Positions 1 through 64,000 of a stretch of DNA of 64,000 nt are shown piece by piece. The stretch is from an uncultured Candidatus Binatia bacterium. GTDB lineage: Bacteria > Desulfobacterota > Binatia > UBA9968 > JAJDTQ01. The stretch spans positions 2,720,001 to 2,784,000 of the forward strand of contig OZ219754.1 in the NCBI GenBank assembly GCA_964291295.2, read 5' to 3'. The position numbers were made by a program, and so were the translations under genes. The notes below the pieces were generated by a model. The model was not told the DNA's origin, searched no databases, and saw only the letters and a program-made list of their open reading frames with translations. Each line of letters begins with the position of its first letter. Within the stretch, counting starts at the first letter, position 1.

Positions 1-309
1 GAATTCACGAATTTTCTGGTTCGGGAGCAACTGCACTGCGATCTGGGCCGAATGTTCTTCTTCACCCAATGGGCGGACTCCCGTTCCGGCGGCGCCACCT
101 GGTTCTTTCTCGTCAAGCTCCCGGATGACCTCCGCGTTGCCGGCGCCGCCTGGTGCGTTCCGGACAGGGCGTTGCTCCGCTGGCGCGAGGGTGGGCTCTC
201 CCTGGATTTCGAAACCTTCGCGTGTCTGCGGATCCTGACGGATTTTTCCTCCTGTGACAGTCTCCTGTCCGAATACCGGCTCCGCGAGACGCCCCACACC
301 CGGCCATGA
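1..309 (+). CDS. C-terminal part of a NUDIX-hydrolase-like (NUDT19-type) protein, truncated by window edge, possibly degenerate
   Basis: Frame open from base 1 (EFTNFLVREQLHCDLGRMFFFTQW...TWFFLVKLP...WCVPDRAL...GLSLDFETFACLRILTDFSS). Pattern resembles the C-terminus of NUDT19-like Nudix proteins. Confidence 0.4.
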   Translation, partial: EFTNFLVREQLHCDLGRMFFFTQWADSRSGGATWFFLVKLPDDLRVAGAAWCVPDRALLRWREGGLSLDFETFACLRILTDFSSCDSLLSEYRLRETPHTRP

Positions 310-1274
310 CGACAGAATTGACCGTCGCACTGGAGCGCCATGACCGGCACTTGCCGTTCTTCATGGGAATGATCACCCCCCCGGACGGTATCACCCTGAA
401 GGTGCTCGAGGTCGGCATGGCGCCGCCCCGGCGCGACGGCATCGACCCTCACCCACGCTTCTGGCGCGGGGACGAGAGCGACATCTGCGAGATGTCGCTC
501 TCATCCTGCCTGACGGCCAAGAGCCGTGCCCCGGCTACACGGCGACGCCGGTGTTCCCGCGCCGCCTGTTCAGCCAGAACCACATGTTCGTCAACACCGC
601 TGCCGGTATCGACGAGCCCGCCGGCCTGATCGGCCGGAAAGTCTGCTGCCGCAGTTTCCAGACCACCATGTCGGTGCTGGCCAAGGGCGACCTCGCGTTC
701 GAGTACGGCGTTCCTTGGCAGGAACTCGACTGACAGACCATGAGCGCGGAGCTTGTCGACTGGCCGGGCCGCGCGGCGGCCGCTCTGATCCGCATCGACG
801 AACCCGGCGCCCCGGACGCACTGATCAGGGGCGACCTCGCCGTGATGATCCATCCGCATCCGCCGGCAAGGCTGTTGGAGGGGCTGCGCGAGGGATCCGT
901 TCGCCGGCTGTTCCCCGACACCAGGGAAGAATGTGCCCGCTATTTCAGGAAGTATGGCGATTATCCCATCATGCACGTGCTGGTCTTCAGGCAGGAGACC
1001 GCCGACCGTCACCCGGAACTGCCGCGCGCTCATGGCCATGTGGGAGGATTCCAGGGCGCAGGCGGCAGGATTCCATGAAGACCCGGGCTATTCGGAACTG
1101 GCCTTCGCGCGCAATGACTTCGAGGAGGAGCAGGCCCTGTTCGGGGCCGACATCTGGCCGTCGGGCGTCGCCGCCGACCGCGCCGGCCTCGAACGCTTCA
1201 TGAATTACCTGGCCGGCATCGATGCCCCCTGTCCGGTGGAGGACCTCTTTCACCCGAGCGTGCCGGATACCTGA
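306..1274 (+). pseudogene. 4,5-dihydroxyphthalate decarboxylase-like / periplasmic-binding-fold protein, broken by two frameshifts and one nonsense codon
   Basis: Family motifs spread over ORFs 306-629 (DICEMSLSS), 551-733 (FPRRLFSQNHMFVN...GVPW), 740-1078 (YPIMHVLV) and 933-1274 (FGADIWPSGV...VEDLFHPS). TGA 731-733 sits at an expected Trp. Confidence 0.8.
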
Positions 1275-1509
1275 ATCCACGTTACCCGGATGACCCGCCG
1301 TCATGGCGGGGAGACGACCGGCCGGATTGCCATTCCCACGCGGCGCCACAGCAGCCCCCCCGACCGGCCACTGGCGGCGCGGGTGATGGCGAAACACCCC
1401 GAACTGTGTGATACTGCGTCTGTTCCGCTGAGAAACGCGGAACAGCGGCCATCGTCCCTTGGGTTGATCGTCCCTTGGCCTTTTGTCATTTCGCGAAGTG
1501 ACCCGTGCC

Positions 1510-2847
1510 ATGAAACTCTACGTGCAAACCTACGGCTGCCAGATGAATCAGCTCGATTCGGCGCGGATCGTGCAGTTCATGAAGTCTGCGGACTATGAAC
1601 CCACCGACCGCGTGGAAGAGGCCGATCTTATCATACTCAATACCTGCAGCGTGCGGGACAAGGCGGAGCAGAAGGTTTACAGTGCGCTGGGAAGATGGCG
1701 TCCGCTCAAGGAAGAGAAGGGGGTCATCCTCGGGGTGGGCGGCTGTGTCGCCCAGCAGGAAGGGGAGGCGTTGCTCCGCCGGGCACCGTATCTGGATCTC
1801 GTATTCGGCACCCACAACATGCACAAGCTGCCGCAGATGGTCGCGGAGGCACGGGAGGCGTCCCGGCGCCCGGTGGAGACGGCCTTCTACCGCGACCCGT
1901 TCCATCTCGAGGATCCGGCGGGGCTTCCCGAGGCCAATGGGGCCAAGGCTTGGGTCACCATCATGCAGGGGTGCAACAAGGTCTGCAGCTTCTGCATCGT
2001 CCCCCGGGTGCGTGGGCGCGAGGTGAGCCGCCCCAGCGACAACATCGTCCGGGACGTGGAGGCACTGGTTCGGCGCGGGGCCAAGGAGGTCCTGCTGCTG
2101 GGGCAGAACGTCAACTCCTATGGCCAGACGATGGAAGGGGAGCGCTCTTTCCCGGAGTTGCTGGAACGGATCAATCAGGTTCCCGGGATCCGGCGGATCC
2201 GCTTCACCACATCCCATCCGCAGGACCTTTCGCCGGAGCTGGTGGACGCCTTCGTCCGGCTTGAGCACCTGTGCGAGCACCTTCATCTGCCGCTTCAATC
2301 CGGCTCCGATGCGGTGCTGGCGCGCATGCGCCGCGGCTACGGGCTGGGCGAGTACATGGAACGGGTCCGGGCGCTGCGAAAGCGGCGGCCGGAGGTGGCC
2401 ATCACGACGGACATGATCGTCGGATTCCCGGGCGAGACCGAGGCGGAGTTCGAGGAAACGCTGTCCGTCGTCCGGGAGATCGAGTACGACGACATGTTCG
2501 TCTTTGCCTATTCGCCGCGTCCCCGTACGGTGGCGGCCAGGGTCTACCGGGATGACGTTCCCGACCAGGTCAAGGGCGAGCGTTGCCGGAGACTGCAGGA
2601 GCTGCAAAAGGGCATCTCCCTCCGCAAGAACCGGAACCTGATCGGCGGGAAACAGGAGATTCTGGTGGAAGGGCCGTCCAGGCTGGGCGGGGATCAACTC
2701 ATGGGCCGGACCCGAACCAACCGGATCGTCAACTTCACACCTGACGAAACCACCGTCCCGGCGGAGATGGCTCGGGTGCGCGTGGTCGGCGCCACGCCCA
2801 ACTCGCTGGTGGGCGAGGCTATCGGAGCAAGGGAGGCCATCCAATGA
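1510..2847 (+). CDS. miaB: tRNA-2-methylthio-N6-dimethylallyladenosine synthase MiaB
   Basis: TYGCQMN, LNTCSVRDKAEQK, GCVAQ, radical SAM CNKVCSFC, C-terminal TRAM domain. Confidence 0.97.
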   Translation: MKLYVQTYGCQMNQLDSARIVQFMKSADYEPTDRVEEADLIILNTCSVRDKAEQKVYSALGRWRPLKEEKGVILGVGGCVAQQEGEALLRRAPYLDLVFGTHNMHKLPQMVAEAREASRRPVETAFYRDPFHLEDPAGLPEANGAKAWVTIMQGCNKVCSFCIVPRVRGREVSRPSDNIVRDVEALVRRGAKEVLLLGQNVNSYGQTMEGERSFPELLERINQVPGIRRIRFTTSHPQDLSPELVDAFVRLEHLCEHLHLPLQSGSDAVLARMRRGYGLGEYMERVRALRKRRPEVAITTDMIVGFPGETEAEFEETLSVVREIEYDDMFVFAYSPRPRTVAARVYRDDVPDQVKGERCRRLQELQKGISLRKNRNLIGGKQEILVEGPSRLGGDQLMGRTRTNRIVNFTPDETTVPAEMARVRVVGATPNSLVGEAIGAREAIQ

Positions 2848-3359
2848 AGGATCCTGATGCTATTGAAATGACCGTGGCCGGGCTGACGCTCGATCAGGTT
2901 ACCCGGACGCCCATCGTGGTATTGAAGGATTCCGAGAACAAGTTGCAGCTTCCGATCTGGATCGGGCTGCTTGAGGCCACGGCCATGGCCACGGAAATCG
3001 AAGGTATCCGGATGGCGCGCCCCATGACCCACGACCTGTTCAAGAACGTGCTGTCCGAACTGGGCGGGACGGTGAAGCGGGTTGCCATCACGGAACTCAA
3101 GGAAAACACCTACTACGCGGTGATCACGCTGGCGGTGGGCGACCGCGAGGTGGCCATGGATTCGCGCCCCAGCGATGCCATCGCCATGGCGCTGCGCAGC
3201 AAGACTCCCATCTACGTGGCCAAGGAAGTACTGGAGCAGTCGAGCGTGCTGCAACAGGCGGAAGAGGGGAAAGACCCGAACTTCTCCAATGTCTCCAAGG
3301 AGAAATGGGGGGAGATCCTCGACAAGATGTCCCCCGAGGACTTCAAGTACAAGATGTAA
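2844..3359 (+). CDS. Bifunctional nuclease family protein (DUF151)
   Basis: LPIWIG, RPMTHDL, DSRPSDAIAMALR motifs; ATGA overlap with miaB. Confidence 0.93.
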   Translation: MKDPDAIEMTVAGLTLDQVTRTPIVVLKDSENKLQLPIWIGLLEATAMATEIEGIRMARPMTHDLFKNVLSELGGTVKRVAITELKENTYYAVITLAVGDREVAMDSRPSDAIAMALRSKTPIYVAKEVLEQSSVLQQAEEGKDPNFSNVSKEKWGEILDKMSPEDFKYKM

Positions 3360-3383
3360 GGCAGGTTGGGAGATTTCGGCGCC

Positions 3384-4082
3384 ATGGCCTCGGCGAAAAA
3401 GCGTATTCTGCGAAGGGACATCCGTCAGCCGGACCGGTTCATGGTGTGGACCGGCCGATTCCTGGATCTGCTCAGGGCTTACCGGGCGCAGTTGATCTAT
3501 GCGGGTGCCGCGGCGGTGGCGGTGGCGGTGGCCGTGGGTGGCTGGCAGTACTACCGCACCTACCAGCGGGATCTTGCGTTCCGGCACTACGACCAGGGAC
3601 TGCAGGAGTATCGGGAAGGCCGCTACGACGCGGCCGTCGAGACATTCCGCAGTCTCAAGGACCGTGGCGTGGCGCCCTACGACGTTCTTGCCGAACTCTA
3701 CATCGCCAACAGCTTCCTTGCACTCGACCAGCCGGCCAACGCCGTGACGACGCTCGGCGGCTCCGCGGTCGCCGGCCGGGAGGGTTTTCTCAAGCAGGTG
3801 GCGCTCGTGGCCCTCGGTCTGGCCCAGGAAATGAACGGCTCGTGCGAAGAGGCGGTGCAGTCCCTCGACCGTGCTCTGGAGCACCCGGGGCCTTTGCGCC
3901 AGGAAGCCATGCTCGGCAAGGCCCGCTGCAACACCCGGTTGGGCAAGACGCAAGACGCGGTGGACACTTACAAGGCCTATCTCAAGGAATTTCCCGAGGG
4001 CGAGACCGTCGAGGTCGCGTTGCGGATGCAACGGCTGGAAGCCGAATCGGGAAACTCGCCGTCACCGGCCGCGCAGCAATAG
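3384..4082 (+). CDS. Membrane-anchored tetratricopeptide repeat protein (YfgM-like)
   Basis: N-terminal TM helix followed by GWQYY, then TPR helices ending YLKEFPEG. Confidence 0.8.
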   Translation: MASAKKRILRRDIRQPDRFMVWTGRFLDLLRAYRAQLIYAGAAAVAVAVAVGGWQYYRTYQRDLAFRHYDQGLQEYREGRYDAAVETFRSLKDRGVAPYDVLAELYIANSFLALDQPANAVTTLGGSAVAGREGFLKQVALVALGLAQEMNGSCEEAVQSLDRALEHPGPLRQEAMLGKARCNTRLGKTQDAVDTYKAYLKEFPEGETVEVALRMQRLEAESGNSPSPAAQQ

Positions 4083-4211
4083 CCGCGGCCAACCTCCAGG
4101 ACAGGACAAGAACCGGATTCGAGGCGCACCATTGGGGTTTGCCCGGCGTGCCTCCGGAGCCTGCCGGCTGCCTCTCGGGCGCCCCAACCCGCGATCGACA
4201 TCCGACACCAA

Positions 4212-4239
4212 ACGTCCGATAATGTATATTATGTCAACT
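4212..4239. other. dif: dif site (XerC/XerD chromosome dimer resolution site)
   Basis: ACGTCCGATAA-TGTATA-TTATGTCAACT versus E. coli GGTGCGCATAA-TGTATA-TTATGTTAAAT; AT-rich island in a convergent intergenic region. Confidence 0.9.
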
Positions 4240-4497
4240 ACTGGAGGTGTGGCCGGCACGCATGGGGGCGTTCCGGTCCGGCAGCGTTCGAGGCCTGACT
4301 TCTCGTGGGGAATCCGGTTTGGCCGCCGGCCCCCCTTCCCCGGACCTGACGGCGGATGGGGCACGCGCTGAAAGGTTGCGGCAGCCCTTGAGGTCGGAGA
4401 TGCCTGCCAAGCGGGGCGCCTGTCCGTGAGGGTACCGCGGCCGAGGCTGGTGCGGCTGAGAGGGTTGGTTGAATTGGCTGAACTGGCAGCGGCGAAC

Positions 4498-5535
4498 CTA
4501 CCGCTCCACCGGCAACTCCGCGTCGTTCCATGCCAGCAGGCCGCCGGCCAGATTGGAGACGTCGGTGAAGCCGGAGCGGCCCAGGATGGCCGCGGCGGTC
4601 GCACTGCGCATGCCGGCACGGCAGAGGGTCACCACCGGGCCTTTCTTGTGCTCGTCGATCTCCTCCAGGCGCGTTACAAGCTCCCGGAGCGGGATGAGCA
4701 CACTGCCGGGCAGGTGGCCGAGCTCGCCCGAGTATTCGGCAGGCTCGCGCACGTCCACCAGCAGCGGCCGGGTGTCCGAAGCCAGCAGGCGCCGGAGCCC
4801 CTGGATGTCGATTTCCCGAACCTTCTTGAGCTCGCTCCAATCCGGAAAGCTGATCTGGCCGCTGCCGAGGGCGGACTGGTTGGGCTGCAGGACCTCCTGG
4901 ATATTCTGCGGCGGCGAGAGCTGGAGGTTGTTCATCAGGTCGATGTATTCCTGCCGGGTTCGGTTGGCGAGGCGCGGGTTGCCCTGCCTTTCCCGGCCGA
5001 TGGTGGATGTGGTGTTGCCGCGGTAGTCGTGGCCTGGGCGAACGATGGTTCCGTCCGGCAGCGTAAAGAGCTTCCGGGTGACGGCGTCGAACTGGGCACC
5101 GGCGTCGCCGCCCGCGAAGTCGGTACGTCCGGAGCCGCCGATGAACAGGGTGTCACCGGTGAGCACGTTCCCTTCCACCAGCAGGCTCATGCCGTCCGGG
5201 GTGTGTCCGGGGGTATGCAGGACGCGAATCCTGAGATCTCCGACTTGAATCTCGTCGTCCTCCTCCAGGTGCATGTCGACGGCCGGACTCGGCGCCCACT
5301 TCTGCATGGCGAATCGCGACCCCACCAGAAAGCGCAATTGCGGGCAGCCGCTGAGATGATCGGCGTGGGTATGGGTATCGATGACCAGATCCAGCGTGAG
5401 GCGGTGGTAGGCCAGCACCGCGAGATATCGGTCCACATGGGCGTGGAGGGGATCCACCAGGATAGCGTGTCCCCTGCCCTCATCGCCGATCAGGTAGGTC
5501 TTGCAGCTTTCACCGTTGAGTTCGCTCAGGATCAT
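4498..5535 (-). CDS. Persulfide dioxygenase (ETHE1-like MBL fold)-rhodanese fusion
   Basis: THTHADHLSG, HTPGHT, GDTLF, GRTDF, PGHDY; C-terminal rhodanese with DVRE and CRAGMRS. Confidence 0.9.
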   Translation of the reverse strand: MILSELNGESCKTYLIGDEGRGHAILVDPLHAHVDRYLAVLAYHRLTLDLVIDTHTHADHLSGCPQLRFLVGSRFAMQKWAPSPAVDMHLEEDDEIQVGDLRIRVLHTPGHTPDGMSLLVEGNVLTGDTLFIGGSGRTDFAGGDAGAQFDAVTRKLFTLPDGTIVRPGHDYRGNTTSTIGRERQGNPRLANRTRQEYIDLMNNLQLSPPQNIQEVLQPNQSALGSGQISFPDWSELKKVREIDIQGLRRLLASDTRPLLVDVREPAEYSGELGHLPGSVLIPLRELVTRLEEIDEHKKGPVVTLCRAGMRSATAAAILGRSGFTDVSNLAGGLLAWNDAELPVER

Positions 5536-5556
5536 GGAGACCGGGTCGAAAGGGCA

Positions 5557-6714
5557 TCAGAAATAACGCCAGAGCCACCATTTCTCGAACAGGAGCTTGC
5601 TCCAGTAGATCATTCGGGATGGGCCCCAGGAACGTGAGTCGGTGGCGCCGAAGGGGGGCCATCCCTGAGGGTATATGGTGCGGTTGGCGGCGGCGCGTCC
5701 CGCGCCGCAGGCGAGCAGTCATATCGTGTGCAGGTGCAGGGTCGACAACTCTCCTTCTCCGGTGATCTCCGCCACGAGATTGTCCGCCACCACGTCGGCT
5801 TCCTGGTGCGCCACGCCGCCGGCCTTGGAGGCGGGCATGTCGGCGCAGTCGCCGATGGCGTAGACATTTTCCCACTTGGTCTCCAGGGTATCGTAGTCCA
5901 CCTGGATGCCGGTCTCCCGTTCCGCCAGCCCGCATTCGTAGAGCACTCTGGAGGGGCGGTGCGGCGGTACCATGAACAGGAGGTCGTAGGAAAGCTCGTA
6001 GCCGTAGAGGCCGTGGACCCGCTGCTTCTCGGCGTCGATGGACTGCACGATGAAGTCGTAGTGGATGGAGACGTTGCGTTTCCTGCTCTGGGAGTCCATC
6101 CACACCAATGGCAGGTGTTCCTCGCCGGCGGGCTCGGGCTCCGGGGTGAAGTATTGCAGGGCCACCAGGTCGCGGATGTTGCGTTCCTTGAAATAACTAT
6201 CCAGCATCCACTGGGCTTCATAGGGTGCGGGCGGGCAACGGTAGGGGCCCTGCGGCACACCCACCAGCACGCGTCCTTCGCGGAAATGGTCGAGGGTGGT
6301 CCTGAGCCGCAGGGCGGCGTCCATTTCCCAGGGATGGTGCGCCCCTTCGGCGAAGCCGGGAAGCAGGTCGGGTCTGACCTCAAGACCCAGGGAGACGATC
6401 AGGTAGTCATAGGGGATGGCGGTACTTTCGAGAACCACCTGCCGGCGGCCGGGATCGATCCCCAGGATCTCCGCCTGGAGCACCCGGAGGTTGCGCTTTT
6501 CCAGACGCTTGAGCTTTCGCGTGATATCCTCGGGGCGGCGTTGCCCCACCATCACGAACAGGAAAGCCGGCATGTAGACGTGGTCGGCCCGGCGGTCGAT
6601 GAGGATGATGTCGTGGTCCGCTCCCAGCGCGCGGCCGAGCTTGGTGGCCGCGACGATGCCGCCGCTGCCGCCGCCGAGTACGACGATCTGTTTGCGTCCG
6701 TTGTGGTAATGCAT
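5557..6714 (-). CDS. sqr: Sulfide:quinone oxidoreductase (type III-like), predicted selenoprotein, 385 aa with UGA/Sec at codon 332 (5719-5721)
   Basis: GGGSGG FAD motif, YRCPPAPYE, VYAIGD, KAGGVAHQEA. The frame continues past TGA for 53 codons into the typical SQR tail PSRMIYWSKLLFEKWWLWRYF. Confidence 0.85.
5690..5708 (-). promoter_or_regulatory. Bacterial SECIS-like hairpin
   Basis: mRNA reads UGA-CUGCUCGCCU-GCGGCGCG-GGA-CGCGCCGC: perfect 8-bp stem, G-led apical loop, stem starting 10 nt after UGA. Confidence 0.75.
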
Positions 6715-6732
6715 CCCTGATGGCCGCCTTCC

Positions 6733-6942
6733 TCAGGAGGCCGTCCGCTGCCGCCGCCGCGCGCGCAGGGCCAGACCTTTCAGGCTGCGCATGCGCCGGT
6801 CCCGCCACATGCGCTGCTCCTGCCGTCCTTCGTCGGTCAGTTCCGATTCGAACCGCGAAGTGCCCCGGATCAGGAGCAGCACCAGGAAATCGGAACATCC
6901 CTTGAGCTGCTCCGCCATCCACGTGAAGAGTCCGCCGGACAT
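6733..6942 (-). CDS. Small hypothetical protein (69 aa, basic C-terminus)
   Basis: Fills the gap between the DHDPS-like gene and sqr on the same strand; no recognisable motif. Confidence 0.4.
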   Translation of the reverse strand: MSGGLFTWMAEQLKGCSDFLVLLLIRGTSRFESELTDEGRQEQRMWRDRRMRSLKGLALRARRRQRTAS

Positions 6943-6955
6943 CACAAACCGTCCA

Positions 6956-7921
6956 CTAGCGAAGGAACGTGTCTTCGTGGGAGAGCTGGATCGCCGCCTG
7001 GTCAAAGGCCGCTTCGTCCGGCTCACCGTCTCCCAGGATGCCGATCTGACTCAGAAACTGCCCGATCTGGACATGATCCCTGGGACTTACCGGAGCATAG
7101 GGCCGGGCCGGGTCGCCGATATCCACCCCGAAGTGCTTCAGTGCCGACTTCATGATCGGCGGCAGCCCGTAGGCGCCCCATTTCCCCGGGAAGAGCGTAA
7201 AGCAGCGCTGCCAGTAGCGCGCCTTGTCGATGTCCCCCTCCCGGAACGCCCTCGCCACCCTGGCGCCGATGCGGGTGCCCGGAGGCGGCATGGTGGCCCC
7301 GGCACCGCCCATCATGAGGGTGGTCAGCAGCGGCTGCATGGTGGTGAAGTAGCTGGCCTTGCCGGCCAGGTGCACCTGCTCGATGAGTCGCGTGATCTTG
7401 GTGATGTCCCGCGAACTTTCCTTGAAGTAGTCGACTTTTTCCAGTTCGCTCAGCCGCACGAAGGCATCCAGCGGCGGATCGGCGCCGGGGCCGGGATTGT
7501 GGTAGGCGACGATGGGCAGCGGGCTGACCGACGCCACCTCGGTGAAGAACTGCACCAGGTCGGCGATGGTGGGCTGCCCGCCCCACGGACGGATGGGCAT
7601 CAGCACCTGGATGAGGTCGCCGCCCGCGGCGGCGGCATGGTCCGCCAGTTCGAGAACGGTGTCGATGGAATGGCTGGACGCCCCGAGAATGACCGGCACG
7701 CGCTTGTTGACGATTTCGGTGGCGCGCCGCATGACGTCCTTGCGTTCCTGGAGGGACAGCACGGTGTATTCCGAGGCTTCGACGGCGGCCACGGAGATGG
7801 CATCGCAGTCGGCCACGAGAAATTCGATCTCCCGGGCCAGCGCATTGTAGTCAACTTTCCCGTCGTCCGTGAAGGGCGTAAGCGCCGCTCCTATGATTCC
7901 ACTGATGGGCTTCGCCAGCAT
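6956..7921 (-). CDS. Dihydrodipicolinate synthase/N-acetylneuraminate lyase family aldolase
   Basis: AALTPF..DGKVD, RVPVILG, YHNP, Schiff-base Lys in YFKESS. Confidence 0.9.
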   Translation of the reverse strand: MLAKPISGIIGAALTPFTDDGKVDYNALAREIEFLVADCDAISVAAVEASEYTVLSLQERKDVMRRATEIVNKRVPVILGASSHSIDTVLELADHAAAAGGDLIQVLMPIRPWGGQPTIADLVQFFTEVASVSPLPIVAYHNPGPGADPPLDAFVRLSELEKVDYFKESSRDITKITRLIEQVHLAGKASYFTTMQPLLTTLMMGGAGATMPPPGTRIGARVARAFREGDIDKARYWQRCFTLFPGKWGAYGLPPIMKSALKHFGVDIGDPARPYAPVSPRDHVQIGQFLSQIGILGDGEPDEAAFDQAAIQLSHEDTFLR

Positions 7922-7992
7922 CCATCACCTCTCGGGGATTGAGTCGGGACAACCGATGGTCATGTGTTCCGGGGAATGGACCCGAATCGCCG

Positions 7993-8643
7993 TTAGATCT
8001 CGGCGACGATTCTGGCATGGGCGGCGTCGCTTCCCCGCACCTTCAGGGGCAGCGCCATGATACGGCTTTTCCGTCCCGCGATGGCCCCCAGATTGGTTAC
8101 GTTCTCGGCGATCAGGATGTCGTTTCCCAGCAGGGTCCGATGTACCGGGAAGGCAAATCCCTTGGGCCGCAAGGGGGTCGGCAGATCCACCGTGATACAG
8201 TCGATGCCGAACAGCTTCACCCCGCGCGCCACGATCCATTCCGCCGCATCGACGGACAGATAGGGGTGCATGTTGTATGTTTCGCTTTCGAATTTCTCGT
8301 CCCATCCGGTATGCAGCATGAGGATGTCTCCCCGCTCGACGGGGACTCCCGAGCCTTCGAGGTCGGCAGCCGTGACCTCCTCCCCCCCGCTCTTCTCCAC
8401 GGAGATGACGACACCCGGACCGACGAACGCATCAAGGGATAGTTCCTCGATGGACTTGCCGTCGGGTATGATGTGAACCGGCGCGTCCACGTGAGTTCCG
8501 GCATGACACGGCAGGGTGATCTCGGTGACATTGAGGGGATGGCCCTTGCCGAGGTCGAAGAACCGCTGCACGTGCACGTCCGGAAGCACGGGGATCTTGG
8601 GCATGCCGTCGTAGATTATCCGTGAAAGATCGATCATGGACAT
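7993..8643 (-). CDS. Cyclase family protein (kynurenine formamidase KynB-like)
   Basis: IDLSR, HAGTHVDAPVH, TGW, GID, VHRTLL, ENVTNL. Confidence 0.92.
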   Translation of the reverse strand: MSMIDLSRIIYDGMPKIPVLPDVHVQRFFDLGKGHPLNVTEITLPCHAGTHVDAPVHIIPDGKSIEELSLDAFVGPGVVISVEKSGGEEVTAADLEGSGVPVERGDILMLHTGWDEKFESETYNMHPYLSVDAAEWIVARGVKLFGIDCITVDLPTPLRPKGFAFPVHRTLLGNDILIAENVTNLGAIAGRKSRIMALPLKVRGSDAAHARIVAEI

Positions 8644-8678
8644 GGTGGTGTTCCTGAGGGGTCCGGGCGCCCGCGCTC

Positions 8679-9419
8679 TCAGGTGCGGTGCCAGGCGGCG
8701 TAGATGGCATCCTTGTCGACGAAGGCTCTCCGGATGCCGTCGAAGGCCAGCCAGAACTGGTCCAGGGTCTTCTGCACCGACTGTCGCACCAAGTCCTGCT
8801 GCTGGTCGGTGACGGCGTACTTCCGCACCGCTTCGGGCCCCACCTTCATGTGCTCTTCGTCCACTCCCATGTGAAGCGTCCAGTAGCGGATGTCGTCGCT
8901 TTCCCGGTCGAAGCCGTAATGGGTCGTCAGTCCGGTGACGATGCGGCTCATGCGCTCGCTGGCGGTGCCTTCCAGGCAGAACCCCTGGCAGGCATACAGT
9001 TCCAGCCACGAGCGCTGGTACATCAGCAACTCGCGCCAATCGAGAAACGCCGATGTCTCGGGCAGCGGCCGGACCGAGTCCAGTTCCTCCTTGGACTCGA
9101 AACCGCAGGCCATCGCGAATCTGATGAAAAGGCCCCGGTGGCTGTCGGTGCCGGAGATCTCGCCGGTGCCCTCCTCCACGACATTCTCGATCCACATCCT
9201 CTCCAGCTCGGCGTCGTCGGGACAGCGCCCCAGCATGGCCGCGATGGGCTTGGGGAAGGGCTTGGGGAAAAAAAGATAGAACTGCCCCACGAACCCCTTC
9301 AGCGCCTCCCGGTCGATCTCTCCCCGTTCGATCATCCCGATCATCGGATTGTCCTTGGAGTGCTTGGCGCGAACCGTGTCCATTATTTCGCTTACAAACG
9401 CATCACCGGCAAGAGGCAT
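8679..9419 (-). CDS. Heme-oxygenase-like diiron enzyme (PqqC/CADD/TenA family)
   Basis: ENVVEE..G..SH, CLEG, YWTLHMGVDEEH metal-ligand pattern. Confidence 0.85.
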   Translation of the reverse strand: MPLAGDAFVSEIMDTVRAKHSKDNPMIGMIERGEIDREALKGFVGQFYLFFPKPFPKPIAAMLGRCPDDAELERMWIENVVEEGTGEISGTDSHRGLFIRFAMACGFESKEELDSVRPLPETSAFLDWRELLMYQRSWLELYACQGFCLEGTASERMSRIVTGLTTHYGFDRESDDIRYWTLHMGVDEEHMKVGPEAVRKYAVTDQQQDLVRQSVQKTLDQFWLAFDGIRRAFVDKDAIYAAWHRT

Positions 9420-9620
9420 GAATCGGCTCCTATGAAATCGGCTCCCCGAGTCGGCTCCCCGAGTCTTTCGGGGATTTCCGGTAAAGGCCATCCCTGTACC
9501 GACACGGCGGTGCCGGCAACGCGGGTGGATGTCCTTCACCGCAATGGAAACGGTTGCTTGAGTGGGACTGGTTACTTGAAAGCCCGATGAATGGCAAATG
9601 GCGCCGCTGCTTCCGGACCG

Positions 9621-10643
9621 TCAGGCGAGTCCGTAGAAGCGTCGGGCGTTGTCCCCCAGTATGTTCTGCTTGTCTTCCCGGGAAATGTCGCTCCGCTCCC
9701 AGATCAACGAACCGGATTCCGGCCAACTCATGTCCCAGTGGGGATAGTCCGACGCATACATGATCGTCTCGGAGCCGATCTCCCCCACGACGTAGCCGAT
9801 GGTTTTCTCGTCGGGCTCGCAACCGTAGAACACATTCCTGCTGGCGAGATAGCGGCTGGGCTCCTGCCTGCATTCGGGGGCCTCCACCGCCCCGCGCTTC
9901 TCCCACTCCTCGTCCATGCGGTCCGACCAGTAGGGGATCCAGCCGCAGCCGATCTCGAGAAAACCGAGCTTCAACTCCGGAAACATCTCCGGAATGCCGC
10001 CAAAGATCATCGCCGTGAGCTGGCGCAGCACCGGGAACGGGTGGCCGGTGGTGTGAATGGAGATGAACTGGTCGAAGATCTCGCTGCCCGGCTCGTCGCC
10101 GCCAAAGGCGTGGACGGCCAGCGGGGTGCCGAGCCGCTGCGCCTCCTCGTAGAGCGGATAATACTCGGGAGCGCCCAGGTTCCTGCCATGGCCCTGGGCC
10201 GCCAGCATGCCGCCTGCCAGTCCGAGTTCCGCGATCGCATGGCGCAGTTCCCCGGGCGCAGCCGCCGGGGCGTTGACGGGCAGGTTCGCCACCGCCTTGA
10301 GCCGGGGAGACGCCTTGCAATAGTCGGCGATGAATTCGTTGTAGGCCCGGCACAATTGCGTCTGGTAGCCGGGCTCGCGAATGCGGCCGATGCCCAGCCC
10401 GCTCGTCGGGTACATGACCGCGGTGTGGATCTCCTGAGTGTCCATGGCGGCAAGACGCTCCTCATGCCGTATGCCCGCGTGTCCGAGTGTCCCGCCAAGG
10501 TTGCGGTCATAGGTTTCCCGCGGAATGAACGGCGGCCGCCGGTTCCGGAAAGCCTCGCCCAGGAACGGCTTCACCAGGTCATCGTTGTCCCTCGCGTGGG
10601 CGTCGGCGTCGATCACCTTGACAGTCGGGTCGATCTTTCCCAT
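9621..10643 (-). CDS. Amidohydrolase_2 family protein
   Basis: IDADAH, MYPT, AYNE, VH, LEIGCGWIP, YASDYPHWD. Confidence 0.92.
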   Translation of the reverse strand: MGKIDPTVKVIDADAHARDNDDLVKPFLGEAFRNRRPPFIPRETYDRNLGGTLGHAGIRHEERLAAMDTQEIHTAVMYPTSGLGIGRIREPGYQTQLCRAYNEFIADYCKASPRLKAVANLPVNAPAAAPGELRHAIAELGLAGGMLAAQGHGRNLGAPEYYPLYEEAQRLGTPLAVHAFGGDEPGSEIFDQFISIHTTGHPFPVLRQLTAMIFGGIPEMFPELKLGFLEIGCGWIPYWSDRMDEEWEKRGAVEAPECRQEPSRYLASRNVFYGCEPDEKTIGYVVGEIGSETIMYASDYPHWDMSWPESGSLIWERSDISREDKQNILGDNARRFYGLA

Positions 10644-10837
10644 GTTCGTCTCCCTCGGTGGTCTTGTGGCGCACGTGATCCAACACACTACCAGTTCCGG
10701 TCCCGGATGCAAGCCATCCGGCTCCGTTCGCCGCCCCGGTTCCCGCTCCGAAACCGTGACCGCCCCCGCCTCGCGCCATTCGTCCGGGCTCCACCGCCGC
10801 TCTGGAATGGAAGCGGCTTTTCTGCGATTCTTCCACC

Positions 10838-13087
10838 ATGGCGAAGTCGACGAACCGCATGACCCTGGACGTCATCGGTCAACCGACGCCGGCCCTTGAG
10901 GGTGCGGCGAAGGTTACCGCGGACGCGCGTTACCTTGAGGACCTCCAACTCCCGGGCCTGCTCCACGGCAGGATCTGCCGGAGTCCCCTGCCCCACGCCA
11001 GGGTTCTCGCCATCGACACCTCCCGAGCCGAGCGCCTGCCCGGGGTGATCGCGGTCATCACCGCCCGGGACATGCCCGACATCCGATTCAGCTTCGTCCC
11101 GGAACTGGCCGACAAGGTGCCGCTGTGCGCACCGGGGCGCACGGTTCGCTACGCCGGCGACGAGGTGGCGGCCGTGGCCGCGCTCGACGAACGCACCGCC
11201 GAGGAGGCCGTGCGCGTCATCAAGGTTTCGTATCAGCCCCTGGAGCCGGTGCTGGATGTGAAGACCGCGCTGTCGCCGAACTCTCCCCAAGTCCACGGCG
11301 GCGGCAATCTGGCGTACGAGGTGCACAAGGCCGAGGGCGACCTCGAGGCGGCCTGGTCCGGCTGCGACATGGTGGTGGAGGAGGAGTTCGAAACCGCGCG
11401 GCAGTCGCACGCGGTCATGGAGACGCGCGGGTGCATCGCCCACTGGGCTGCCGCCGGCCGGCTCACGGTCTGGCACCAGACACAGGCACCGCACACGCTG
11501 CGCGGCGAGGTGGCCCGGAGCCTGGGCATTCCCGAGCGGATGGTGCGGGTGATCCAGCCGGAAACCGGCGGCGGTTTCGGCTCCCGGCTGGTGATGAACG
11601 TCATGGTGCCCATCGCCGCGGTACTCTCCCGGAAGGCGGGGCGCCCGGTGCGCATCGTCAACACCCGGGACGAGGAGTTTCGCTGCGCCGGGGCCCGCTA
11701 CGCCTATCGCTTCAGACTCAGGCTGGGCTGCACCCGGGACGGCGTCATCCGCGCCAAGAGCCTTGATGTCGTCGGCGACAACGGTGCCTACAACGACAAG
11801 GGTGTCTCCACCATCAATTTCATCACCATGACCTTCTTCTCGAGCTATGACCGGCACCGACCCGCCGCCTCCGTGGACGCCCGGCTGGTCTACACCAACA
11901 AGCCGCCCGGGGGCGCCTTCCGGGGCTTTGGCCACGCCGAGGAGACCTTCGCCTTTGAATCCACCCTGGAGACCATGGCCGGGCGCCTGGGCCTGGATCC
12001 GGTGGCGATGCGCATGGAGAACCTGCGGCGCCCGGGCGAGCGCACCTGCGTGGAGCGCGCCGCCGGGCTGATGCGTCCGGCGGCAAAACCCGCCGCGCGC
12101 ACCGGCATCGGCATGGCGGTGTTGTCCGAAACCGGCGCCGGCCTGCGCTATTACCGGCAGAACTCCACCGAGGCCATGGTCAAGGTTGAGCGGGACGGCA
12201 CCGTGAGCATCATCGCCGCCGTCGCCGACACCGGCACCGGCACCCGCACGGTGATGGCCCAGATCGCGGCCGAGCAGCTCGGCGTGCGGGTGGACCGGAT
12301 CCGCATCGTCCACAACGACACCGACGTGATCCCCTACGACCTCGGCACCTGGGCCAGCCGCACCACCTACGTCTGCGGCAACGCCGTGGCCGCGGCCGCC
12401 GCCGACGCGCGCCGGCGGCTGGCGGCGGTGGCCGCCGGCATGCTCGGGGCCGCCCCGGAGACGCTGGCGTTTGGCGGCGAGCGGGTGACGTGCACGGTGG
12501 AGCCCGGCGGCGGGGTGGGTTTCGACGAGGTCGTGCGGGAGGCTTATGACCGGCAGGGCCTTCTCGTCATCGGCAAGGGCGCCTTCGTGGACCCGGAGGC
12601 CACCCGCTTCGTTCCCAACGACCACGAGGCGGCGGCGCCGGTGGTCGCCTCCTGCTGCCACGTGGCCGAGGTGCGGGTGGACACGGAGACCGGCGCGGTG
12701 GAGCTGCTGCGCTACCTGGCGGTACACGACGTCGGCAAGGCCCTCAACCCACTGGGCATACAGGGTCAGATAGAGGGCGGCGTCGCCCAGGGGATCGGTT
12801 TCGCGCTGTATGAAGAGCTGGCGCTGGACGGCGGTCAGGTGCTGAATCCGAACCTGGTGGACTACCGGCTCCCCACCTTCGGCACCGTGCCCGGGCGCCT
12901 GGACTCCGTGCTCGTCGAAGGCGACCCCTCCGAGGGCCCCTACGGCGCCAAGGGCATCGGCGAACTGCCGTTCGGGCCGGCCGCCCCCGCCATCGCCAAC
13001 GCCATCCACAACGCGGTCGGGGTGCGCCCGAGGGCCTTGCCCATGACGCCGGAGCGGGTTCTCCGGGCGTTGAAGGGACAGGGGTAG
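10838..13087 (+). CDS. Xanthine dehydrogenase family molybdopterin-binding (large) subunit
   Basis: RSPLPHAR, GGGFGSR, GAFRGFG, HDVGKALNP..GQIEGG, GAKGIGE. Confidence 0.93.
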   Translation: MAKSTNRMTLDVIGQPTPALEGAAKVTADARYLEDLQLPGLLHGRICRSPLPHARVLAIDTSRAERLPGVIAVITARDMPDIRFSFVPELADKVPLCAPGRTVRYAGDEVAAVAALDERTAEEAVRVIKVSYQPLEPVLDVKTALSPNSPQVHGGGNLAYEVHKAEGDLEAAWSGCDMVVEEEFETARQSHAVMETRGCIAHWAAAGRLTVWHQTQAPHTLRGEVARSLGIPERMVRVIQPETGGGFGSRLVMNVMVPIAAVLSRKAGRPVRIVNTRDEEFRCAGARYAYRFRLRLGCTRDGVIRAKSLDVVGDNGAYNDKGVSTINFITMTFFSSYDRHRPAASVDARLVYTNKPPGGAFRGFGHAEETFAFESTLETMAGRLGLDPVAMRMENLRRPGERTCVERAAGLMRPAAKPAARTGIGMAVLSETGAGLRYYRQNSTEAMVKVERDGTVSIIAAVADTGTGTRTVMAQIAAEQLGVRVDRIRIVHNDTDVIPYDLGTWASRTTYVCGNAVAAAAADARRRLAAVAAGMLGAAPETLAFGGERVTCTVEPGGGVGFDEVVREAYDRQGLLVIGKGAFVDPEATRFVPNDHEAAAPVVASCCHVAEVRVDTETGAVELLRYLAVHDVGKALNPLGIQGQIEGGVAQGIGFALYEELALDGGQVLNPNLVDYRLPTFGTVPGRLDSVLVEGDPSEGPYGAKGIGELPFGPAAPAIANAIHNAVGVRPRALPMTPERVLRALKGQG

Positions 13088-13178
13088 GCGGTGTCTTCGG
13101 CCTTGATGCATTACTGTCCGTGGCGAGCCGCCTCGAACCCGCTTGCCACGCATGCCCCGGCGACGGTGGCGAGTAACC

Positions 13179-14168
13179 ATGCGTGATCTGCCCATACGAT
13201 GGGGCCTCAGTCTCCCCAACCGCGGTGTGCTTTTCGGCCTCACGACCGTGGCGGACCTCTTCAGGTCGGCGGCACTGGCCGAGGAGTGCGGCGCCTTCGA
13301 GTCGGTGTGGGTGGGCGACAGCTTCATTCACAAGCCGCGCCTGGACTCCATCGTCATGCTGTCGAACCTCGCGGCGCGCACCCGGCGGGTGCGGCTGGGC
13401 ACCATCTGCATGGCCACCTTTCCGTTGCGCCATCCGGTGGAACTGGCGATCCAGTGGGCCAGCCTGGACCAGGTGTCCGGAGGCCGTACGGTCCTGGGCG
13501 CGTGCATCGGCGGCGGCCATGAGCCCGAACTCCGGGCATTCGGACAGACTTCCAAGGAGCGGGTGCCGCGGCTGGAGGAAGGCGTGGCGTTGTTGCGCGC
13601 GCTGTGGGGCGGCGAACCGGTGCATTACCACGGACGTTTCTACACGCTGGAGGACTGCGACATCCTGCCCAAGCCGGTGCAACGGCCCTGCCCCATCTGG
13701 ATCGCGGTGAATCCGCGCCAGCCCATGGCCGGTAGTCCCCGGGTCAGGCGCGCGCTGGAGCGGGCCGTGCGGTTGGGCGATGGCTACATGACGGACGCGG
13801 TGGCGCCGGACGAGTTCCGCCGCCGCTGGGACTTCATGCAGGAGACCGCGCGCCGGCAGGGCCGCGACCTCGCCGGCTTCGAGACCTGCATTCACGGCAT
13901 GATCAACATCAACGAGGACAAGCGGGCGGCCCGGGAGGAGTCGCGGCACTACTTCCGGGAGTACTACACGCCCTCCTGGCCCACCGAGGACGTGATCGAC
14001 ATCTGGCTGGCGCACGGAGCGCCGGACGAGTGCGCGGCGCTCATCCGGGAGTGGCTGGACATGGGCATCACCACGCCGGTGCTGCGCTTTACCGGGCACG
14101 ACCAGCCGGCGCAGATCCGCCGTTTCATCGAGGAGGTGCTGCCGCTCCTCCAGGAGAAGGTCCCATGA
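13179..14168 (+). CDS. LLM-class (luciferase-like) flavin-dependent oxidoreductase
   Basis: SVWVGDS, RTRRVRLGT, ASLDQVSGGR, LPKPVQRPCPIWI. Confidence 0.9.
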   Translation: MRDLPIRWGLSLPNRGVLFGLTTVADLFRSAALAEECGAFESVWVGDSFIHKPRLDSIVMLSNLAARTRRVRLGTICMATFPLRHPVELAIQWASLDQVSGGRTVLGACIGGGHEPELRAFGQTSKERVPRLEEGVALLRALWGGEPVHYHGRFYTLEDCDILPKPVQRPCPIWIAVNPRQPMAGSPRVRRALERAVRLGDGYMTDAVAPDEFRRRWDFMQETARRQGRDLAGFETCIHGMININEDKRAAREESRHYFREYYTPSWPTEDVIDIWLAHGAPDECAALIREWLDMGITTPVLRFTGHDQPAQIRRFIEEVLPLLQEKVP

Positions 14169-15550
14169 ATCCGAACCTGCGAGATTTCCTGCGCGTCGTC
14201 CGGGAGACAGGGCCCGACAACTACGTCGAGGTGACGAAGCCGCTGGATCCCCGCCTGGAGATCAGCATCCTGCAGCACAAGCTCGCCGCCGAGGGACGCA
14301 ATCCGGTGATCTACTGTCCCGAGATCAAGGGCAGCCCGCTGCCGCTGGTCACCAACCTCTTCGGCTCTTTCGAACTTCTGGCCTGGGGACTGGGCTGCGA
14401 CCCGCGCGCCATGACCCGGGTGGATATCTACGACGTGCTGCGCGGGAAGCTGGCACAGCGGGAAGCGCCGGTGTGGGTGGACGAGGACAAGGCGCCGGTC
14501 AAGGAGAAGAAGCTCATCGGCGACGCCGTGGACCTGAGCGTACTGCCCATCATCCACAACTCGAAACTCGATGCCGGGAAGTACATCGGCGCCGGTTTCA
14601 TGATCGCCCGATGGCCGGACACCGGCGTCCCCAACGCCGGCATCTACCGCCATCTGGTCATGGGGCGGAACCGGCTCGGCTGCATGATCAATCCCGGCAA
14701 CGACGGCGCCTACATCGCTCGGCGCTGCGCCGAACTGGGGCGGCCCATGGAGGTGGCGCTGGCCATCGGCCACCACTCCGCGGTGCTGCAGGCGTCCCAG
14801 GGCAAGGGGATCGTGGAGTTCGACCTCATGGGCGGCTATCTCGGCGAATCGCTGGAGGTGGTCCGGGGCGAGACCGTGGATGTGCCGGTGCCGGCCCAGG
14901 CGGAGATCGTCATCGAGGGGACCATCGACGCCACCACCCTGTCCACCGACGGCCCCTACGCCGAGTACCTGGGCTACTACGGGGTCGGCGACAAGCCTTG
15001 CTATGTCATCGACGTGAGCGCCATCACCATGCGCCGGGACGCCATCTACCATCACCTGGACTCGGCCCACATCGAGCACAACCTGGCGCCCAACGTGAGC
15101 GCCGAGATGAGCATGTACGACCGCTTGCGATCCCAGTTCCCCACCGTCAAGGGGGTGAACGTCATGGGCTGGCTGGGCACTTACGTGTCGTTGCAGCAGC
15201 GGGTTCCCGGCGAAGGCCGGCAGGCCGGACTGGTGGCGGTGTCCACGGACAACTACGGCAAGACCGTGGTGGTGGTGGACGACGACGTGGACATCTACAG
15301 CGAGCGGGAGGTGGCCTGGGCCATCAGCACCCGCATGGTCGCGGACCGGGATCTGCTGATCCTGCCCGGGGTCAAGGGCGCGCACCTCGATCCGGTGTCG
15401 TACAACGAGGCGCGCACGGGCCGGGGCCCCATGACCACGCACCTCGTCATCGACGCCACACGTCCGGTGGAGACGGAGTTCGAGAAGAAGATCGAGCCGG
15501 ACCCGGAGTTGTGGCAGGCCATGGATCTGAGAGAATACCTGAAACCCTGA
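14165..15550 (+). CDS. UbiD family (prFMN-dependent) decarboxylase
   Basis: NAGIYR, VPAQAEIVIEG, DGPYAEYLGYY, VVVDDDVDI, LDP, IDAT. Confidence 0.93.
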   Translation: MNPNLRDFLRVVRETGPDNYVEVTKPLDPRLEISILQHKLAAEGRNPVIYCPEIKGSPLPLVTNLFGSFELLAWGLGCDPRAMTRVDIYDVLRGKLAQREAPVWVDEDKAPVKEKKLIGDAVDLSVLPIIHNSKLDAGKYIGAGFMIARWPDTGVPNAGIYRHLVMGRNRLGCMINPGNDGAYIARRCAELGRPMEVALAIGHHSAVLQASQGKGIVEFDLMGGYLGESLEVVRGETVDVPVPAQAEIVIEGTIDATTLSTDGPYAEYLGYYGVGDKPCYVIDVSAITMRRDAIYHHLDSAHIEHNLAPNVSAEMSMYDRLRSQFPTVKGVNVMGWLGTYVSLQQRVPGEGRQAGLVAVSTDNYGKTVVVVDDDVDIYSEREVAWAISTRMVADRDLLILPGVKGAHLDPVSYNEARTGRGPMTTHLVIDATRPVETEFEKKIEPDPELWQAMDLREYLKP

Positions 15551-15566
15551 CGTGCCATTGGTGCCA

Positions 15567-15595
15567 TTGACAAAGATACGGGCACTGACTACTAT
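15567..15595 (+). promoter_or_regulatory. Sigma70-type promoter upstream of the ABC transporter
   Basis: TTGACA-17 nt-TACTAT, about 100 bp before the ATG at 15695. Confidence 0.65.
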
Positions 15596-15694
15596 TCGTC
15601 GTTCTCCGCGTTCGTGGAGTGGCGGGGTTCGTGAAACAACGGTGCTCTCATTGCCGGTCCGAACCGCCGGCGCCCAATTCAAGGGAGGCAGACA

Positions 15695-16687
15695 ATGCGA
15701 CGCTATACATGGATGGTTCTGATGGCGACAGCGCTGGTGAGCTTCCTGGCCTTCGAGGCCGCGGCCAAGGATCTCCACAAGGTCAAGGTCACCGCCGGCC
15801 GTAACAGCATCATCTCGATGCTCTACCTGGCGGGCGAGATGGCGGGTATCTTCGAGAAGAACGGCATCGATGCCGACGTGGACGTGCGCCCCTTCAAGGG
15901 ACACATGGCCGCGCTGCCCGCCAAGGAAGTGCCCTGCTCTTCGTACGCGGGAACCGCCGCCATCGCCAGGATCACCAAGGGGCTCGATTTCGTCATCGTC
16001 GGAGGCGGACTCACCGTGATGCAGGAGGTCTTCGTCAAGAAGGACAGCCCGATCCAGTCCATCGGCGATCTCAGGGGCAAGAAGTTCGGCACCTGGTCCA
16101 CCGGCGCCGGTGCCTTCAAAGCCACCCGGGCAGTCATCATGGACGGTCACGGCATGGACGTCCTCGACAAGAAGGACGCCGAACTGGTCCAGGCCGCGGC
16201 ACCGGCGCTGCTGGCATTGCTGGGTCGCGGCGACGTGGACTCCATGTTCAACATCAGTTCGCTGACCATCAGGGCGGCGTCGCAGCCCGACATGTACCGG
16301 TCGGTGTTCGCACCCAACGACTACTGGAAGAAGAAGACCGGACAGGCCATCGTGTGGTCCGCGCCGCTGGTCTGCTGGCGGGAGTGGGTGGACGCGGATC
16401 GGGAGCGGGCGAAGAACTTCTCGAACGCGGTCATGGAGTCCATGCGCTGGCTGAGGAACCCCGCGAATTTCGACCGGGCCGAGGCGAAGTTCGCCAAGGT
16501 GACCGGCATCAAGAACAAGGCCGAAGCCGGCGTCTACCGGGACTGGCTGCAGAAGGACAAGATCTTCCTGGCCAAGTGGGACAAGAAGACCGTGGACCAT
16601 CAATGGGATTTTCTGGAAATGGCCAAGCGGCGGGGTGTTCTGGACTTCGTTCCGGACAAGAAGAAGCACGGGCTGATCCTCAACTGA
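15695..16687 (+). CDS. ABC transporter substrate-binding protein (NMT1/SsuA/TauA type)
   Basis: Signal peptide, GIFEKNGID, SPIQSIGDLRGKK, RGDVDS. Confidence 0.9.
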   Translation: MRRYTWMVLMATALVSFLAFEAAAKDLHKVKVTAGRNSIISMLYLAGEMAGIFEKNGIDADVDVRPFKGHMAALPAKEVPCSSYAGTAAIARITKGLDFVIVGGGLTVMQEVFVKKDSPIQSIGDLRGKKFGTWSTGAGAFKATRAVIMDGHGMDVLDKKDAELVQAAAPALLALLGRGDVDSMFNISSLTIRAASQPDMYRSVFAPNDYWKKKTGQAIVWSAPLVCWREWVDADRERAKNFSNAVMESMRWLRNPANFDRAEAKFAKVTGIKNKAEAGVYRDWLQKDKIFLAKWDKKTVDHQWDFLEMAKRRGVLDFVPDKKKHGLILN

Positions 16688-16784
16688 TCGACGTCAAGGC
16701 GTCCGGGACCTCGATACGGCGTTGGCCGTCCTGGGCCGACTCGAGGTTCCGGCCCCTTCACACCCATTCCCGACAGGCTCCCCC

Positions 16785-17549
16785 ATGATCAAGGGCAGAC
16801 CCGGTCTTCTCCCCGGGGTTCTTACGTTCATTGCTTTCCTGGTTCTGTGGCAGCTGGTTTCGTTGCTGTTCCTGCCGGCCTTCCTCCCCGGGCCGCGGGA
16901 GCTCATTGCGAGGCTCCTGACGGTCTATTCGGAACCCGGCAGCTACGCGGTCGTCTGGGATACCCTCCGCCGGATCATCCTGGGCCTTTCCGCCTCCATG
17001 GTCATCGGCGGTGGGGCCGGGCTGATCATGGGACTGCACCGGCACGTGGAGGCCTTCCTGGACGGCTGGATCATGGTGCTGCTCACGTTCCCGGCGGTCT
17101 GCTGGGCCTTTCTGGCCGTCCTCTGGTTCGGACTCTCCGACGTCGGGCCGGTCTTCACCACGGTGCTCATCGTCTTTCCCTTCGTGGCCCTCAACGTCTG
17201 GGAAGGGACCAAGGCCATCGACAGGGAAGTCATCGACATGGCCAAGGTCTACAAGGCGGACCGGCGTCTGATCATCCGAAAGGTGGTGGTGCCGCAGCTC
17301 CTGCCCTATCTGTTCTCGTCGATGCGGATCGCGCTCTCGCTGTCCTGGAAGATCGTGCTGGTGGGGGAGGCCTTTGCCGTGGGCAGCGGGGTCGGCCAGA
17401 TGCTGATGATTCATTTCGAGGATACCAGTGTCGATCTGATGCTGGCCTGGGGAGTCAGCTTCATGGTCTTCATGGTCCTGGTCGACGTGCTGCTGTTCCG
17501 GTCGTGGGAGAGACGTGCATTCCGGTGGCGGCACCAGGTGGCCACCTGA
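16785..17549 (+). CDS. ABC transporter permease (TauC/SsuC type)
   Basis: LWQLVS..FLPGP, EAA-like loop, LPYLFSSMR..SWKIVLVGE. Confidence 0.92.
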   Translation: MIKGRPGLLPGVLTFIAFLVLWQLVSLLFLPAFLPGPRELIARLLTVYSEPGSYAVVWDTLRRIILGLSASMVIGGGAGLIMGLHRHVEAFLDGWIMVLLTFPAVCWAFLAVLWFGLSDVGPVFTTVLIVFPFVALNVWEGTKAIDREVIDMAKVYKADRRLIIRKVVVPQLLPYLFSSMRIALSLSWKIVLVGEAFAVGSGVGQMLMIHFEDTSVDLMLAWGVSFMVFMVLVDVLLFRSWERRAFRWRHQVAT

Positions 17550-17588
17550 TCCTCAAACAGATCCTCAAATAGTATACGGGTGTCGTTC

Positions 17589-18364
<776 letters not shown>

Positions 18365-18368
<4 letters not shown>

Positions 18369-19141
18369 AGATGCGTCTCTACATGCGTCTGGCATCCATG
18401 GTGGCGCTGGTGGGGTGCTGGTGGCTCGCCTCCCTGTTCACCTCGCCGGAGGTGTTGCCCAACCCGGCGCGGATCGCGCGGACCATGGGCCGGATCCTCA
18501 CGGAGCCGGGTCCCGAAGGCAACTCGGCCTTCTTTCACATCGGCATCACGTTGCTCCGCATCACCATCGCGTTCGCGGCCGCCATGATGGCCGGCATCGC
18601 CATCGGTCTGGCCATGGGACTCCGCAAGACCGTGGAGCATTCGCTCATGAGCCTGATTCCGCTGTTCCTGACCATCCCCACCCTGCTGATGGTCTTTCTG
18701 GCGGTGCTCTGGTTCGGCTTCAGTGAAACCGGGAGCCTGGTGGCGGTGATGGCGGTGGTCACGCCCTTCGTCACGGTGAACATGGCGGAAGGCACCAAGG
18801 CCATGGACAAGAGCCTGATGGACATGGCCAAGTCGTTCAAGGCCGGCAGGAGAATGCTGGTCTGGAAGGTCTACATCCCTCAGCTCATGCCCTATCTGAT
18901 GTCGGCGTTCCGGTACGCCTTCGGCATGACCTGGAAGGTCGTCGCCCTGGCCGAGACCTTCGGCATCAAGTTCGGCATCGGCTACATGTTCTTCTTCTGG
19001 TTCGAGAGCTTCGACATGGAGCAGGTGCTGGCCTGGATACTGCTCTTCGTGATCCTGATGCTGATCATCGAGTATGGCGTCATCGCCCGCTTCGAGCAGC
19101 GCGCCTTCGCCTGGCGCCGTTCCTTCTCCACCGCCCTCTGA
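18365..19141 (+). CDS. ABC transporter permease (second)
   Basis: Hydrophobic, PQLMPYL..WKVVALAE. Confidence 0.92.
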
Positions 19142-19145
19142 CCCG

Positions 19146-19457
19146 CTAACGGCGGTGGGCCTGGATCTCCGCTCTGGAAAACGGCCCGGCCCCCATCACT
19201 TGGTGCAGTTCCCATTCGATGAGTTCGAAACTGCAGAAGCCGGCCGCGGTATAGGGATCGCTGCCGGCAACCGCCTCCGCCTCGGCCCGCGAGTCCGCGC
19301 GAATGAGGTAGATGCCGTACTTGCGGTCCGGTGTCGGTCCGGACATGACAATCCTGCCGGCGTCGTGCTGCCGCTTCATCCAGGACAAATGGTCGTCCAG
19401 CGTCACGTTCCACTCTTCCCGGGGCTTGACCGCACTCCTCAGTGCAATGAACCACAT
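19146..19457 (-). CDS. YciI family protein
   Basis: HLSW, SGP, SDPY motifs. Confidence 0.85.
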   Translation of the reverse strand: MWFIALRSAVKPREEWNVTLDDHLSWMKRQHDAGRIVMSGPTPDRKYGIYLIRADSRAEAEAVAGSDPYTAAGFCSFELIEWELHQVMGAGPFSRAEIQAHRR

Positions 19458-19479
19458 GCGCGTCCCTCCCTGCCATGCC

Positions 19480-20316
19480 CTATCGGGCGGCGCAGATATC
19501 CCACCAGTTCCGGTCGAGGTCGCTGAAGACGAAGGAGACCTCGCCGTTGTCCTGCCGCAGATCCTGGACCTCGCCGATCCCCATCTCCCTGCCCGAGGTC
19601 CGGAATGCCCGGTGCGCGTCCACCACCTCCCGCTCCGTTTCCACCTGCAGGGTGAAGCGGTTCAGCGACGACACATGATGGCGCGTGCGGCCCGGCAGGA
19701 CCACCACGTACCAGGGTGTCTCGGGGTGCTTGATGTACACCGAGGACCGGCCGCCGCCGAGGATCTCCAGCCCCAGCACCTCGCTGTAGAACCGGGTGCT
19801 GGCCGCCTTGTCGTCACATTCCCGGGTGCCATGGCTCAGCGCCTGCGGCAGGTAGCCGCGCCCGGGAAACCGCTCCTCCGGCATTCTCTCGCGCCACGGG
19901 TTGATGGCATTCCGCTGCCCCCGCTCCACCGCCTCACGATCATAGTACTCGATCTCCCAGTCGTTGCCGCCGGGCTCCCGGAAGTAGACCGAATGGGCGA
20001 AGTGGTTTTCGTGAGGACGGCTGACGCGCTTGAGCTTGTAGCGCTCCTTCCGGGTTTGCAGGTATTCGTAGGCCGCGTTCACCTCGTCCATGGTTTCGAC
20101 CCGCACGCCGTAATGATGAAGGTGCGGCTTGTCCACCGCCTCGGGAGCACCCTCGTGCACCACCAGTTCCCAATCGGTATTGGGGTGCTTGACCGTGGCC
20201 TGCCCTGTTCCTTGCCCCACCATCTCCAACGCCAACAGGTCGGTGAGCACCGGCAGGGTGTCGTCCAGGGACTTGCATTCGTAGTGGCCGCGTTTCAGTG
20301 CGATGGGCGTGATCAT
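19480..20316 (-). CDS. Two-domain VOC (glyoxalase/extradiol dioxygenase) family protein
   Basis: HHYGVRV, SVYFREPGGNDWEI, SHGT, FYSEVLG, DLDRNWWDI. Confidence 0.85.
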   Translation of the reverse strand: MITPIALKRGHYECKSLDDTLPVLTDLLALEMVGQGTGQATVKHPNTDWELVVHEGAPEAVDKPHLHHYGVRVETMDEVNAAYEYLQTRKERYKLKRVSRPHENHFAHSVYFREPGGNDWEIEYYDREAVERGQRNAINPWRERMPEERFPGRGYLPQALSHGTRECDDKAASTRFYSEVLGLEILGGGRSSVYIKHPETPWYVVVLPGRTRHHVSSLNRFTLQVETEREVVDAHRAFRTSGREMGIGEVQDLRQDNGEVSFVFSDLDRNWWDICAAR

Positions 20317-20604
20317 CTCGACGTTCCTCCCGGAATGGAGCTTTGGCGTGCCCTGCAACCTAACCGATTCGGACCTGTTGTTGAAGCGCCGTGCACACCG
20401 CCATCCGGCCCTGCCCCGGAATCCCCTCCTTCCCTCCATCCCTCCTTCCTTCTTTCCTCTCCCTTCCGGTCTCGGGGCTGAACGGGTTTCGGACGTCGCA
20501 GCGCAGGCAGTGGTTTTCAACTCGCTTCCGGTTCGTTCCTTGACTTGTCCGGTCCGGCCCGATTATTCATGACCGCGATTCCCGCCAACGGAAGGGTCCC
20601 GCCC

Positions 20605-22587
20605 ATGTTGAGACAGCTGATTGTGTGTCGCCGAGAGATGTTCGCCGGCGGTCACGAGTTCGAGCCCACCGGGGCTTACGAGATCATCGCCGGCCAGGCC
20701 TTGGGAGAGGTGCTTCCGGACGACCCCCGGAACGCCGGCATCGTCCATCTCGACAAGGCGCCGCGCAACCAGCGTGGTGCCGTCGCGTACCGCTGTGACT
20801 TCCACACGCTGCGCCCCCGGGACGCCCGCAAAGGCAATGGCCGCGTACTCTACGAGGCGCCCAACCGCGGCGGCAAACGGGCCATGATGTTCCTCAACGA
20901 TGCGCCGGAGTGCAACGACCCGGTGAGCCTGGAGCACGCGGGAAACGGTTTTCTCATGCGGCGGGGCTACACCTGGCTCACATCGGGTTGGCAGGGAGAC
21001 CTCATTCCCTGGAAGGACGGGATGGTGCTGGAGGTTCCCGTCGCCACCGAACGCGACCACCCCATTCAGCGCCGAGTGCGGACCGAGATCTGCGTCACCC
21101 GTCCCGGTGTCCGTTGCCAGCCCTTGAGCGGCCATCCCAGGGTCCGGAGCTACCCGGCCGCCACCCGGGATGCGGAGCTGACGGTGCGGATGCGGTCGTA
21201 CGGTGAGCGGACGGTGGTGCCCGCCGCGCAGTGGAGCTTTGCCGTCGAAGAGGCTGGCGCCGCCGGTAACGGAACGCCCGGGATCGTGCCGAGCCCCCGC
21301 CACCTCCACCTGCCCGGCGGTTTCATTCCGGGGGCCATCTACGAACTGGTGTACACCGCGCGGGACCCGCTGGTGCTGGGACTGGGGTTTGCCGCGGTAC
21401 GTGACCTGGTCTCCTTTATGCGCTACGGGCAGGAGGACGGTGCCGCCAGCCCCTTGACCGGCGGTCCGGATATCGAAAAAGCTTATGCTTGGGGTCGTTC
21501 CCAGAGTGGGCGCTTTCTGCGGGATATGGTCTACCAGGGATTCAACGAGGACGAACAGGGCCGGCAGGTGTTCGACGCCATCGCACCCCACGCTTCCGGG
21601 GGCGGCCGCATCTTCCTCAACTACGAGTTCGCCCGGCCGGTCACCTCGTGCCAGCAGCATACCAACCAGCTTGAGCCCGAGCTCTTCCCCTTCGCCTACA
21701 ATGTCATGGAAGATCCCCAGACAGGCCGGAACGACGGCATCCTCAAGCGCCCCGCCACCGACCCGCTGGTGCTCCATACCCAGACTTCCACCGAGTACTG
21801 GCAGAAACGGGGAGCCCTGGCTCACACCGACGGCCGGGGAAACGATATCCCCCTGCCCGGCCGGGTACGCATGTACCTGGTTGCGAGCACGCAACACAAC
21901 GCTCCGTACGGCACCCGGGCCGCGCGGGCGAAGAGCCGGCACCCGAGCAATCCCCTGAGCATCGGCCCGGTCCTCCGCGCGTTGATCGTGGCCATGGACC
22001 GCTGGGCCACGGATGGGACCCCCCCGCCCCCCAGCCGCATCCCGCGAACCGCCGGCGGCACGCAGGTTACCCCCGAGAGCCTGCGAACCGGGTTCCCGGC
22101 CATCCCCGGGGCGCGCTGCACCGGGCTTCACAACCGCCAGCTCTTCCTCGACTACGGCGGAGGGGTGGCCCGGGGCATCATCGACTCCCGCCCCAAGGCT
22201 CCAGCCGACCATGCGGGATACACGATCCTGGTCCCGGCGGTGGATGCCGACGGCAACGACGTCGCGGGGATCCGCCTTCCCCGGGTCAACGTTCCCCTTG
22301 CCACCTTCACGGGATGGAACCTGCAGTCCGGTGAGCTGGCCGAGGGCGAACTGGCGGGCCTGCTGGGATCCTCCGTGCCCTTTCCCCGGACCCGGAGGGA
22401 ACGCAAGACCGGCGGCGACCCACGCCTGGCGCTCGAAGAAAGATACGTCAATCTGGATGACTACCTCGGACAGGTGCGCGGGAAGATCGGCGCCCTCGTG
22501 GAAGCCCGCTACCTGCTCGCCGAAGACGCCGAAGCGATGCTGGCGGATTGCCGGCGGGCATATCTGGACGCGGTGGCCTTGTCCTGA
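20605..22587 (+). CDS. Alpha/beta hydrolase domain-containing protein
   Basis: YEAPNRG, GWQGD, nucleophile elbow GRSQSGRFLR, TSTEYW, VDADGN..GIRLP. Confidence 0.85.
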   Translation: MLRQLIVCRREMFAGGHEFEPTGAYEIIAGQALGEVLPDDPRNAGIVHLDKAPRNQRGAVAYRCDFHTLRPRDARKGNGRVLYEAPNRGGKRAMMFLNDAPECNDPVSLEHAGNGFLMRRGYTWLTSGWQGDLIPWKDGMVLEVPVATERDHPIQRRVRTEICVTRPGVRCQPLSGHPRVRSYPAATRDAELTVRMRSYGERTVVPAAQWSFAVEEAGAAGNGTPGIVPSPRHLHLPGGFIPGAIYELVYTARDPLVLGLGFAAVRDLVSFMRYGQEDGAASPLTGGPDIEKAYAWGRSQSGRFLRDMVYQGFNEDEQGRQVFDAIAPHASGGGRIFLNYEFARPVTSCQQHTNQLEPELFPFAYNVMEDPQTGRNDGILKRPATDPLVLHTQTSTEYWQKRGALAHTDGRGNDIPLPGRVRMYLVASTQHNAPYGTRAARAKSRHPSNPLSIGPVLRALIVAMDRWATDGTPPPPSRIPRTAGGTQVTPESLRTGFPAIPGARCTGLHNRQLFLDYGGGVARGIIDSRPKAPADHAGYTILVPAVDADGNDVAGIRLPRVNVPLATFTGWNLQSGELAEGELAGLLGSSVPFPRTRRERKTGGDPRLALEERYVNLDDYLGQVRGKIGALVEARYLLAEDAEAMLADCRRAYLDAVALS

Positions 22588-22664
22588 CGACCGGGAGCGC
22601 GTGTGCCGGCGGAACCCCCTGTCGAAGAGGGAAAGGCGCGCTGCCGCCCTCTCCGCCAAGGGAG

Positions 22665-22738
22665 TGCCCCCGGCGAGACTCGAACTCACGACACCAGGAT
22701 TAGGAATCCTGTGCTCTATCCTGCTGAGCTACGGGGGC
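22665..22738 (-). tRNA. tRNA-Arg(CCT)
   Basis: GCCCCCG acceptor, GCTC/GAGC D-arm, CAGGA-TT-CCT-AA-TCCTG anticodon arm, TTCGAGT T-loop; CCA not encoded. Confidence 0.96.
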
Positions 22739-22879
22739 GTATCGGGGAGGTTTCTCCGGCGGCTTCGGCGCCGGGCGGGCAGGGACGGTTCCTGAAGCCG
22801 CGTGGTGGCTTTCTGACACGACCGCTGACGGCTTGTCAAACGAAAAAGCATCGTCCGAGAACCATCGGGGACTTGTCCG

Positions 22880-23503
22880 CTACGGGTCCGGAGGCACCCT
22901 CATGCCGCGCTGCACCGCGGGGCGGTTGCCGATGGCGTCGAACCAGCGCCGGACCTGCGGGAACTCGGCCAGATCCACCTTGTGCCGCTCGTGCCGGCCC
23001 ACCCAGGGGTAGGTGGCGATGTCCGCGACCGAATACGCACCGGCGAGGCAGTCGTGGTCGGTGAGGCGTTTCTCCATCACTCCGTAGAGTCGACGGGCTT
23101 CGTTTCCGTAACGATCGATGGCGTAGGGAATCTGCTCCCGGGCTCCCATGAAATGGTGCGCCTGTCCGAACATGGGGCCGACTCCGCCCATCTGGAACAT
23201 GAGCCACTGCATGACGTCGTAGCGGGCGCGGGTCTCCCGGGGCAGGAACCGGCCGCCGGCCTTGTCCGAAAGGTACAGCAGGATGGCGCCGGACTCGAAC
23301 AGGCTGTACGGGCCGCCGCCCGGACCGTCCCGGTCAACGATGGCCGGTATCTTGTTGTTGGGACTGATGGCCAGGAAGTCGCTCGCGAACTGTTCGCCCT
23401 TGCCGATATCGACGGGGTGGACCGTGTAGGGCAGCTCCAGCTCTTCCAGCATTATGGAGACCTTGCGGCCGTTGGGGGTTCTCCAGGTGTAGAGATCGAT
23501 CAT
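22880..23503 (-). CDS. Glutathione S-transferase, YfcG/Nu-class
   Basis: TPNGRK, SPNNKIPAI, FESGAIL, QWLMFQMGGVGPMFGQ. Confidence 0.93.
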   Translation of the reverse strand: MIDLYTWRTPNGRKVSIMLEELELPYTVHPVDIGKGEQFASDFLAISPNNKIPAIVDRDGPGGGPYSLFESGAILLYLSDKAGGRFLPRETRARYDVMQWLMFQMGGVGPMFGQAHHFMGAREQIPYAIDRYGNEARRLYGVMEKRLTDHDCLAGAYSVADIATYPWVGRHERHKVDLAEFPQVRRWFDAIGNRPAVQRGMRVPPDP

Positions 23504-23621
23504 GGTGCCTCCCGGGTCAGTCTTGTCACCCATCCCTAGACGGCAGTCCCCTTTTCGTCCCGGAAATTTCGTCCCGGAAATCTGACCAGGACTCGCGAGG
23601 GTGCCCGGGGCTGGACGGCCG

Positions 23622-24230
23622 TTACAACTTGATGTCCAGTTCCTTCAGCAGCGCCGCCGCGTCGGACCTGAAACCCTCGTCGATATGCTGATAGAGGCTT
23701 TTGCCCTTGGTGTCCGCGTCGACGATGAAAGGGCCCAGTCCGTCCACCTCCACGATCCACATGGCCTCGGGCCGGCCCAGATCCGGCCATGCGCGGTCGA
23801 TGACCCGGACCACCCGCGAAGCGTACTCGTTGTAGTTGCCCGCGCACACCAGATGGACGCAGCCGGACCGCCTGCAGAACTCCTCCAGGCCTTCCAGCAT
23901 TCCCTTGCCGATGATCACCTTGAGCCCCAACAATTCAACCGCCTTCTCGATCTTTTCGCGTCCCGCGAGCCAACTCGGCATGGGCACCATGGCGACCATC
24001 TCGGCGTGTTCCGGCCCCTCCCTGACCAGCGGGCCGCTATGAAACACCGTCTCGGCGCCGAGCTCCTTCAGGCGGGTGCGGACGCCCTCCCCTCCCCGGG
24101 GATCAAGGAGACGGTCATAGGTCAGCGACCTGCAGGTAAACAGGCAGCCGCTGAGAGTGACCGTGTCCCCGGCGTCGAGACGTCCCAGGGCTTCGTCGGT
24201 TATCGGCCGCGTCAGATGGCGTTCCTTCAT
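23622..24230 (-). CDS. Fe-S hydro-lyase (fumarase/tartrate dehydratase) beta subunit
   Basis: LDAGDTVTLSG, HSGP, IIGKG, DLGRPEAMW, D..GKSLY. Confidence 0.88.
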   Translation of the reverse strand: MKERHLTRPITDEALGRLDAGDTVTLSGCLFTCRSLTYDRLLDPRGGEGVRTRLKELGAETVFHSGPLVREGPEHAEMVAMVPMPSWLAGREKIEKAVELLGLKVIIGKGMLEGLEEFCRRSGCVHLVCAGNYNEYASRVVRVIDRAWPDLGRPEAMWIVEVDGLGPFIVDADTKGKSLYQHIDEGFRSDAAALLKELDIKL

Positions 24231-24280
24231 TTCCTTCTCCCGGGTCAGCGCGTCGCTGCGGCGGCAAGGGGATTCCCGGA

Positions 24281-25213
24281 TCAGGCCTGCGGCTCCCGGG
24301 TCATCCAGCTCGACAGCGGCAGGCTCTCAACCCGCCCGTCCGCATACATGCGGACCGTAGTCCGGCGCATGGCGGCGCACTGGAGGTAGACCGCCACAGG
24401 CAGGGTGGCCATGTGGCAGTAGGCCATCTCCACGTGGACATCGAAGGCCGAGGTGGAGCCGCCCATGCCCATGGGGCCAAGCTTCAGACGGAGGATGTCA
24501 TCCATGAGCTGGTCTTCCAGCCGGGCCAGCTCCGGATCGGGGTTGCGGTCCGCCACCGGCCTCAGGATCGCCGCCTCCTTTGCCATGCGGGTGCAGGTCT
24601 CGAAGGTGCCGCCCAGTCCTACGCCCACCAAGTTGGGCGAGCAGGTGGCGCCGAGACGCACCAGGTTGATGGTGGATTCCACCACGAATTTCCGCACGCC
24701 CTTCTCACCGGCGGTGGGCGGCAGCACGGTGAACCGGCTGCCCACCAGTTCCGGCCCGCCGCCCACGGCGACATTGGTGATCTCCAGGTAGTCTGCATCC
24801 GGCACGACCCGAACCTTGATGTCGGGGCAGCCGGGGCCCTGGTTGGTGTTGGGGTTGTGGCGCGTCAGCGGATGAACGGCATTGGGGCGCAGCGGGATGT
24901 CGGAGGTGACCTGGGCGCTCACCTCGCGCAATGTCCGTTCCAGCGCCCGGCAACCCCCTTCGATCTCCGGGATCATGGCGGTGCCCAGGCCGACGTAGTA
25001 GGTCAGCAGCCCGGTGTCGGCGCAAAAGGGCACGCCGCGGGCCGAGGCGGTGGCCACCGCGTCCAGGTTGGCCTTGAGGTGGGCCTTTCCCAGCCCGCTG
25101 CTCTCCCGGTCGTGCCGGTCCTGCATAAAGGACTTGAAGTCTTCAGGCAGATCATACTGATTTGCCTTCCATAATGCCGTGACCGTGTGCGCGATCGCTT
25201 CCTGGCTCAGCAT
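24281..25213 (-). CDS. Fe-S hydro-lyase (fumarase/tartrate dehydratase) alpha subunit
   Basis: CADTG, PLRPNAVHP, CSP..VGVGLGG, GPMGMGG, HMATLPVAV..QC. Confidence 0.9.
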   Translation of the reverse strand: MLSQEAIAHTVTALWKANQYDLPEDFKSFMQDRHDRESSGLGKAHLKANLDAVATASARGVPFCADTGLLTYYVGLGTAMIPEIEGGCRALERTLREVSAQVTSDIPLRPNAVHPLTRHNPNTNQGPGCPDIKVRVVPDADYLEITNVAVGGGPELVGSRFTVLPPTAGEKGVRKFVVESTINLVRLGATCSPNLVGVGLGGTFETCTRMAKEAAILRPVADRNPDPELARLEDQLMDDILRLKLGPMGMGGSTSAFDVHVEMAYCHMATLPVAVYLQCAAMRRTTVRMYADGRVESLPLSSWMTREPQA

Positions 25214-25327
25214 CCTGCACACCTTTCACCTGTGGTGGTACCTGTCGGCCCCCAACCATTGTATCTGTCCGTCCCCGACCCTTTGCACGTACAACACGAA
25301 ACCGCGACAGGCAAACGTTCCTCATTC

Positions 25328-25356
25328 TTGACAATCCTCATGCCGTCTTGCATTGT
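25328..25356 (+). promoter_or_regulatory. Possible sigma70 promoter for the TctC-like gene
   Basis: TTGACA-17 nt-CATTGT in a divergent intergenic region. Confidence 0.4.
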
Positions 25357-25399
25357 CTGTGGCTTCGAACAACGATCCGGCCCGAAAAGGAGACACACC

Positions 25400-26428
25400 A
25401 TGGTGCGAACACTCGCCGCCGTGATGACGGCGGGCATTGTCTTGGGGCTCGCGTCGGGACCCGCGTGGAGCGTGGCGGATTTCTACAAGGGCAAGACCAT
25501 TCGCTTCATCGTCGGCGCCTCGCCCGGCGGCGGCTATGACACCTATACCCGTACCGCGGCGCGCCACATCCGCAAGCACTTTCCCGGCAAACCGACTCCG
25601 GTGGTGCAGAACCTGACCGGGGCGGGCGGCCTCGTGGTTGCCAACTACCTTTACAACAAGGTGCGGCCCGACGGCCTCACCGTTGGCGTCTGGAACAACG
25701 TGTTCCTCCTGCACGAGGCGCTGGGCTCCCGGCGCGTGAACTTCCAGGGTCGGAACTTCGGCTGGATCGGTGCGCCGGTGACCGGGTGGCCGAGTTGCGC
25801 GGTCATGGGATTTACCGGCCTCAAGAACTGGGACGACGTGTTGAAGCGGGAGAAGCCGCTGAAGACGGGGTCGGCCGGGGGAACCGGCACCACCCTGCCC
25901 ACGATCCTCAATATCGCTTCCGGAAAGAACCTCTTCGACATCATCCCCGGCTACACGGGCACGTCCAAGGTGCGGCTGGCCATGCAGGCCAGGGAGTTGG
26001 ATGGCGTCTGCATGTCGTTCGAGGCCATGCGGGTGACGGCGCGTTCCATGCTCGATGCCGAGGGTGACGACAAGCTGATCCCGATCCTGGTGCACGGCAA
26101 TCCGCCGGACCCGGAAGTCAGGGGGGTGCCGCGGGTGACGGATCTGGTCAAGGGCAAGGACAACGTCGCCATGCTCACTGCCTGGGCGGTGCAGTACAAC
26201 TTCCAGCGGCCGCTGACACTCCCACCAGGCACTCCCCGGGACCGGGTGGTGGCTTGGCGCAAGGCCTATGCCGCGACCCTTGAGGATCCCGCCTTTCTGG
26301 CAGACGCCCGGAAGTCGAAACTGAACGTCGAGTACGTGTCCGGGGAGGATAGCGAGCAGTACGTCGAGACGATCCTGTCCATGTCTCCGGAGACCAGGGA
26401 ACGTCTCAAGTGGATGCTGCCCAGGTGA
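25400..26428 (+). CDS. Tripartite tricarboxylate transporter substrate-binding protein (TctC/Bug)
   Basis: Signal peptide, FYKGKTIRFIVG.SPGGGYD, NLTGAGG, PPGTP. Confidence 0.9.
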   Translation: MVRTLAAVMTAGIVLGLASGPAWSVADFYKGKTIRFIVGASPGGGYDTYTRTAARHIRKHFPGKPTPVVQNLTGAGGLVVANYLYNKVRPDGLTVGVWNNVFLLHEALGSRRVNFQGRNFGWIGAPVTGWPSCAVMGFTGLKNWDDVLKREKPLKTGSAGGTGTTLPTILNIASGKNLFDIIPGYTGTSKVRLAMQARELDGVCMSFEAMRVTARSMLDAEGDDKLIPILVHGNPPDPEVRGVPRVTDLVKGKDNVAMLTAWAVQYNFQRPLTLPPGTPRDRVVAWRKAYAATLEDPAFLADARKSKLNVEYVSGEDSEQYVETILSMSPETRERLKWMLPR

Positions 26429-26536
26429 GAACCTGCAGGTCCTGATCGAAGCCGATGCCCGTTGCCGCCCCTTTTCGGAACCGGACGACGGTGAGCGCGA
26501 CGTGCCCCCTGCGGTCCCATGAAATCCGACAGGGCG

Positions 26537-27505
26537 TCAGAGCGGATGGTTCTCCAGCCATTCCAGGTAGTGGCGCAGTCCGCTCTGGATGTCATATTGT
26601 GGAACGAAACCGAGATCTTTCCTTGCCCGCGTCATCGACAGGGGCCCCCGCAGGCTGTCGCGGAAGAACGGCGACAAGGTCCCGCCCTCTTTGAGGCGGA
26701 AGCGGAAACCCGGACGGATTCGCACCAGCGCCGAAAGGATATCGGAGAAACGGAGATTCTCGCCGCAACTCACGTTGTAGACACGGTGGCGCAGCTTCGC
26801 CTTGCGGAGCGCCAGCACCACGCAGCGGGCGGTATCGGAGACATGGGTGAGGTCGCGCACGAGATCGTCCGCCAACTCGACTTCGTCGCCGTTCAGCGCG
26901 GCCCGACACCAGTGGAACACCGGCGACATGACGGTGCGCAGCGGATTGGGACGTTCCAGCGGACCGTAGGGCGCGGAGAGGCGCAGGATGACCCCATCCA
27001 TGCCGAACAGCTGGAGGTAACGGGCCACCACCTCTTCCGCCGCGCGCTTGGTGATGCCATAGATGTCCCGGGGCCGGAGCGGCGTCTCCTCCTGCAGGGG
27101 GACGCCCGGGTCGGTGCCGCCGTAGACGCTGGCCGAACTCAGTTGAACGAATCGCTGGACCCCGGCCCGACGGGCGGCTTCCAGGACCGTGGCGGTGCCG
27201 CCAACGTTGACCAGCACCGCCTGCCGCGCCGCCTCCGGTTCCAGATCGCCAATGGCGGTGACCGCGGCCCCGTGGACCACCCGGTCGACGCCGTACCACT
27301 CCAGGACCGCGCACAGCGTATCCCGATCCAGGACGTCGGCCTTGACACAGGCAACCCGTTCCCGGAGCGGCCCGAGGAACTCCCCGGCGAGTTCGCCCAG
27401 TTCTCCCTCGGCGGACAGGGCCACTACCGACTCCCCCGACCCGGCCAACCGGGCCGTTACGTGAACTCCGACAAAGCCGGTGCCGCCGGTGACCAGTACG
27501 CTCAT
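26537..27505 (-). CDS. NAD-dependent epimerase/dehydratase (extended SDR)
   Basis: TGGTGFVG, SSASVYG, YGITK, YNVSCG. Confidence 0.92.
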   Translation of the reverse strand: MSVLVTGGTGFVGVHVTARLAGSGESVVALSAEGELGELAGEFLGPLRERVACVKADVLDRDTLCAVLEWYGVDRVVHGAAVTAIGDLEPEAARQAVLVNVGGTATVLEAARRAGVQRFVQLSSASVYGGTDPGVPLQEETPLRPRDIYGITKRAAEEVVARYLQLFGMDGVILRLSAPYGPLERPNPLRTVMSPVFHWCRAALNGDEVELADDLVRDLTHVSDTARCVVLALRKAKLRHRVYNVSCGENLRFSDILSALVRIRPGFRFRLKEGGTLSPFFRDSLRGPLSMTRARKDLGFVPQYDIQSGLRHYLEWLENHPL

Positions 27506-27639
27506 CGGCCGGTCCGCTCACCCGCGGCATGGCCTCCGGCGATCATGCCGCGGTCATGCGCCACCCAGGCCGCACCTCCGCTTGCATCTCCGCAGCCCAC
27601 CACGACGATAGCGGTTTTGGGATCCCGGGATGATGTCAT
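27502..27639 (-). pseudogene. Internally deleted remnant of an FAD-binding oxidoreductase (N- and C-termini only)
   Basis: 45 codons: AIVVVGCGDASGGAAWVAHDRG fused to MIAGGHAAGE, matching the ends of the flavoprotein at 29735-31240. Confidence 0.6.
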
Positions 27640-27665
27640 GTCCGATCTCGACGCGCAGGGAGAGG

Positions 27666-29714
27666 TCAGGCGAGGCCGAGCCGGACGAACAGCTCTCCCG
27701 GGGGAAAGGGCAGGCGCAGTCCATAGTCGAAGAGGCCGAAGAAGAAGATCCAGGCCACCGCGGCGAGTGCGACGCTGATGCCCCACTTCTCGCCGGCCCC
27801 CAGCCTGAGATAGGCGACGGTGGCCACCGCCGACGCGATGATGAAGCCGAGAAGCCAGATGATGAGGAAGAAGCCTGCGGTCCAGGCGACGATGGCCGCG
27901 GTGCGGCGGCGCAGCGACGCACGCTCCGCCGCCATGGCGGCGGCCGCCGCCGGTGCCGGTGCACGGAATTCCTGAAACAACGCCAGACTCGCCAGCGCCA
28001 GACTCGGCAACCCCACGGCCAAGGGGAACAGCGCGGCCTGCTTCTCCATGGCACCGAAACCGTAGAGCGCCTCGCAGACCACATAGACAAAGATGGCCAC
28101 GAACATTCCGGCGAAAAGCGCGCGTTCCGTTCCGGACGCTTCTCCCGCTCCCTCCGGGCCGTCGACCGGTGCTTTCTGCTCTTCTTCTTCCCTGCTTCGG
28201 GTTTGCCTGCGCGCCTGCCACAGCGGGTAGAGCAACGCTCCGGCGATCATGAGCCCGATGACGATCACCCCGGGCCGTGTCACCCAGCTCATGCCGTAGA
28301 TCCTGGTGGTGAGAAACAGGTTGTTGTCGGCGATCCCCCCCAGCACGAGCCCGAGCAGCAAGGGAGGGCGTTGCCAGTCGCTGCGGAGCATCAACCAGCC
28401 CAGCGCGCCGAACAGCAGCACCACGATCATGTCGCCGAAGCTGTTCTTGACCGCGAAGCCGCCCAGGAAAATGAGCAGCAGCAGGAACGGTATGAGATAG
28501 GTGCCCTTGACAAAGGTGATCCTGGCCAACTGCTTGAGAAAGAGGAAGCAGACCGCCACCGTGACGATATTGGAGAGGACGATGATCCAGACGAAGGAAA
28601 ACGTGAGGCTCAGGTGCTTTTGAGGGTCCAACAGGTCTGGGCCGGGGACGATACCCTGGATGATGAACGCCCCCAGCAGGATCGCCATACCCACGCTGCC
28701 GGGCACACCGAAGGCGATGGTGGGAACCAGCGAGCCTCCCTCCTTGGAGTTGTTGGCGGCGCCGGGTCCCAGCACCCCTTCCACGGCCCCTTGGCCGAAG
28801 CGGGTCTGGTCCGGGCCGCTCTGGACCGCGTGGGCGTAGGCCACCCATTGGGCCGGGCCGCCCCCAAGACCCGGGATGAGCCCGATGTAGGTACCGATGG
28901 CGCTGCAGCGGAGCACCAGCTTCCAGTGCCGGAAGGTGTCCCGGACCCCTTGCATCACCCCGCCCAGGGCACCGGACGTGTCGCGGGCGATGCTGCTCCC
29001 CCGAGTCCCGAGCTCGATGATCTCCGGGATGGCGAAAAGCCCCACGGTCACGGCCACCAGGGAAAGGCCGTCCCACAGGAACAGGACGTTGTCGCTGCCC
29101 AGGACCGGCTCCAGGGTGTAGCGCGATACGCTGGTGATGGCGTCGAGTCCCACCATGGCCAGCACCAGGCCGAAGCCGCCGGCGGTGAGACCCTTGGCCA
29201 GATTGCCGCCGCTCAGGGACGCCAGGAAAGTGATACCCAGGAGGCTGAGCATCAAGAACTCGGGCGCGCCGATGGAGAGCACCAGCGGCTGGACGATGGG
29301 GATGGCCAGGGCCAGCGCGAAGGCGCCGAAAACGGCTCCCACCAAGGAACTCATGAGCGCGGCGCCCAGGGCGCGTCCGGCCTCGCCGCGCTTGGCCATG
29401 GCGTGACCATCGACGATGGTGGCGGCGGTGATGCCTTCGCCCGGAACCCCGAACAACACCGAGGTGATGTCGCCGGTGGTGGCGGTAACCGCGTGGCTAC
29501 CCAGCAGAAACGCGAAGGCCGTGGTGGGGTCCATCCTGTAGATGAACGGCAGCATCAGGGCCAGCGTGGTGGCACCTCCGAGCCCTGGCAGGATGCCCAC
29601 GGCAAAGCCGATGGCGATGCCGATCAACATGAACAGGAAGGGGTCCTGCCCGGCTGCGGAGAAAGGCAGTACGGCCGTCAGGCCGGCGGCCAGGGAGCCG
29701 AAGTAGTCGAGCAT
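27666..29714 (-). CDS. Tripartite tricarboxylate transporter TctA with fused C-terminal TctB-like domain
   Basis: GILPGLG, GVPGE..DGH, AANNSKEGG..PTIAFGVPG; extra ~150-aa membrane domain ending FDYGLRLPFPPG. Confidence 0.9.
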   Translation of the reverse strand: MLDYFGSLAAGLTAVLPFSAAGQDPFLFMLIGIAIGFAVGILPGLGGATTLALMLPFIYRMDPTTAFAFLLGSHAVTATTGDITSVLFGVPGEGITAATIVDGHAMAKRGEAGRALGAALMSSLVGAVFGAFALALAIPIVQPLVLSIGAPEFLMLSLLGITFLASLSGGNLAKGLTAGGFGLVLAMVGLDAITSVSRYTLEPVLGSDNVLFLWDGLSLVAVTVGLFAIPEIIELGTRGSSIARDTSGALGGVMQGVRDTFRHWKLVLRCSAIGTYIGLIPGLGGGPAQWVAYAHAVQSGPDQTRFGQGAVEGVLGPGAANNSKEGGSLVPTIAFGVPGSVGMAILLGAFIIQGIVPGPDLLDPQKHLSLTFSFVWIIVLSNIVTVAVCFLFLKQLARITFVKGTYLIPFLLLLIFLGGFAVKNSFGDMIVVLLFGALGWLMLRSDWQRPPLLLGLVLGGIADNNLFLTTRIYGMSWVTRPGVIVIGLMIAGALLYPLWQARRQTRSREEEEQKAPVDGPEGAGEASGTERALFAGMFVAIFVYVVCEALYGFGAMEKQAALFPLAVGLPSLALASLALFQEFRAPAPAAAAAMAAERASLRRRTAAIVAWTAGFFLIIWLLGFIIASAVATVAYLRLGAGEKWGISVALAAVAWIFFFGLFDYGLRLPFPPGELFVRLGLA

Positions 29715-29734
29715 GGCCTACGCGGCGCCGGGCC

Positions 29735-31240
29735 TCACCATGGTTCGAGGCCGGCCGCGTTGCGGCCGGCGATGCGGCCGGTGACGAAGCACTCGGTGAT
29801 GTTGCCCGCTTCCAGGTAGAGGTGGCCGAAGGAGGAGCCGCATTCCCCCGCGGAGAAGAGCCGCCGGATGGGCTCATGGCGCACGTCCATGACGTGCTGT
29901 TGGGCATCGTGAACCGGTCCGCCCTGGGTGTTGGAGACGATGGGCCACACCTCCATCAGGTAGAACGGCGGGGTGTCGATGGACAGGCGCGTGCCCGGGA
30001 GCCGGTGGTAGCGGTCCGTTCCCCCGCTGGCGCACACCCGGTTCCACTCCGCCACCGTGGCCGCCAGGGTTGCGGCGTCGGCCGGGATCATGGCGGCGAT
30101 GCCCCGGAGATCGTCGGCCTTCCTGATCCAGCCCCGTTCCACCTCCGCCAGGTTGTCCTCGCTCCAGTCGTAGGAAACGTTCTCGTCGTGCACCGTCGGC
30201 TGCCCCACCGGGCCGAGCTTGCGACCTTTCTCGTCGAACACCAGATAGGCGGGGATGCGGGGAAACTCCTGCTTGTCGGCGTCGTAGAACTCCAGTGCCC
30301 GGTGACCGGTGTCCTGCACCGCCGGCGGGTACTCGTTCATGAATCGCCGTCCGTACTTGTCCACCGCGATCCAGGGCATGATCCAGTCGTCCTTGCGCGG
30401 TCCCCTGAAGCAGTGCCGGAAGGCCAGCGGGAACTCGGGGTACTTGAAGCCGTAGCTGCCGTGGAAATGCCACATGTGCCACATCGAGGCCCCCACCTCC
30501 TGGGCCATGGTGATGCCGTCGCCGGTGTTGCCGGTGAACAGGGTGTACACTGGCATGGCCTCGAAATAGTTGCGCTTCATCTCGTCGTTGTTCTCGAAGC
30601 CGCCACAGGCCAGGATCACCCCACGCCGCGCCTTGATGGCGACTTCCCGCCCCCCGTGCTCGGCCACCAGCCCGACGATGCCGTGGTCCGGATGCCGTAT
30701 CAGCCGTCTGGCCGGCGTGGCCAAACGCACCGCAATGCCGGGGCGGGCTTCGACGTTGTCCAGCAGGACCTTGAAAAGACGCGCCCCTCCGCGCAGGCCC
30801 TTGGCCCATTCGAACCCCTGGTAGCCTTCCATGGGCGCGATCTTGAAGCCGTCCAGCCCCTCTCCGCCGGGGAAGGGATAGGTGCCGCCGTTCCGCTGCT
30901 CTTCCAGCTCGAACGGGGTTTCCTTCACCAGCGCCTTCACGAAGTCCTTCATCTCCGTCATGCCCTTGGCCAGGGCCCGGAGCACGTCGTCCGGAGTGCG
31001 GCCCGCGTTGGTATGGCGCAGGTATTCGAAGGCCTTGTTCTCGTCCATGGCGGTGGCGATGCCGCCGCCCGCGAGGATCGAGATGCCACCCGGGTTGGCC
31101 ATCTTCTCCACGATGGTGGCTTCGGCCCCGGAGTCCGCCGCCACCACCGCGGCCACGCCCCCGGCAAAGCCGAAGCCGATCACCAGCACATCCGTCTCGA
31201 CGTCCCAGAGGACCGGAAGACCCTTATCCAACGTGTCCAA
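29735..31240 (-). CDS. FAD-dependent oxidoreductase (FAD_binding_2; KstD/TcuA/fumarate reductase flavoprotein family)
   Basis: DVLVIGFGFAG, VILACGGF, NTGDG, NTQGG, LFSAGE; TTG start after GGGAG RBS. Confidence 0.9.
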   Translation of the reverse strand: MDTLDKGLPVLWDVETDVLVIGFGFAGGVAAVVAADSGAEATIVEKMANPGGISILAGGGIATAMDENKAFEYLRHTNAGRTPDDVLRALAKGMTEMKDFVKALVKETPFELEEQRNGGTYPFPGGEGLDGFKIAPMEGYQGFEWAKGLRGGARLFKVLLDNVEARPGIAVRLATPARRLIRHPDHGIVGLVAEHGGREVAIKARRGVILACGGFENNDEMKRNYFEAMPVYTLFTGNTGDGITMAQEVGASMWHMWHFHGSYGFKYPEFPLAFRHCFRGPRKDDWIMPWIAVDKYGRRFMNEYPPAVQDTGHRALEFYDADKQEFPRIPAYLVFDEKGRKLGPVGQPTVHDENVSYDWSEDNLAEVERGWIRKADDLRGIAAMIPADAATLAATVAEWNRVCASGGTDRYHRLPGTRLSIDTPPFYLMEVWPIVSNTQGGPVHDAQQHVMDVRHEPIRRLFSAGECGSSFGHLYLEAGNITECFVTGRIAGRNAAGLEPW

Positions 31241-31391
31241 GGTTTCTCTCCCTTCAAACCGGATGCAACCGAGCCTGCTGGCCGCTCGGGCGAGCCGCTT
31301 CGGCGCTGCCGGGATGATACCTGTGGCAGCGCCGGCCAGGATGTGGCCGCGCGCGAGCACTCCGACACCGCCAGGCACGCTCCGGGATGTA

Positions 31392-31475
31392 TGGCTCCGG
31401 AGTTGTGGCTCCGGAGTTGTGGCTCCGGAGTTGTGGCTCCGGAGTTGTGGCTCCGGAGTTACCGCTCCGGAGTTG
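31392..31475. repeat. Tandem repeat, 6 x 14 bp (TGGCTCCGGAGTTG), each containing the palindrome CTCCGGAG
   Basis: Four perfect and two degenerate units read directly; intergenic. Confidence 0.92.
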
Positions 31476-31553
31476 TGAAAATCGGCGGCAACTCCCGCGC
31501 GAGCGCCGATACACCGGCTAACAAGGCCGGCTTTCCCCTGTCAACCGGCGGGG

Positions 31554-33332
31554 CTACCGCAGCCGTTCAGGCAACGGCATTTCCAGCAGTTCCCGGCGTT
31601 CGGTGAGACCCGCGGCCCGTCCTCGGTACGGCAGGATCCCGAGATGCTCCAGGAACCGGCCCGGCAGGGAATCCGCCGGGAACCCGGCCGCCAGTTTCCC
31701 GTGTTCGGCAATGGCTTCGGCAAAGAGCCGCAGCGTGGATTTCCGGCGTGGAAACAGGCGCAGCCGAATGGCGGCGTCCGGTGCGAGGCTGGCGGCCTCG
31801 CGGGCCGCTCGCAGTGTCGCGGCATAGCCGCCCAGTTCATCCACCAGTCCGTGCTCCCTGGCGTCGACGCCGCTCCAGACCCGTCCCTTGGCCACCACCC
31901 GCACCTCCTCCGGTGACAGCCCTCGGCCCTGCGCCACCTTGGACACGAAGTCTTCGTAGACGACGTCGAGCAGATGGTCCAGCCGTTTGCGCTGTTCGGG
32001 ACCGTAGTCCTGAAGGGGACTCCAGAACGTCGCATTGGCATTCCCGGGGATCTCCTCCCAGGTGACCCCGAGCTTGTTCCACAGGCCCCGGGTCACCATC
32101 TTTCCCGCCGCCACGCCGATGGAGCCGGTTATGGTGGCGGGCTGGGCAACGATGCGGTCCGCCGATGCGGCGATGAAATACCCGCCAGAGCCGGCGACGT
32201 CGCCCATGGAAACGATCACCGGCTTGCCCCGGCGCCGGGCACGGTGCACCCCGCGCCGGATGACATCCGAGGCCACGTAGGAGCCGCCAGGGCTGTCGAT
32301 GCGGAAGATGATGGCCCGGACCTGGTTGTCACGGGCCGCCGCGCGCAGGGCGCGGGCAAGGCTGTCCGAGCCCATGGACTGGGCGCCGGCAAAACCGCGA
32401 TGGCGACTGCGCCCGCCGTGGATATTGCCCAGGCCGTAGATCAACGCCACGGTGGTCGGATCGCCCTCTCCGGCTTCCAACCGGCTGCGGTAGCGGGAAA
32501 GGGTCAGAAACCTGACATCGGAACCCAGGCTCTTGCGGACACGTGCACGCACCTCGTCGCGGTACAGGAGGCCGTCCACCAGCGCCTCATCCAAGGCCTC
32601 GTCGGCGGTCAGCGGGGCTCGCCGCATCAGCACATCCAGCGTCTCGCGGGATATCCCCCGCCCCTCGGCGATGCCCGCGGTCAACTGTTCCGTCAGGGAC
32701 TCCAGGATTCGCGTGAACGCCTCCCTCCCGGGTGCGCTGAGGCGGGTATTTTCAAAGCGTTCCCTGATGCCCTTGTATTCCCCCCGCTGGTTCATCCGGA
32801 ACTGAACATCGAGCTTCTCCAGAGCGTTCTTCAGGAAATAGTTCCGGACCAGCAGGCCGGTGAGGCCCACGCTGCCGGAGGGTTGCAGGTATATCTTCTC
32901 GAAGGCCGCAGCCAGATAGAAGGCGCCATTGCCGGGTCCGAAGTCGCCGAAGGATTCGGCGAAGGCGTAGGTCGGCTTGCCTGACCGGCGAAAGGTCCGG
33001 ATCGCGTCGCGCAGCTCCTGGACCCGCGCCAGGCCCATGCCCGAAGCACCCACCCGCGCCATCAGTCCGACCACGCGGTCATCCCGCGCCGCCCGTTCGA
33101 TGGCGGCGACGGTCTGCCACAGGTCCGGTTGCTCCCGCGGGAGTCCGTACCAGGGCGTGAATCCGCCGGAGCCGAGTTCCGGTATCGGGCGGCTCAGGTC
33201 CAGGGCAAGAACGGTCCTGTCCGGCACCGGCAGGGTTCGCGTGGAGTAGAACAGCAGCACCGCCACGACGCCGGCGACGGCCAGGGTCGCCACGGCTCCA
33301 ATGACCATGAGCACGATTCGGATGAGGTACAT
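31554..33332 (-). CDS. sppA: Signal peptide peptidase SppA (protease IV, 67K type)
   Basis: GEYKG, RIDSPGG, SMGDVAGSGGY, TITGSIGV, KGRVWSG..A..GLVDELGG. Confidence 0.95.
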   Translation of the reverse strand: MYLIRIVLMVIGAVATLAVAGVVAVLLFYSTRTLPVPDRTVLALDLSRPIPELGSGGFTPWYGLPREQPDLWQTVAAIERAARDDRVVGLMARVGASGMGLARVQELRDAIRTFRRSGKPTYAFAESFGDFGPGNGAFYLAAAFEKIYLQPSGSVGLTGLLVRNYFLKNALEKLDVQFRMNQRGEYKGIRERFENTRLSAPGREAFTRILESLTEQLTAGIAEGRGISRETLDVLMRRAPLTADEALDEALVDGLLYRDEVRARVRKSLGSDVRFLTLSRYRSRLEAGEGDPTTVALIYGLGNIHGGRSRHRGFAGAQSMGSDSLARALRAAARDNQVRAIIFRIDSPGGSYVASDVIRRGVHRARRRGKPVIVSMGDVAGSGGYFIAASADRIVAQPATITGSIGVAAGKMVTRGLWNKLGVTWEEIPGNANATFWSPLQDYGPEQRKRLDHLLDVVYEDFVSKVAQGRGLSPEEVRVVAKGRVWSGVDAREHGLVDELGGYAATLRAAREAASLAPDAAIRLRLFPRRKSTLRLFAEAIAEHGKLAAGFPADSLPGRFLEHLGILPYRGRAAGLTERRELLEMPLPERLR

Positions 33333-33481
33333 GATTCCTCCCGGGGACCCTCGCCCGGTATCGTCCTGATGGGGGCGGGTCTGTGAATCTGGTACACAAG
33401 AGGATGTTGCCGGAAACGGCGACGGAGACAACGGTGACGGAAGAACCTTGACGGATGCCCCTGCCCATGACGAGGGAGCCG

Positions 33482-33882
33482 ATGCGTCGAATCACCAGCC
33501 GCATCCGCCTGGACGACGGCGAGATCGAGGAGCGCTTCATCCGGGCCTCGGGTCCCGGCGGGCAGAACGTGAACAAGACCGCCACCGCCGTGCAACTCCG
33601 GTTCAACGTGACGGACTCTCCGTCGTTGCCGCAAGCGGTCCGGGAGCGTCTCCTGCGGACTGCGGGCAGGCGTGTGGACAGGAGTGGAATCCTGACCATC
33701 GAGGCCAGACGTTATCGCGACCAGTCACGCAATCGCGAGGACGCCCTGGAGCGTCTGGTCGCGCTGATTCGCAAGGCCGCCGACGAGCCGGCGCCACGCC
33801 GGCGTCACGGCACCGCCGTCTGGACGACAAGCGCAAGCGGAGCGCCCTCAAGAAGTTGCGCCGTTCGAATCTCCCGGACTGA
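33482..33882 (+). pseudogene. arfB: Alternative ribosome-rescue peptidyl-tRNA hydrolase ArfB with a frameshift before its basic tail
   Basis: RASGPGGQNVNK and QSRNREDA in one frame; tail ASRHRRLDDKRKRSALKKLRR in another frame (stop 33882). Confidence 0.8.
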
Positions 33883-33908
33883 TACCCCCTCTTTCGTGGC
33901 GGCGCGCA

Positions 33909-34649
33909 TCATTGCAGCGTGGGCGGTTCGTCATCGCGCCGCTTTCCTTCGATGATCTTGAACTGCCGCTTGAGGCGGGCCAGGCGGAACCGGTAGTATT
34001 CCTGCCGGACCGTGACCCAGGAACGCTTCAGGTTCAGCATGTGGCCCCACCGGAGATACACGTAGCCGAACAGCATGCCGCCGAGGTGGCCGAGGTGCGA
34101 GATGCCGGAGTAACCCGGACTGATGGACGAGAAGAACGCGATGGCGCCGATGATGAGCACGAAGTACTTCATCCGGATGGGGATCAGCAGGTAGAGATAG
34201 ATCACGTTGTCGGGAAAGAGCCGTCCGTAGGCCAGCAGCACACCGTAAATGCCGGCGGATGCGCCGATGGTGGGGATGGCCTGGTTCGGTTCCAGGAACA
34301 GTACGCAGAGGCCGCCTCCGACCACGCTGACCCAGTAGTACTTCAGGAAGAACCGCGTGCCCCAGGCCCGCTCCAGGTCGCAGCCGAACATCCACAACGC
34401 CAGCATGTTGAACAATATGTGGAACAGCCCGAAATGGAGGAACTGGTAGGTGAAGAGCTGCCAGATCTGGAGTTCGTTCCAGACCAGATGCGGGACCAGG
34501 CCGAAGATCCAGAGGAGCGGGCGCCCTCCGAGATAGGGAAGCTGGAAGACGAAGACAGCGACGTTGACGATCAGCAGCCACTTGACCGCCGGGGTAACCG
34601 GACCTCCGAAGCTGAGCGATCCGGAGGAAGGCCGGGTCCGGTACATCAT
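33909..34649 (-). CDS. Rhomboid family intramembrane serine protease
   Basis: WQLFTYQFLH, HILFNM, GASAG, HLGHLGG. Confidence 0.95.
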   Translation of the reverse strand: MMYRTRPSSGSLSFGGPVTPAVKWLLIVNVAVFVFQLPYLGGRPLLWIFGLVPHLVWNELQIWQLFTYQFLHFGLFHILFNMLALWMFGCDLERAWGTRFFLKYYWVSVVGGGLCVLFLEPNQAIPTIGASAGIYGVLLAYGRLFPDNVIYLYLLIPIRMKYFVLIIGAIAFFSSISPGYSGISHLGHLGGMLFGYVYLRWGHMLNLKRSWVTVRQEYYRFRLARLKRQFKIIEGKRRDDEPPTLQ

Positions 34650-34703
34650 GACCCCAATATAGCGTATTGCACGATGAGCCGTAAGCGGCTAAGCGTGAGA
34701 GAA

Positions 34704-35672
34704 ATGAAGATCCTCCTTACCGGCGGAACCGGTGTGAACGGTGCCTGCACCGCGCGGCTGCTGGTGGCCCGGGGGCAGCACCCGGTGCTGCTGGACAACC
34801 GGGTGGATCTGTCGCTGATCGCGGATATCGCCGGCGACGTGGAGGTGGTGTCCGGCGACATCCTGAACGGCGCCGAAGTGAAAGAGGTGGTGGCGGACCA
34901 CGGCATCACCCACATCGTGCACATGGCGGCGCTGATGCCGGGCCCGGCCGAGGCCGATCCTCACCGCGCCATCGCCATCGGCGTGGACGGAACCCTGAAC
35001 GTGCTGGAAGCCGCCCGCGCCTGCGGCATCCGGCGGGTCGTCTATACCAGCTCCAATGCCTTCATCGGCAACGTCACCGGCCGCCACGGCCATCCGGACT
35101 TCGTGCCCCTGGACGAGACCCATCCCCCGAACCCCGCAGACCTCTATGGCGTCACCAAGGTCTGCTCGGAGGCGTTGGGAAGCTACTACGGGAGTCGCCG
35201 CGGGATCGAGTTCGTGGCGCTGCGCTACCCGTCCATCTACGGCCCGGGCAAGCGTGCGCGGCACGGCGTCCTGGCCCTCTATGGCAAGATCATCGAGGAC
35301 GTCATGGCCGGACGCGAGGTATCCATCCCCCGGGGCGGCGACCAGCGGAACGACGCCCTCTACGTCGGCGACGTGGCCCACTCGGTGGTCCTGGCCCTGA
35401 ACGCCGCCGGCCCGATACGGGGCACCTTCAACATCGGCACCGGCCGGGGCGTCACGCTGAAGGATTTTGCCGCGGTCCTGAAACGTATCTTTCCCACGGC
35501 GAAGATCGACATGGGCGACGGCCTCGACTTCCGCGAGGGCTACAAGCAAAGCTACTGCGTCTTCGACATCGGCAGGGCGCGCGCACAACTGGGGTACGAG
35601 CCGCAGTACGACCTGGAGGGTGGCATCCAGGACTACATCCAGAGCGTCCGAAGGCTGAAATTGCCGATCTGA
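34704..35672 (+). CDS. NAD-dependent epimerase/dehydratase (extended SDR)
   Basis: TGGTGVNG, YTSS, YGVTK, FNIGTG. Confidence 0.92.
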   Translation: MKILLTGGTGVNGACTARLLVARGQHPVLLDNRVDLSLIADIAGDVEVVSGDILNGAEVKEVVADHGITHIVHMAALMPGPAEADPHRAIAIGVDGTLNVLEAARACGIRRVVYTSSNAFIGNVTGRHGHPDFVPLDETHPPNPADLYGVTKVCSEALGSYYGSRRGIEFVALRYPSIYGPGKRARHGVLALYGKIIEDVMAGREVSIPRGGDQRNDALYVGDVAHSVVLALNAAGPIRGTFNIGTGRGVTLKDFAAVLKRIFPTAKIDMGDGLDFREGYKQSYCVFDIGRARAQLGYEPQYDLEGGIQDYIQSVRRLKLPI

Positions 35673-36055
35673 TGCACGGGTGGATGCACGGCGATCCGTT
35701 CCGGAATCGCCCCTTCGGGCGCCTTTCTGTTCGTGCCATCGTCCGGACAGGACAAACCGGCGTCCGGCATCAGGTGCCCGGGCGCATGAAACTCTACCGG
35801 AAGTTCTACCGGGCACTCTGCCTTCCTTCACTTCCAGCGCGTTCGTTGAGGGTGCGCATCGCCCGGCCGGAGCGCTCCCGGGTGCCCTTGGGTCCGGACC
35901 TCGGGTACATCGCCGGCCGGATCGGGCGGCGGCGCACCGGTTCCACCACGCGGAACCGGTGCGCGACTCACGCCCGACCCGGTCCGACACCGCCTGTGCG
36001 AAAGGGTTGACCCGCGCGAGCCACGGACAAATTTCGACGGCTGCTTGCCTGGCTG

Positions 36056-36733
36056 GTGCATTTCTACACCGCCCTCGGGGCGGTGGTAGCGGCGTTCACG
36101 CTGATGCGGGTGGCCGAAGGCCGCTACCGCGAGGCGCTGGCGCTCATGGGCCTGGCACTGATCCTGGACGCCACCGACGGAACTTTCGCCCGGGCGGCGC
36201 GCGTGAAAGAGCGGGTCCCCGAGGTGGACGGCGCCCGGCTCGATGACATCGTCGACTATCTCAACTACGTCTTCGTTCCCTGCTTCCTGCTGCTGCGGGC
36301 AGAGTTGCTGCCCGCAGGACACGCGTGGTGGATCGTCTGCCTGCCGCTGCTGGCAAGCGCCTACGGTTTCTCGCAGACCAACGCCAAGACGGCCGACCAT
36401 CACTTCCTCGGATTTCCCTCCTGCTGGAATGTGGTGGCGTTCTACTGCGTGGTCCTGGACTGGGGGCCCTGGTTCAACGGCCTGCTCGTGATCGCATTGT
36501 CCGTGATGGTCTTCGTGCCCATCCGGTATCTGTACCCGAGCCGGAACCCGTTCCTGCGAGGTCTGACCCTCACCTTGGGGGCCGTCTGGGGAGTGCTCTG
36601 CCTCGGGCTGGTGTATCACCTGCCCCACCCGCCCCGCGGCCTGGCGCTGGTTTCGCTGTTCTTCCCCGCCTACTACCTGCTGCTGTCCTTCTGGTCCCAC
36701 CTGCGATCCGGCAACGTGCGATCCGGCAGATAG
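36056..36733 (+). CDS. pcs: Phosphatidylcholine synthase-like CDP-alcohol phosphatidyltransferase
   Basis: DG-x2-AR-x8-P-x3-G-x3-D-x3-D (DGTFARAARVKERVPEVDGARLDDIVD), HFYTA, FLGFPS.WN, YLYPSR. Confidence 0.8.
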   Translation: MHFYTALGAVVAAFTLMRVAEGRYREALALMGLALILDATDGTFARAARVKERVPEVDGARLDDIVDYLNYVFVPCFLLLRAELLPAGHAWWIVCLPLLASAYGFSQTNAKTADHHFLGFPSCWNVVAFYCVVLDWGPWFNGLLVIALSVMVFVPIRYLYPSRNPFLRGLTLTLGAVWGVLCLGLVYHLPHPPRGLALVSLFFPAYYLLLSFWSHLRSGNVRSGR

Positions 36734-36943
36734 GAGCACGTGCGCCCACATGACCGGCGCTCCGCCCTGTCAAGTCAAGTCATGCCAGCGGTCTGCTCTT
36801 CGGTGGCCGGACCGTCTTGACCCCGGAGGAGGCCGGCCACGCCATGGTGGCGAGATCCTCCGACAACATGCCTCGCAATCCAGGGCGGGACGGTGCTCGG
36901 AGAGACGACCCTCGACCCGAACTCCGGCGCATCACACCTGAGG

Positions 36944-37453
36944 CTAACGGGTAGGCTCCACGGATTCGTCGCGGTGGATTCGGACGGCGAGGACGTCGGC
37001 TTCGGCGCACACTTTGCGCTCGCAACTCAGGGTGCAGGAGAGAAAGGTCTTGCGCCCCTGCACCTTGCGGATGGCGGCACGCAGCTCCAGGGGTTTTCCC
37101 AGCGGCGTCGGACGCCGGTAATCGATGTGCAGGCTGGCGGTGACAAAGAAGATCCGGGGCGCACTGCCGATGGGACGCTGCTCGTCCCTGTAGGCCCGGG
37201 CGATGGCGAGATTCATGCTGTGGCAGTCGAGCAGAGTCGCGATCACGCCGCCGTTCACCACCTCGCGCGTGCCGCCGCAGTGATGCGGCCGGGCCGTCCA
37301 GGTGCCGACCGCCTCTTCGCCGTCCCAGCGGCTCTTGATCCGGAAACCCTGGTCATTGGCGGGACCGCAGCCGTAGCACAAGGTGGTGGCGCCCTGGTCC
37401 TGGAAAGAGAGCTTCTCGCTCCCCCGCTCCTGCCCACGCGGTGCCATTGCCAT
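36944..37453 (-). CDS. PaaI/hotdog-fold thioesterase
   Basis: CYGCGPAN..G, NGGVIATLLDCH, VTASLHIDYRRPTP. Confidence 0.88.
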   Translation of the reverse strand: MAMAPRGQERGSEKLSFQDQGATTLCYGCGPANDQGFRIKSRWDGEEAVGTWTARPHHCGGTREVVNGGVIATLLDCHSMNLAIARAYRDEQRPIGSAPRIFFVTASLHIDYRRPTPLGKPLELRAAIRKVQGRKTFLSCTLSCERKVCAEADVLAVRIHRDESVEPTR

Positions 37454-38319
37454 CAGCCGGCGCGGGTCACGCCCAACCGGAGTGACCCGATCCCTTCGAT
37501 CTCGGCCACCAGTTCGTCGCCGGCGGCCAGTTGCTTCTGAAACGCCGGCGCATCGGGATTGCCGCTGGCAATGAGGTCGCCGGGCAGCAGGGTTCCGACC
37601 CGGGAGAGATGACTCACCAGACGGGCCACGCCGTTGATCATGCCGCTGGTGCTGGCCGATTGCCGCAGCGCGTCGTTCACCCAAAGGCGCATCTCCAGGG
37701 CTTGCGGGTCGGGTACCGCGTCGCGGGTGACGATCCAGGGCCCCACGGGAGCGAAGGTGTCGAAACCTTTCCGCACGCAACGGGTGCCCATGAGATTCCG
37801 TCCGGATCCGTATCCCCGGGCGGTGACGTCGAGGATGACGCTGTAGCCGAACACGGCGTCCATGGCCTCGTCCTCCGACAGGTCGCGGCTCTCCTTGCCG
37901 ATGACGACGCACAACTCCAACTCCGGAAAGACGGTATCGGCACTGGCGGGGATGACGATGTTCCCGCCCGGGCCGATGACCGCGGACGGCGGCTTGAGGA
38001 AAAGATGCTCGAGCAGCTCGTCGGGCGGGGTCTGGCGCGCTTCTCCCCGTCCTCCGGAACTGGAAAGGTTCGCGCCGCCGCGGTGGTAGTTGCCGGCGGC
38101 GCCCCAGATCTTGGAAGGCGCGGGCACGGGCGCGGCCAGTTGCGCCGCATCCAGGCTTGTCGGACTTCCTTCCGAAACCGCCCGCTCGACGGCGCTCCGG
38201 TGGCTGTCGAAGGACGCCGCCAGATCGATCATGGAGTCGCAGACACGGTCCAGCAGAACGATCCCGTCGTCCGACGTGATGGCTGCGACACTGCCGTTCC
38301 TGAGGGTGGCAAACCGCAT
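37453..38319 (-). CDS. Fumarylacetoacetate hydrolase family protein
   Basis: FLKPPS, ELEL.VVIGK, DVTAR, KGFDTFAPVGP, L.PGDLI. Confidence 0.93.
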   Translation of the reverse strand: MRFATLRNGSVAAITSDDGIVLLDRVCDSMIDLAASFDSHRSAVERAVSEGSPTSLDAAQLAAPVPAPSKIWGAAGNYHRGGANLSSSGGRGEARQTPPDELLEHLFLKPPSAVIGPGGNIVIPASADTVFPELELCVVIGKESRDLSEDEAMDAVFGYSVILDVTARGYGSGRNLMGTRCVRKGFDTFAPVGPWIVTRDAVPDPQALEMRLWVNDALRQSASTSGMINGVARLVSHLSRVGTLLPGDLIASGNPDAPAFQKQLAAGDELVAEIEGIGSLRLGVTRAG

Positions 38320-38436
38320 GGGGCACCTCCATGCCGCCGCGCCGCAAGGACACATCATGGTCCTGCCGGCGTGGTCGTCACGAAACGGAAGGATCTCGAA
38401 GCGGGGGTGGCCGCTCTCGCTCCAGGGGCCGCGTGT

Positions 38437-39207
38437 CTAGTAGGCGTCCTTGAGTTCCCGGACCTTGGCGAAGACCGAAACCGGGTCCGTTCCCTGACCC
38501 GGGAAACGCGCGGCGAGGCCGGCCTTGATCTCGTCGCTTTCCCATCGGAGAAACGGGTTGGTTTCGAGCTCGTCCCCGAGGCGGGACGGCACCGTGAACT
38601 GCTCCCTTGCCCGGAGCGCCCGGACCGCCTCCAGCCTTTGCCGGATCTTTTCGTTGCGGGGCTCCACCGTGAGGGCGAACTGAAGGTTCTTTTCGGTGTA
38701 CTCGTGGCCGCAGTAGACCAGCGTGTCGTCCGACAGGTCGCGCAGTTTCCCGAGGGAGCGGGTCATCTGCTCCGGGTTCCCCTCGAACACCCGGCCGCAG
38801 CCGCCGGCGAAGAGGGCGTCACCGCTGAAGAGCCTCCCGGGAAACACGAAGGCGATATGGCCTCGGGTGTGACCCGGAACGAACAGGACGCGGCCCCGTT
38901 CCTCTCCCACCCGGACCTCGTCGCCCTCCTCCAGAGCGTGGGTGATGCCGGGGATGCGTTCCTCGTCCGCCTTGGCGCCGAACACCGTCAGTCCCGGCTT
39001 CTGCCCCAGCAGGTATGCGTTGCCGCCGGTGTGATCCCGGTGATGGTGGGTGTTGAGGATGGCGACGAGCTCGACCCCTTCCTCCCGGACGCGGTGCCAG
39101 ACCGGCTCCCCTTCGGAAGGATCGACGATGCCCGCCCGGTTGGTCTTCTCGCAGATCACGAGGTAGCCGTAGTTGTCCGCAAGCAACGGTATCGGAACGA
39201 TTCTCAT
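38437..39207 (-). CDS. gloB: Hydroxyacylglutathione hydrolase (glyoxalase II)
   Basis: DNY.YL, THHHRDHTGGN, PGHT.GHI, GCGR, CGHEYT, TVPS..E..TNPFLR. Confidence 0.95.
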   Translation of the reverse strand: MRIVPIPLLADNYGYLVICEKTNRAGIVDPSEGEPVWHRVREEGVELVAILNTHHHRDHTGGNAYLLGQKPGLTVFGAKADEERIPGITHALEEGDEVRVGEERGRVLFVPGHTRGHIAFVFPGRLFSGDALFAGGCGRVFEGNPEQMTRSLGKLRDLSDDTLVYCGHEYTEKNLQFALTVEPRNEKIRQRLEAVRALRAREQFTVPSRLGDELETNPFLRWESDEIKAGLAARFPGQGTDPVSVFAKVRELKDAY

Positions 39208-39278
39208 TGCGCCCTTTATACCAGAACCGGCGCGGGCCGGCCACCGGCCGGATGAGGGCCACGGCAGGCCCGGGCGCG

Positions 39279-41102
39279 TCAGCGGCGCAGACGCTTGCGC
39301 TTGTTGGCCAGGTAGTCCACCACGATATAGTTGCCGATCTCATCGGGCGACGTGTGGAAAACCCTGCCGGTGTTCATGCGGGCGAGGCGGTCCACGAAAC
39401 CCGTGCGGTAGTAGTCCGTTCCCAGCATGAACGTGTTGATGCGAATGCCGCTCCGGGTGCAGCGCCGGACCTCCTTGAGAGTCTCGCGCACGATCCTCTC
39501 ATGCAACAGCGCCGAGCCCCAGCCACTATGCAGGCGACCGCCCCGATCGACATTGCAGGCGGTCGGTTCGCCGTCGGTGATGAGGATGATCTGGCGGTTG
39601 ATGGACTTGTTGCTTCCAAGCAGTTGGCGGGAGAACCTCAAGGCTTCCTTGATATCCGTGCCGTGCTCCATGAAGTAGGTGATGGCGACGATGGAGGGCA
39701 GATCCTCGGTGCGGATAATCCTGGCGTTGGAACGGAAGGCCACCAGGTGGAGGATGTCCTGGGGATACCGGGTCTCAATGAGACGGTTCAGCGCCAGCGC
39801 CACTTTCTTGCCGGCGTGCAGGGCATCGTTCATGAGCATGGAGTAGCTTACGTCGATGAGCAGCACGGTCTCGGTATCCGTGGAGAACTCGCGCTGGTAT
39901 ACCTGAAAGTCGCCGGGCTCGATGCGGACGGGGATCCCGGTTCGTCCCTCCTCCAGCGACCGCACCAGGGTTCTGCGGATGTCGATGTCCAGGGGATTGC
40001 CGTATTCGTAGCGCTGCGTCTCTTCCAGCCGCATGCCCTGGTTGCCGACCTTGGCGCTGGCATGCTGCCCCCAACGGTTCCTGTTCATGAGTTGGAATAT
40101 CTCTCTCAGGGCCTTGTCCCCCAGTTGGCGTATGCTCCTGGGGCTGAGCCGCAACCCGCCGCCGGTCTGTACCAGGTACCCCGCATCCACCATCATCTGC
40201 TCGACGCCCTGGAGATACCGGATCTGTTCGCTGGCTTCCTCGCCCAACAGCTCGCGCATGGCGTCCAGGTCGAGGTCGGACACGTCACCGAGTCCCCGGC
40301 GTCCCCATCGCAGGAACTGCTCCAGGCTGCGCAACTGTCCCAGAACCTCTCCGGCCTCCCCCATGCCCATGCGCTGGCTTCCCTGAAAGGGGTACTGGTT
40401 CAGAAGCTGCTCAAGCTGTTCCATCCGGGAGATGGCGTCGCTCAGTTGCTGAAGCTCCTGCCGGCTCAGCGAGTCGAGGTTTTCGAGGAGATTGTCCAGG
40501 TCGTCCACCGCGGCGTCCAGCATGTCGGGCAGGTTCCGAAGAAAATCGTCGTCATCCAGCAGCCGGCTCAGACGCTCCAGCATCTGCGAAAGATCGGGCG
40601 CGCCCGGCCCCGTGAGGTTCTGCGGCCGTTGCATGGAGCGCTGGTCGATCTGCTCCCCGAGCCGCTCCTTGAGCTGCTGGTATCGCTCCTGGGCCCGGCG
40701 CATCCGCTCGGCCAGTTCATCCATGTCCTGGGCGTACCTGCCCGACAGCCGCTCCATGAAGTGGCGCATCTTCTCGTGATACGCTTCGAGCTTCTCCGCC
40801 AGCTCGTTGAGCTTCCGGCCGAGAGCTTCGCTTTCTTCGGCAGACAGCCTGAAGGAGTCCGGCGAGTACTGGTCGAGGAGCTCCTGCTTTCTTGCCTCCG
40901 CCTGTTGCAGCAGATCCCGCAGCCCCTGCACCGAGCGCCGGCCGTCTTCCGACTCGAAGCCCCGCCGCATCAGGCTCCGGAGCGCACGGCGCACCCCCTC
41001 TTCCTCCAGGAACGTGTCCGAGAGCTGTCTCAGCAGATCATGGGCCGTGGGGAAGCGAATCTCCCGGGAGCCGTCCCAAGAGGTGTATCGGTGGACTCTC
41101 AT
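39279..41102 (-). CDS. VWA-domain protein with coiled-coil N-terminal region
   Basis: RYTSWDGS N-terminus, MIDAS DVSYSM, ITDGEPT, RINTFML. Confidence 0.85.
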   Translation of the reverse strand: MRVHRYTSWDGSREIRFPTAHDLLRQLSDTFLEEEGVRRALRSLMRRGFESEDGRRSVQGLRDLLQQAEARKQELLDQYSPDSFRLSAEESEALGRKLNELAEKLEAYHEKMRHFMERLSGRYAQDMDELAERMRRAQERYQQLKERLGEQIDQRSMQRPQNLTGPGAPDLSQMLERLSRLLDDDDFLRNLPDMLDAAVDDLDNLLENLDSLSRQELQQLSDAISRMEQLEQLLNQYPFQGSQRMGMGEAGEVLGQLRSLEQFLRWGRRGLGDVSDLDLDAMRELLGEEASEQIRYLQGVEQMMVDAGYLVQTGGGLRLSPRSIRQLGDKALREIFQLMNRNRWGQHASAKVGNQGMRLEETQRYEYGNPLDIDIRRTLVRSLEEGRTGIPVRIEPGDFQVYQREFSTDTETVLLIDVSYSMLMNDALHAGKKVALALNRLIETRYPQDILHLVAFRSNARIIRTEDLPSIVAITYFMEHGTDIKEALRFSRQLLGSNKSINRQIILITDGEPTACNVDRGGRLHSGWGSALLHERIVRETLKEVRRCTRSGIRINTFMLGTDYYRTGFVDRLARMNTGRVFHTSPDEIGNYIVVDYLANKRKRLRR

Positions 41103-41219
41103 GGGTATTCATCGACTATATCGCAGGCGTTTCCGGCACCGCAACAGCGAAAATCCGCGTCCGCTGGAACGGCGCGGGCGACTCGGTTATACAGAAGCGA
41201 CCCCGCACGAGGAGGCACC

Positions 41220-41456
41220 ATGAAGGTTACCGTCGATACGACGAAGTGCGATGGACACGAGAAGTGCGTGCAGGCCGCGCCCAAGGTCTTCAGGATGAAC
41301 CAGCGATTCATCGCCGAGGTGGCCGACCCCAACGGCGATGCTTCGGACAAGGTGGTTCTGGCCGCCAGGATCTGTCCCACCAAGGCGATCACGGTGGAGG
41401 ACGATGACGGCACGACGCTGTTTCCCGATTCCTCGGGCAGCGCGCCATCGGTCTGA
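41220..41456 (+). CDS. Single-cluster ferredoxin ([3Fe-4S] type, CxxHxxC...CP)
   Basis: GGAGG RBS; VDTTKCDGHEKCVQAAP.VF...ICPTKAI. Confidence 0.88.
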   Translation: MKVTVDTTKCDGHEKCVQAAPKVFRMNQRFIAEVADPNGDASDKVVLAARICPTKAITVEDDDGTTLFPDSSGSAPSV

Positions 41457-41511
41457 CCGGAGCGGCCGCGCGCTCCGGCACCGCGGCCATGCGCGCTGGC
41501 CCGGCCGCCCC

Positions 41512-42744
41512 TCACTCGAAGACGACGCTGGCGAAGCTGCAGATGGAGCCGACCGGGTCCATCGCTCCATGGTCGTGGGCGACCAGACGGCCGCGTTGGG
41601 CCGGCATGGACTTGAGCAGCGTGTATATGGGCGGGAAGCCGCATACGCGCCGCCGGTCGTCTTCCTGTTGGAGGTAGTCGCGAAAACCTTCCGGATCCAC
41701 CCTCTCCACGTGACGCAACATCTCCCGATCACGGCGCTTGACGGTCTCCAGTTCTTCTCCCTCGAAACCGCCGGCATCGCCGTAGCGTGGCCCCACGTGA
41801 GCCAGGTCCGCGCTGGCGACAAGACAGACACGGCGCCCGTCTTCGGCGATGGCCGTGCGCAACGCCTCGGTGAACCGCTTGATGGACTCGCCCGCCGCAC
41901 CGGACCCGGGTGCCTGGCAGGAGAAAGAGCAAAGGACCGGGATGACCGGAATCGCGTTGCCGAAGAGCTGCTGGATGAAAAGTACCTGGAACTCGACGGT
42001 ATGCTCGGAACGGTGGGCCAATTCGTCGGTGAAGAGATCGCCGCCGTGGAGTGCGTGCAGACGGGACAGGAACCGTTCCTCCACCGGAACCACCCCCAGC
42101 GGCGTGGCGAAGCGCTTCGAGGTCAGAACGAAAGGGTTTCGCATCCCGTTGTGCCCGGTTCCCAGGATCACGAAAAGTTCCGGAGGCTCCGCTTCGGCCA
42201 GTTCCTTGTAGGCCCAGGCGTAGGCGTGGCCCCCCAGGCGCAGGTCGATGTGAGGCACGACGATACCGGGTATCCGCCGCTCGGAATTCCGCGCGGCAGG
42301 CAGCCCCGGACCCGCGGGAGGAAGGAACAGCCGCGCCAGCCCTTCCTTCAGCGCGGCGGGCTCTTCGTCATAGCTGACGCCCGCGTGAAAGGCCTCACGG
42401 ACCGTGGCTTCCTGGAACGAACGCGCCAGCCGCAGGTAGTGGCGGTCGAAGTGGTCGCCGGCCAGGAAGTACCCCTCGTCCAAGGTCTGGCAGAGCTGTT
42501 TCAGCAGGGGGAGCGGAAACTCGACCTTGTATTTCTCCCGGCAGGCGGCCTGGACCTCCGGCAACGTGTGCGCGCCGTCGAGGAACTGCAGCGCGCACGC
42601 GGCCTCCACCCGAAGATGCAGGACCTTGTCGCTCAGGTGCCGGGGGTCCCGGATGCCGAAGGACGGCTGACCCTGCTCCCCGGGGACCGGAAAGATATCG
42701 ACATGGCGAAGGCGGGGCCGCATGGAGAGGTTTCCGCTGGCCAT
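41512..42744 (-). CDS. amrB: AmmeMemoRadiSam system protein B (MEMO1 family) with N-terminal extension
   Basis: PHID, GTGH, FATPLG, EHTVE.Q, SADLAHVG.RYGD, VCG. Confidence 0.9.
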   Translation of the reverse strand: MASGNLSMRPRLRHVDIFPVPGEQGQPSFGIRDPRHLSDKVLHLRVEAACALQFLDGAHTLPEVQAACREKYKVEFPLPLLKQLCQTLDEGYFLAGDHFDRHYLRLARSFQEATVREAFHAGVSYDEEPAALKEGLARLFLPPAGPGLPAARNSERRIPGIVVPHIDLRLGGHAYAWAYKELAEAEPPELFVILGTGHNGMRNPFVLTSKRFATPLGVVPVEERFLSRLHALHGGDLFTDELAHRSEHTVEFQVLFIQQLFGNAIPVIPVLCSFSCQAPGSGAAGESIKRFTEALRTAIAEDGRRVCLVASADLAHVGPRYGDAGGFEGEELETVKRRDREMLRHVERVDPEGFRDYLQQEDDRRRVCGFPPIYTLLKSMPAQRGRLVAHDHGAMDPVGSICSFASVVFE

Positions 42745-42822
42745 TCGGACATGGTTATAACGTAGACCGGGAGAATGCGAACGGATGGACGCGCCACCGC
42801 CGCTTCAGGCGGTGTACGGGCA

Positions 42823-43731
42823 ATGAGAAACGGAACGATCACCGCGGTCACCGGCATCCAGGTGGGCCACGCCACCCACCGGCGCGCGCGCACCGGTTGC
42901 ACCGTCGTCCTCTGCACGAAGGGTGCCGTCGCCGGCGTCGACGTGCGCGGATTCGCCCCGGGCACCCGGGAGACCGACACCATCCGGCCCGGACGCCTGG
43001 CGGGACAGGCTCACGGCGTCCTCCTGACCGGCGGCAGCGCCTATGGTCTCGATGCCGCGGCCGGGGTCATGCGGTTTCTCGAAGAACGCGGTGTCGGGTT
43101 TGCAACCCCCCATGCTCCGGTCCCCATCGTCCCCGCCGCGGTGATCTACGACCTGGGCACGGGAGACTCCCGGGTGCGGCCCGACAGGGCCATGGGCTAT
43201 CGCGCCTGCAAGGCGGCAGGCGCCGATCCCGTGCCCACCGGGACGGTGGGTGCCGGGACCGGCGCCACGGTGGGCAAAGCCCCGGGTCTGCGGCCCGCCG
43301 CCGGTGGCATCGGCTCGGCCTGCACGCGGCTCGCCAACGGCGCGGCGGTGGGCGCTCTGGTGGTGGTGAACGCCGTCGGCAGCATCGTCGATCCCGCCAC
43401 CGGCGAGGTGGTTGCCGGCGCCCGCGACGACGGCCCCGGCCGCACGGCCGGGGCGGGAACGAAGCGGCGCCCCGGGCCGGCGGCGCCCGGAACCCATACC
43501 ACCATCGGTGTCATCGCCACCGACGCCGTTCTCTCCCCGACCGAGGCCGGCATGGTGGCCAGCATGGCCCACGACGGCATCGCCCGAGCCGTCCGCCCGT
43601 CCCATACCCTCCACGACGGCGATACGCTGTTCGCCCTTTCCACCGGCAGGCGCCGGGCCGACGCCAACGCCGTCGGCATACTGGCCGCCGAAGTGACGGC
43701 CCGGGCCATTCTGAACGCGGTGGGACGATAG
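42823..43731 (+). CDS. P1 family peptidase (DmpA/L-aminopeptidase-D-esterase)
   Basis: TGCTV, APGTRETD, TGGSAYGL, GAGTGA, TTIGVIATDA, P.HT..DGD. Confidence 0.93.
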   Translation: MRNGTITAVTGIQVGHATHRRARTGCTVVLCTKGAVAGVDVRGFAPGTRETDTIRPGRLAGQAHGVLLTGGSAYGLDAAAGVMRFLEERGVGFATPHAPVPIVPAAVIYDLGTGDSRVRPDRAMGYRACKAAGADPVPTGTVGAGTGATVGKAPGLRPAAGGIGSACTRLANGAAVGALVVVNAVGSIVDPATGEVVAGARDDGPGRTAGAGTKRRPGPAAPGTHTTIGVIATDAVLSPTEAGMVASMAHDGIARAVRPSHTLHDGDTLFALSTGRRRADANAVGILAAEVTARAILNAVGR

Positions 43732-43865
43732 GGCGGGGACGTTCCAGGGGGGACGTTTCCCCGGCCACTCGCCCATGCCGGGGAGGCGTTGCCGGGAGAA
43801 CCGGGGTGCGTCGTCTCCAGGGCAGGCTTGAGCGGGAGCCGCGTTGTCTGTTACACAGAAGGGAG

Positions 43866-43940
43866 GCGCCCGTAGTGAAAAGGACATCACGAGGGTCTCC
43901 GGAACCCTAAGTCCAGGTTCGATTCCTGGCGGGCGCACCA
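43866..43940 (+). tRNA. tRNA-Arg(CCG)
   Basis: GCGCCCG acceptor, AGGGT-CT-CCG-GA-ACCCT anticodon arm, CCAGG-TTCGATT-CCTGG, encoded CCA. Confidence 0.96.
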
Positions 43941-43977
43941 CCCCGCACCATCCCCCGCACCATCCTTGTCCGCACCA
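43934..43977 (+). repeat. Four copies of the tRNA 3' end heptamer CGCACCA
   Basis: CGCACCA at 43934, 43944, 43956, 43971. Confidence 0.7.
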
Positions 43978-44077
43978 AACCCATCGATTCCCGTCGAGTT
44001 GCGCGGCGACGGCCCGAAACCGGGGCGCGGCCAAAGTCCCGGGCCACGGCCGGAGTCCCGGGGCGCGGCCTGGTCGC

Positions 44078-45142
44078 CTACTCCGGCAGCTTGTCGTCGA
44101 TTCCCCTGACGTACCAGTTCATGCCCAGCAGGGTGCCGTCATCGAGCCGATTGCCCTTGGCCACGGCCAGGGAGCCGTCCTGCCTGTAGATGGGACCGTC
44201 AAAGGCGTGCACCCTGCCGGAGCGGATATTCTCTTCGGTGGCCCGGGCCATGGCGGCCACGTCCTCGGGCATGTTGGTGTAGGGAGCCATCCCGACCATG
44301 CCGGTGTCCATCCCGCCCCAGGTGTCCATGGACTTCCAGGAGCCGTCGAGCACCGCCTTGGTGCGCTGGATGTAGTAGGGCCTCCAGTCGTCGATAATGG
44401 CGGTGAGTTGAGTCCCCGGGCCGAACCGGATCATGTCCGACGCCTGACCGAAGGCCTTGACCCCCTTCTCGCCGGCGATCTGCATGGGCGCGGTGGAGTC
44501 GGTGTGCTGGGTGATGATGTCCGCCCCCTGGCCTATGAGCACCTTGGCGGCGTCGGCCTCCTTGCCGGGATCGAACCAGGAGTTCACCCAGACCGTCCTG
44601 ACCTTGAAATCGGGATTGACGGACTGGGCACCGAGCATGAAGGCGTTGATGCCGCGCACGACTTCGGGGATCGGGAAGGAGGCGATGTAGCCCGCCATCC
44701 CGCGCCGGGACATCCGGGCGGCAATCTGCCCGATGACGTAGCGGCCCTCGTAAAAGCGCGAGGAGTAGGTGGCGACATTGTCGGCGCGCTTGTATCCCGT
44801 GGCATGCTCGAACTTCACCTTCGGGAAACGCCTGGCAACCTTGAGGGTCGGGTCCATGAAACCGAAGGAGGTGGTGAAGATCAGTCCGGCGCCCTGGCGG
44901 GCCAGGCGCGTGATGGCGCGCTCGGTGTCCGGCCCTTCGGTGACCTTCTCGATGTAAAGGGTCTCGACCTGACTGCCCAGGGCCTTGCCGACGGCAAGAC
45001 GCCCTTGGTCGTGCTGGTAGCTCCAGCCGTGGTCGCCGATGGGACCGACGTAGATGAAACCGACCTTCAGGGGATCCGCCCCCGAGGCGGCAGTGGCAAG
45101 GGCCAGCACAAGGACGGCCGCCAGCACGATGATCTTTCGCAT
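44078..45142 (-). CDS. BMP family ABC transporter substrate-binding protein (purine nucleoside type)
   Basis: VGFIYVGPIGDHGWSYQHDQGR, TTSFGF, WVNSWFDP, QHTDS. Confidence 0.95.
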   Translation of the reverse strand: MRKIIVLAAVLVLALATAASGADPLKVGFIYVGPIGDHGWSYQHDQGRLAVGKALGSQVETLYIEKVTEGPDTERAITRLARQGAGLIFTTSFGFMDPTLKVARRFPKVKFEHATGYKRADNVATYSSRFYEGRYVIGQIAARMSRRGMAGYIASFPIPEVVRGINAFMLGAQSVNPDFKVRTVWVNSWFDPGKEADAAKVLIGQGADIITQHTDSTAPMQIAGEKGVKAFGQASDMIRFGPGTQLTAIIDDWRPYYIQRTKAVLDGSWKSMDTWGGMDTGMVGMAPYTNMPEDVAAMARATEENIRSGRVHAFDGPIYRQDGSLAVAKGNRLDDGTLLGMNWYVRGIDDKLPE

Positions 45143-45174
45143 GGTTCCTTCTCCGGTGGGTCAAGGGTGCCGGA

Positions 45175-46095
45175 TCAGCGATCCGGCACGAACGTTTGTC
45201 CGATACAAGCAGGTGTATGCATCCTCGTCAAGATTCGGTTGCCGGACATGACCAGCAGCGCCGCAATGGTGACCAGATACGGCAGGGCGGCCAGGAACTG
45301 CGACGGCAGGGCGACGCCGATTCCCTGTGCGTAGAGGCCCATGATCCATACGGTGCCGAAGAGGTAGGCGCCCACGGCCACGCGCCCGGGAGTCCAGGTG
45401 GCGAACACCACCAGCGCCAGCGCGATCCAGCCCCGGCCCGCTGTCATGTTCTCGATCCACTGCGGCGTGTACACCAGCGACAGGTATCCCCCGGCCAGCC
45501 CGGCGCAGGCGCCGCCAAAGGCGATGCAGCCACAGCGCAGGCCGGCGACGTGGTAGCCCAGGGCGTGCGCGGCGTGATGGTTGCTGCCGACAGCACGGAT
45601 GGCCAGCCCCAGGCGTGTGCGGCCGAACATCCAGGCGACCGATGCGGTGATGGCCACGGAAGCGTACACGAGCAAGTCCTGGCCAAACAGCACCGGACCC
45701 ACCAGGGGCAGGTGGCTCAGCCACGGAATGTGAATGGCCTCAAGCTTCACGCCGGGAAATCCGGTGAAAGTCTGGCCCATGAGCCCCGACAGGCCGACAC
45801 CGAACAGTGTCAGGGCCAGACCCGTGGCCATCTGGTTGGCGGCCAGGGTCTGGGTGAGAAAGGCGAACAGCAGCGCCATGCAGACGCCGGTGGCGGTGGC
45901 CGCGGCCACCCCGACAGCCGCCGACCCGGTGGTGTGGGCGGCCGCGAAACCACTCACCGCGCCCATGATCATCATGCCCTCGACCCCGAGGTTGAGGACG
46001 CCGGAACGTTCCGCCACGAGTTCGCCCACCGCCGCCAGCAGCAAGGGCGTCGATGCCGTGATGATGGTAAGCAGGATCGCCTCCAGAGCGCTCAT
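45175..46095 (-). CDS. Nucleoside ABC transporter permease
   Basis: GELVAERSGVLNLGVEGMM, GRGWIALA, ALPYLVT. Confidence 0.95.
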   Translation of the reverse strand: MSALEAILLTIITASTPLLLAAVGELVAERSGVLNLGVEGMMIMGAVSGFAAAHTTGSAAVGVAAATATGVCMALLFAFLTQTLAANQMATGLALTLFGVGLSGLMGQTFTGFPGVKLEAIHIPWLSHLPLVGPVLFGQDLLVYASVAITASVAWMFGRTRLGLAIRAVGSNHHAAHALGYHVAGLRCGCIAFGGACAGLAGGYLSLVYTPQWIENMTAGRGWIALALVVFATWTPGRVAVGAYLFGTVWIMGLYAQGIGVALPSQFLAALPYLVTIAALLVMSGNRILTRMHTPACIGQTFVPDR

Positions 46096-47240
46096 GGCGC
46101 GGCGCCTCCGGCACTGGCGGTGCGCGAAGCGGTGCCGCCGAGCCCCGGGAAGACCCTTTCCCCGGGTTGCGACGGGGGGCGCGCCGCCCACTCCAGCCGC
46201 ACTTGGCAACGAATCAGCGTGTCGCAGGTGAGGATGAAGAAAAGCAGCATGCCCTGGAATACCTGCGCGGTCTTCTCGGAGATGGCAAGCTCCACCTGCG
46301 CCGCCTCGCCGCCGAGGTAGCAGATGGCCAGCACCAGCCCCCCGAACAGCGTGCCCAGCGGATTCAGGCGCCCCAGAAACGCGACGATGATGGCGGTGAA
46401 GCCGTAACCCGGCGAGATGCTGGGTTGAAGCTGTCCCACCGGGCCGGCCACCTCGCAGATTCCCGCCAGTCCGGCCAGGGCGCCGGAGATGCCGAAGCAG
46501 AGCCAGGTGGTTCCCCGCTGGGAGAAGCCGCCGAAACCGCTTGCGCGCGGCGCCTCTCCCCTCACCCGGATCTCGAACCCCTTGAGCGTGCGCGACATGA
46601 ACACGGCCAGCAGCAAGGCCGCGACAACGGCGAAGACGGCGCCGAGATGCACGCGACCGTCGCCGAAGGTGGCCAGCAGATGCCCGTCGCCGAAACTGAC
46701 GGACTTGGGAAAGTTGAACCCGTGGGGGTCGCGCCACGGCCCCCGCACCAGCCAGTCCAGCAGATACCGGGCCACGTACACCAGCATCAGGCTGGTGAGG
46801 ATCTCGTTGGCGCCGAAGCGGTTGCGCAGGAGCGCCGGCACCGCCGCCCAGGCCATGCCGCCGAGCATGCCCAGCAGCAACATGGCGGGAAGCGCCAGCG
46901 CCGAATCCCACCGGGGCGCCAGGATGGGGATGGCGGCGCCGGCCAGAGCGCCGGCGACGAGTTGGCCCTCGGCGCCGATGTTCCAGAGATCGGCGCGAAA
47001 GCAGACCGCCAGGCCCGCTCCGATCAGAACCAGGGGTGTGGCCTTGACGAGAAGCTCCTCCAACGACCAGAGGGTCGTCAGGGGACTGACGAAATAGACG
47101 TAGAGGGCGTGCAGGGGATCAAGACCCTGGAAGGCGAAGAGGATGCTCCCGGACAGCAAGGTCAGGGCCACGGCGAGCAGCGGTGAAGCGAGCTGCATCG
47201 CCCGGCTGCGCTCCGCCCGCTTCTGAAGCACCACCCTCAC
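46092..47240 (-). CDS. Nucleoside ABC transporter permease
   Basis: WNIGAEGQ, NEILTSLM, GYGFTAIIVAFLGRLNP. Confidence 0.95.
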   Translation of the reverse strand: MRVVLQKRAERSRAMQLASPLLAVALTLLSGSILFAFQGLDPLHALYVYFVSPLTTLWSLEELLVKATPLVLIGAGLAVCFRADLWNIGAEGQLVAGALAGAAIPILAPRWDSALALPAMLLLGMLGGMAWAAVPALLRNRFGANEILTSLMLVYVARYLLDWLVRGPWRDPHGFNFPKSVSFGDGHLLATFGDGRVHLGAVFAVVAALLLAVFMSRTLKGFEIRVRGEAPRASGFGGFSQRGTTWLCFGISGALAGLAGICEVAGPVGQLQPSISPGYGFTAIIVAFLGRLNPLGTLFGGLVLAICYLGGEAAQVELAISEKTAQVFQGMLLFFILTCDTLIRCQVRLEWAARPPSQPGERVFPGLGGTASRTASAGGAAP

Positions 47241-48793
47241 GTCCGCAGATCCCGGTCCGGCGCCGGGCCGGCCTCCGGCGTTCCAGCCATGAGCATGCCG
47301 ATGCGTTCGCGGTCGATTCCTCCGGCCGGGAATGTGTCCGACAGGGTGCCGCGGGAGATGACCGCGATGCGGTCGGCGATCTCGAAGATTTCGTCCAGAT
47401 CCTGGCTGATGACCAGCACGGCCGCGCCGTCCCGGGCCCGGTTCACCAGAGCCTGCCGGATGACCGCCGCCGCACCTGCGTCCATCCCCCAGGTGGGCTG
47501 ATGGATCACCAGGATTCGGGGTTCGCGGTCCAGCTCCCGACCCACCACGAATTTCTGCAGGTTGCCGCCGGAAAGCGCATGGGCCTGCTGATCCTGATGG
47601 CCGGCCCGCACGTCGAAGCGCCGGGCGACCCGCGCCGCCAGGGCCCGGGTCCGGCCGCCGGCGACGAATCCGCCGCGCACCAGGTCATCGCCGGAGGCAT
47701 GTCGGGTGAGCAGCACATTCTCCGACAACCGGAAGCCGGGCACGGCGCTGTGTCCCAGCCGTTCCTCGGGCACGAAGGCGGCCCCCAGGCGCCGGCGCTC
47801 GGTGATGTCCTGACTGCCGCACGGCTTGCCGGCGATGAGAACCGATTCCGGCGTGGGAGCCAGCCGTTCCCCCGAGAGCACCTCGAAGAGCTCGGACTGG
47901 CCGTTGCCGGCCACGCCGGCCACCGCCGTCACCTCGCCGCTTCGAAGCTCGAGGGAGACGTTGCGCAACGTCATGCCGAAGGGGCGGGTGGCCGGGATGG
48001 AGAGGTCGGCGATGGCCAGCGCCGTGGGACCGGCCGTTTGACGCGCCTCGGCGTGGACCGACCGCACCTCCGCGCCCACCATGAGCCGCGCCAGCGATGC
48101 CGTGGTCTCGGCCCGGGGGTCGACATCGGCCACCACCTGGCCTTGGCGCAGGATGGTGGCGCGGTGACAGAGTTCCCTTGTCTCCTCCAGTCGATGCGAG
48201 ATGTAGAGCACCGCACAGCCGTCACGGGCGAGTCGCCTCACGGTGTGGAAGAGTTGCCGGGCCTCCTGGGGTGTCAGCACCGCGGTGGGTTCGTCCATGA
48301 TCAGCAAACGGGGTTGCTGGAGCAGACAGCGCACCACCTCGATGCGCTGGCGTACCCCCACCGGGAGATCCGCCACCAGCGCCGTGGGCTCCAGCGGCAA
48401 CCCATACGCCGCCGATATCTTCTCGACTCTCCGGGCCAGCGCCCGCAGGTCGAAGGAACCGGGGAGCGCGAGGGCGATGTTCTCCACCACGGTCAGGGCC
48501 TCGAACAGCGAGAAATGCTGGAAGACCATCCCGATACCCCGTTGTCGGGCCGCCCGGGGGTCCGGCACGATGATGTTCCCGCCGCGCCAGCGAAGCCGGC
48601 CCGCTGTCGGCTGCAGCGCTCCGTAGATGATCTTGACCAAGGTGGACTTGCCCGCCCCGTTCTCCCCCAGCAGCGCGTGGATTTCCCCGGGTCGCAGGCG
48701 CAAGGTGATCCTGTCGTTGGCGGTGAAGGCACCGAAGCGCTTGACGATATCCTCGGCCTCGAGAAGGTAGCCGCCGCCGTCCATCATCTCCAT
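47237..48793 (-). CDS. Nucleoside ABC transporter ATP-binding protein (two ATPase domains)
   Basis: GENGAGKST, DEPT, ISH, LSGGNLQK. Confidence 0.95.
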   Translation of the reverse strand: MEMMDGGGYLLEAEDIVKRFGAFTANDRITLRLRPGEIHALLGENGAGKSTLVKIIYGALQPTAGRLRWRGGNIIVPDPRAARQRGIGMVFQHFSLFEALTVVENIALALPGSFDLRALARRVEKISAAYGLPLEPTALVADLPVGVRQRIEVVRCLLQQPRLLIMDEPTAVLTPQEARQLFHTVRRLARDGCAVLYISHRLEETRELCHRATILRQGQVVADVDPRAETTASLARLMVGAEVRSVHAEARQTAGPTALAIADLSIPATRPFGMTLRNVSLELRSGEVTAVAGVAGNGQSELFEVLSGERLAPTPESVLIAGKPCGSQDITERRRLGAAFVPEERLGHSAVPGFRLSENVLLTRHASGDDLVRGGFVAGGRTRALAARVARRFDVRAGHQDQQAHALSGGNLQKFVVGRELDREPRILVIHQPTWGMDAGAAAVIRQALVNRARDGAAVLVISQDLDEIFEIADRIAVISRGTLSDTFPAGGIDRERIGMLMAGTPEAGPAPDRDLRT

Positions 48794-48893
48794 GCGTCGA
48801 GCCCGCTCACTGCTACAATATAGGGTATCCTGAGAACGCCGGCACACTATATGGGGTGTCGGTGCCACGTGCAACCATCCCGGCCCCAAGGGG

Positions 48894-49496
48894 TCACACG
48901 CGCGCCGCGAACGGTCCGATGCCGAGCTTGTGCCTGATGATCTCGTCCCGCGTCAAGCCGTGGAGTTCATGGGGAAAGACCAGCCAGTGGTCCGTTTCGT
49001 GCACGTAATAATCGGGCTCACGGTCGGTCCGGTTGTTCGCCGGCTTGTAGTAGACGGTGGCAACGCGGGTGTCCTCCGGCGCGTTGCGGCGGGACCTGCT
49101 CTTCAGGTGCGCGAGGACGGCCTTGATACTGAGACCGCTGTCGAACACGTCGTCGACGAGCAGGAGTCCCTGGTCGGCGTCGACGTTGTCGATGATGTAT
49201 TGCATGCCGTGAACGCGGATGCGCGAGTCCGTCCGTCCGACCCCCTTGTAGAACGAGGTGCGGATGGCGATGTGGTCGGTCTCGATCCCGAAGTAGTCGA
49301 GCAACTCCTGCACCGCAATGCCCACCGGAGTGCCGCCCCGCCAGATGCCGACGATGAAGCTCGGACGAAAGCCGCTTTCCAGCACCTGCATGCCGAGCCG
49401 GAAGGAGTCCTCAAGCAGGGATTGCGCGTCGATGTAGGTCTTCCGGACAGTCGCGGGCTCGATGTGGGACAAGGGTTCCACTGGATATTCGACCAT
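48894..49496 (-). CDS. Purine phosphoribosyltransferase (hypoxanthine/xanthine PRT-like)
   Basis: GIWRGG, PRPP motif LLVDDVFDSG, WLVFPHE. Confidence 0.9.
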   Translation of the reverse strand: MVEYPVEPLSHIEPATVRKTYIDAQSLLEDSFRLGMQVLESGFRPSFIVGIWRGGTPVGIAVQELLDYFGIETDHIAIRTSFYKGVGRTDSRIRVHGMQYIIDNVDADQGLLLVDDVFDSGLSIKAVLAHLKSRSRRNAPEDTRVATVYYKPANNRTDREPDYYVHETDHWLVFPHELHGLTRDEIIRHKLGIGPFAARV

Positions 49497-49968
49497 CCAT
49501 CTTTCCTCTCGACAGGTGCGCGGGCGTGCGGCAGCGCCGGTGCGTGCACGGTGGTTCCCACCCTTTTATCGGAAATGCGTGATAGTGCAAGGGGAGACCC
49601 GAACAGAGCTTCCCCAAAGTACCCGCTGGATGTGTCCGCTGAATGATCCCATCCATGGAATCACTCAGCGCCGCCCGCGGCTGCAAGTTCCGACATCAAG
49701 CAGATGGAAGCCCGCGTTTTCGTCGTCATGGACGCCCGTGGGTCGAACACTCGAGAACTTCCTGGTGGGAGCGGCGGACACGTCACTCGACTGCCAGCAG
49801 GCACGGGACGCACTTCTTGCGGACTTCGAGAACCGGCCACCCGCCGCAAGAGCCGCCAAACGGCAATGGTTCGAGTTCCTCAAACTGCCTGGCGGCGGAC
49901 TGCATGGGGCGACGGTCGGGAAGACGGCGGGGGATTGAATTGAAACAATCGCGGGCGGGGCGTTCTCC

Positions 49969-51003
49969 TCACCAGCGCAGCGCACCGCGCAGCATGAGGC
50001 TCTGTTCGCCGTTGGTCCAGGGCCGGCTTGTGCCCTCGACTCCCAGGGCGACTCCCGAGCCCAGGCTGTAGCGCGCACCCAGGCGCAGCGTGCGCTCGCC
50101 CGACTCCGCCAGGCTGGGCCCGGCATACGGCGTCAGCGGCGCCGGGCCGGCGATGCCGATGCCGTGCCCCATCTCCGCCTCCAGGCGGCTCTCCCCCGCT
50201 CCGCTGTCCGTGGCCGGACCGTAGTCGAACAACCCCCTCACACCGCTTGCCGTGCGACCATGGGCCGGGCCGAAGCTCAGATAGCTCCCCCGCCCGTCGG
50301 CCCCGGGGTCAAGGCGCACCAAGGCGCTCACGCCCCATTCCTCCCGGTCCCGCTCGTGCACCGCCAGCATCCGGGCGCGCAACGCCGCGGTCAGACGGGC
50401 CCCGGGTCGCGCCAGATCACGCCGGCCCCCACCTCCACCCCGCCGCCCTGCCCAACGTCGCCGTCGTCATGACGCACGCCCACTTCCAGTGCCGGCGTCA
50501 GCGTCGCATCGCCCCCGACACGGTGCTCCCAGGACCCCTCCACCATCAGCCGCAGCCGGCTCGCCTTCACCGTCAGATCGGTCAGACCGCCGCCAGCCTC
50601 CGTGCCCAGTTGGACCAGGGAACCCTCCCCCTTCACCGCCAACCGCGTGGTGCCCCCGGCGATGAACTCCCGATCCTCCACCAGCACCCCGCGCCCGCCC
50701 GCCGCCGCAATCCACTGCGACAGGTCCGCCGTGCGCACCGCCGCGCCCGCCTCGGTGATCCGCACCTCGTCCGTCCCGTAGCCCGCACTCGCCCACAGCG
50801 TCGTGCCGTCCGCCCGCAGCCACGCCAGATAAGGGTTCACCGATACCACCCGGCTCTCGTGAATGCTTTTCGTCCGGTCGCCCCTCTTCGACACCGCATC
50901 CACCTTGCCCTTCGCATACGACACCGCCGCCCCGGCCAGCAGGTCCGGGCGAACCCGCACGTCCGCCCCCAGATACCCCGACCACAGCCCGCCCTCCCAG
51001 GAA
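49969..51003 (-). pseudogene. Truncated, frameshifted autotransporter beta-domain (paralog of 56849-60223)
   Basis: GLWSGYLGADVR..DLLAGAAVS, TLTPALEVGVRHD.GDVGQG, ends LMLRGALRW; frameshift near 50395; 5' part replaced by an IS remnant. Confidence 0.85.
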
Positions 51004-51663
51004 AGTCTCCTTCCGTCGACCGTGGGGGTCGGTGTAGCGCCCGTTGGCACGCGCAAACCCGCGGGTCCTGCCCAGCACCTGCCAGCCCGCCGCCTTGTAA
51101 AGCGTGCCCGCAAACAACCCCGGATCGCAGAACCTCTCGGCCACAAGCACCTGATGACCGTGCACCGCCAGCCAGTCCAAACTCAGCCGGCGAATCATCC
51201 GCGCCACGAAATGGGAGGCAAGGTTCGGAAACACACCGGGCTCGGAGAGCACCAGAAGGCGCGTGTTGTTGGCGATCAGACCCGGACGCTCGAACGGCTG
51301 CTTCGACCGCCAGCCGTCCAACCGTCCCGCGATCGGCACTTGAAGGCGCCGTTCTGCCACGCCGCCAAGCAACGGCCTCTGAAGGTCGCCACATGACGAA
51401 GGCCGCGGCCTGCCAGACGGCGAAAGCCCGGATAAGGATGCCTGTCCATCAGCACGTCCCAGTCCGGACACTCCTCCGGTTTCACCAGACGCACCTCCAC
51501 CTCCGACAGCGAATACCCTTCCGGTGCCTCACCGTGGATCACGCTCGACCCCTTGCAGATGCGTCCCGATATTCCCCAAGCATGACTGCCCCAGCGCAAG
51601 AACGTCAGTGCCTGACCCCAAACCTCCCCCACCCGCCCAAACTCGCAGCGTGGGACAGCCCTG
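51001..51663 (-). mobile_element. Degenerate ISAs1-like element remnant with DUF4338 (DruA-like) domain
   Basis: EVRLV..WDVLMDRH..G.GLR.VA, W..GAFKC..RDGW, IANNTRLLVL..PNLAS..RRLS.DW..F.DP..F.GTLYKAAGW..LGRTRG split across frames; left end CAGGGC... at 51663. Confidence 0.7.
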
Positions 51664-51767
51664 GAGACCCGGAAGCCCGCCTGGTGGAGTCGGAGCGGTG
51701 GTGCGGATCGCCGGGATCGGCAGCGGAACCCGCCCCCGTTATCCTGATGCCGATCCGCCGACCCGCA

Positions 51768-52568
51768 TCACGAGACGGTCCGCGCCAGGGTCAGCACCCG
51801 CACTTCCCGCGCGCCGGAGCGCAACAGGACGCGAGTGCACTCGTTGAGGGTGGCCCCCGAAGTGTAGATGTCGTCCACCAGCAGCAGCCGCTTGCCGTCG
51901 ACGGTGCGGCGTGGGGCCATGGCGAAGATGCCGCGCAAGTTGGCCTGGCGTTCCCTCAGGGTCAGCGTGCTCTGAGGGGGCGTCGCCGTCGGCTTGGTCA
52001 ACGCAAGGGGATCCAGCCGGATTCCCCACGCCCGGGCCACCTCCCGGCCCAGCAACACCGACTGGTTGAAACCCCGCCAGCGCAGCCGCCGCGGGTGCAG
52101 GGGAACCGGAATGACCAGATCCAGGTCGGACGTCCGGAACCACGGCTCGCAGACCCGCACCATGAGCCGCCCCAGGGGGCGTCCCAGAAACGCCTTGCGA
52201 CCGTACTTGAAGCGGTGAATGACCTGCCGGAGCGGATCGGACGGATCCGGATTGCGTGGATAGCAAGCCCCGCTTCGCGCCATGGAAAAAAGCGGCGGCC
52301 GCAGCAGGCAGCCGCCGCACAGGTGGTTGCCCTGCCATGCGTGTGGATACGGCAGGCCGCACTGCGAGCAGAACGGTGGCCGGACCCACTGGATCCTGTC
52401 CTCGCACGAATCGCAGAAACAACCCGGTGCGGTGGCTGGGAGCCAAGCCTCACAGGCATCGCAGCAAGGCGGGAACACGACATCCAGTATCGTGTTAAGC
52501 ACTCGCCGTACCAACAGCGCCAAGGCCCCCGATTCGACAGGCTTCCCGGTGTCCACATGAACAGACAA
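51768..52568 (-). CDS. comF: ComF family protein (double zinc ribbon + PRTase)
   Basis: FPPCC..C, C..C pairs, PVPLH..R...RGFNQS, LLVDDIYTSGAT. Confidence 0.92.
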   Translation of the reverse strand: MSVHVDTGKPVESGALALLVRRVLNTILDVVFPPCCDACEAWLPATAPGCFCDSCEDRIQWVRPPFCSQCGLPYPHAWQGNHLCGGCLLRPPLFSMARSGACYPRNPDPSDPLRQVIHRFKYGRKAFLGRPLGRLMVRVCEPWFRTSDLDLVIPVPLHPRRLRWRGFNQSVLLGREVARAWGIRLDPLALTKPTATPPQSTLTLRERQANLRGIFAMAPRRTVDGKRLLLVDDIYTSGATLNECTRVLLRSGAREVRVLTLARTVS

Positions 52569-52710
52569 TCGACATGCGGGGGCAAATCCTTAGAAGGATT
52601 TCAAGGCAGTCTGCAAGACGGCCGAGGTCGGAGGTCCGCCGCAGCGGCGCCGGGCGAGACACGATACCGTGCCTGGCCACGGCGATCCGGCGGCCTTCTC
52701 CACACTTTCG

Positions 52711-54078
52711 CTACAGGTAGTCTTCCAGCTTCACCTTGTCCATGAAGGGATACTCCAGCAACTCGTATTCCGCGGGGTCGACGTCGTCGGGGATGGTGGC
52801 GTCGATGCCCATCTTGGAGGTGGTGGGAAGCGAACCCTTGGGCAGGCGGGAGGCCTTGAGGGTGGGATCGAGGTGCTTGCCGCGGGCGCCGGAGACGATG
52901 AGCACGTCCTGGTCCGGCTGGACCCGGAAGGCCATGGCGCGTTCCACCGCCATGGGATCGGTGAGGTCCACGTCACCGTCGGTCACGACCGCGAGCTTGA
53001 GGGCGTGGAGCGACAGGAGCGCCAGCAACGCGTTCTTGCCTTCGCCGGGGCGCTTGTCGATGGCGGCGTAGAGGTGCCAGTAACAGGCGCTGCCGGGAGT
53101 GGCGTAGACCGCCTCCGTCCGGATGCTGGCCTCGCGCAGCGCGCGCCATCCGGCGGCCTCCAGCGGCGGCGCCTCAAGCCAGTCGTTCTCCCAGGGCATC
53201 AGGATGGTGGGGAGGATCGGGTTGCGACGGTGCGTCACCGCTTTCACCTTGAAGACCGGATTCCAGCGAATCGAACATTGGTGCCCGGTGAAGTCGCCGT
53301 AGCGCCCCTCGTCGATGGTCCAGCCGTCGGTGGAGATCTCCCCTTCCAGAACGATCTCGGCATGGGCCGGCACCTCCAGGTCCACGGTCCGGCATTTCAC
53401 CAGCGGCACCGGCCTTCCGTACAGGGCGCCGGCCACCGCAAACTCGTCATGGCCCGGGGGCGCCTTGTAGGCAGCCGCGATGAGTTCCGGCGTCCCCGTG
53501 CCGAAGGCGATGGCCACCGGCAGCGGCTGGTTCCGCTTCAGGGCCGCCTCGTAGCTGAAGCGCATGTCCGACGGCGACACCAGGTCGATACTGGTCTCCC
53601 GGCGAGTCCGGTACATGAGCCGGTAGCAGCCGGCGTTGCGGCGCCCCGCCGCGTCCTTGGACACCGAGATGCCGGCGGAGAGATAGGGTCCGCCGTCCTT
53701 CCGGTGCTGGAAGGGAATGGGAAGGTCGGTCAGGTCCACTTCGTCGCCGGTCTTCACCACCTCCTGAACCGGGCCGCTGTCCACCACCTCGGCCGGCACG
53801 GGATGGTCCAGGGCATTCATGAACGTCTGTCCGAGGGTCTTCTGGTCGCAGCCGAGGCCCAATGCAACCCTCTGGCGCGAGCCCGCCAGACCGCCCACCA
53901 CCGGCATCGCGTAACCTTCGACGTTTTCCATCAACAACGCGGTTTCGGACTGGGCCAGCAGCGTGTGGAGATGGCGGGCGTCCACCGGCCGGGTGATCCG
54001 CCGGAGCTGGCCCCGGGACTCCAGCAATGCCATCAGGCCGCGCATGTCGTGGTACGGCAGTCTCCGCACGTCACCCAT
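52711..54078 (-). CDS. UbiD family (prFMN-dependent) decarboxylase
   Basis: KDGGPY, NAGCYR, LEVPAHAEIVLEG, EGRYGDFTG, LDP, KMGIDAT. Confidence 0.93.
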   Translation of the reverse strand: MGDVRRLPYHDMRGLMALLESRGQLRRITRPVDARHLHTLLAQSETALLMENVEGYAMPVVGGLAGSRQRVALGLGCDQKTLGQTFMNALDHPVPAEVVDSGPVQEVVKTGDEVDLTDLPIPFQHRKDGGPYLSAGISVSKDAAGRRNAGCYRLMYRTRRETSIDLVSPSDMRFSYEAALKRNQPLPVAIAFGTGTPELIAAAYKAPPGHDEFAVAGALYGRPVPLVKCRTVDLEVPAHAEIVLEGEISTDGWTIDEGRYGDFTGHQCSIRWNPVFKVKAVTHRRNPILPTILMPWENDWLEAPPLEAAGWRALREASIRTEAVYATPGSACYWHLYAAIDKRPGEGKNALLALLSLHALKLAVVTDGDVDLTDPMAVERAMAFRVQPDQDVLIVSGARGKHLDPTLKASRLPKGSLPTTSKMGIDATIPDDVDPAEYELLEYPFMDKVKLEDYL

Positions 54079-54292
54079 GTCCGGAGGGATCCTTGCCCCC
54101 GCCAGCCCCCTTGGCGACATAACGACCGGTTTCGATCTCCCGGTCGAGACAATCCGCTTCCCGCAGCCGGCCCCAAGCCTGGAGCACCACCCGATAGGGT
54201 CGTTCACCGAATTGCAGCAGAATGTCCTCGAAGTGGAGCGGGCCGTCCTGCAGGCGCTCGAGTATCTTTTTTGCCAGCGTCTCGGGACTCAT
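54071..54292 (-). CDS. Small hypothetical protein (possible winged-helix fold)
   Basis: 73 aa, tightly packed between amidohydrolase and ubiD (overlaps ubiD start). Confidence 0.65.
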   Translation of the reverse strand: MSPETLAKKILERLQDGPLHFEDILLQFGERPYRVVLQAWGRLREADCLDREIETGRYVAKGAGGGKDPSGHG

Positions 54293-54302
54293 GCCGGTCC
54301 GG

Positions 54303-55421
54303 TCACAGGTTGAGAAAGCGCTTGCCGTTGGTGCTCAGGATCTTCCACTTGAGATCCTCGGAAAGGTCGTTCCGTTCCAGCAGTTCCTGCCTGGCGCCTT
54401 CGCGCGCCTCGGCGTGGGGCATGTCGCCCTCGAACAGCAGCCGGTCCTCACCCAGATACTCGGCCACCTGGGGCAGGAAGATCTCGTCCGCCTCCGGAGT
54501 GAAGTAGACCTCACTCTGCCTGAGGGTTTCCGACACCGGTTGCCTGACCGGCAACGGCAGCCCCAGGGCGCCGTCCGCATGGTGGTAGTGATCGATGCGC
54601 TGCACCAGATAGGGCACCCACTGGACGCCGATTTCCATGAAAGCCACCTTGATGCGCGGGTGCCGCTCGAGAATGCCGCCGCCCAGAAAGCTGTAGAACC
54701 CCATCATGACCGGCAGGGTGAAGCCCAGGGCACGGGAACCCGAAACGTCGTCCATGCTCCGGGTGATGCCGGGGTGACTCCAGCCGGCGTGGATGGCCAA
54801 GGGGACCCCGAGCCGCTCCACCTCGGCAAAGAACTCTTCGTAGTAGCGGTCGTGCAGCATGGTCTCGCCCACGGTGCCGTAAATTCCCGCCACCGAAGCT
54901 CCCAGTTTCAGGCTGTGGTCGAGTTCGGCAAGGGCCAGACGGGGATCCCTCATGGGCAGGATGGCACCCCATTTCAGGCGGTCCGGCCGTTCCGCGCAGG
55001 CGGACGCCATCCAGGTGTTGTAGCTGCGCATCAGCGCCGCCTCGAACAGGAGGTCGTCGGTGAGGGGCTGGAGAAACACCGTGGAGAACACCACCTGCAT
55101 GTCGATGCCCACCGCGTCCATATCCTTGAGCCGGGCGGGGATGTCGGTCATGGTCTGGGAACCGATGCTGTACTCCTTCTGCGTTGCGAAGCGCATCTCG
55201 ACGGGGGTGCCATATACCAAGGTTCCGTGGCCCACCGGCTTCGGATAGACGGTGCCGTCGATGTACCAGAAGGCGTTCATGCCCCCCAGGGCCGGCAGGT
55301 CCCGGGCCACCACCGGGAAGGGTTTGCGATCCGCGTATTTCGGGTCGAGGTGCTCCCAGGCCTCCTGTGGCTCCTCGACGTGCGAGTCGATGTCGATGAC
55401 CGGTAGTGCGTCCTTGCTCAC
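54303..55421 (-). CDS. Amidohydrolase_2 family protein (ACMSD/LigW-like superfamily)
   Basis: IDIDSHV.E, RSYN.W, AIH, MEIGV.WVP, FEGDMPH. Confidence 0.9.
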   Translation of the reverse strand: MSKDALPVIDIDSHVEEPQEAWEHLDPKYADRKPFPVVARDLPALGGMNAFWYIDGTVYPKPVGHGTLVYGTPVEMRFATQKEYSIGSQTMTDIPARLKDMDAVGIDMQVVFSTVFLQPLTDDLLFEAALMRSYNTWMASACAERPDRLKWGAILPMRDPRLALAELDHSLKLGASVAGIYGTVGETMLHDRYYEEFFAEVERLGVPLAIHAGWSHPGITRSMDDVSGSRALGFTLPVMMGFYSFLGGGILERHPRIKVAFMEIGVQWVPYLVQRIDHYHHADGALGLPLPVRQPVSETLRQSEVYFTPEADEIFLPQVAEYLGEDRLLFEGDMPHAEAREGARQELLERNDLSEDLKWKILSTNGKRFLNL

Positions 55422-55595
55422 GGGAACCTCCCTGCGCGGACCTTCGAACAGGCCCGCCTTGTTCTTGCGCTGCGCGGAAGCGGGTCGTCACCACCTCCCG
55501 CTCGCTCTGCCGTACCCTTCGGCGAGTCGCTTCCATGCATCGGCTTGCAGCCCATCAGCGGCCCGCCGCTGTCGGATCGGCCCGCCGCTCTCCGT

Positions 55596-56117
55596 TCATT
55601 CCGGTGCCGGGATGACGCTGCCGCAGTCGGTGCAGGTCCTGAGCCTCTCGTCGCCGTAGAACGCCCGGTGGACCTGGCCCACCGGGTCGTCGCCGTAGTT
55701 GTCCACGGTGACCTCCACCTCGTATACCTTCTTGCCGCAGGTCTCGCAAAACCACATGAACCGATCCCGCTCGCCAGACCGCCGCACCCGCTCGAACACC
55801 AGGAACCATGTGTCGTCTTCCACCCGCGGGGAATGCGGCACACCCCCCGGACACAAGGTCATCTGGCCCGGCCCCATGACCACGACCTTTTCCCGACCGT
55901 CCTCCGTGAGGCAGTGAAGGCGCTGTTCGCCCTTGAGCACCAGCGTCACTTCGTCGCTCGGGTCCACGTGGAAATCCATGCGGCGCTTGCGCCCGCGGCT
56001 CAGGAACGCGATGGACTCGGAGTCCTGCCACACCACCGCGCGTCCCCTGCCCTCTGCCGCGGTCTTCTCCATGAGCGCCTGGATGTCGATGCGCTCCAGT
56101 GCCTTCATGACGTTCAT
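55596..56117 (-). CDS. 3-hydroxyanthranilate 3,4-dioxygenase-like cupin
   Basis: R.DFHVDPSDE, PHSP, LVFER, WFCETC and RTCTDCG rubredoxin-like site. Confidence 0.82.
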   Translation of the reverse strand: MNVMKALERIDIQALMEKTAAEGRGRAVVWQDSESIAFLSRGRKRRMDFHVDPSDEVTLVLKGEQRLHCLTEDGREKVVVMGPGQMTLCPGGVPHSPRVEDDTWFLVFERVRRSGERDRFMWFCETCGKKVYEVEVTVDNYGDDPVGQVHRAFYGDERLRTCTDCGSVIPAPE

Positions 56118-56848
56118 GACGCCTCTCCCCGTATCCGCCTGCGAGAACAGTTCGCCCCGGCCCGGTGCGCCGGCGGCCGGGGCCGTTTCGAAAACACGCC
56201 GGTCCGTGGCCTCGTGTGTTCCTTCCATCGAAAGCCGTTGGAGCCTACCATGAAACGCACCTGGAATCCCGTGAGCCACGAAGTTGTCCCCGGGTGACTC
56301 ACCGGACGAACACCAGGGCAGGCACGATCCCCAATGCCTCCGAGTCGTTCGAAGGCCATGTCCCGCCCCGGGTCTTTCCCTGTCGCGGCCTCTTCGCAGG
56401 GCAGCCGACCGCGGCCCGGATGCAGCTGCCGAAGCCGATGAACCACGCGCCGGCAGAGTCCATCTTGACTGTTGGTGGTCGGGGGAGTAGCTTGCAATCT
56501 TTCTTTTTCATGGTGCAGTTGTCGGGCAATTTGTGTCCAACGGCATGAATTGGCTGTTTCCTATGGGCGATTCCATAACGATCATTTAAGTAATGGCGAT
56601 TCCACCCTTGGCAGGTACACCCGTAGTCTGTGCATTTCCCGGATGCGGCGCCATGCGTGCATACCATACTTGCCCGGGAACCGGGGCCACGACGAACCCC
56701 TCCAGCGGACCGGGTGGCAATATCACCGGCTCGGAAGACTTGCCATGACATCACGATGTCCCGGTCCTCGTCTGGCCATCCAGCCTCCCCGAGCCGCCCA
56801 GGGCCGCAAGACACGGCTTGACGACACCATGACAACAAGTCGGCGCTC

Positions 56849-59800
56849 ATGATGCCCCCAAGGTGCAGACGCGGGACGGTGTTGATGGACGTCCTCCACA
56901 GAGCAGGCCGCTGCCTGAACCGGATGCTGCTTGCCTTCTTCCTTGTCCCCGCGACTCCCGCCACTGATCCGGCAACGGCCCAGGAGGCTCTGACAATCTC
57001 GGTAACGGACACAAGCGTGGCCGAGGGGGACGAGGGCGAAACGAACATGGCGTTCACGGTGACCTTGAGCGGCACGCCCAGCCACCGGGTCAGGGTGCAG
57101 GTGACGGCGCTGCTCGGTGTGGGAGGGAAGAGACCCAGGGGTGCGGGTACGGCCCAGGCCGTACGCGGGCCCGGACGCGACTTCATACCCTTCCAGGAAG
57201 ATGTCTTCTTCGAAAAAGGCGCTTCCGGGGCGAAACTGACCCGGACCGTGAACGTCCGGGTGCTCGGCGACCTGAGGGTGGAACCTGATGAGACGGTCAT
57301 CCTGCGGGTGAACAATCTCAGGACGGAGGATGCGAGAGTGGCCTTGGCCGGTGGCGGGACGAGGATCGATGCCACCGGCACCATCACCAATGACGATCAG
57401 ATGGACACCGCCACCAGCCCGCCTGCCAGGCCGGCAGATTTCAGGGCCACGGCGGGCAACGGCCAAGTGACGTTGATGTGGACCGATCCGGGTGGCGGGA
57501 CGATCACCGGGTATGAGTGGCGGCAAAGAGAAGGCGCCAACGACTGGATCGACTGGACCGACATCCCCGGCTCCGGCGCGGCGACCACCAGCTACATCGT
57601 GAAAGGTCTGACCAACAACACGGTCTATCGTTTTCAGGTCCGTGCGGTGAACAGCATCGGCACCGGTGCGGCCTCCGACGAAAGGAGCGCGACGCCGGCA
57701 CCCGGCACGCTGGTTCTCTCCGTGGAAGATGCAAGCGTGGCCGAGGGGGACGAGGGCGAGACCGACATGGTGTTCACGTTGACCCTGAGTGGCACGCCCC
57801 ATCACGATGTCATCGTGCGGGTGGCGACGGCGGTCGAAGCGGACAACACAGCCACGGCCACCCGCGCGACCCCGGACGAAGAGGTGGCGGTGCGCGACTT
57901 CGTTCTCTTGCGCAAGGCGCCTGTCTTTGAGGCGAACGCGACCGGAGCGGCGCTTGTCAAGACCGTGGTCGTCAAAGTGCTGGGAGACCGGACCGTGGAA
58001 CCCGATGAGACCTTCATCCTGCGGGTGAGCCTTCTCAGGACGGAGGACAATCGAGTGGCCCTGGCCGGTGGCGGGACGCAGATCGATGCCATTGGCACGA
58101 TCCTCAACGACGATCAGCCGGACAACGGTGGCGGCGGAACCGATACCACCGGCACCCCCGGCGTGACCGTGACGCCGACGGCGCTGAGGGTGGAGGAAGG
58201 CGGGAGCGCCAGTTACACGGTGGTGCTGGACACGCCGCCGTCAGGCGATGTGACGGTGCGAGTGGGCGGCGCCTCGAGCGCCGTCTCGCTGGCCGGGGCA
58301 CCGCTGACCTTCACCACCGGGACTTGGGACACCCCGCAGAGGGTGACGGTGACCGGCGTCCGGGACGAGGACACGGCCGGCGCCACGGCGACGCTGACCC
58401 ACAGCGCCTCCGGTGGCGGCTACGGCGCGGTGGACATCGCCTCGGTGACGGTGGCGGTCATCGACGCGACGCCCACCCTGCAACTGCGGATCGACCCCGA
58501 TGCGGTGTTCGAGGGGACGGCCATCAGCCTTGCGGTCACGTCGGACAGGGCCTTGGCCGGCACGCTGCCGGTCAGCCTGACGCTGTCGGACCGCGGTTCG
58601 AGCGGGTTCACGGCGGACGACATCCCCGGTTCGCTCGGTCCCAGGGTGTTCGACGCCGACTTCGGCACCGGCACGACCGGAACGGTGACGATCCCGACCC
58701 GCGCCGACGGCATCGCCGAGGGCACGGAGACCTACCGGGTCACGCTGAACGATGTGACGGGTTACGCGGTGGGCCGCGACGTCACGGCCGAAGGCACACT
58801 GAACGAAGGTCCGTCCGGGGCTGCCGCGCGGGCGAACCAGGTCAACGCCGCGGTGCTGCCGCAAGTGACCGGAGCGATGTTGTCGCAGACCCTGAAGACG
58901 GTCACGGACCGCATCCAGGCGGCGGCCGGTGACATTGTTTGTTCGGTGCGGTTCGGCACCGTGCCGGCGCCCCGCGCCGGGCGGCGGCGGGATGACCCGC
59001 GGTACGTGAAGCAGCCCGGCCCGCGCCTTCGACAGCTGCTGGACGGTGCGGCATTCACCCTGGCGCCCGGAACAGCCGCGGGCTGCGAAGAAGAGGGGCT
59101 GTCGACAGGAGTGGTGTGGGGCCGCGGCGCATGGTTGTCACTGTCGGGCTCGGAGCCGAACATCGCGTGGGACGGCAGGCTCTGGTCCGCGCATCTCGGG
59201 GCGGACATGCGCCTGCGTCCCGACCTGCTGGCCGGGGCCGCGGTGTCCCATGCCAAAGGGGAGATCGACGCCGAGTCGGCCGGCGGCGGCCACCGGACAA
59301 AGAGTACGCACAAGACGACCCTCACCTCCGTCCATCCCTACCTGGCGTGGCTGATGGCGGACGGCTCGAACCTGTGGGTCAGCGTCGGCCATGGATGGGG
59401 CGAGGTGCGGCTTGCCGGGGAGAATGCGCCGGCGCGCACCGCGGACCTGACCCGGTGGAGCGCGGCGGCGGGCGGACGGGATGTGCTGGCCGAGGATCCG
59501 GACTTGATCCCCGGGGGCGTGACGCGGCTGGCGGTAAAAGGCGAGGGCTCGGTGGCGTGGCTCGACACGGACGCCGGCGACGGGCTGACGGCGCTGGCGG
59601 TGAACATGAGCTGGCTGCGCCTGGCGCTGCAGGGGTCCTACGAATACGCCACCGGGGACGAGGCAACCCTGACCCCGGCACTGGAGGCGGGCGTGCGCCA
59701 TGACGGCGGCGATGTCGGCCAGGGCGTTGGCGTCGAGGTGGGGGCGGGCGTGACCTGGCGCCAACCGGCGGCCGGTCTGACGGTCGCACTGCGCACGCGG

Positions 59801-60223
59801 ATGCTGGCCGCACATGAACACGACCGTGATGAATGGGGCGTGAGCGCACGGGTCCGCCTCGACCCCCGGGGCGACGGACGGGGAACCTTCCTGACCTTCG
59901 ATCCCGCACACGGCCGGACGGCAAGCCGTCTGGGGCAACGGTTCGATTACCGCATGACCCCGGAACCGGACGGCGCGGCAGAGGACGGAGAAAGCCGACT
60001 GGAGGCCGAGGTCGGCCATGGCTTCGGCATCGCCGGCCCAAGGCCGCTGGCGGTGCTCACACCGTATGCCGGGCTCCGCCTGGCGGAGTCGGGCCGGCGG
60101 ACCCTGCGGCTTGGCACACGCTATCGCCTGGGCGACAAACTCGCTTTCGGGGTCGAGGGCACGCACCGGCCAGGCACGGCTGGCGAGGATAACCTCATGC
60201 TGCGCGGCACGCTGCGCTGGTGA
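56849..60223 (+). CDS. Autotransporter adhesin with two Calx-beta-like repeats, an FN3 domain and C-terminal beta-barrel
   Basis: SVAEGDEGET..FT.TLSG repeats ending GTI.NDD, FN3 (GQVTLMW..GLTNNTVYRFQVRAVN), terminal LRW; start may be 56885. Confidence 0.88.
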   Translation: MMPPRCRRGTVLMDVLHRAGRCLNRMLLAFFLVPATPATDPATAQEALTISVTDTSVAEGDEGETNMAFTVTLSGTPSHRVRVQVTALLGVGGKRPRGAGTAQAVRGPGRDFIPFQEDVFFEKGASGAKLTRTVNVRVLGDLRVEPDETVILRVNNLRTEDARVALAGGGTRIDATGTITNDDQMDTATSPPARPADFRATAGNGQVTLMWTDPGGGTITGYEWRQREGANDWIDWTDIPGSGAATTSYIVKGLTNNTVYRFQVRAVNSIGTGAASDERSATPAPGTLVLSVEDASVAEGDEGETDMVFTLTLSGTPHHDVIVRVATAVEADNTATATRATPDEEVAVRDFVLLRKAPVFEANATGAALVKTVVVKVLGDRTVEPDETFILRVSLLRTEDNRVALAGGGTQIDAIGTILNDDQPDNGGGGTDTTGTPGVTVTPTALRVEEGGSASYTVVLDTPPSGDVTVRVGGASSAVSLAGAPLTFTTGTWDTPQRVTVTGVRDEDTAGATATLTHSASGGGYGAVDIASVTVAVIDATPTLQLRIDPDAVFEGTAISLAVTSDRALAGTLPVSLTLSDRGSSGFTADDIPGSLGPRVFDADFGTGTTGTVTIPTRADGIAEGTETYRVTLNDVTGYAVGRDVTAEGTLNEGPSGAAARANQVNAAVLPQVTGAMLSQTLKTVTDRIQAAAGDIVCSVRFGTVPAPRAGRRRDDPRYVKQPGPRLRQLLDGAAFTLAPGTAAGCEEEGLSTGVVWGRGAWLSLSGSEPNIAWDGRLWSAHLGADMRLRPDLLAGAAVSHAKGEIDAESAGGGHRTKSTHKTTLTSVHPYLAWLMADGSNLWVSVGHGWGEVRLAGENAPARTADLTRWSAAAGGRDVLAEDPDLIPGGVTRLAVKGEGSVAWLDTDAGDGLTALAVNMSWLRLALQGSYEYATGDEATLTPALEAGVRHDGGDVGQGVGVEVGAGVTWRQPAAGLTVALRTRMLAAHEHDRDEWGVSARVRLDPRGDGRGTFLTFDPAHGRTASRLGQRFDYRMTPEPDGAAEDGESRLEAEVGHGFGIAGPRPLAVLTPYAGLRLAESGRRTLRLGTRYRLGDKLAFGVEGTHRPGTAGEDNLMLRGTLRW

Positions 60224-60458
60224 GGGCGGCCGCACCGCCTTTCACCCCAGCGTGTCGTTCTCCCACCGGCTCGGAACGGTTTCACGAAGCGCGCGGGTGC
60301 GCGGCGATGCGCGCCGAAGCCGGCCATGGCGGGTGAATGAACAGCCGGTAAACCCGATCACGTACGGCGGCCCGCGGGCGCGGTCCTCGCTGCGTGCCGG
60401 CGGCGCGCCTTTGTCGTCTGCCATCGGCAGCGCGCCCGAGGAAGCCGCAGTGCGCCGA

Positions 60459-60860
60459 GACGTCACCCGGGACATCGAACGCCGTATGGACAGCTACCCC
60501 TTGGCCGCCTTGCAGGAGCTCGCACGGAATGCGATCATTCATCGTGATTACGAAACGACCAACACTCCCGTCCGCGTCACCTGGTTCGATGACAGGATCG
60601 AGATCCAGAGTCCCGGCGGTCCCTTCGGGTCGGTCACGACGGCGAACTTCGCCCGCCCGGGGGTGACCGACTACCGCAATCCCAATCTGGCCGAGGCCAT
60701 GCGGGTGCTGGGGTATGTGCAGCGGTTCGGCGTCGGAATACCCACCGCGCAACGCCTGTTGCGCGAGGCCGGACATCCGGTGCTCGAATTCTCGGTGGAG
60801 CCGACGCACCTGCTCGCCACGGTACGGGCTATTCCCGAAGCTGCGGAGGCCATGCCATGA
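60459..60860 (+). pseudogene. C-terminal fragment of an AlbA/RecG-C (HATPase_c_4) ATP-binding protein
   Basis: YPLAALQEL.RNAIIHRDY, FDDRIEIQSPGG, YRNPNLAEAM..LGYVQRFGVG; N-terminal part absent. Confidence 0.75.
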
Positions 60861-61855
60861 CCGCGCCCGTCTTGACCTTCTTCAACAACAAGGGGGGCGT
60901 CGGCAAGACCTCTCTGGTCTACCACCTCGCCTGGATGCTGTCGGAGACCGGCGAGCGTGTGCTGGCCTGCGATCTCGATCCGCAAGCCAACCTCACGGCG
61001 ACCTTCCTCAGCGAACGCGACCTTGAGTCGCTGTGGGAGGACGGCGCGACGGGCCGCACCATCCATCAGTGCATCCAGCCGTTGACGAAGGTCGGGGATT
61101 TGCAGGAACCGCGGGTTCACCGGGTCTCCGAAACGCTCGGACTCATTCCCGGCGACCTGGCGCTCTCCAGTTTCGAGGACAGCCTTTCAAGCGAATGGCC
61201 CAAAACCCTGGGCGAGTCCGATCTATATCGTCCGTTCCGTATCGTCACCGCCTTCTGGCAGATCATGCAGAGCGGCGCTGCGGCCGTCGACGCGACCATC
61301 GTACTCGTGGATGTCGGTCCCAATCTGGGCGCCCTGAACCGCTCGGCACTGATCGCCACCGATCATGTCATCGCGCCGCTGGGGGCCGATCTGTTCTCCC
61401 TCCGGGGCCTCAGGAATCTCGGTCCGACCCTGACGAGGTGGAGGAGCGAATGGTCGAAGCGCCGGGACAATTGGGACCCGCCCGACTTTCCTCTGCCCCG
61501 GGGCGGCATGAAGACGATGGGATACATCGTCCAGCAGCATGGCGTGCGGCTGGGCCGGCCGGTGCGGGCCTATGACAAGTGGGTCAACCGCATGCCCGAG
61601 GCCTACCGCCGGCACCTGTTGCATTGCCACACCGGGCCTTTTCCCGACAAGCCGGACAACGACGAGAACTGTCTTGCCACCGTTCGGCACTATCGGAGCC
61701 TGGTTCCCATGGCGCAGGAGGCCCGAAAGCCCGTTTTTCACCTTGTCCCCGCCGACGGCGCCCTCGGAAGCCATGCGGCGGCCGTTCTCGACGCCTATCG
61801 CGATTTCAAGACGCTGGCGGATCTGATTCGGAAAAAAATCGGACTTTCGGCATGA
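60857..61855 (+). CDS. ParA/Soj family (AAA_31) ATPase
   Basis: FFNNKGGVGKT, DLDPQANLT, VDVGPNLGALNRSAL. Confidence 0.92.
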   Translation: MTAPVLTFFNNKGGVGKTSLVYHLAWMLSETGERVLACDLDPQANLTATFLSERDLESLWEDGATGRTIHQCIQPLTKVGDLQEPRVHRVSETLGLIPGDLALSSFEDSLSSEWPKTLGESDLYRPFRIVTAFWQIMQSGAAAVDATIVLVDVGPNLGALNRSALIATDHVIAPLGADLFSLRGLRNLGPTLTRWRSEWSKRRDNWDPPDFPLPRGGMKTMGYIVQQHGVRLGRPVRAYDKWVNRMPEAYRRHLLHCHTGPFPDKPDNDENCLATVRHYRSLVPMAQEARKPVFHLVPADGALGSHAAAVLDAYRDFKTLADLIRKKIGLSA

Positions 61856-61900
61856 GCCACCGCAGGAAGCTCATCAAGACCGCCCCGCCGCTGGAAGCAC
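61852..61900 (+). pseudogene. N-terminal stub of a DUF1156 adenine-methylase-like gene
   Basis: MSHRRKLIKTAPPLEA resembles the DUF1156 start KKLIEVALPLEA; ATGA overlap with parA. Confidence 0.5.
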
Positions 61901-62170
61901 AGCCTCTTGTCCAGGGTACACGGCGTCTTGCCCGGGGCAAAGCGAGTCCAAAAGCGAGAAGCGATTCCAACGCACAGCGAGTCCGAAGCGGGGGTGTCGG
62001 GGGTCATCGGGAGAGGAGCGCGACGCTGCGAACCGGCGCATGGCGCCCGCCATGCGCCCCGGAGCGCCATCAGCCGTTTCGGGAAGATGGCCGCTCCCAT
62101 GGTGGCGCTGGTGGATGCCGCCGTCCTCGCCTGCCTGGAGGAGTTGCTCAGAAAGGGGTGACCGGCGAGT

Positions 62171-63022
62171 TCAGGGGTAGTAGATGTCGTGTCCGGGGAC
62201 GTAGCTCCGCTGGGTCTGGTTCGCATTCCGGTTCACCATGGTACGGCCCAGCATCGGATGGTACAGGCTCCGCACCTCGTGCTCGAGTTCGAAGACCTTC
62301 TCGCCGCTGGAGGGTTCCACGATGTCCCTGAAACGGTACTGGTGGGTGTTGCTCTCCTCCACGATCAGACCCCGGCGCAGCAGGAACCGGTGGGCGCGGG
62401 AGAAGTTGGCGATGTAGATGGCGATGTGATGGCCGTCGTATCGGGGGATCCGCGCGCCGGTCTCGGTGAAGACCAAGTGCTGGTTGCGGCCCACGTGGAC
62501 CGTTGCACGGCCGTCCCTGAAGGAGGCCGGCGCCTGCAGAACGGAACGGTAGAACCTGCCGATGGCCCGGGCGCTGCCGGTGGGGGTCAGGAACTCCACG
62601 TAGGGCATGCCGATGGTCATGTCGCCGAACTCCGGGCCGGCCGCGTGACAACGGAACCGGTTGCCCCAGGGCCCGGTGACCGCCACGTGGTCGCGCGCGT
62701 CGCGCCATCCGAAACGGGTTCCCTCCAGTTCCGGCGCCACCGCGGCCAGCCGCCGTTTCAGGGCTTCCAGGTCGGGAAGGACCAGGCCGATGTGCCCGGG
62801 GATCTTCTGGACCCCGCGGGTAGGCAGGTGGAACTGCTGCCCGCCGGCGTTGATCCACATGTTGTTGAGGCCCACGTTCATGTAGGGATCCCGGGTGAGC
62901 CCGAGCCCCAGGACGTAGAAGGCCACGGCCTTGGCCTGATCCGGGATGGTCACGTTGACATGCTCGAGGGCGACGACGTTGCCGAGATCTTCCGCCTTGC
63001 GATCGTAACCGTTGGTCGTCAT
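62171..63022 (-). CDS. VOC/glyoxalase-like conserved protein
   Basis: LEHVNV, FY..GLGL.RDP, QQFHLP, GPWGN, GHHIAIY, LEHEVRS. Confidence 0.8.
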   Translation of the reverse strand: MTTNGYDRKAEDLGNVVALEHVNVTIPDQAKAVAFYVLGLGLTRDPYMNVGLNNMWINAGGQQFHLPTRGVQKIPGHIGLVLPDLEALKRRLAAVAPELEGTRFGWRDARDHVAVTGPWGNRFRCHAAGPEFGDMTIGMPYVEFLTPTGSARAIGRFYRSVLQAPASFRDGRATVHVGRNQHLVFTETGARIPRYDGHHIAIYIANFSRAHRFLLRRGLIVEESNTHQYRFRDIVEPSSGEKVFELEHEVRSLYHPMLGRTMVNRNANQTQRSYVPGHDIYYP

Positions 63023-63094
63023 CTCTACCTCCCCGTGCGCCCAATAGATCACCTGGGCGGGATATCCGCAATGCCAACCGTGGTGCGCCCGCTC

Positions 63095-64000
63095 CTACAG
63101 GGTCAGGGCAAAGTCTTCGATCAGCGCACCCGGCAGACGCACACTGCCGGTGGAACGGCGGCCGTATGAGTTCGAATCCGACAGCAGATCCACCTCCCGG
63201 GTCAGGGCCGCGAGATTGTCCCCCAGCATCCGGTACAACGTTTCGTCGAAGCGCATGACCCGTACCGGCGCCTGCACCTCGCAGTTCTCCACCCAGAAGG
63301 TGGCGAAGCGGGTCATGCCGGTGATGCGGCAGGCGTCCCGGTCGGAGTAGTTCAGGTACCAGAGGTTGTTGATGAAGATGCCGGTGCCCAGGGCCGCCAG
63401 AACGTCCTGCCGCGGCATCGAGCCCCCGGCCATGGTCAGCGATTCGGGAGACTCGCACCCGGCGGCGCCGTTGGCCGGAACGCCGTATTCCTTGGCGGCC
63501 CGCGCCGAGACCAGAGGTGTGCCCAACCTTCCCCGGTCCATGAGAGTGATGCGGTCGGGCTTGATGAAACCGGCGGCGTCGAAGTTGGCGGCAAGGCCCG
63601 CCCCCGTGTCTTCCACCATGTGCACCGACGAATCCAGCGCGGCGTCGCCGGTGAGCAGGCGGCGCAACGGCGTTCTCCGCGTCCGGTGGGCTGTCAGTCC
63701 GAACCCGCCCCAGCAAAGCAGTCCGACGATCGCCTCCAGGGCCTGCGGGGCCAGATAGACGCGGTAACGGCCCGGCTTCAGGGTGCGCGCGGGCCGGCGC
63801 AACGCCGCCAGGTCCGCCGCCGCCCGCGTGACTTTCCCGTCGAACTCCGCCGGGTCCCACACCAGACCGGCGTAGGCGCACTTCACCGCCTTGTCGCCGT
63901 CCAGATGGAAGCTCCAGTCAAAGTGGTGGCTGAAGGTGGAGAACCAGTTCCGCTGCCCCAGGGAGTTGGCGAAGCCCCGGTGGATACCGCCGGCCATGTA
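63095..64000 (-). CDS. TldE/PmbA family protein, partial at window edge
   Basis: PGRYRVYLAP, FD..G, LWYLN..DR...RITGMTR, MRFDE. Confidence 0.88.
   Translation of the reverse strand, partial: YMAGGIHRGFANSLGQRNWFSTFSHHFDWSFHLDGDKAVKCAYAGLVWDPAEFDGKVTRAAADLAALRRPARTLKPGRYRVYLAPQALEAIVGLLCWGGFGLTAHRTRRTPLRRLLTGDAALDSSVHMVEDTGAGLAANFDAAGFIKPDRITLMDRGRLGTPLVSARAAKEYGVPANGAAGCESPESLTMAGGSMPRQDVLAALGTGIFINNLWYLNYSDRDACRITGMTRFATFWVENCEVQAPVRVMRFDETLYRMLGDNLAALTREVDLLSDSNSYGRRSTGSVRLPGALIEDFALTL

What the first reader, a model, noticed from the sequence alone, without database searches (positions are those of the whole stretch)
5557..6714. Selenocysteine-containing sulfide:quinone oxidoreductase: in-frame UGA at the second catalytic Cys plus a SECIS-like hairpin
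Seen in sequence: the ORF track stops at ...LHLHTI-TGA (5719-5721), but the same frame continues for 53 codons, LLACGAGRAAANRTIYPQGWPPFGATDSRSWGPSRMIYWSKLLFEKWWLWRYF, ending 21 bp before the next gene. Ten nt after the UGA lies a perfect hairpin, GCGGCGCG-GGA-CGCGCCGC. Established: SQRs use two redox Cys, one in CPxAPxE (present here as RCPPAPYE) and a second in the C-terminal xxC-(F/Y)xExGxGxA strand. Type III enzymes end in an amphipathic membrane helix of the PSxxxxWxKxxFEKxW type. Bacterial SECIS elements are stem-loops just 3' of UGA with a G in the apical loop. Inference: the UGA occupies the second catalytic Cys position (TI-U-LLACGAGRA), giving a Cys/Sec active site, with an extra Cys four residues on. 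SQR is not among the classic bacterial selenoprotein families I know. Standard gene callers would annotate this as truncated.
Basis: partly seen in the sequence, partly recalled or inferred. Interest (0 to 1): 0.92.

Follow-up and report, generated by a model that had tools for sequence, protein, structure and literature searches.

The report
Selenocysteine sulfide:quinone reductase-like enzyme in Binatia
This gene is not truncated: its internal UGA very probably encodes selenocysteine at a catalytic cysteine site of a sulfide:quinone-reductase-type enzyme, a recently described kind of selenoprotein, here in a separate lineage that databases list as a shortened protein.

Summary
The gene (5557-6714, minus strand) has an in-frame TGA at 5719-5721, 53 further in-frame codons, and a perfect 8-bp hairpin 10 nt after the TGA.

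The TGA is not a defect:
- It is present in 76 of 76 related genome loci and 80 of 80 metagenome loci (64-94% identity).
- The tail is always 53 codons and evolves like coding sequence.
- The only three four-fold sites (of 116) that are at least 90% conserved lie in the hairpin stem.
- selA, selB, selD and tRNA-Sec are present in the genome.
- The codon aligns with human SQOR Cys379, and 116 of 151 homologues have Cys there.

The novelty claim is not: a type III SQR selenoprotein subtype (NCBIfam NF049943) was published in 2025 and listed in a 2026 review.

This protein scores 256.8 bits against that model's cut-off of 525. On a tree it forms a separate clade, and joining the two Sec clades is rejected (AU p 0.00013). 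It is a second, apparently independent Sec-SQR lineage, found across one order of Binatia and annotated in databases as a 329-331-residue protein.

Catalytic function is inferred, not shown.

The parts
5557..6714 (-). Complete gene of a 385-residue selenocysteine-containing SQR-type flavoprotein (ATG 6714-6712; final stop TGA 5559-5557)
   Evidence: Searches give the reading frame. Pfam Pyr_redox_2 and FCSD_central match. AlphaFold2 model mean pLDDT 95.2. Best Foldseek matches are human, Aquifex aeolicus and Acidithiobacillus ferrooxidans SQR, TM 0.84-0.87.
5719..5721 (-). In-frame UGA, codon 332, read as selenocysteine at the C-terminal redox-Cys position
   Evidence: TGA in 76 of 76 genome loci and 80 of 80 metagenome loci. 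Aligns with human SQOR Cys379. The column is Cys in 116 of 151 representatives. Unchanged in contigs of 3 runs.
5690..5708 (-). SECIS-like hairpin: 8-bp stem and GGA loop in this genus. The core conserved across the clade is 6 bp (5707-5702 with 5696-5691) with a loop NGGNC or GGN
   Evidence: core pairs are kept in 64-68 of 68 distinct sequences, and 9 of the 11 departures are G-U wobbles; of 116 four-fold sites with a conserved residue, only 3 are at least 90% conserved, and all 3 are stem third positions (G337, R340, A341).
5560..5718 (-). 53-codon tail after the UGA: beta strands 329-337, 340-347 and 359-366, and a C-terminal helix 367-384 (5616-5563), presumably the membrane-binding helix
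   Evidence: Tail length is 53 in 70 of 70 full-length loci, with final stops TAG 30, TGA 24 and TAA 16. Non-consensus fraction at codon positions 1/2/3 is 0.098/0.068/0.349. Secondary structure.
6235..6237 (-). Cys160 in RCPPAPYE, the first redox Cys (equivalent to human Cys201)
   Evidence: column at least 90% Cys.
6658..6675 (-). N-terminal FAD-binding glycine motif GGGSGG (residues 14-19)
   Evidence: sequence. G14 and G19 are invariant and G16 is at least 90% conserved in alignment A2.
4498..5535 (-). Downstream gene, 21 nt away: metallo-beta-lactamase fold (persulfide-dioxygenase-like) fused to a rhodanese domain. A neighbour only in the window's genus
   Evidence: Pfam Lactamase_B and Rhodanese. 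The script counted 22 of 71 loci with room downstream as having it directly downstream on the same strand; all such loci are from the window's genus (SQR identity at least 88%). One more locus (L102) has it about 1.4 kb away, and one distant locus (L115) has a 56%-identical copy on the opposite strand.
6733..6942 (-). Conserved small ORF (69 aa here) between the DHDPS-family gene and the SQR gene; no known family
   Evidence: No Pfam hit. A homologous 60-100 aa ORF with the core motif ...SD.L...L..TS.F..ELT..G..EQ..WR..R.RNL.GL was seen by eye in most loci of the Binatia clade, but not in the subclade labelled Acidobacteriota.
6956..7921 (-). DHDPS-family (class I aldolase/lyase) gene, the neighbour conserved across the whole clade
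   Evidence: Pfam DHDPS. Homologues at 62-94% identity were found in 74 of 79 loci, in almost all directly upstream on the same strand.
7993..8628 (-). Putative cyclase (kynurenine-formamidase-like) gene, same strand
   Evidence: Pfam Cyclase. Seen in 38 of 56 distant loci, a count limited by the 3-kb flanks.
8679..9539 (-). Haem-oxygenase-like iron-containing redox enzyme (Haem_oxygenas_2 / TENA-PQQC) gene, same strand
   Evidence: Seen in 33 of 56 distant loci, a count limited by the flanks.

Best explanation
The gene encodes a full-length, 385-residue membrane-peripheral flavoprotein of the sulfide:quinone oxidoreductase (SQR) fold. Codon 332 (UGA) is decoded as selenocysteine by the SelA/SelB/SelD/tRNA-Sec system of this Binatia bacterium, directed by a G+C-rich hairpin that starts 10 nt downstream.

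Sec replaces the C-terminal redox cysteine (human SQOR Cys379). In the mechanism proposed for human SQOR, that residue is the leaving group when HS- opens the active-site bridge. It then carries the outgoing sulfane sulfur, and finally attacks the Cys201-flavin adduct to release reduced FAD, which reduces quinone. A selenolate is a better nucleophile and leaving group with a lower pKa, so it should speed exactly these steps. This effect is inferred.

The lineage is a clade of its own. It is Sec-only in all DNA examined, found across one order of Binatia, and distinct from the curated Sec-SQR family NF049943. Sec was most likely recruited to the same catalytic position twice.

Shown here: the UGA, tail and hairpin are conserved under selection; the Sec machinery is present; the fold is SQR; and the codon is homologous to the catalytic Cys. 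Inferred: actual Se incorporation, sulfide and quinone as substrates, and the kinetic benefit.
For: UGA and tail:
- TGA at the aligned codon in 76 of 76 genome loci and 80 of 80 metagenome loci, at 64-94% protein identity.
- In 61 genomes of the order, 53 have the orthologue, each with exactly one TGA. No orthologue at 60% identity or more that spans the site lacks it.
- The tail is 53 codons in 70 of 70 full-length loci, with all three stop codons used at its end.
- Its third codon positions vary about 4-fold more than positions 1 and 2, as they do upstream of the UGA.

Hairpin:
- The core stem is kept in 64-68 of 68 distinct sequences, and changes are mostly wobble-compatible.
- Only 3 of 116 four-fold sites are at least 90% conserved, and all 3 lie in the stem.
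- One database orthologue with Cys at the site (P0157, 67% identity) has EPGK where the Sec forms have GAGR.

Sec machinery:
- selA, selB and selD lie in one cluster, selD itself contains a TGA, and tRNA-Sec scores 75.2 bits.
- selA was found in 52 of the 53 genomes that carry the gene.
- selD's own UGA is followed by a similar G+C-rich hairpin with a small loop.

Catalytic site and fold:
- Alignment to human SQOR Cys201 and Cys379.
- Cys in 116 of 151 homologues at the site.
- Model pLDDT 95.2; the top structural matches are SQRs.
- A persulfide-dioxygenase-like/rhodanese fusion lies 21 nt downstream.

Separate clade:
- 256.8 bits against a cut-off of 525.
- The nearest full-length Cys homologues in the representative library are at most 39% identical.
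- On the tree the two Sec clades sit on opposite sides of a 100* branch, and the AU test rejects joining them (p 0.00013).
Against: - No direct evidence of selenium in the protein, or even of expression.
- No compensatory (both-sided) base changes in the stem, so the structure rests on synonymous-site conservation rather than covariation.
- The hairpin region alone is not an outlier against shuffles (z -1.11), and Rfam holds no matching family.
- The persulfide-dioxygenase/rhodanese neighbour that fits sulfide oxidation is confined to the window's genus.
- The neighbours conserved across the clade (DHDPS-family, cyclase, haem-oxygenase-like) do not suggest sulfide oxidation.
- The AU test ran on a 29-row subset under LG+G4, after the free tree had been seen.
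- The Cys orthologue P0157 is known only as a database protein; its DNA was not recovered.
Confidence: 0.85

Rival explanations
1. It is a genuine selenoprotein of the SQR fold, but sulfide is not its physiological substrate. It would act on another thiol, persulfide, polysulfide or selenium compound, as the redox step of the conserved gene set haem-oxygenase-like / cyclase / DHDPS-family / small protein.
For: The DHDPS-family gene has a homologue in 74 of 79 loci, almost always directly upstream on the same strand. The cyclase and haem-oxygenase-like genes are seen in 38 and 33 of 56 distant loci despite short flanks. Spacings in the window are short: 13, 18 and 21 nt around the small ORF and the SQR gene. 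The persulfide-dioxygenase/rhodanese gene is a neighbour only within one genus. The clade is no more than 39% identical to any full-length Cys homologue in the representative library and is not a member of any curated SQR model.
Against: Both SQR redox positions, the fold and the C-terminal helix are kept. Where a sulfur-metabolism neighbour exists, it is the classical SQR partner. Conserved gene order within one order of bacteria can be inherited without functional coupling.
Confidence: 0.2
2. It belongs to the already described family NF049943 (type III SQR, selenoprotein subtype), as a divergent member with a single origin of Sec.
For: NF049943 is the best NCBIfam hit (E 3.2e-76). The Sec is at the same alignment column and both show HxxU.
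Against: The score is 256.8 bits against a cut-off of 525, no better than unrelated Cys homologues such as P0005 and P0008 (221 bits each). True NF049943 relatives, including Cys forms P0071 (588 bits) and P0031 (534 bits), cluster apart with 100* support. The AU test rejects one Sec clade. The SECIS hairpins and the residues after U differ: LLAxGAGRAAAN against MVVTGYEKGSLL.
Confidence: 0.06
3. The UGA is read through as an ordinary amino acid (Trp, Cys or Gly by near-cognate decoding or an altered code) rather than as Sec.
For: Nothing here measures which residue is inserted.
Against: UGA also serves as the true stop of this same gene in the window and in 24 of 70 loci. The complete Sec machinery is present and co-occurs with the gene. 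A conserved hairpin lies at SECIS distance. The homologous residue is Cys, the usual counterpart of Sec.
Confidence: 0.04
4. It is a truncated gene or pseudogene, or a sequencing error: translation ends at codon 331 and the tail is decaying.
For: This is how gene callers treat it. Most of the 120 best database relatives are 329-331 aa long.
Against: 156 of 156 independent loci keep TGA. The tail has constant length and a purifying-selection signature, and holds some of the most conserved columns of the protein. The tail forms strands and a helix that are integral to the SQR fold. Three runs agree on the TGA.
Confidence: 0.01

Closest known systems
[quoted passage not shown] Predicted as an NAD(P)/FAD-dependent oxidoreductase selenoprotein in Desulfosediminicola by deep-Sep (PMC12013277, passages read); listed with motif HxxU in the review PMC13188914 (passage read).
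   Same: SQR-type flavoprotein with Sec at the same alignment column (the C-terminal redox Cys), preceded by HxxU. The UGA is followed by a hairpin. It occurs in the same phylum as the window's genome by the tool's grouping.
   Different: About 31-34% identity. The score of 256.8 bits is under the cut-off of 525. The clade is separate with strong support and the AU test rejects a joint clade. The SECIS sequence and position differ: GAGAAGGGGUCCCUUCUC starting 21 nt after the UGA, against GCGGCGCGGGACGCGCCGC starting 10 nt after it. The proteins are 423-452 aa against 385 aa. NF049943 has close Cys members (P0071, P0031). For this clade only one Cys orthologue was seen (P0157).
Human mitochondrial SQOR (PDB 6oi5, 8dhk), type II SQR
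   Same: Best sequence and fold match among solved structures (E 4.9e-31; TM 0.84). Cys201 and Cys379 align with Cys160 and U332. The mechanism in PMC11039317 (passages read) gives the role of the replaced residue.
   Different: 22% identity. Human SQOR has Cys rather than Sec at the site. The membrane-binding C-terminus differs.
Bacterial SQRs of Aquifex aeolicus (3hyv) and Acidithiobacillus ferrooxidans (3t2z and variants), type I
   Same: Same fold (TM 0.84-0.87), with a two-Cys redox centre and C-terminal amphipathic helices (the latter recalled).
   Different: 21-25% identity. phmmer aligns the A. ferrooxidans chains over the N-terminal half only. The third, flavin-linked Cys of type I enzymes (recalled) was not examined here.
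Other Sec-containing pyridine-nucleotide-disulfide-oxidoreductase-fold proteins, such as mammalian thioredoxin reductase (recalled), and the oxidoreductase domain fused or adjacent to SelD (TIGR03169)
   Same: A flavoprotein disulfide-reductase fold linked to selenium chemistry.
   Different: Thioredoxin reductase carries Sec in a C-terminal GCUG extension rather than in the core redox pair (recalled). TIGR03169 scores only 62.7 bits against a cut-off of 310.

Membership tests
Bacterial selenoprotein (SelB/SECIS-dependent UGA decoding) | In-frame UGA conserved among orthologues, with a conserved coding region downstream | tested here: met
   156 of 156 loci have TGA. The 53-codon tail is present in 70 of 70 full-length loci, with codon-position variability 0.098/0.068/0.349.
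Bacterial selenoprotein (SelB/SECIS-dependent UGA decoding) | Stem-loop immediately 3' of the UGA with G in the apical loop (the bSECIS criteria are recalled, not run) | tested here: met
   The hairpin starts 10 nt after the UGA, with loop GGA or NGGNC. Synonymous sites of the stem are uniquely conserved, 3 of 116. No compensatory changes were seen. bSECISearch and deep-Sep were not available.
Bacterial selenoprotein (SelB/SECIS-dependent UGA decoding) | selA, selB, selD and tRNA-Sec in the genome | tested here: met
   All score over their curated cut-offs: selA 567, selB 364.9, selD 373.8 and tRNA-Sec 75.2 bits.
Bacterial selenoprotein (SelB/SECIS-dependent UGA decoding) | Homologues with Cys at the UGA position | tested here: met
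   Cys in 116 of 151 representatives. One orthologue at 67% identity has Cys (P0157).
Bacterial selenoprotein (SelB/SECIS-dependent UGA decoding) | Selenium demonstrably incorporated (75Se labelling or mass spectrometry) | not testable with these tools
   No protein data were available.
Sulfide:quinone oxidoreductase (SQR/SQOR) | Two-dinucleotide-fold flavoprotein with an N-terminal FAD motif and the SQR/FCSD fold | tested here: met
   Pyr_redox_2 and FCSD_central match. GGGSGG is conserved. The top Foldseek hits are SQRs, TM 0.84-0.87.
Sulfide:quinone oxidoreductase (SQR/SQOR) | Redox pair: Cys in CPxAPxE plus the C-terminal Cys | tested here: met
   Cys160 in RCPPAPYE, and U332 at the second position.
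Sulfide:quinone oxidoreductase (SQR/SQOR) | C-terminal amphipathic helix or helices for membrane and quinone access | tested here: inconclusive
   The model predicts a terminal helix at 367-384, and the motif K..FEKWW is conserved. Membrane binding itself was not tested.
Sulfide:quinone oxidoreductase (SQR/SQOR) | Sulfide-dependent quinone reduction | not testable with these tools
   An enzyme assay is needed.
NCBIfam NF049943 (type III SQR, selenoprotein subtype) | HMM score at or above the curated cut-off of 525 bits | tested here: not met
   256.8 bits for the protein and 250 bits on the genome.
NCBIfam NF049943 (type III SQR, selenoprotein subtype) | Falls within the clade of model members | tested here: not met
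   Opposite sides of a 100* branch on a 79-row tree. AU p 0.00013 against one Sec clade on a 29-row subset.
NCBIfam NF049943 (type III SQR, selenoprotein subtype) | Sec at the HxxU position | tested here: met
   HTIU here; HATU in relatives of model members. The truncated member P0049 ends at model position 330.

The most novel reading that the evidence does not exclude
Selenocysteine was recruited independently, at the same catalytic cysteine, in two distant SQR lineages. In this lineage the enzyme is not a stand-alone sulfide detoxifier. It is the quinone-linked redox module of a conserved, uncharacterised gene set (haem-oxygenase-like di-iron enzyme, cyclase-like hydrolase, DHDPS-family lyase, a 60-70-residue protein of no known family) that processes an unknown sulfur- or selenium-containing metabolite in soil and sponge-associated Binatia.
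Probability: 0.15. Interest if true: 0.65.

Novelty: new member of a known kind. Interest (0 to 1): 0.5.

Why it matters
1. Annotation. More than 150 public assemblies, and most of the closest database proteins, carry this gene as a 329-331-residue fragment. The one curated Sec-SQR model does not rescue it. A clade-specific model would correct a gene that is near-universal in one order of Binatia.

2. Evolution. Two separate SQR lineages put Sec at the same redox position. This points to a real catalytic advantage at the residue that carries and releases the sulfane sulfur. It also provides natural Sec/Cys pairs (P0157, and the Cys members of NF049943) for testing that advantage.

3. Physiology. 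Binatia are uncultured. A selenium-dependent sulfide-oxidising step, with a persulfide-dioxygenase/rhodanese partner in this genus, bears on their sulfur metabolism and trace-element needs.

None of this changes the textbook picture, because Sec-SQR as such was reported in 2025.

Tried and rejected
Single-sequence folding of the hairpin region gave no significance (z -1.11). I rely on comparative data instead.

RNAalifold and pair counting found no compensatory changes. The stem is nearly invariant, so covariation cannot be used.

Rfam (E up to 10) gave only chance-level hits. The promoter/terminator scan found nothing informative.

The AU test on the full 79-row set under the mixture model did not finish in four calls. 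I replaced it with a 29-row subset (29 of the 79 rows, chosen to keep both Sec clades and their nearest Cys rows) under LG+G4.

The metagenome scan with the Cys orthologue P0157 did not return its own contig (best match 76%). Its Cys codon and the absence of a hairpin are therefore unverified at the DNA level.

P0160 (64% identity, Asn at the site) and P0158 (a frameshifted read-through) were looked at and set aside.

Truncated representatives P0047 and P0026 end just before the Cys column.

No RNA holder was listed for the stretch, so nothing can be said about expression.

Submitters' labels such as Verrucomicrobiia and Chloroflexota for two loci belong to genomes that the genome tool places in the window's order (G048, G051). 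I therefore did not claim transfer to other phyla. The kinship of the loci labelled Acidobacteriota could not be obtained.

Literature searches: 'Binatia'+'selenocysteine' and 'Binatota'+'selenoprotein' found 0 papers each. The BSepDB paper's main text does not mention sulfide, quinone or Binatia. Supplements, and the alignment in Fig. 2D of the deep-Sep paper, could not be seen and may include members of this clade. The groundwater-MAG paper cited in the review was not read.

In one search my script did not resolve L128 (first stop TGA at residue 340). It also showed that the TGA reported for G352 lies upstream of the start, so that copy is a Cys form.
Full report
OBSERVATION. On the minus strand an ORF runs from ATG 6714 to TGA 5721-5719 (331 codons...LHLHTI). 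The same frame continues for 53 codons to a second TGA at 5559-5557, 21 nt before the next gene. Ten nucleotides after the first TGA lies GCGGCGCG-GGA-CGCGCCGC (5708-5690). Taken alone, the hairpin is not unusual for this G+C-rich DNA (z -1.11).

WHAT THE PROTEIN IS. The read-through product matches Pfam Pyr_redox_2 and FCSD_central. Its best solved relatives by sequence are human SQOR (E 4.9e-31), flavocytochrome c sulfide dehydrogenases, and archaeal and bacterial SQRs. An AlphaFold2 model from a 101-sequence alignment has mean pLDDT 95.2. The residues after the UGA form three strands and a terminal helix (367-384) that are part of the fold. Foldseek ranks human, Aquifex aeolicus and Acidithiobacillus ferrooxidans SQR first (TM 0.84-0.87).

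In the phmmer alignment Cys160 (RCPPAPYE) pairs with chain residue 161 of human SQOR, and U332 pairs with chain residue 339. One offset of 40 makes these Cys201 and Cys379, the active-site trisulfide pair (PMC11039317, passages read). Among 151 library representatives, 116 have Cys in the U332 column, and most of the rest are fragments.

IS THE UGA DECODED?

Conservation of the codon:
- All 76 genome loci that span the site have TGA there.
- All 80 further metagenome loci have it too. Identities range from 64 to 94%.
- In a defined sample of 61 genomes of the same order, 53 carry the orthologue, each with exactly one TGA. The eight without it include three genomes under 90% complete.

The tail:
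- It is 53 codons in 70 of 70 full-length loci and ends in TAG (30), TGA (24) or TAA (16).
- Its columns are among the best conserved in the protein.
- Its non-consensus fractions at codon positions 1/2/3 are 0.098/0.068/0.349, against 0.158/0.108/0.391 for the 30 codons upstream.

The hairpin:
- The core 6-bp stem is kept in 64-68 of 68 distinct sequences.
- 9 of the 11 departures are G-U wobbles, and there are no compensatory changes.
- Of 116 four-fold-degenerate codon columns with a conserved residue, the median major-allele frequency at the third position is 0.57. Only three columns reach 0.9 (0.97-0.99): Gly337, Arg340 and Ala341. All three are stem positions, with T as the only alternative. 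This is RNA-level constraint rather than codon bias.

The machinery:
- The genome has selA, selB and selD in one cluster, selD itself with a TGA, and a tRNA-Sec.
- selA is present in 58 of the 61 genomes of the order, and in 52 of the 53 that carry the gene.
- selD's own UGA is followed by a comparable hairpin.

Sequencing error is excluded by this conservation and by three runs that agree on the codon.

IS IT KNOWN? Yes, as a kind. [quoted passage not shown] The 2026 review PMC13188914 lists it with motif HxxU and cites the deep-Sep paper. That paper, PMC12013277, predicted an NAD(P)/FAD-dependent oxidoreductase selenoprotein in two Desulfosediminicola species.

This protein, however, scores 256.8 bits against a cut-off of 525. 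That is about the same as arbitrary Cys homologues (221 bits), whereas real members score 525-588, Cys forms included. In a search of 1.84 billion representatives, the hits drop from truncated relatives of this clade (58-71% identity) straight to full-length Cys proteins at 39% or less.

Genomes of the same phylum contain the other Sec form (...YDGHAT-U-[M/L]VVTGYEKGSLL), with a different hairpin placed 21 nt after the UGA.

On a 79-row maximum-likelihood tree this clade (17 rows, support 99) and the NF049943-like Sec clade (6 rows, support 99, nested among Cys forms) lie on opposite sides of a branch with support 100. An AU test on a 29-row subset rejects a single Sec clade (log-likelihood difference 149.5, p 0.00013). 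The test was run after the tree had been seen and under the simpler LG+G4 model.

One orthologue with Cys exists in the protein database (P0157, 67% identity). It reads EPGK where the Sec forms read GAGR, the stretch that encodes the stem. Its DNA could not be recovered.

DISTRIBUTION AND ANNOTATION. Record titles name the relatives mostly as Candidatus Binatia, with older labels such as Deltaproteobacteria and Syntrophobacterales. Within the class, the Sec form was found in 32 of 37 sampled genomes of the window's order. It was found in none of 213 genomes of other families; three of those have distant Cys paralogues at 31-36% identity. Most of the 120 best database relatives are 329-331 aa long, named sulfide:quinone oxidoreductase by JGI or NAD(P)/FAD-dependent oxidoreductase by NCBI, which is the form cut at the UGA. 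Searches for Binatia or Binatota together with selenocysteine or selenoprotein found no paper. Supplements and figures of the selenoproteome papers could not be checked.

CONTEXT. Downstream, 21 nt away, lies a metallo-beta-lactamase (persulfide-dioxygenase-like)/rhodanese fusion, the classical partner of SQR. It is adjacent only in the window's genus. The neighbours conserved across the clade lie upstream on the same strand:
- a DHDPS-family gene, found in 74 of 79 loci;
- a small ORF of 60-100 codons with a conserved core and no Pfam match;
- a cyclase-family gene;
- a haem-oxygenase-like iron enzyme.

This leaves room for a substrate other than free sulfide.

MECHANISM. In the scheme proposed for human SQOR (PMC11039317), HS- opens the Cys379-S-Cys201 trisulfide. 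Cys379 then carries the persulfide that an acceptor removes. The Cys379 thiolate next attacks the Cys201-flavin adduct, restoring the bridge and giving FADH2, which reduces quinone. Sec at this position would make each step easier, through its lower pKa and its better performance as nucleophile and leaving group. This is inference from general selenium chemistry (recalled); nothing here measures it.

VERDICT. This is a real, conserved selenoprotein gene. It is a new, apparently independent lineage of a kind first reported in 2025, and it is systematically annotated as a truncated protein.

Noticed in passing
window 6733-6942 (-): A 69-codon ORF sits between the DHDPS-family gene (13 nt upstream) and the SQR gene (18 nt downstream). 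Homologous ORFs of 60-100 codons with a conserved core (...SD.L...L..TS.F..ELT..G..EQ..WR..R.RNL.GL...) occur at the same place in most Binatia-clade loci. They are absent from the subclade labelled Acidobacteriota. No Pfam family matches.
   Followed up: partly
window 6956-9539 (-): The gene order haem-oxygenase-like iron enzyme, cyclase-family, DHDPS-family, small ORF, Sec-SQR is conserved well beyond the genus, on one strand with short gaps. The function of the set is unknown.
   Followed up: partly
window 4498-5535 (-): A metallo-beta-lactamase (persulfide-dioxygenase-like) domain is fused to a C-terminal rhodanese domain. It appears to have been inserted between the SQR gene and the convergent TPR gene (3366-4082, +) only in the window's genus.
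   Followed up: partly
G000:C1:687502-691807 (loci L001, L004, L005): selA, selB and selD are adjacent on one strand, and selD itself contains an in-frame TGA followed 27 nt later by a 7-bp hairpin. The organism's selenophosphate synthetase is therefore itself a selenoprotein.
   Followed up: partly
L122-L125, L127, L129 (genomes G111, G332, G274, G182, G148, G359): A second Sec-SQR lineage (NF049943-like, ...YDGHAT-U-[M/L]VVTGYEKGSLL) occurs in the same phylum, with a different SECIS hairpin (GAGAAGGGGUCCCUUCUC). Its nearest relatives with Cys (L126, L136, L137) are available for comparison.
   Followed up: partly
proteins P0157, P0160, P0047, P0026, P0016: P0157 is a Cys orthologue (67% identity) with altered residues over the stem-coding stretch. 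P0160 (64% identity) has Asn at the Sec/Cys position. P0047 and P0026 are more distant homologues that end exactly before the Cys column and may be further unrecognised Sec forms. P0016 (47% identity, ends ...LRLHTI) extends the Sec clade to greater divergence.
   Followed up: no
loci L065, L078 (G048, G051) and L091, L098-L100, L108, L119: Submitters' taxon labels disagree with the genome tool's grouping. Loci labelled Verrucomicrobiia and Chloroflexota lie in genomes placed in the window's order. Whether the loci labelled Acidobacteriota reflect real transfer or mislabelling is open.
   Followed up: partly
window 5707-5709 (-), codon 336: The Cys four residues after Sec (U-L-L-A-C) is found only in the window's genus. 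Other members of the clade have Phe, Tyr or Met there. In this genus its G extends the hairpin stem from 6-7 to 8 base pairs.
   Followed up: yes
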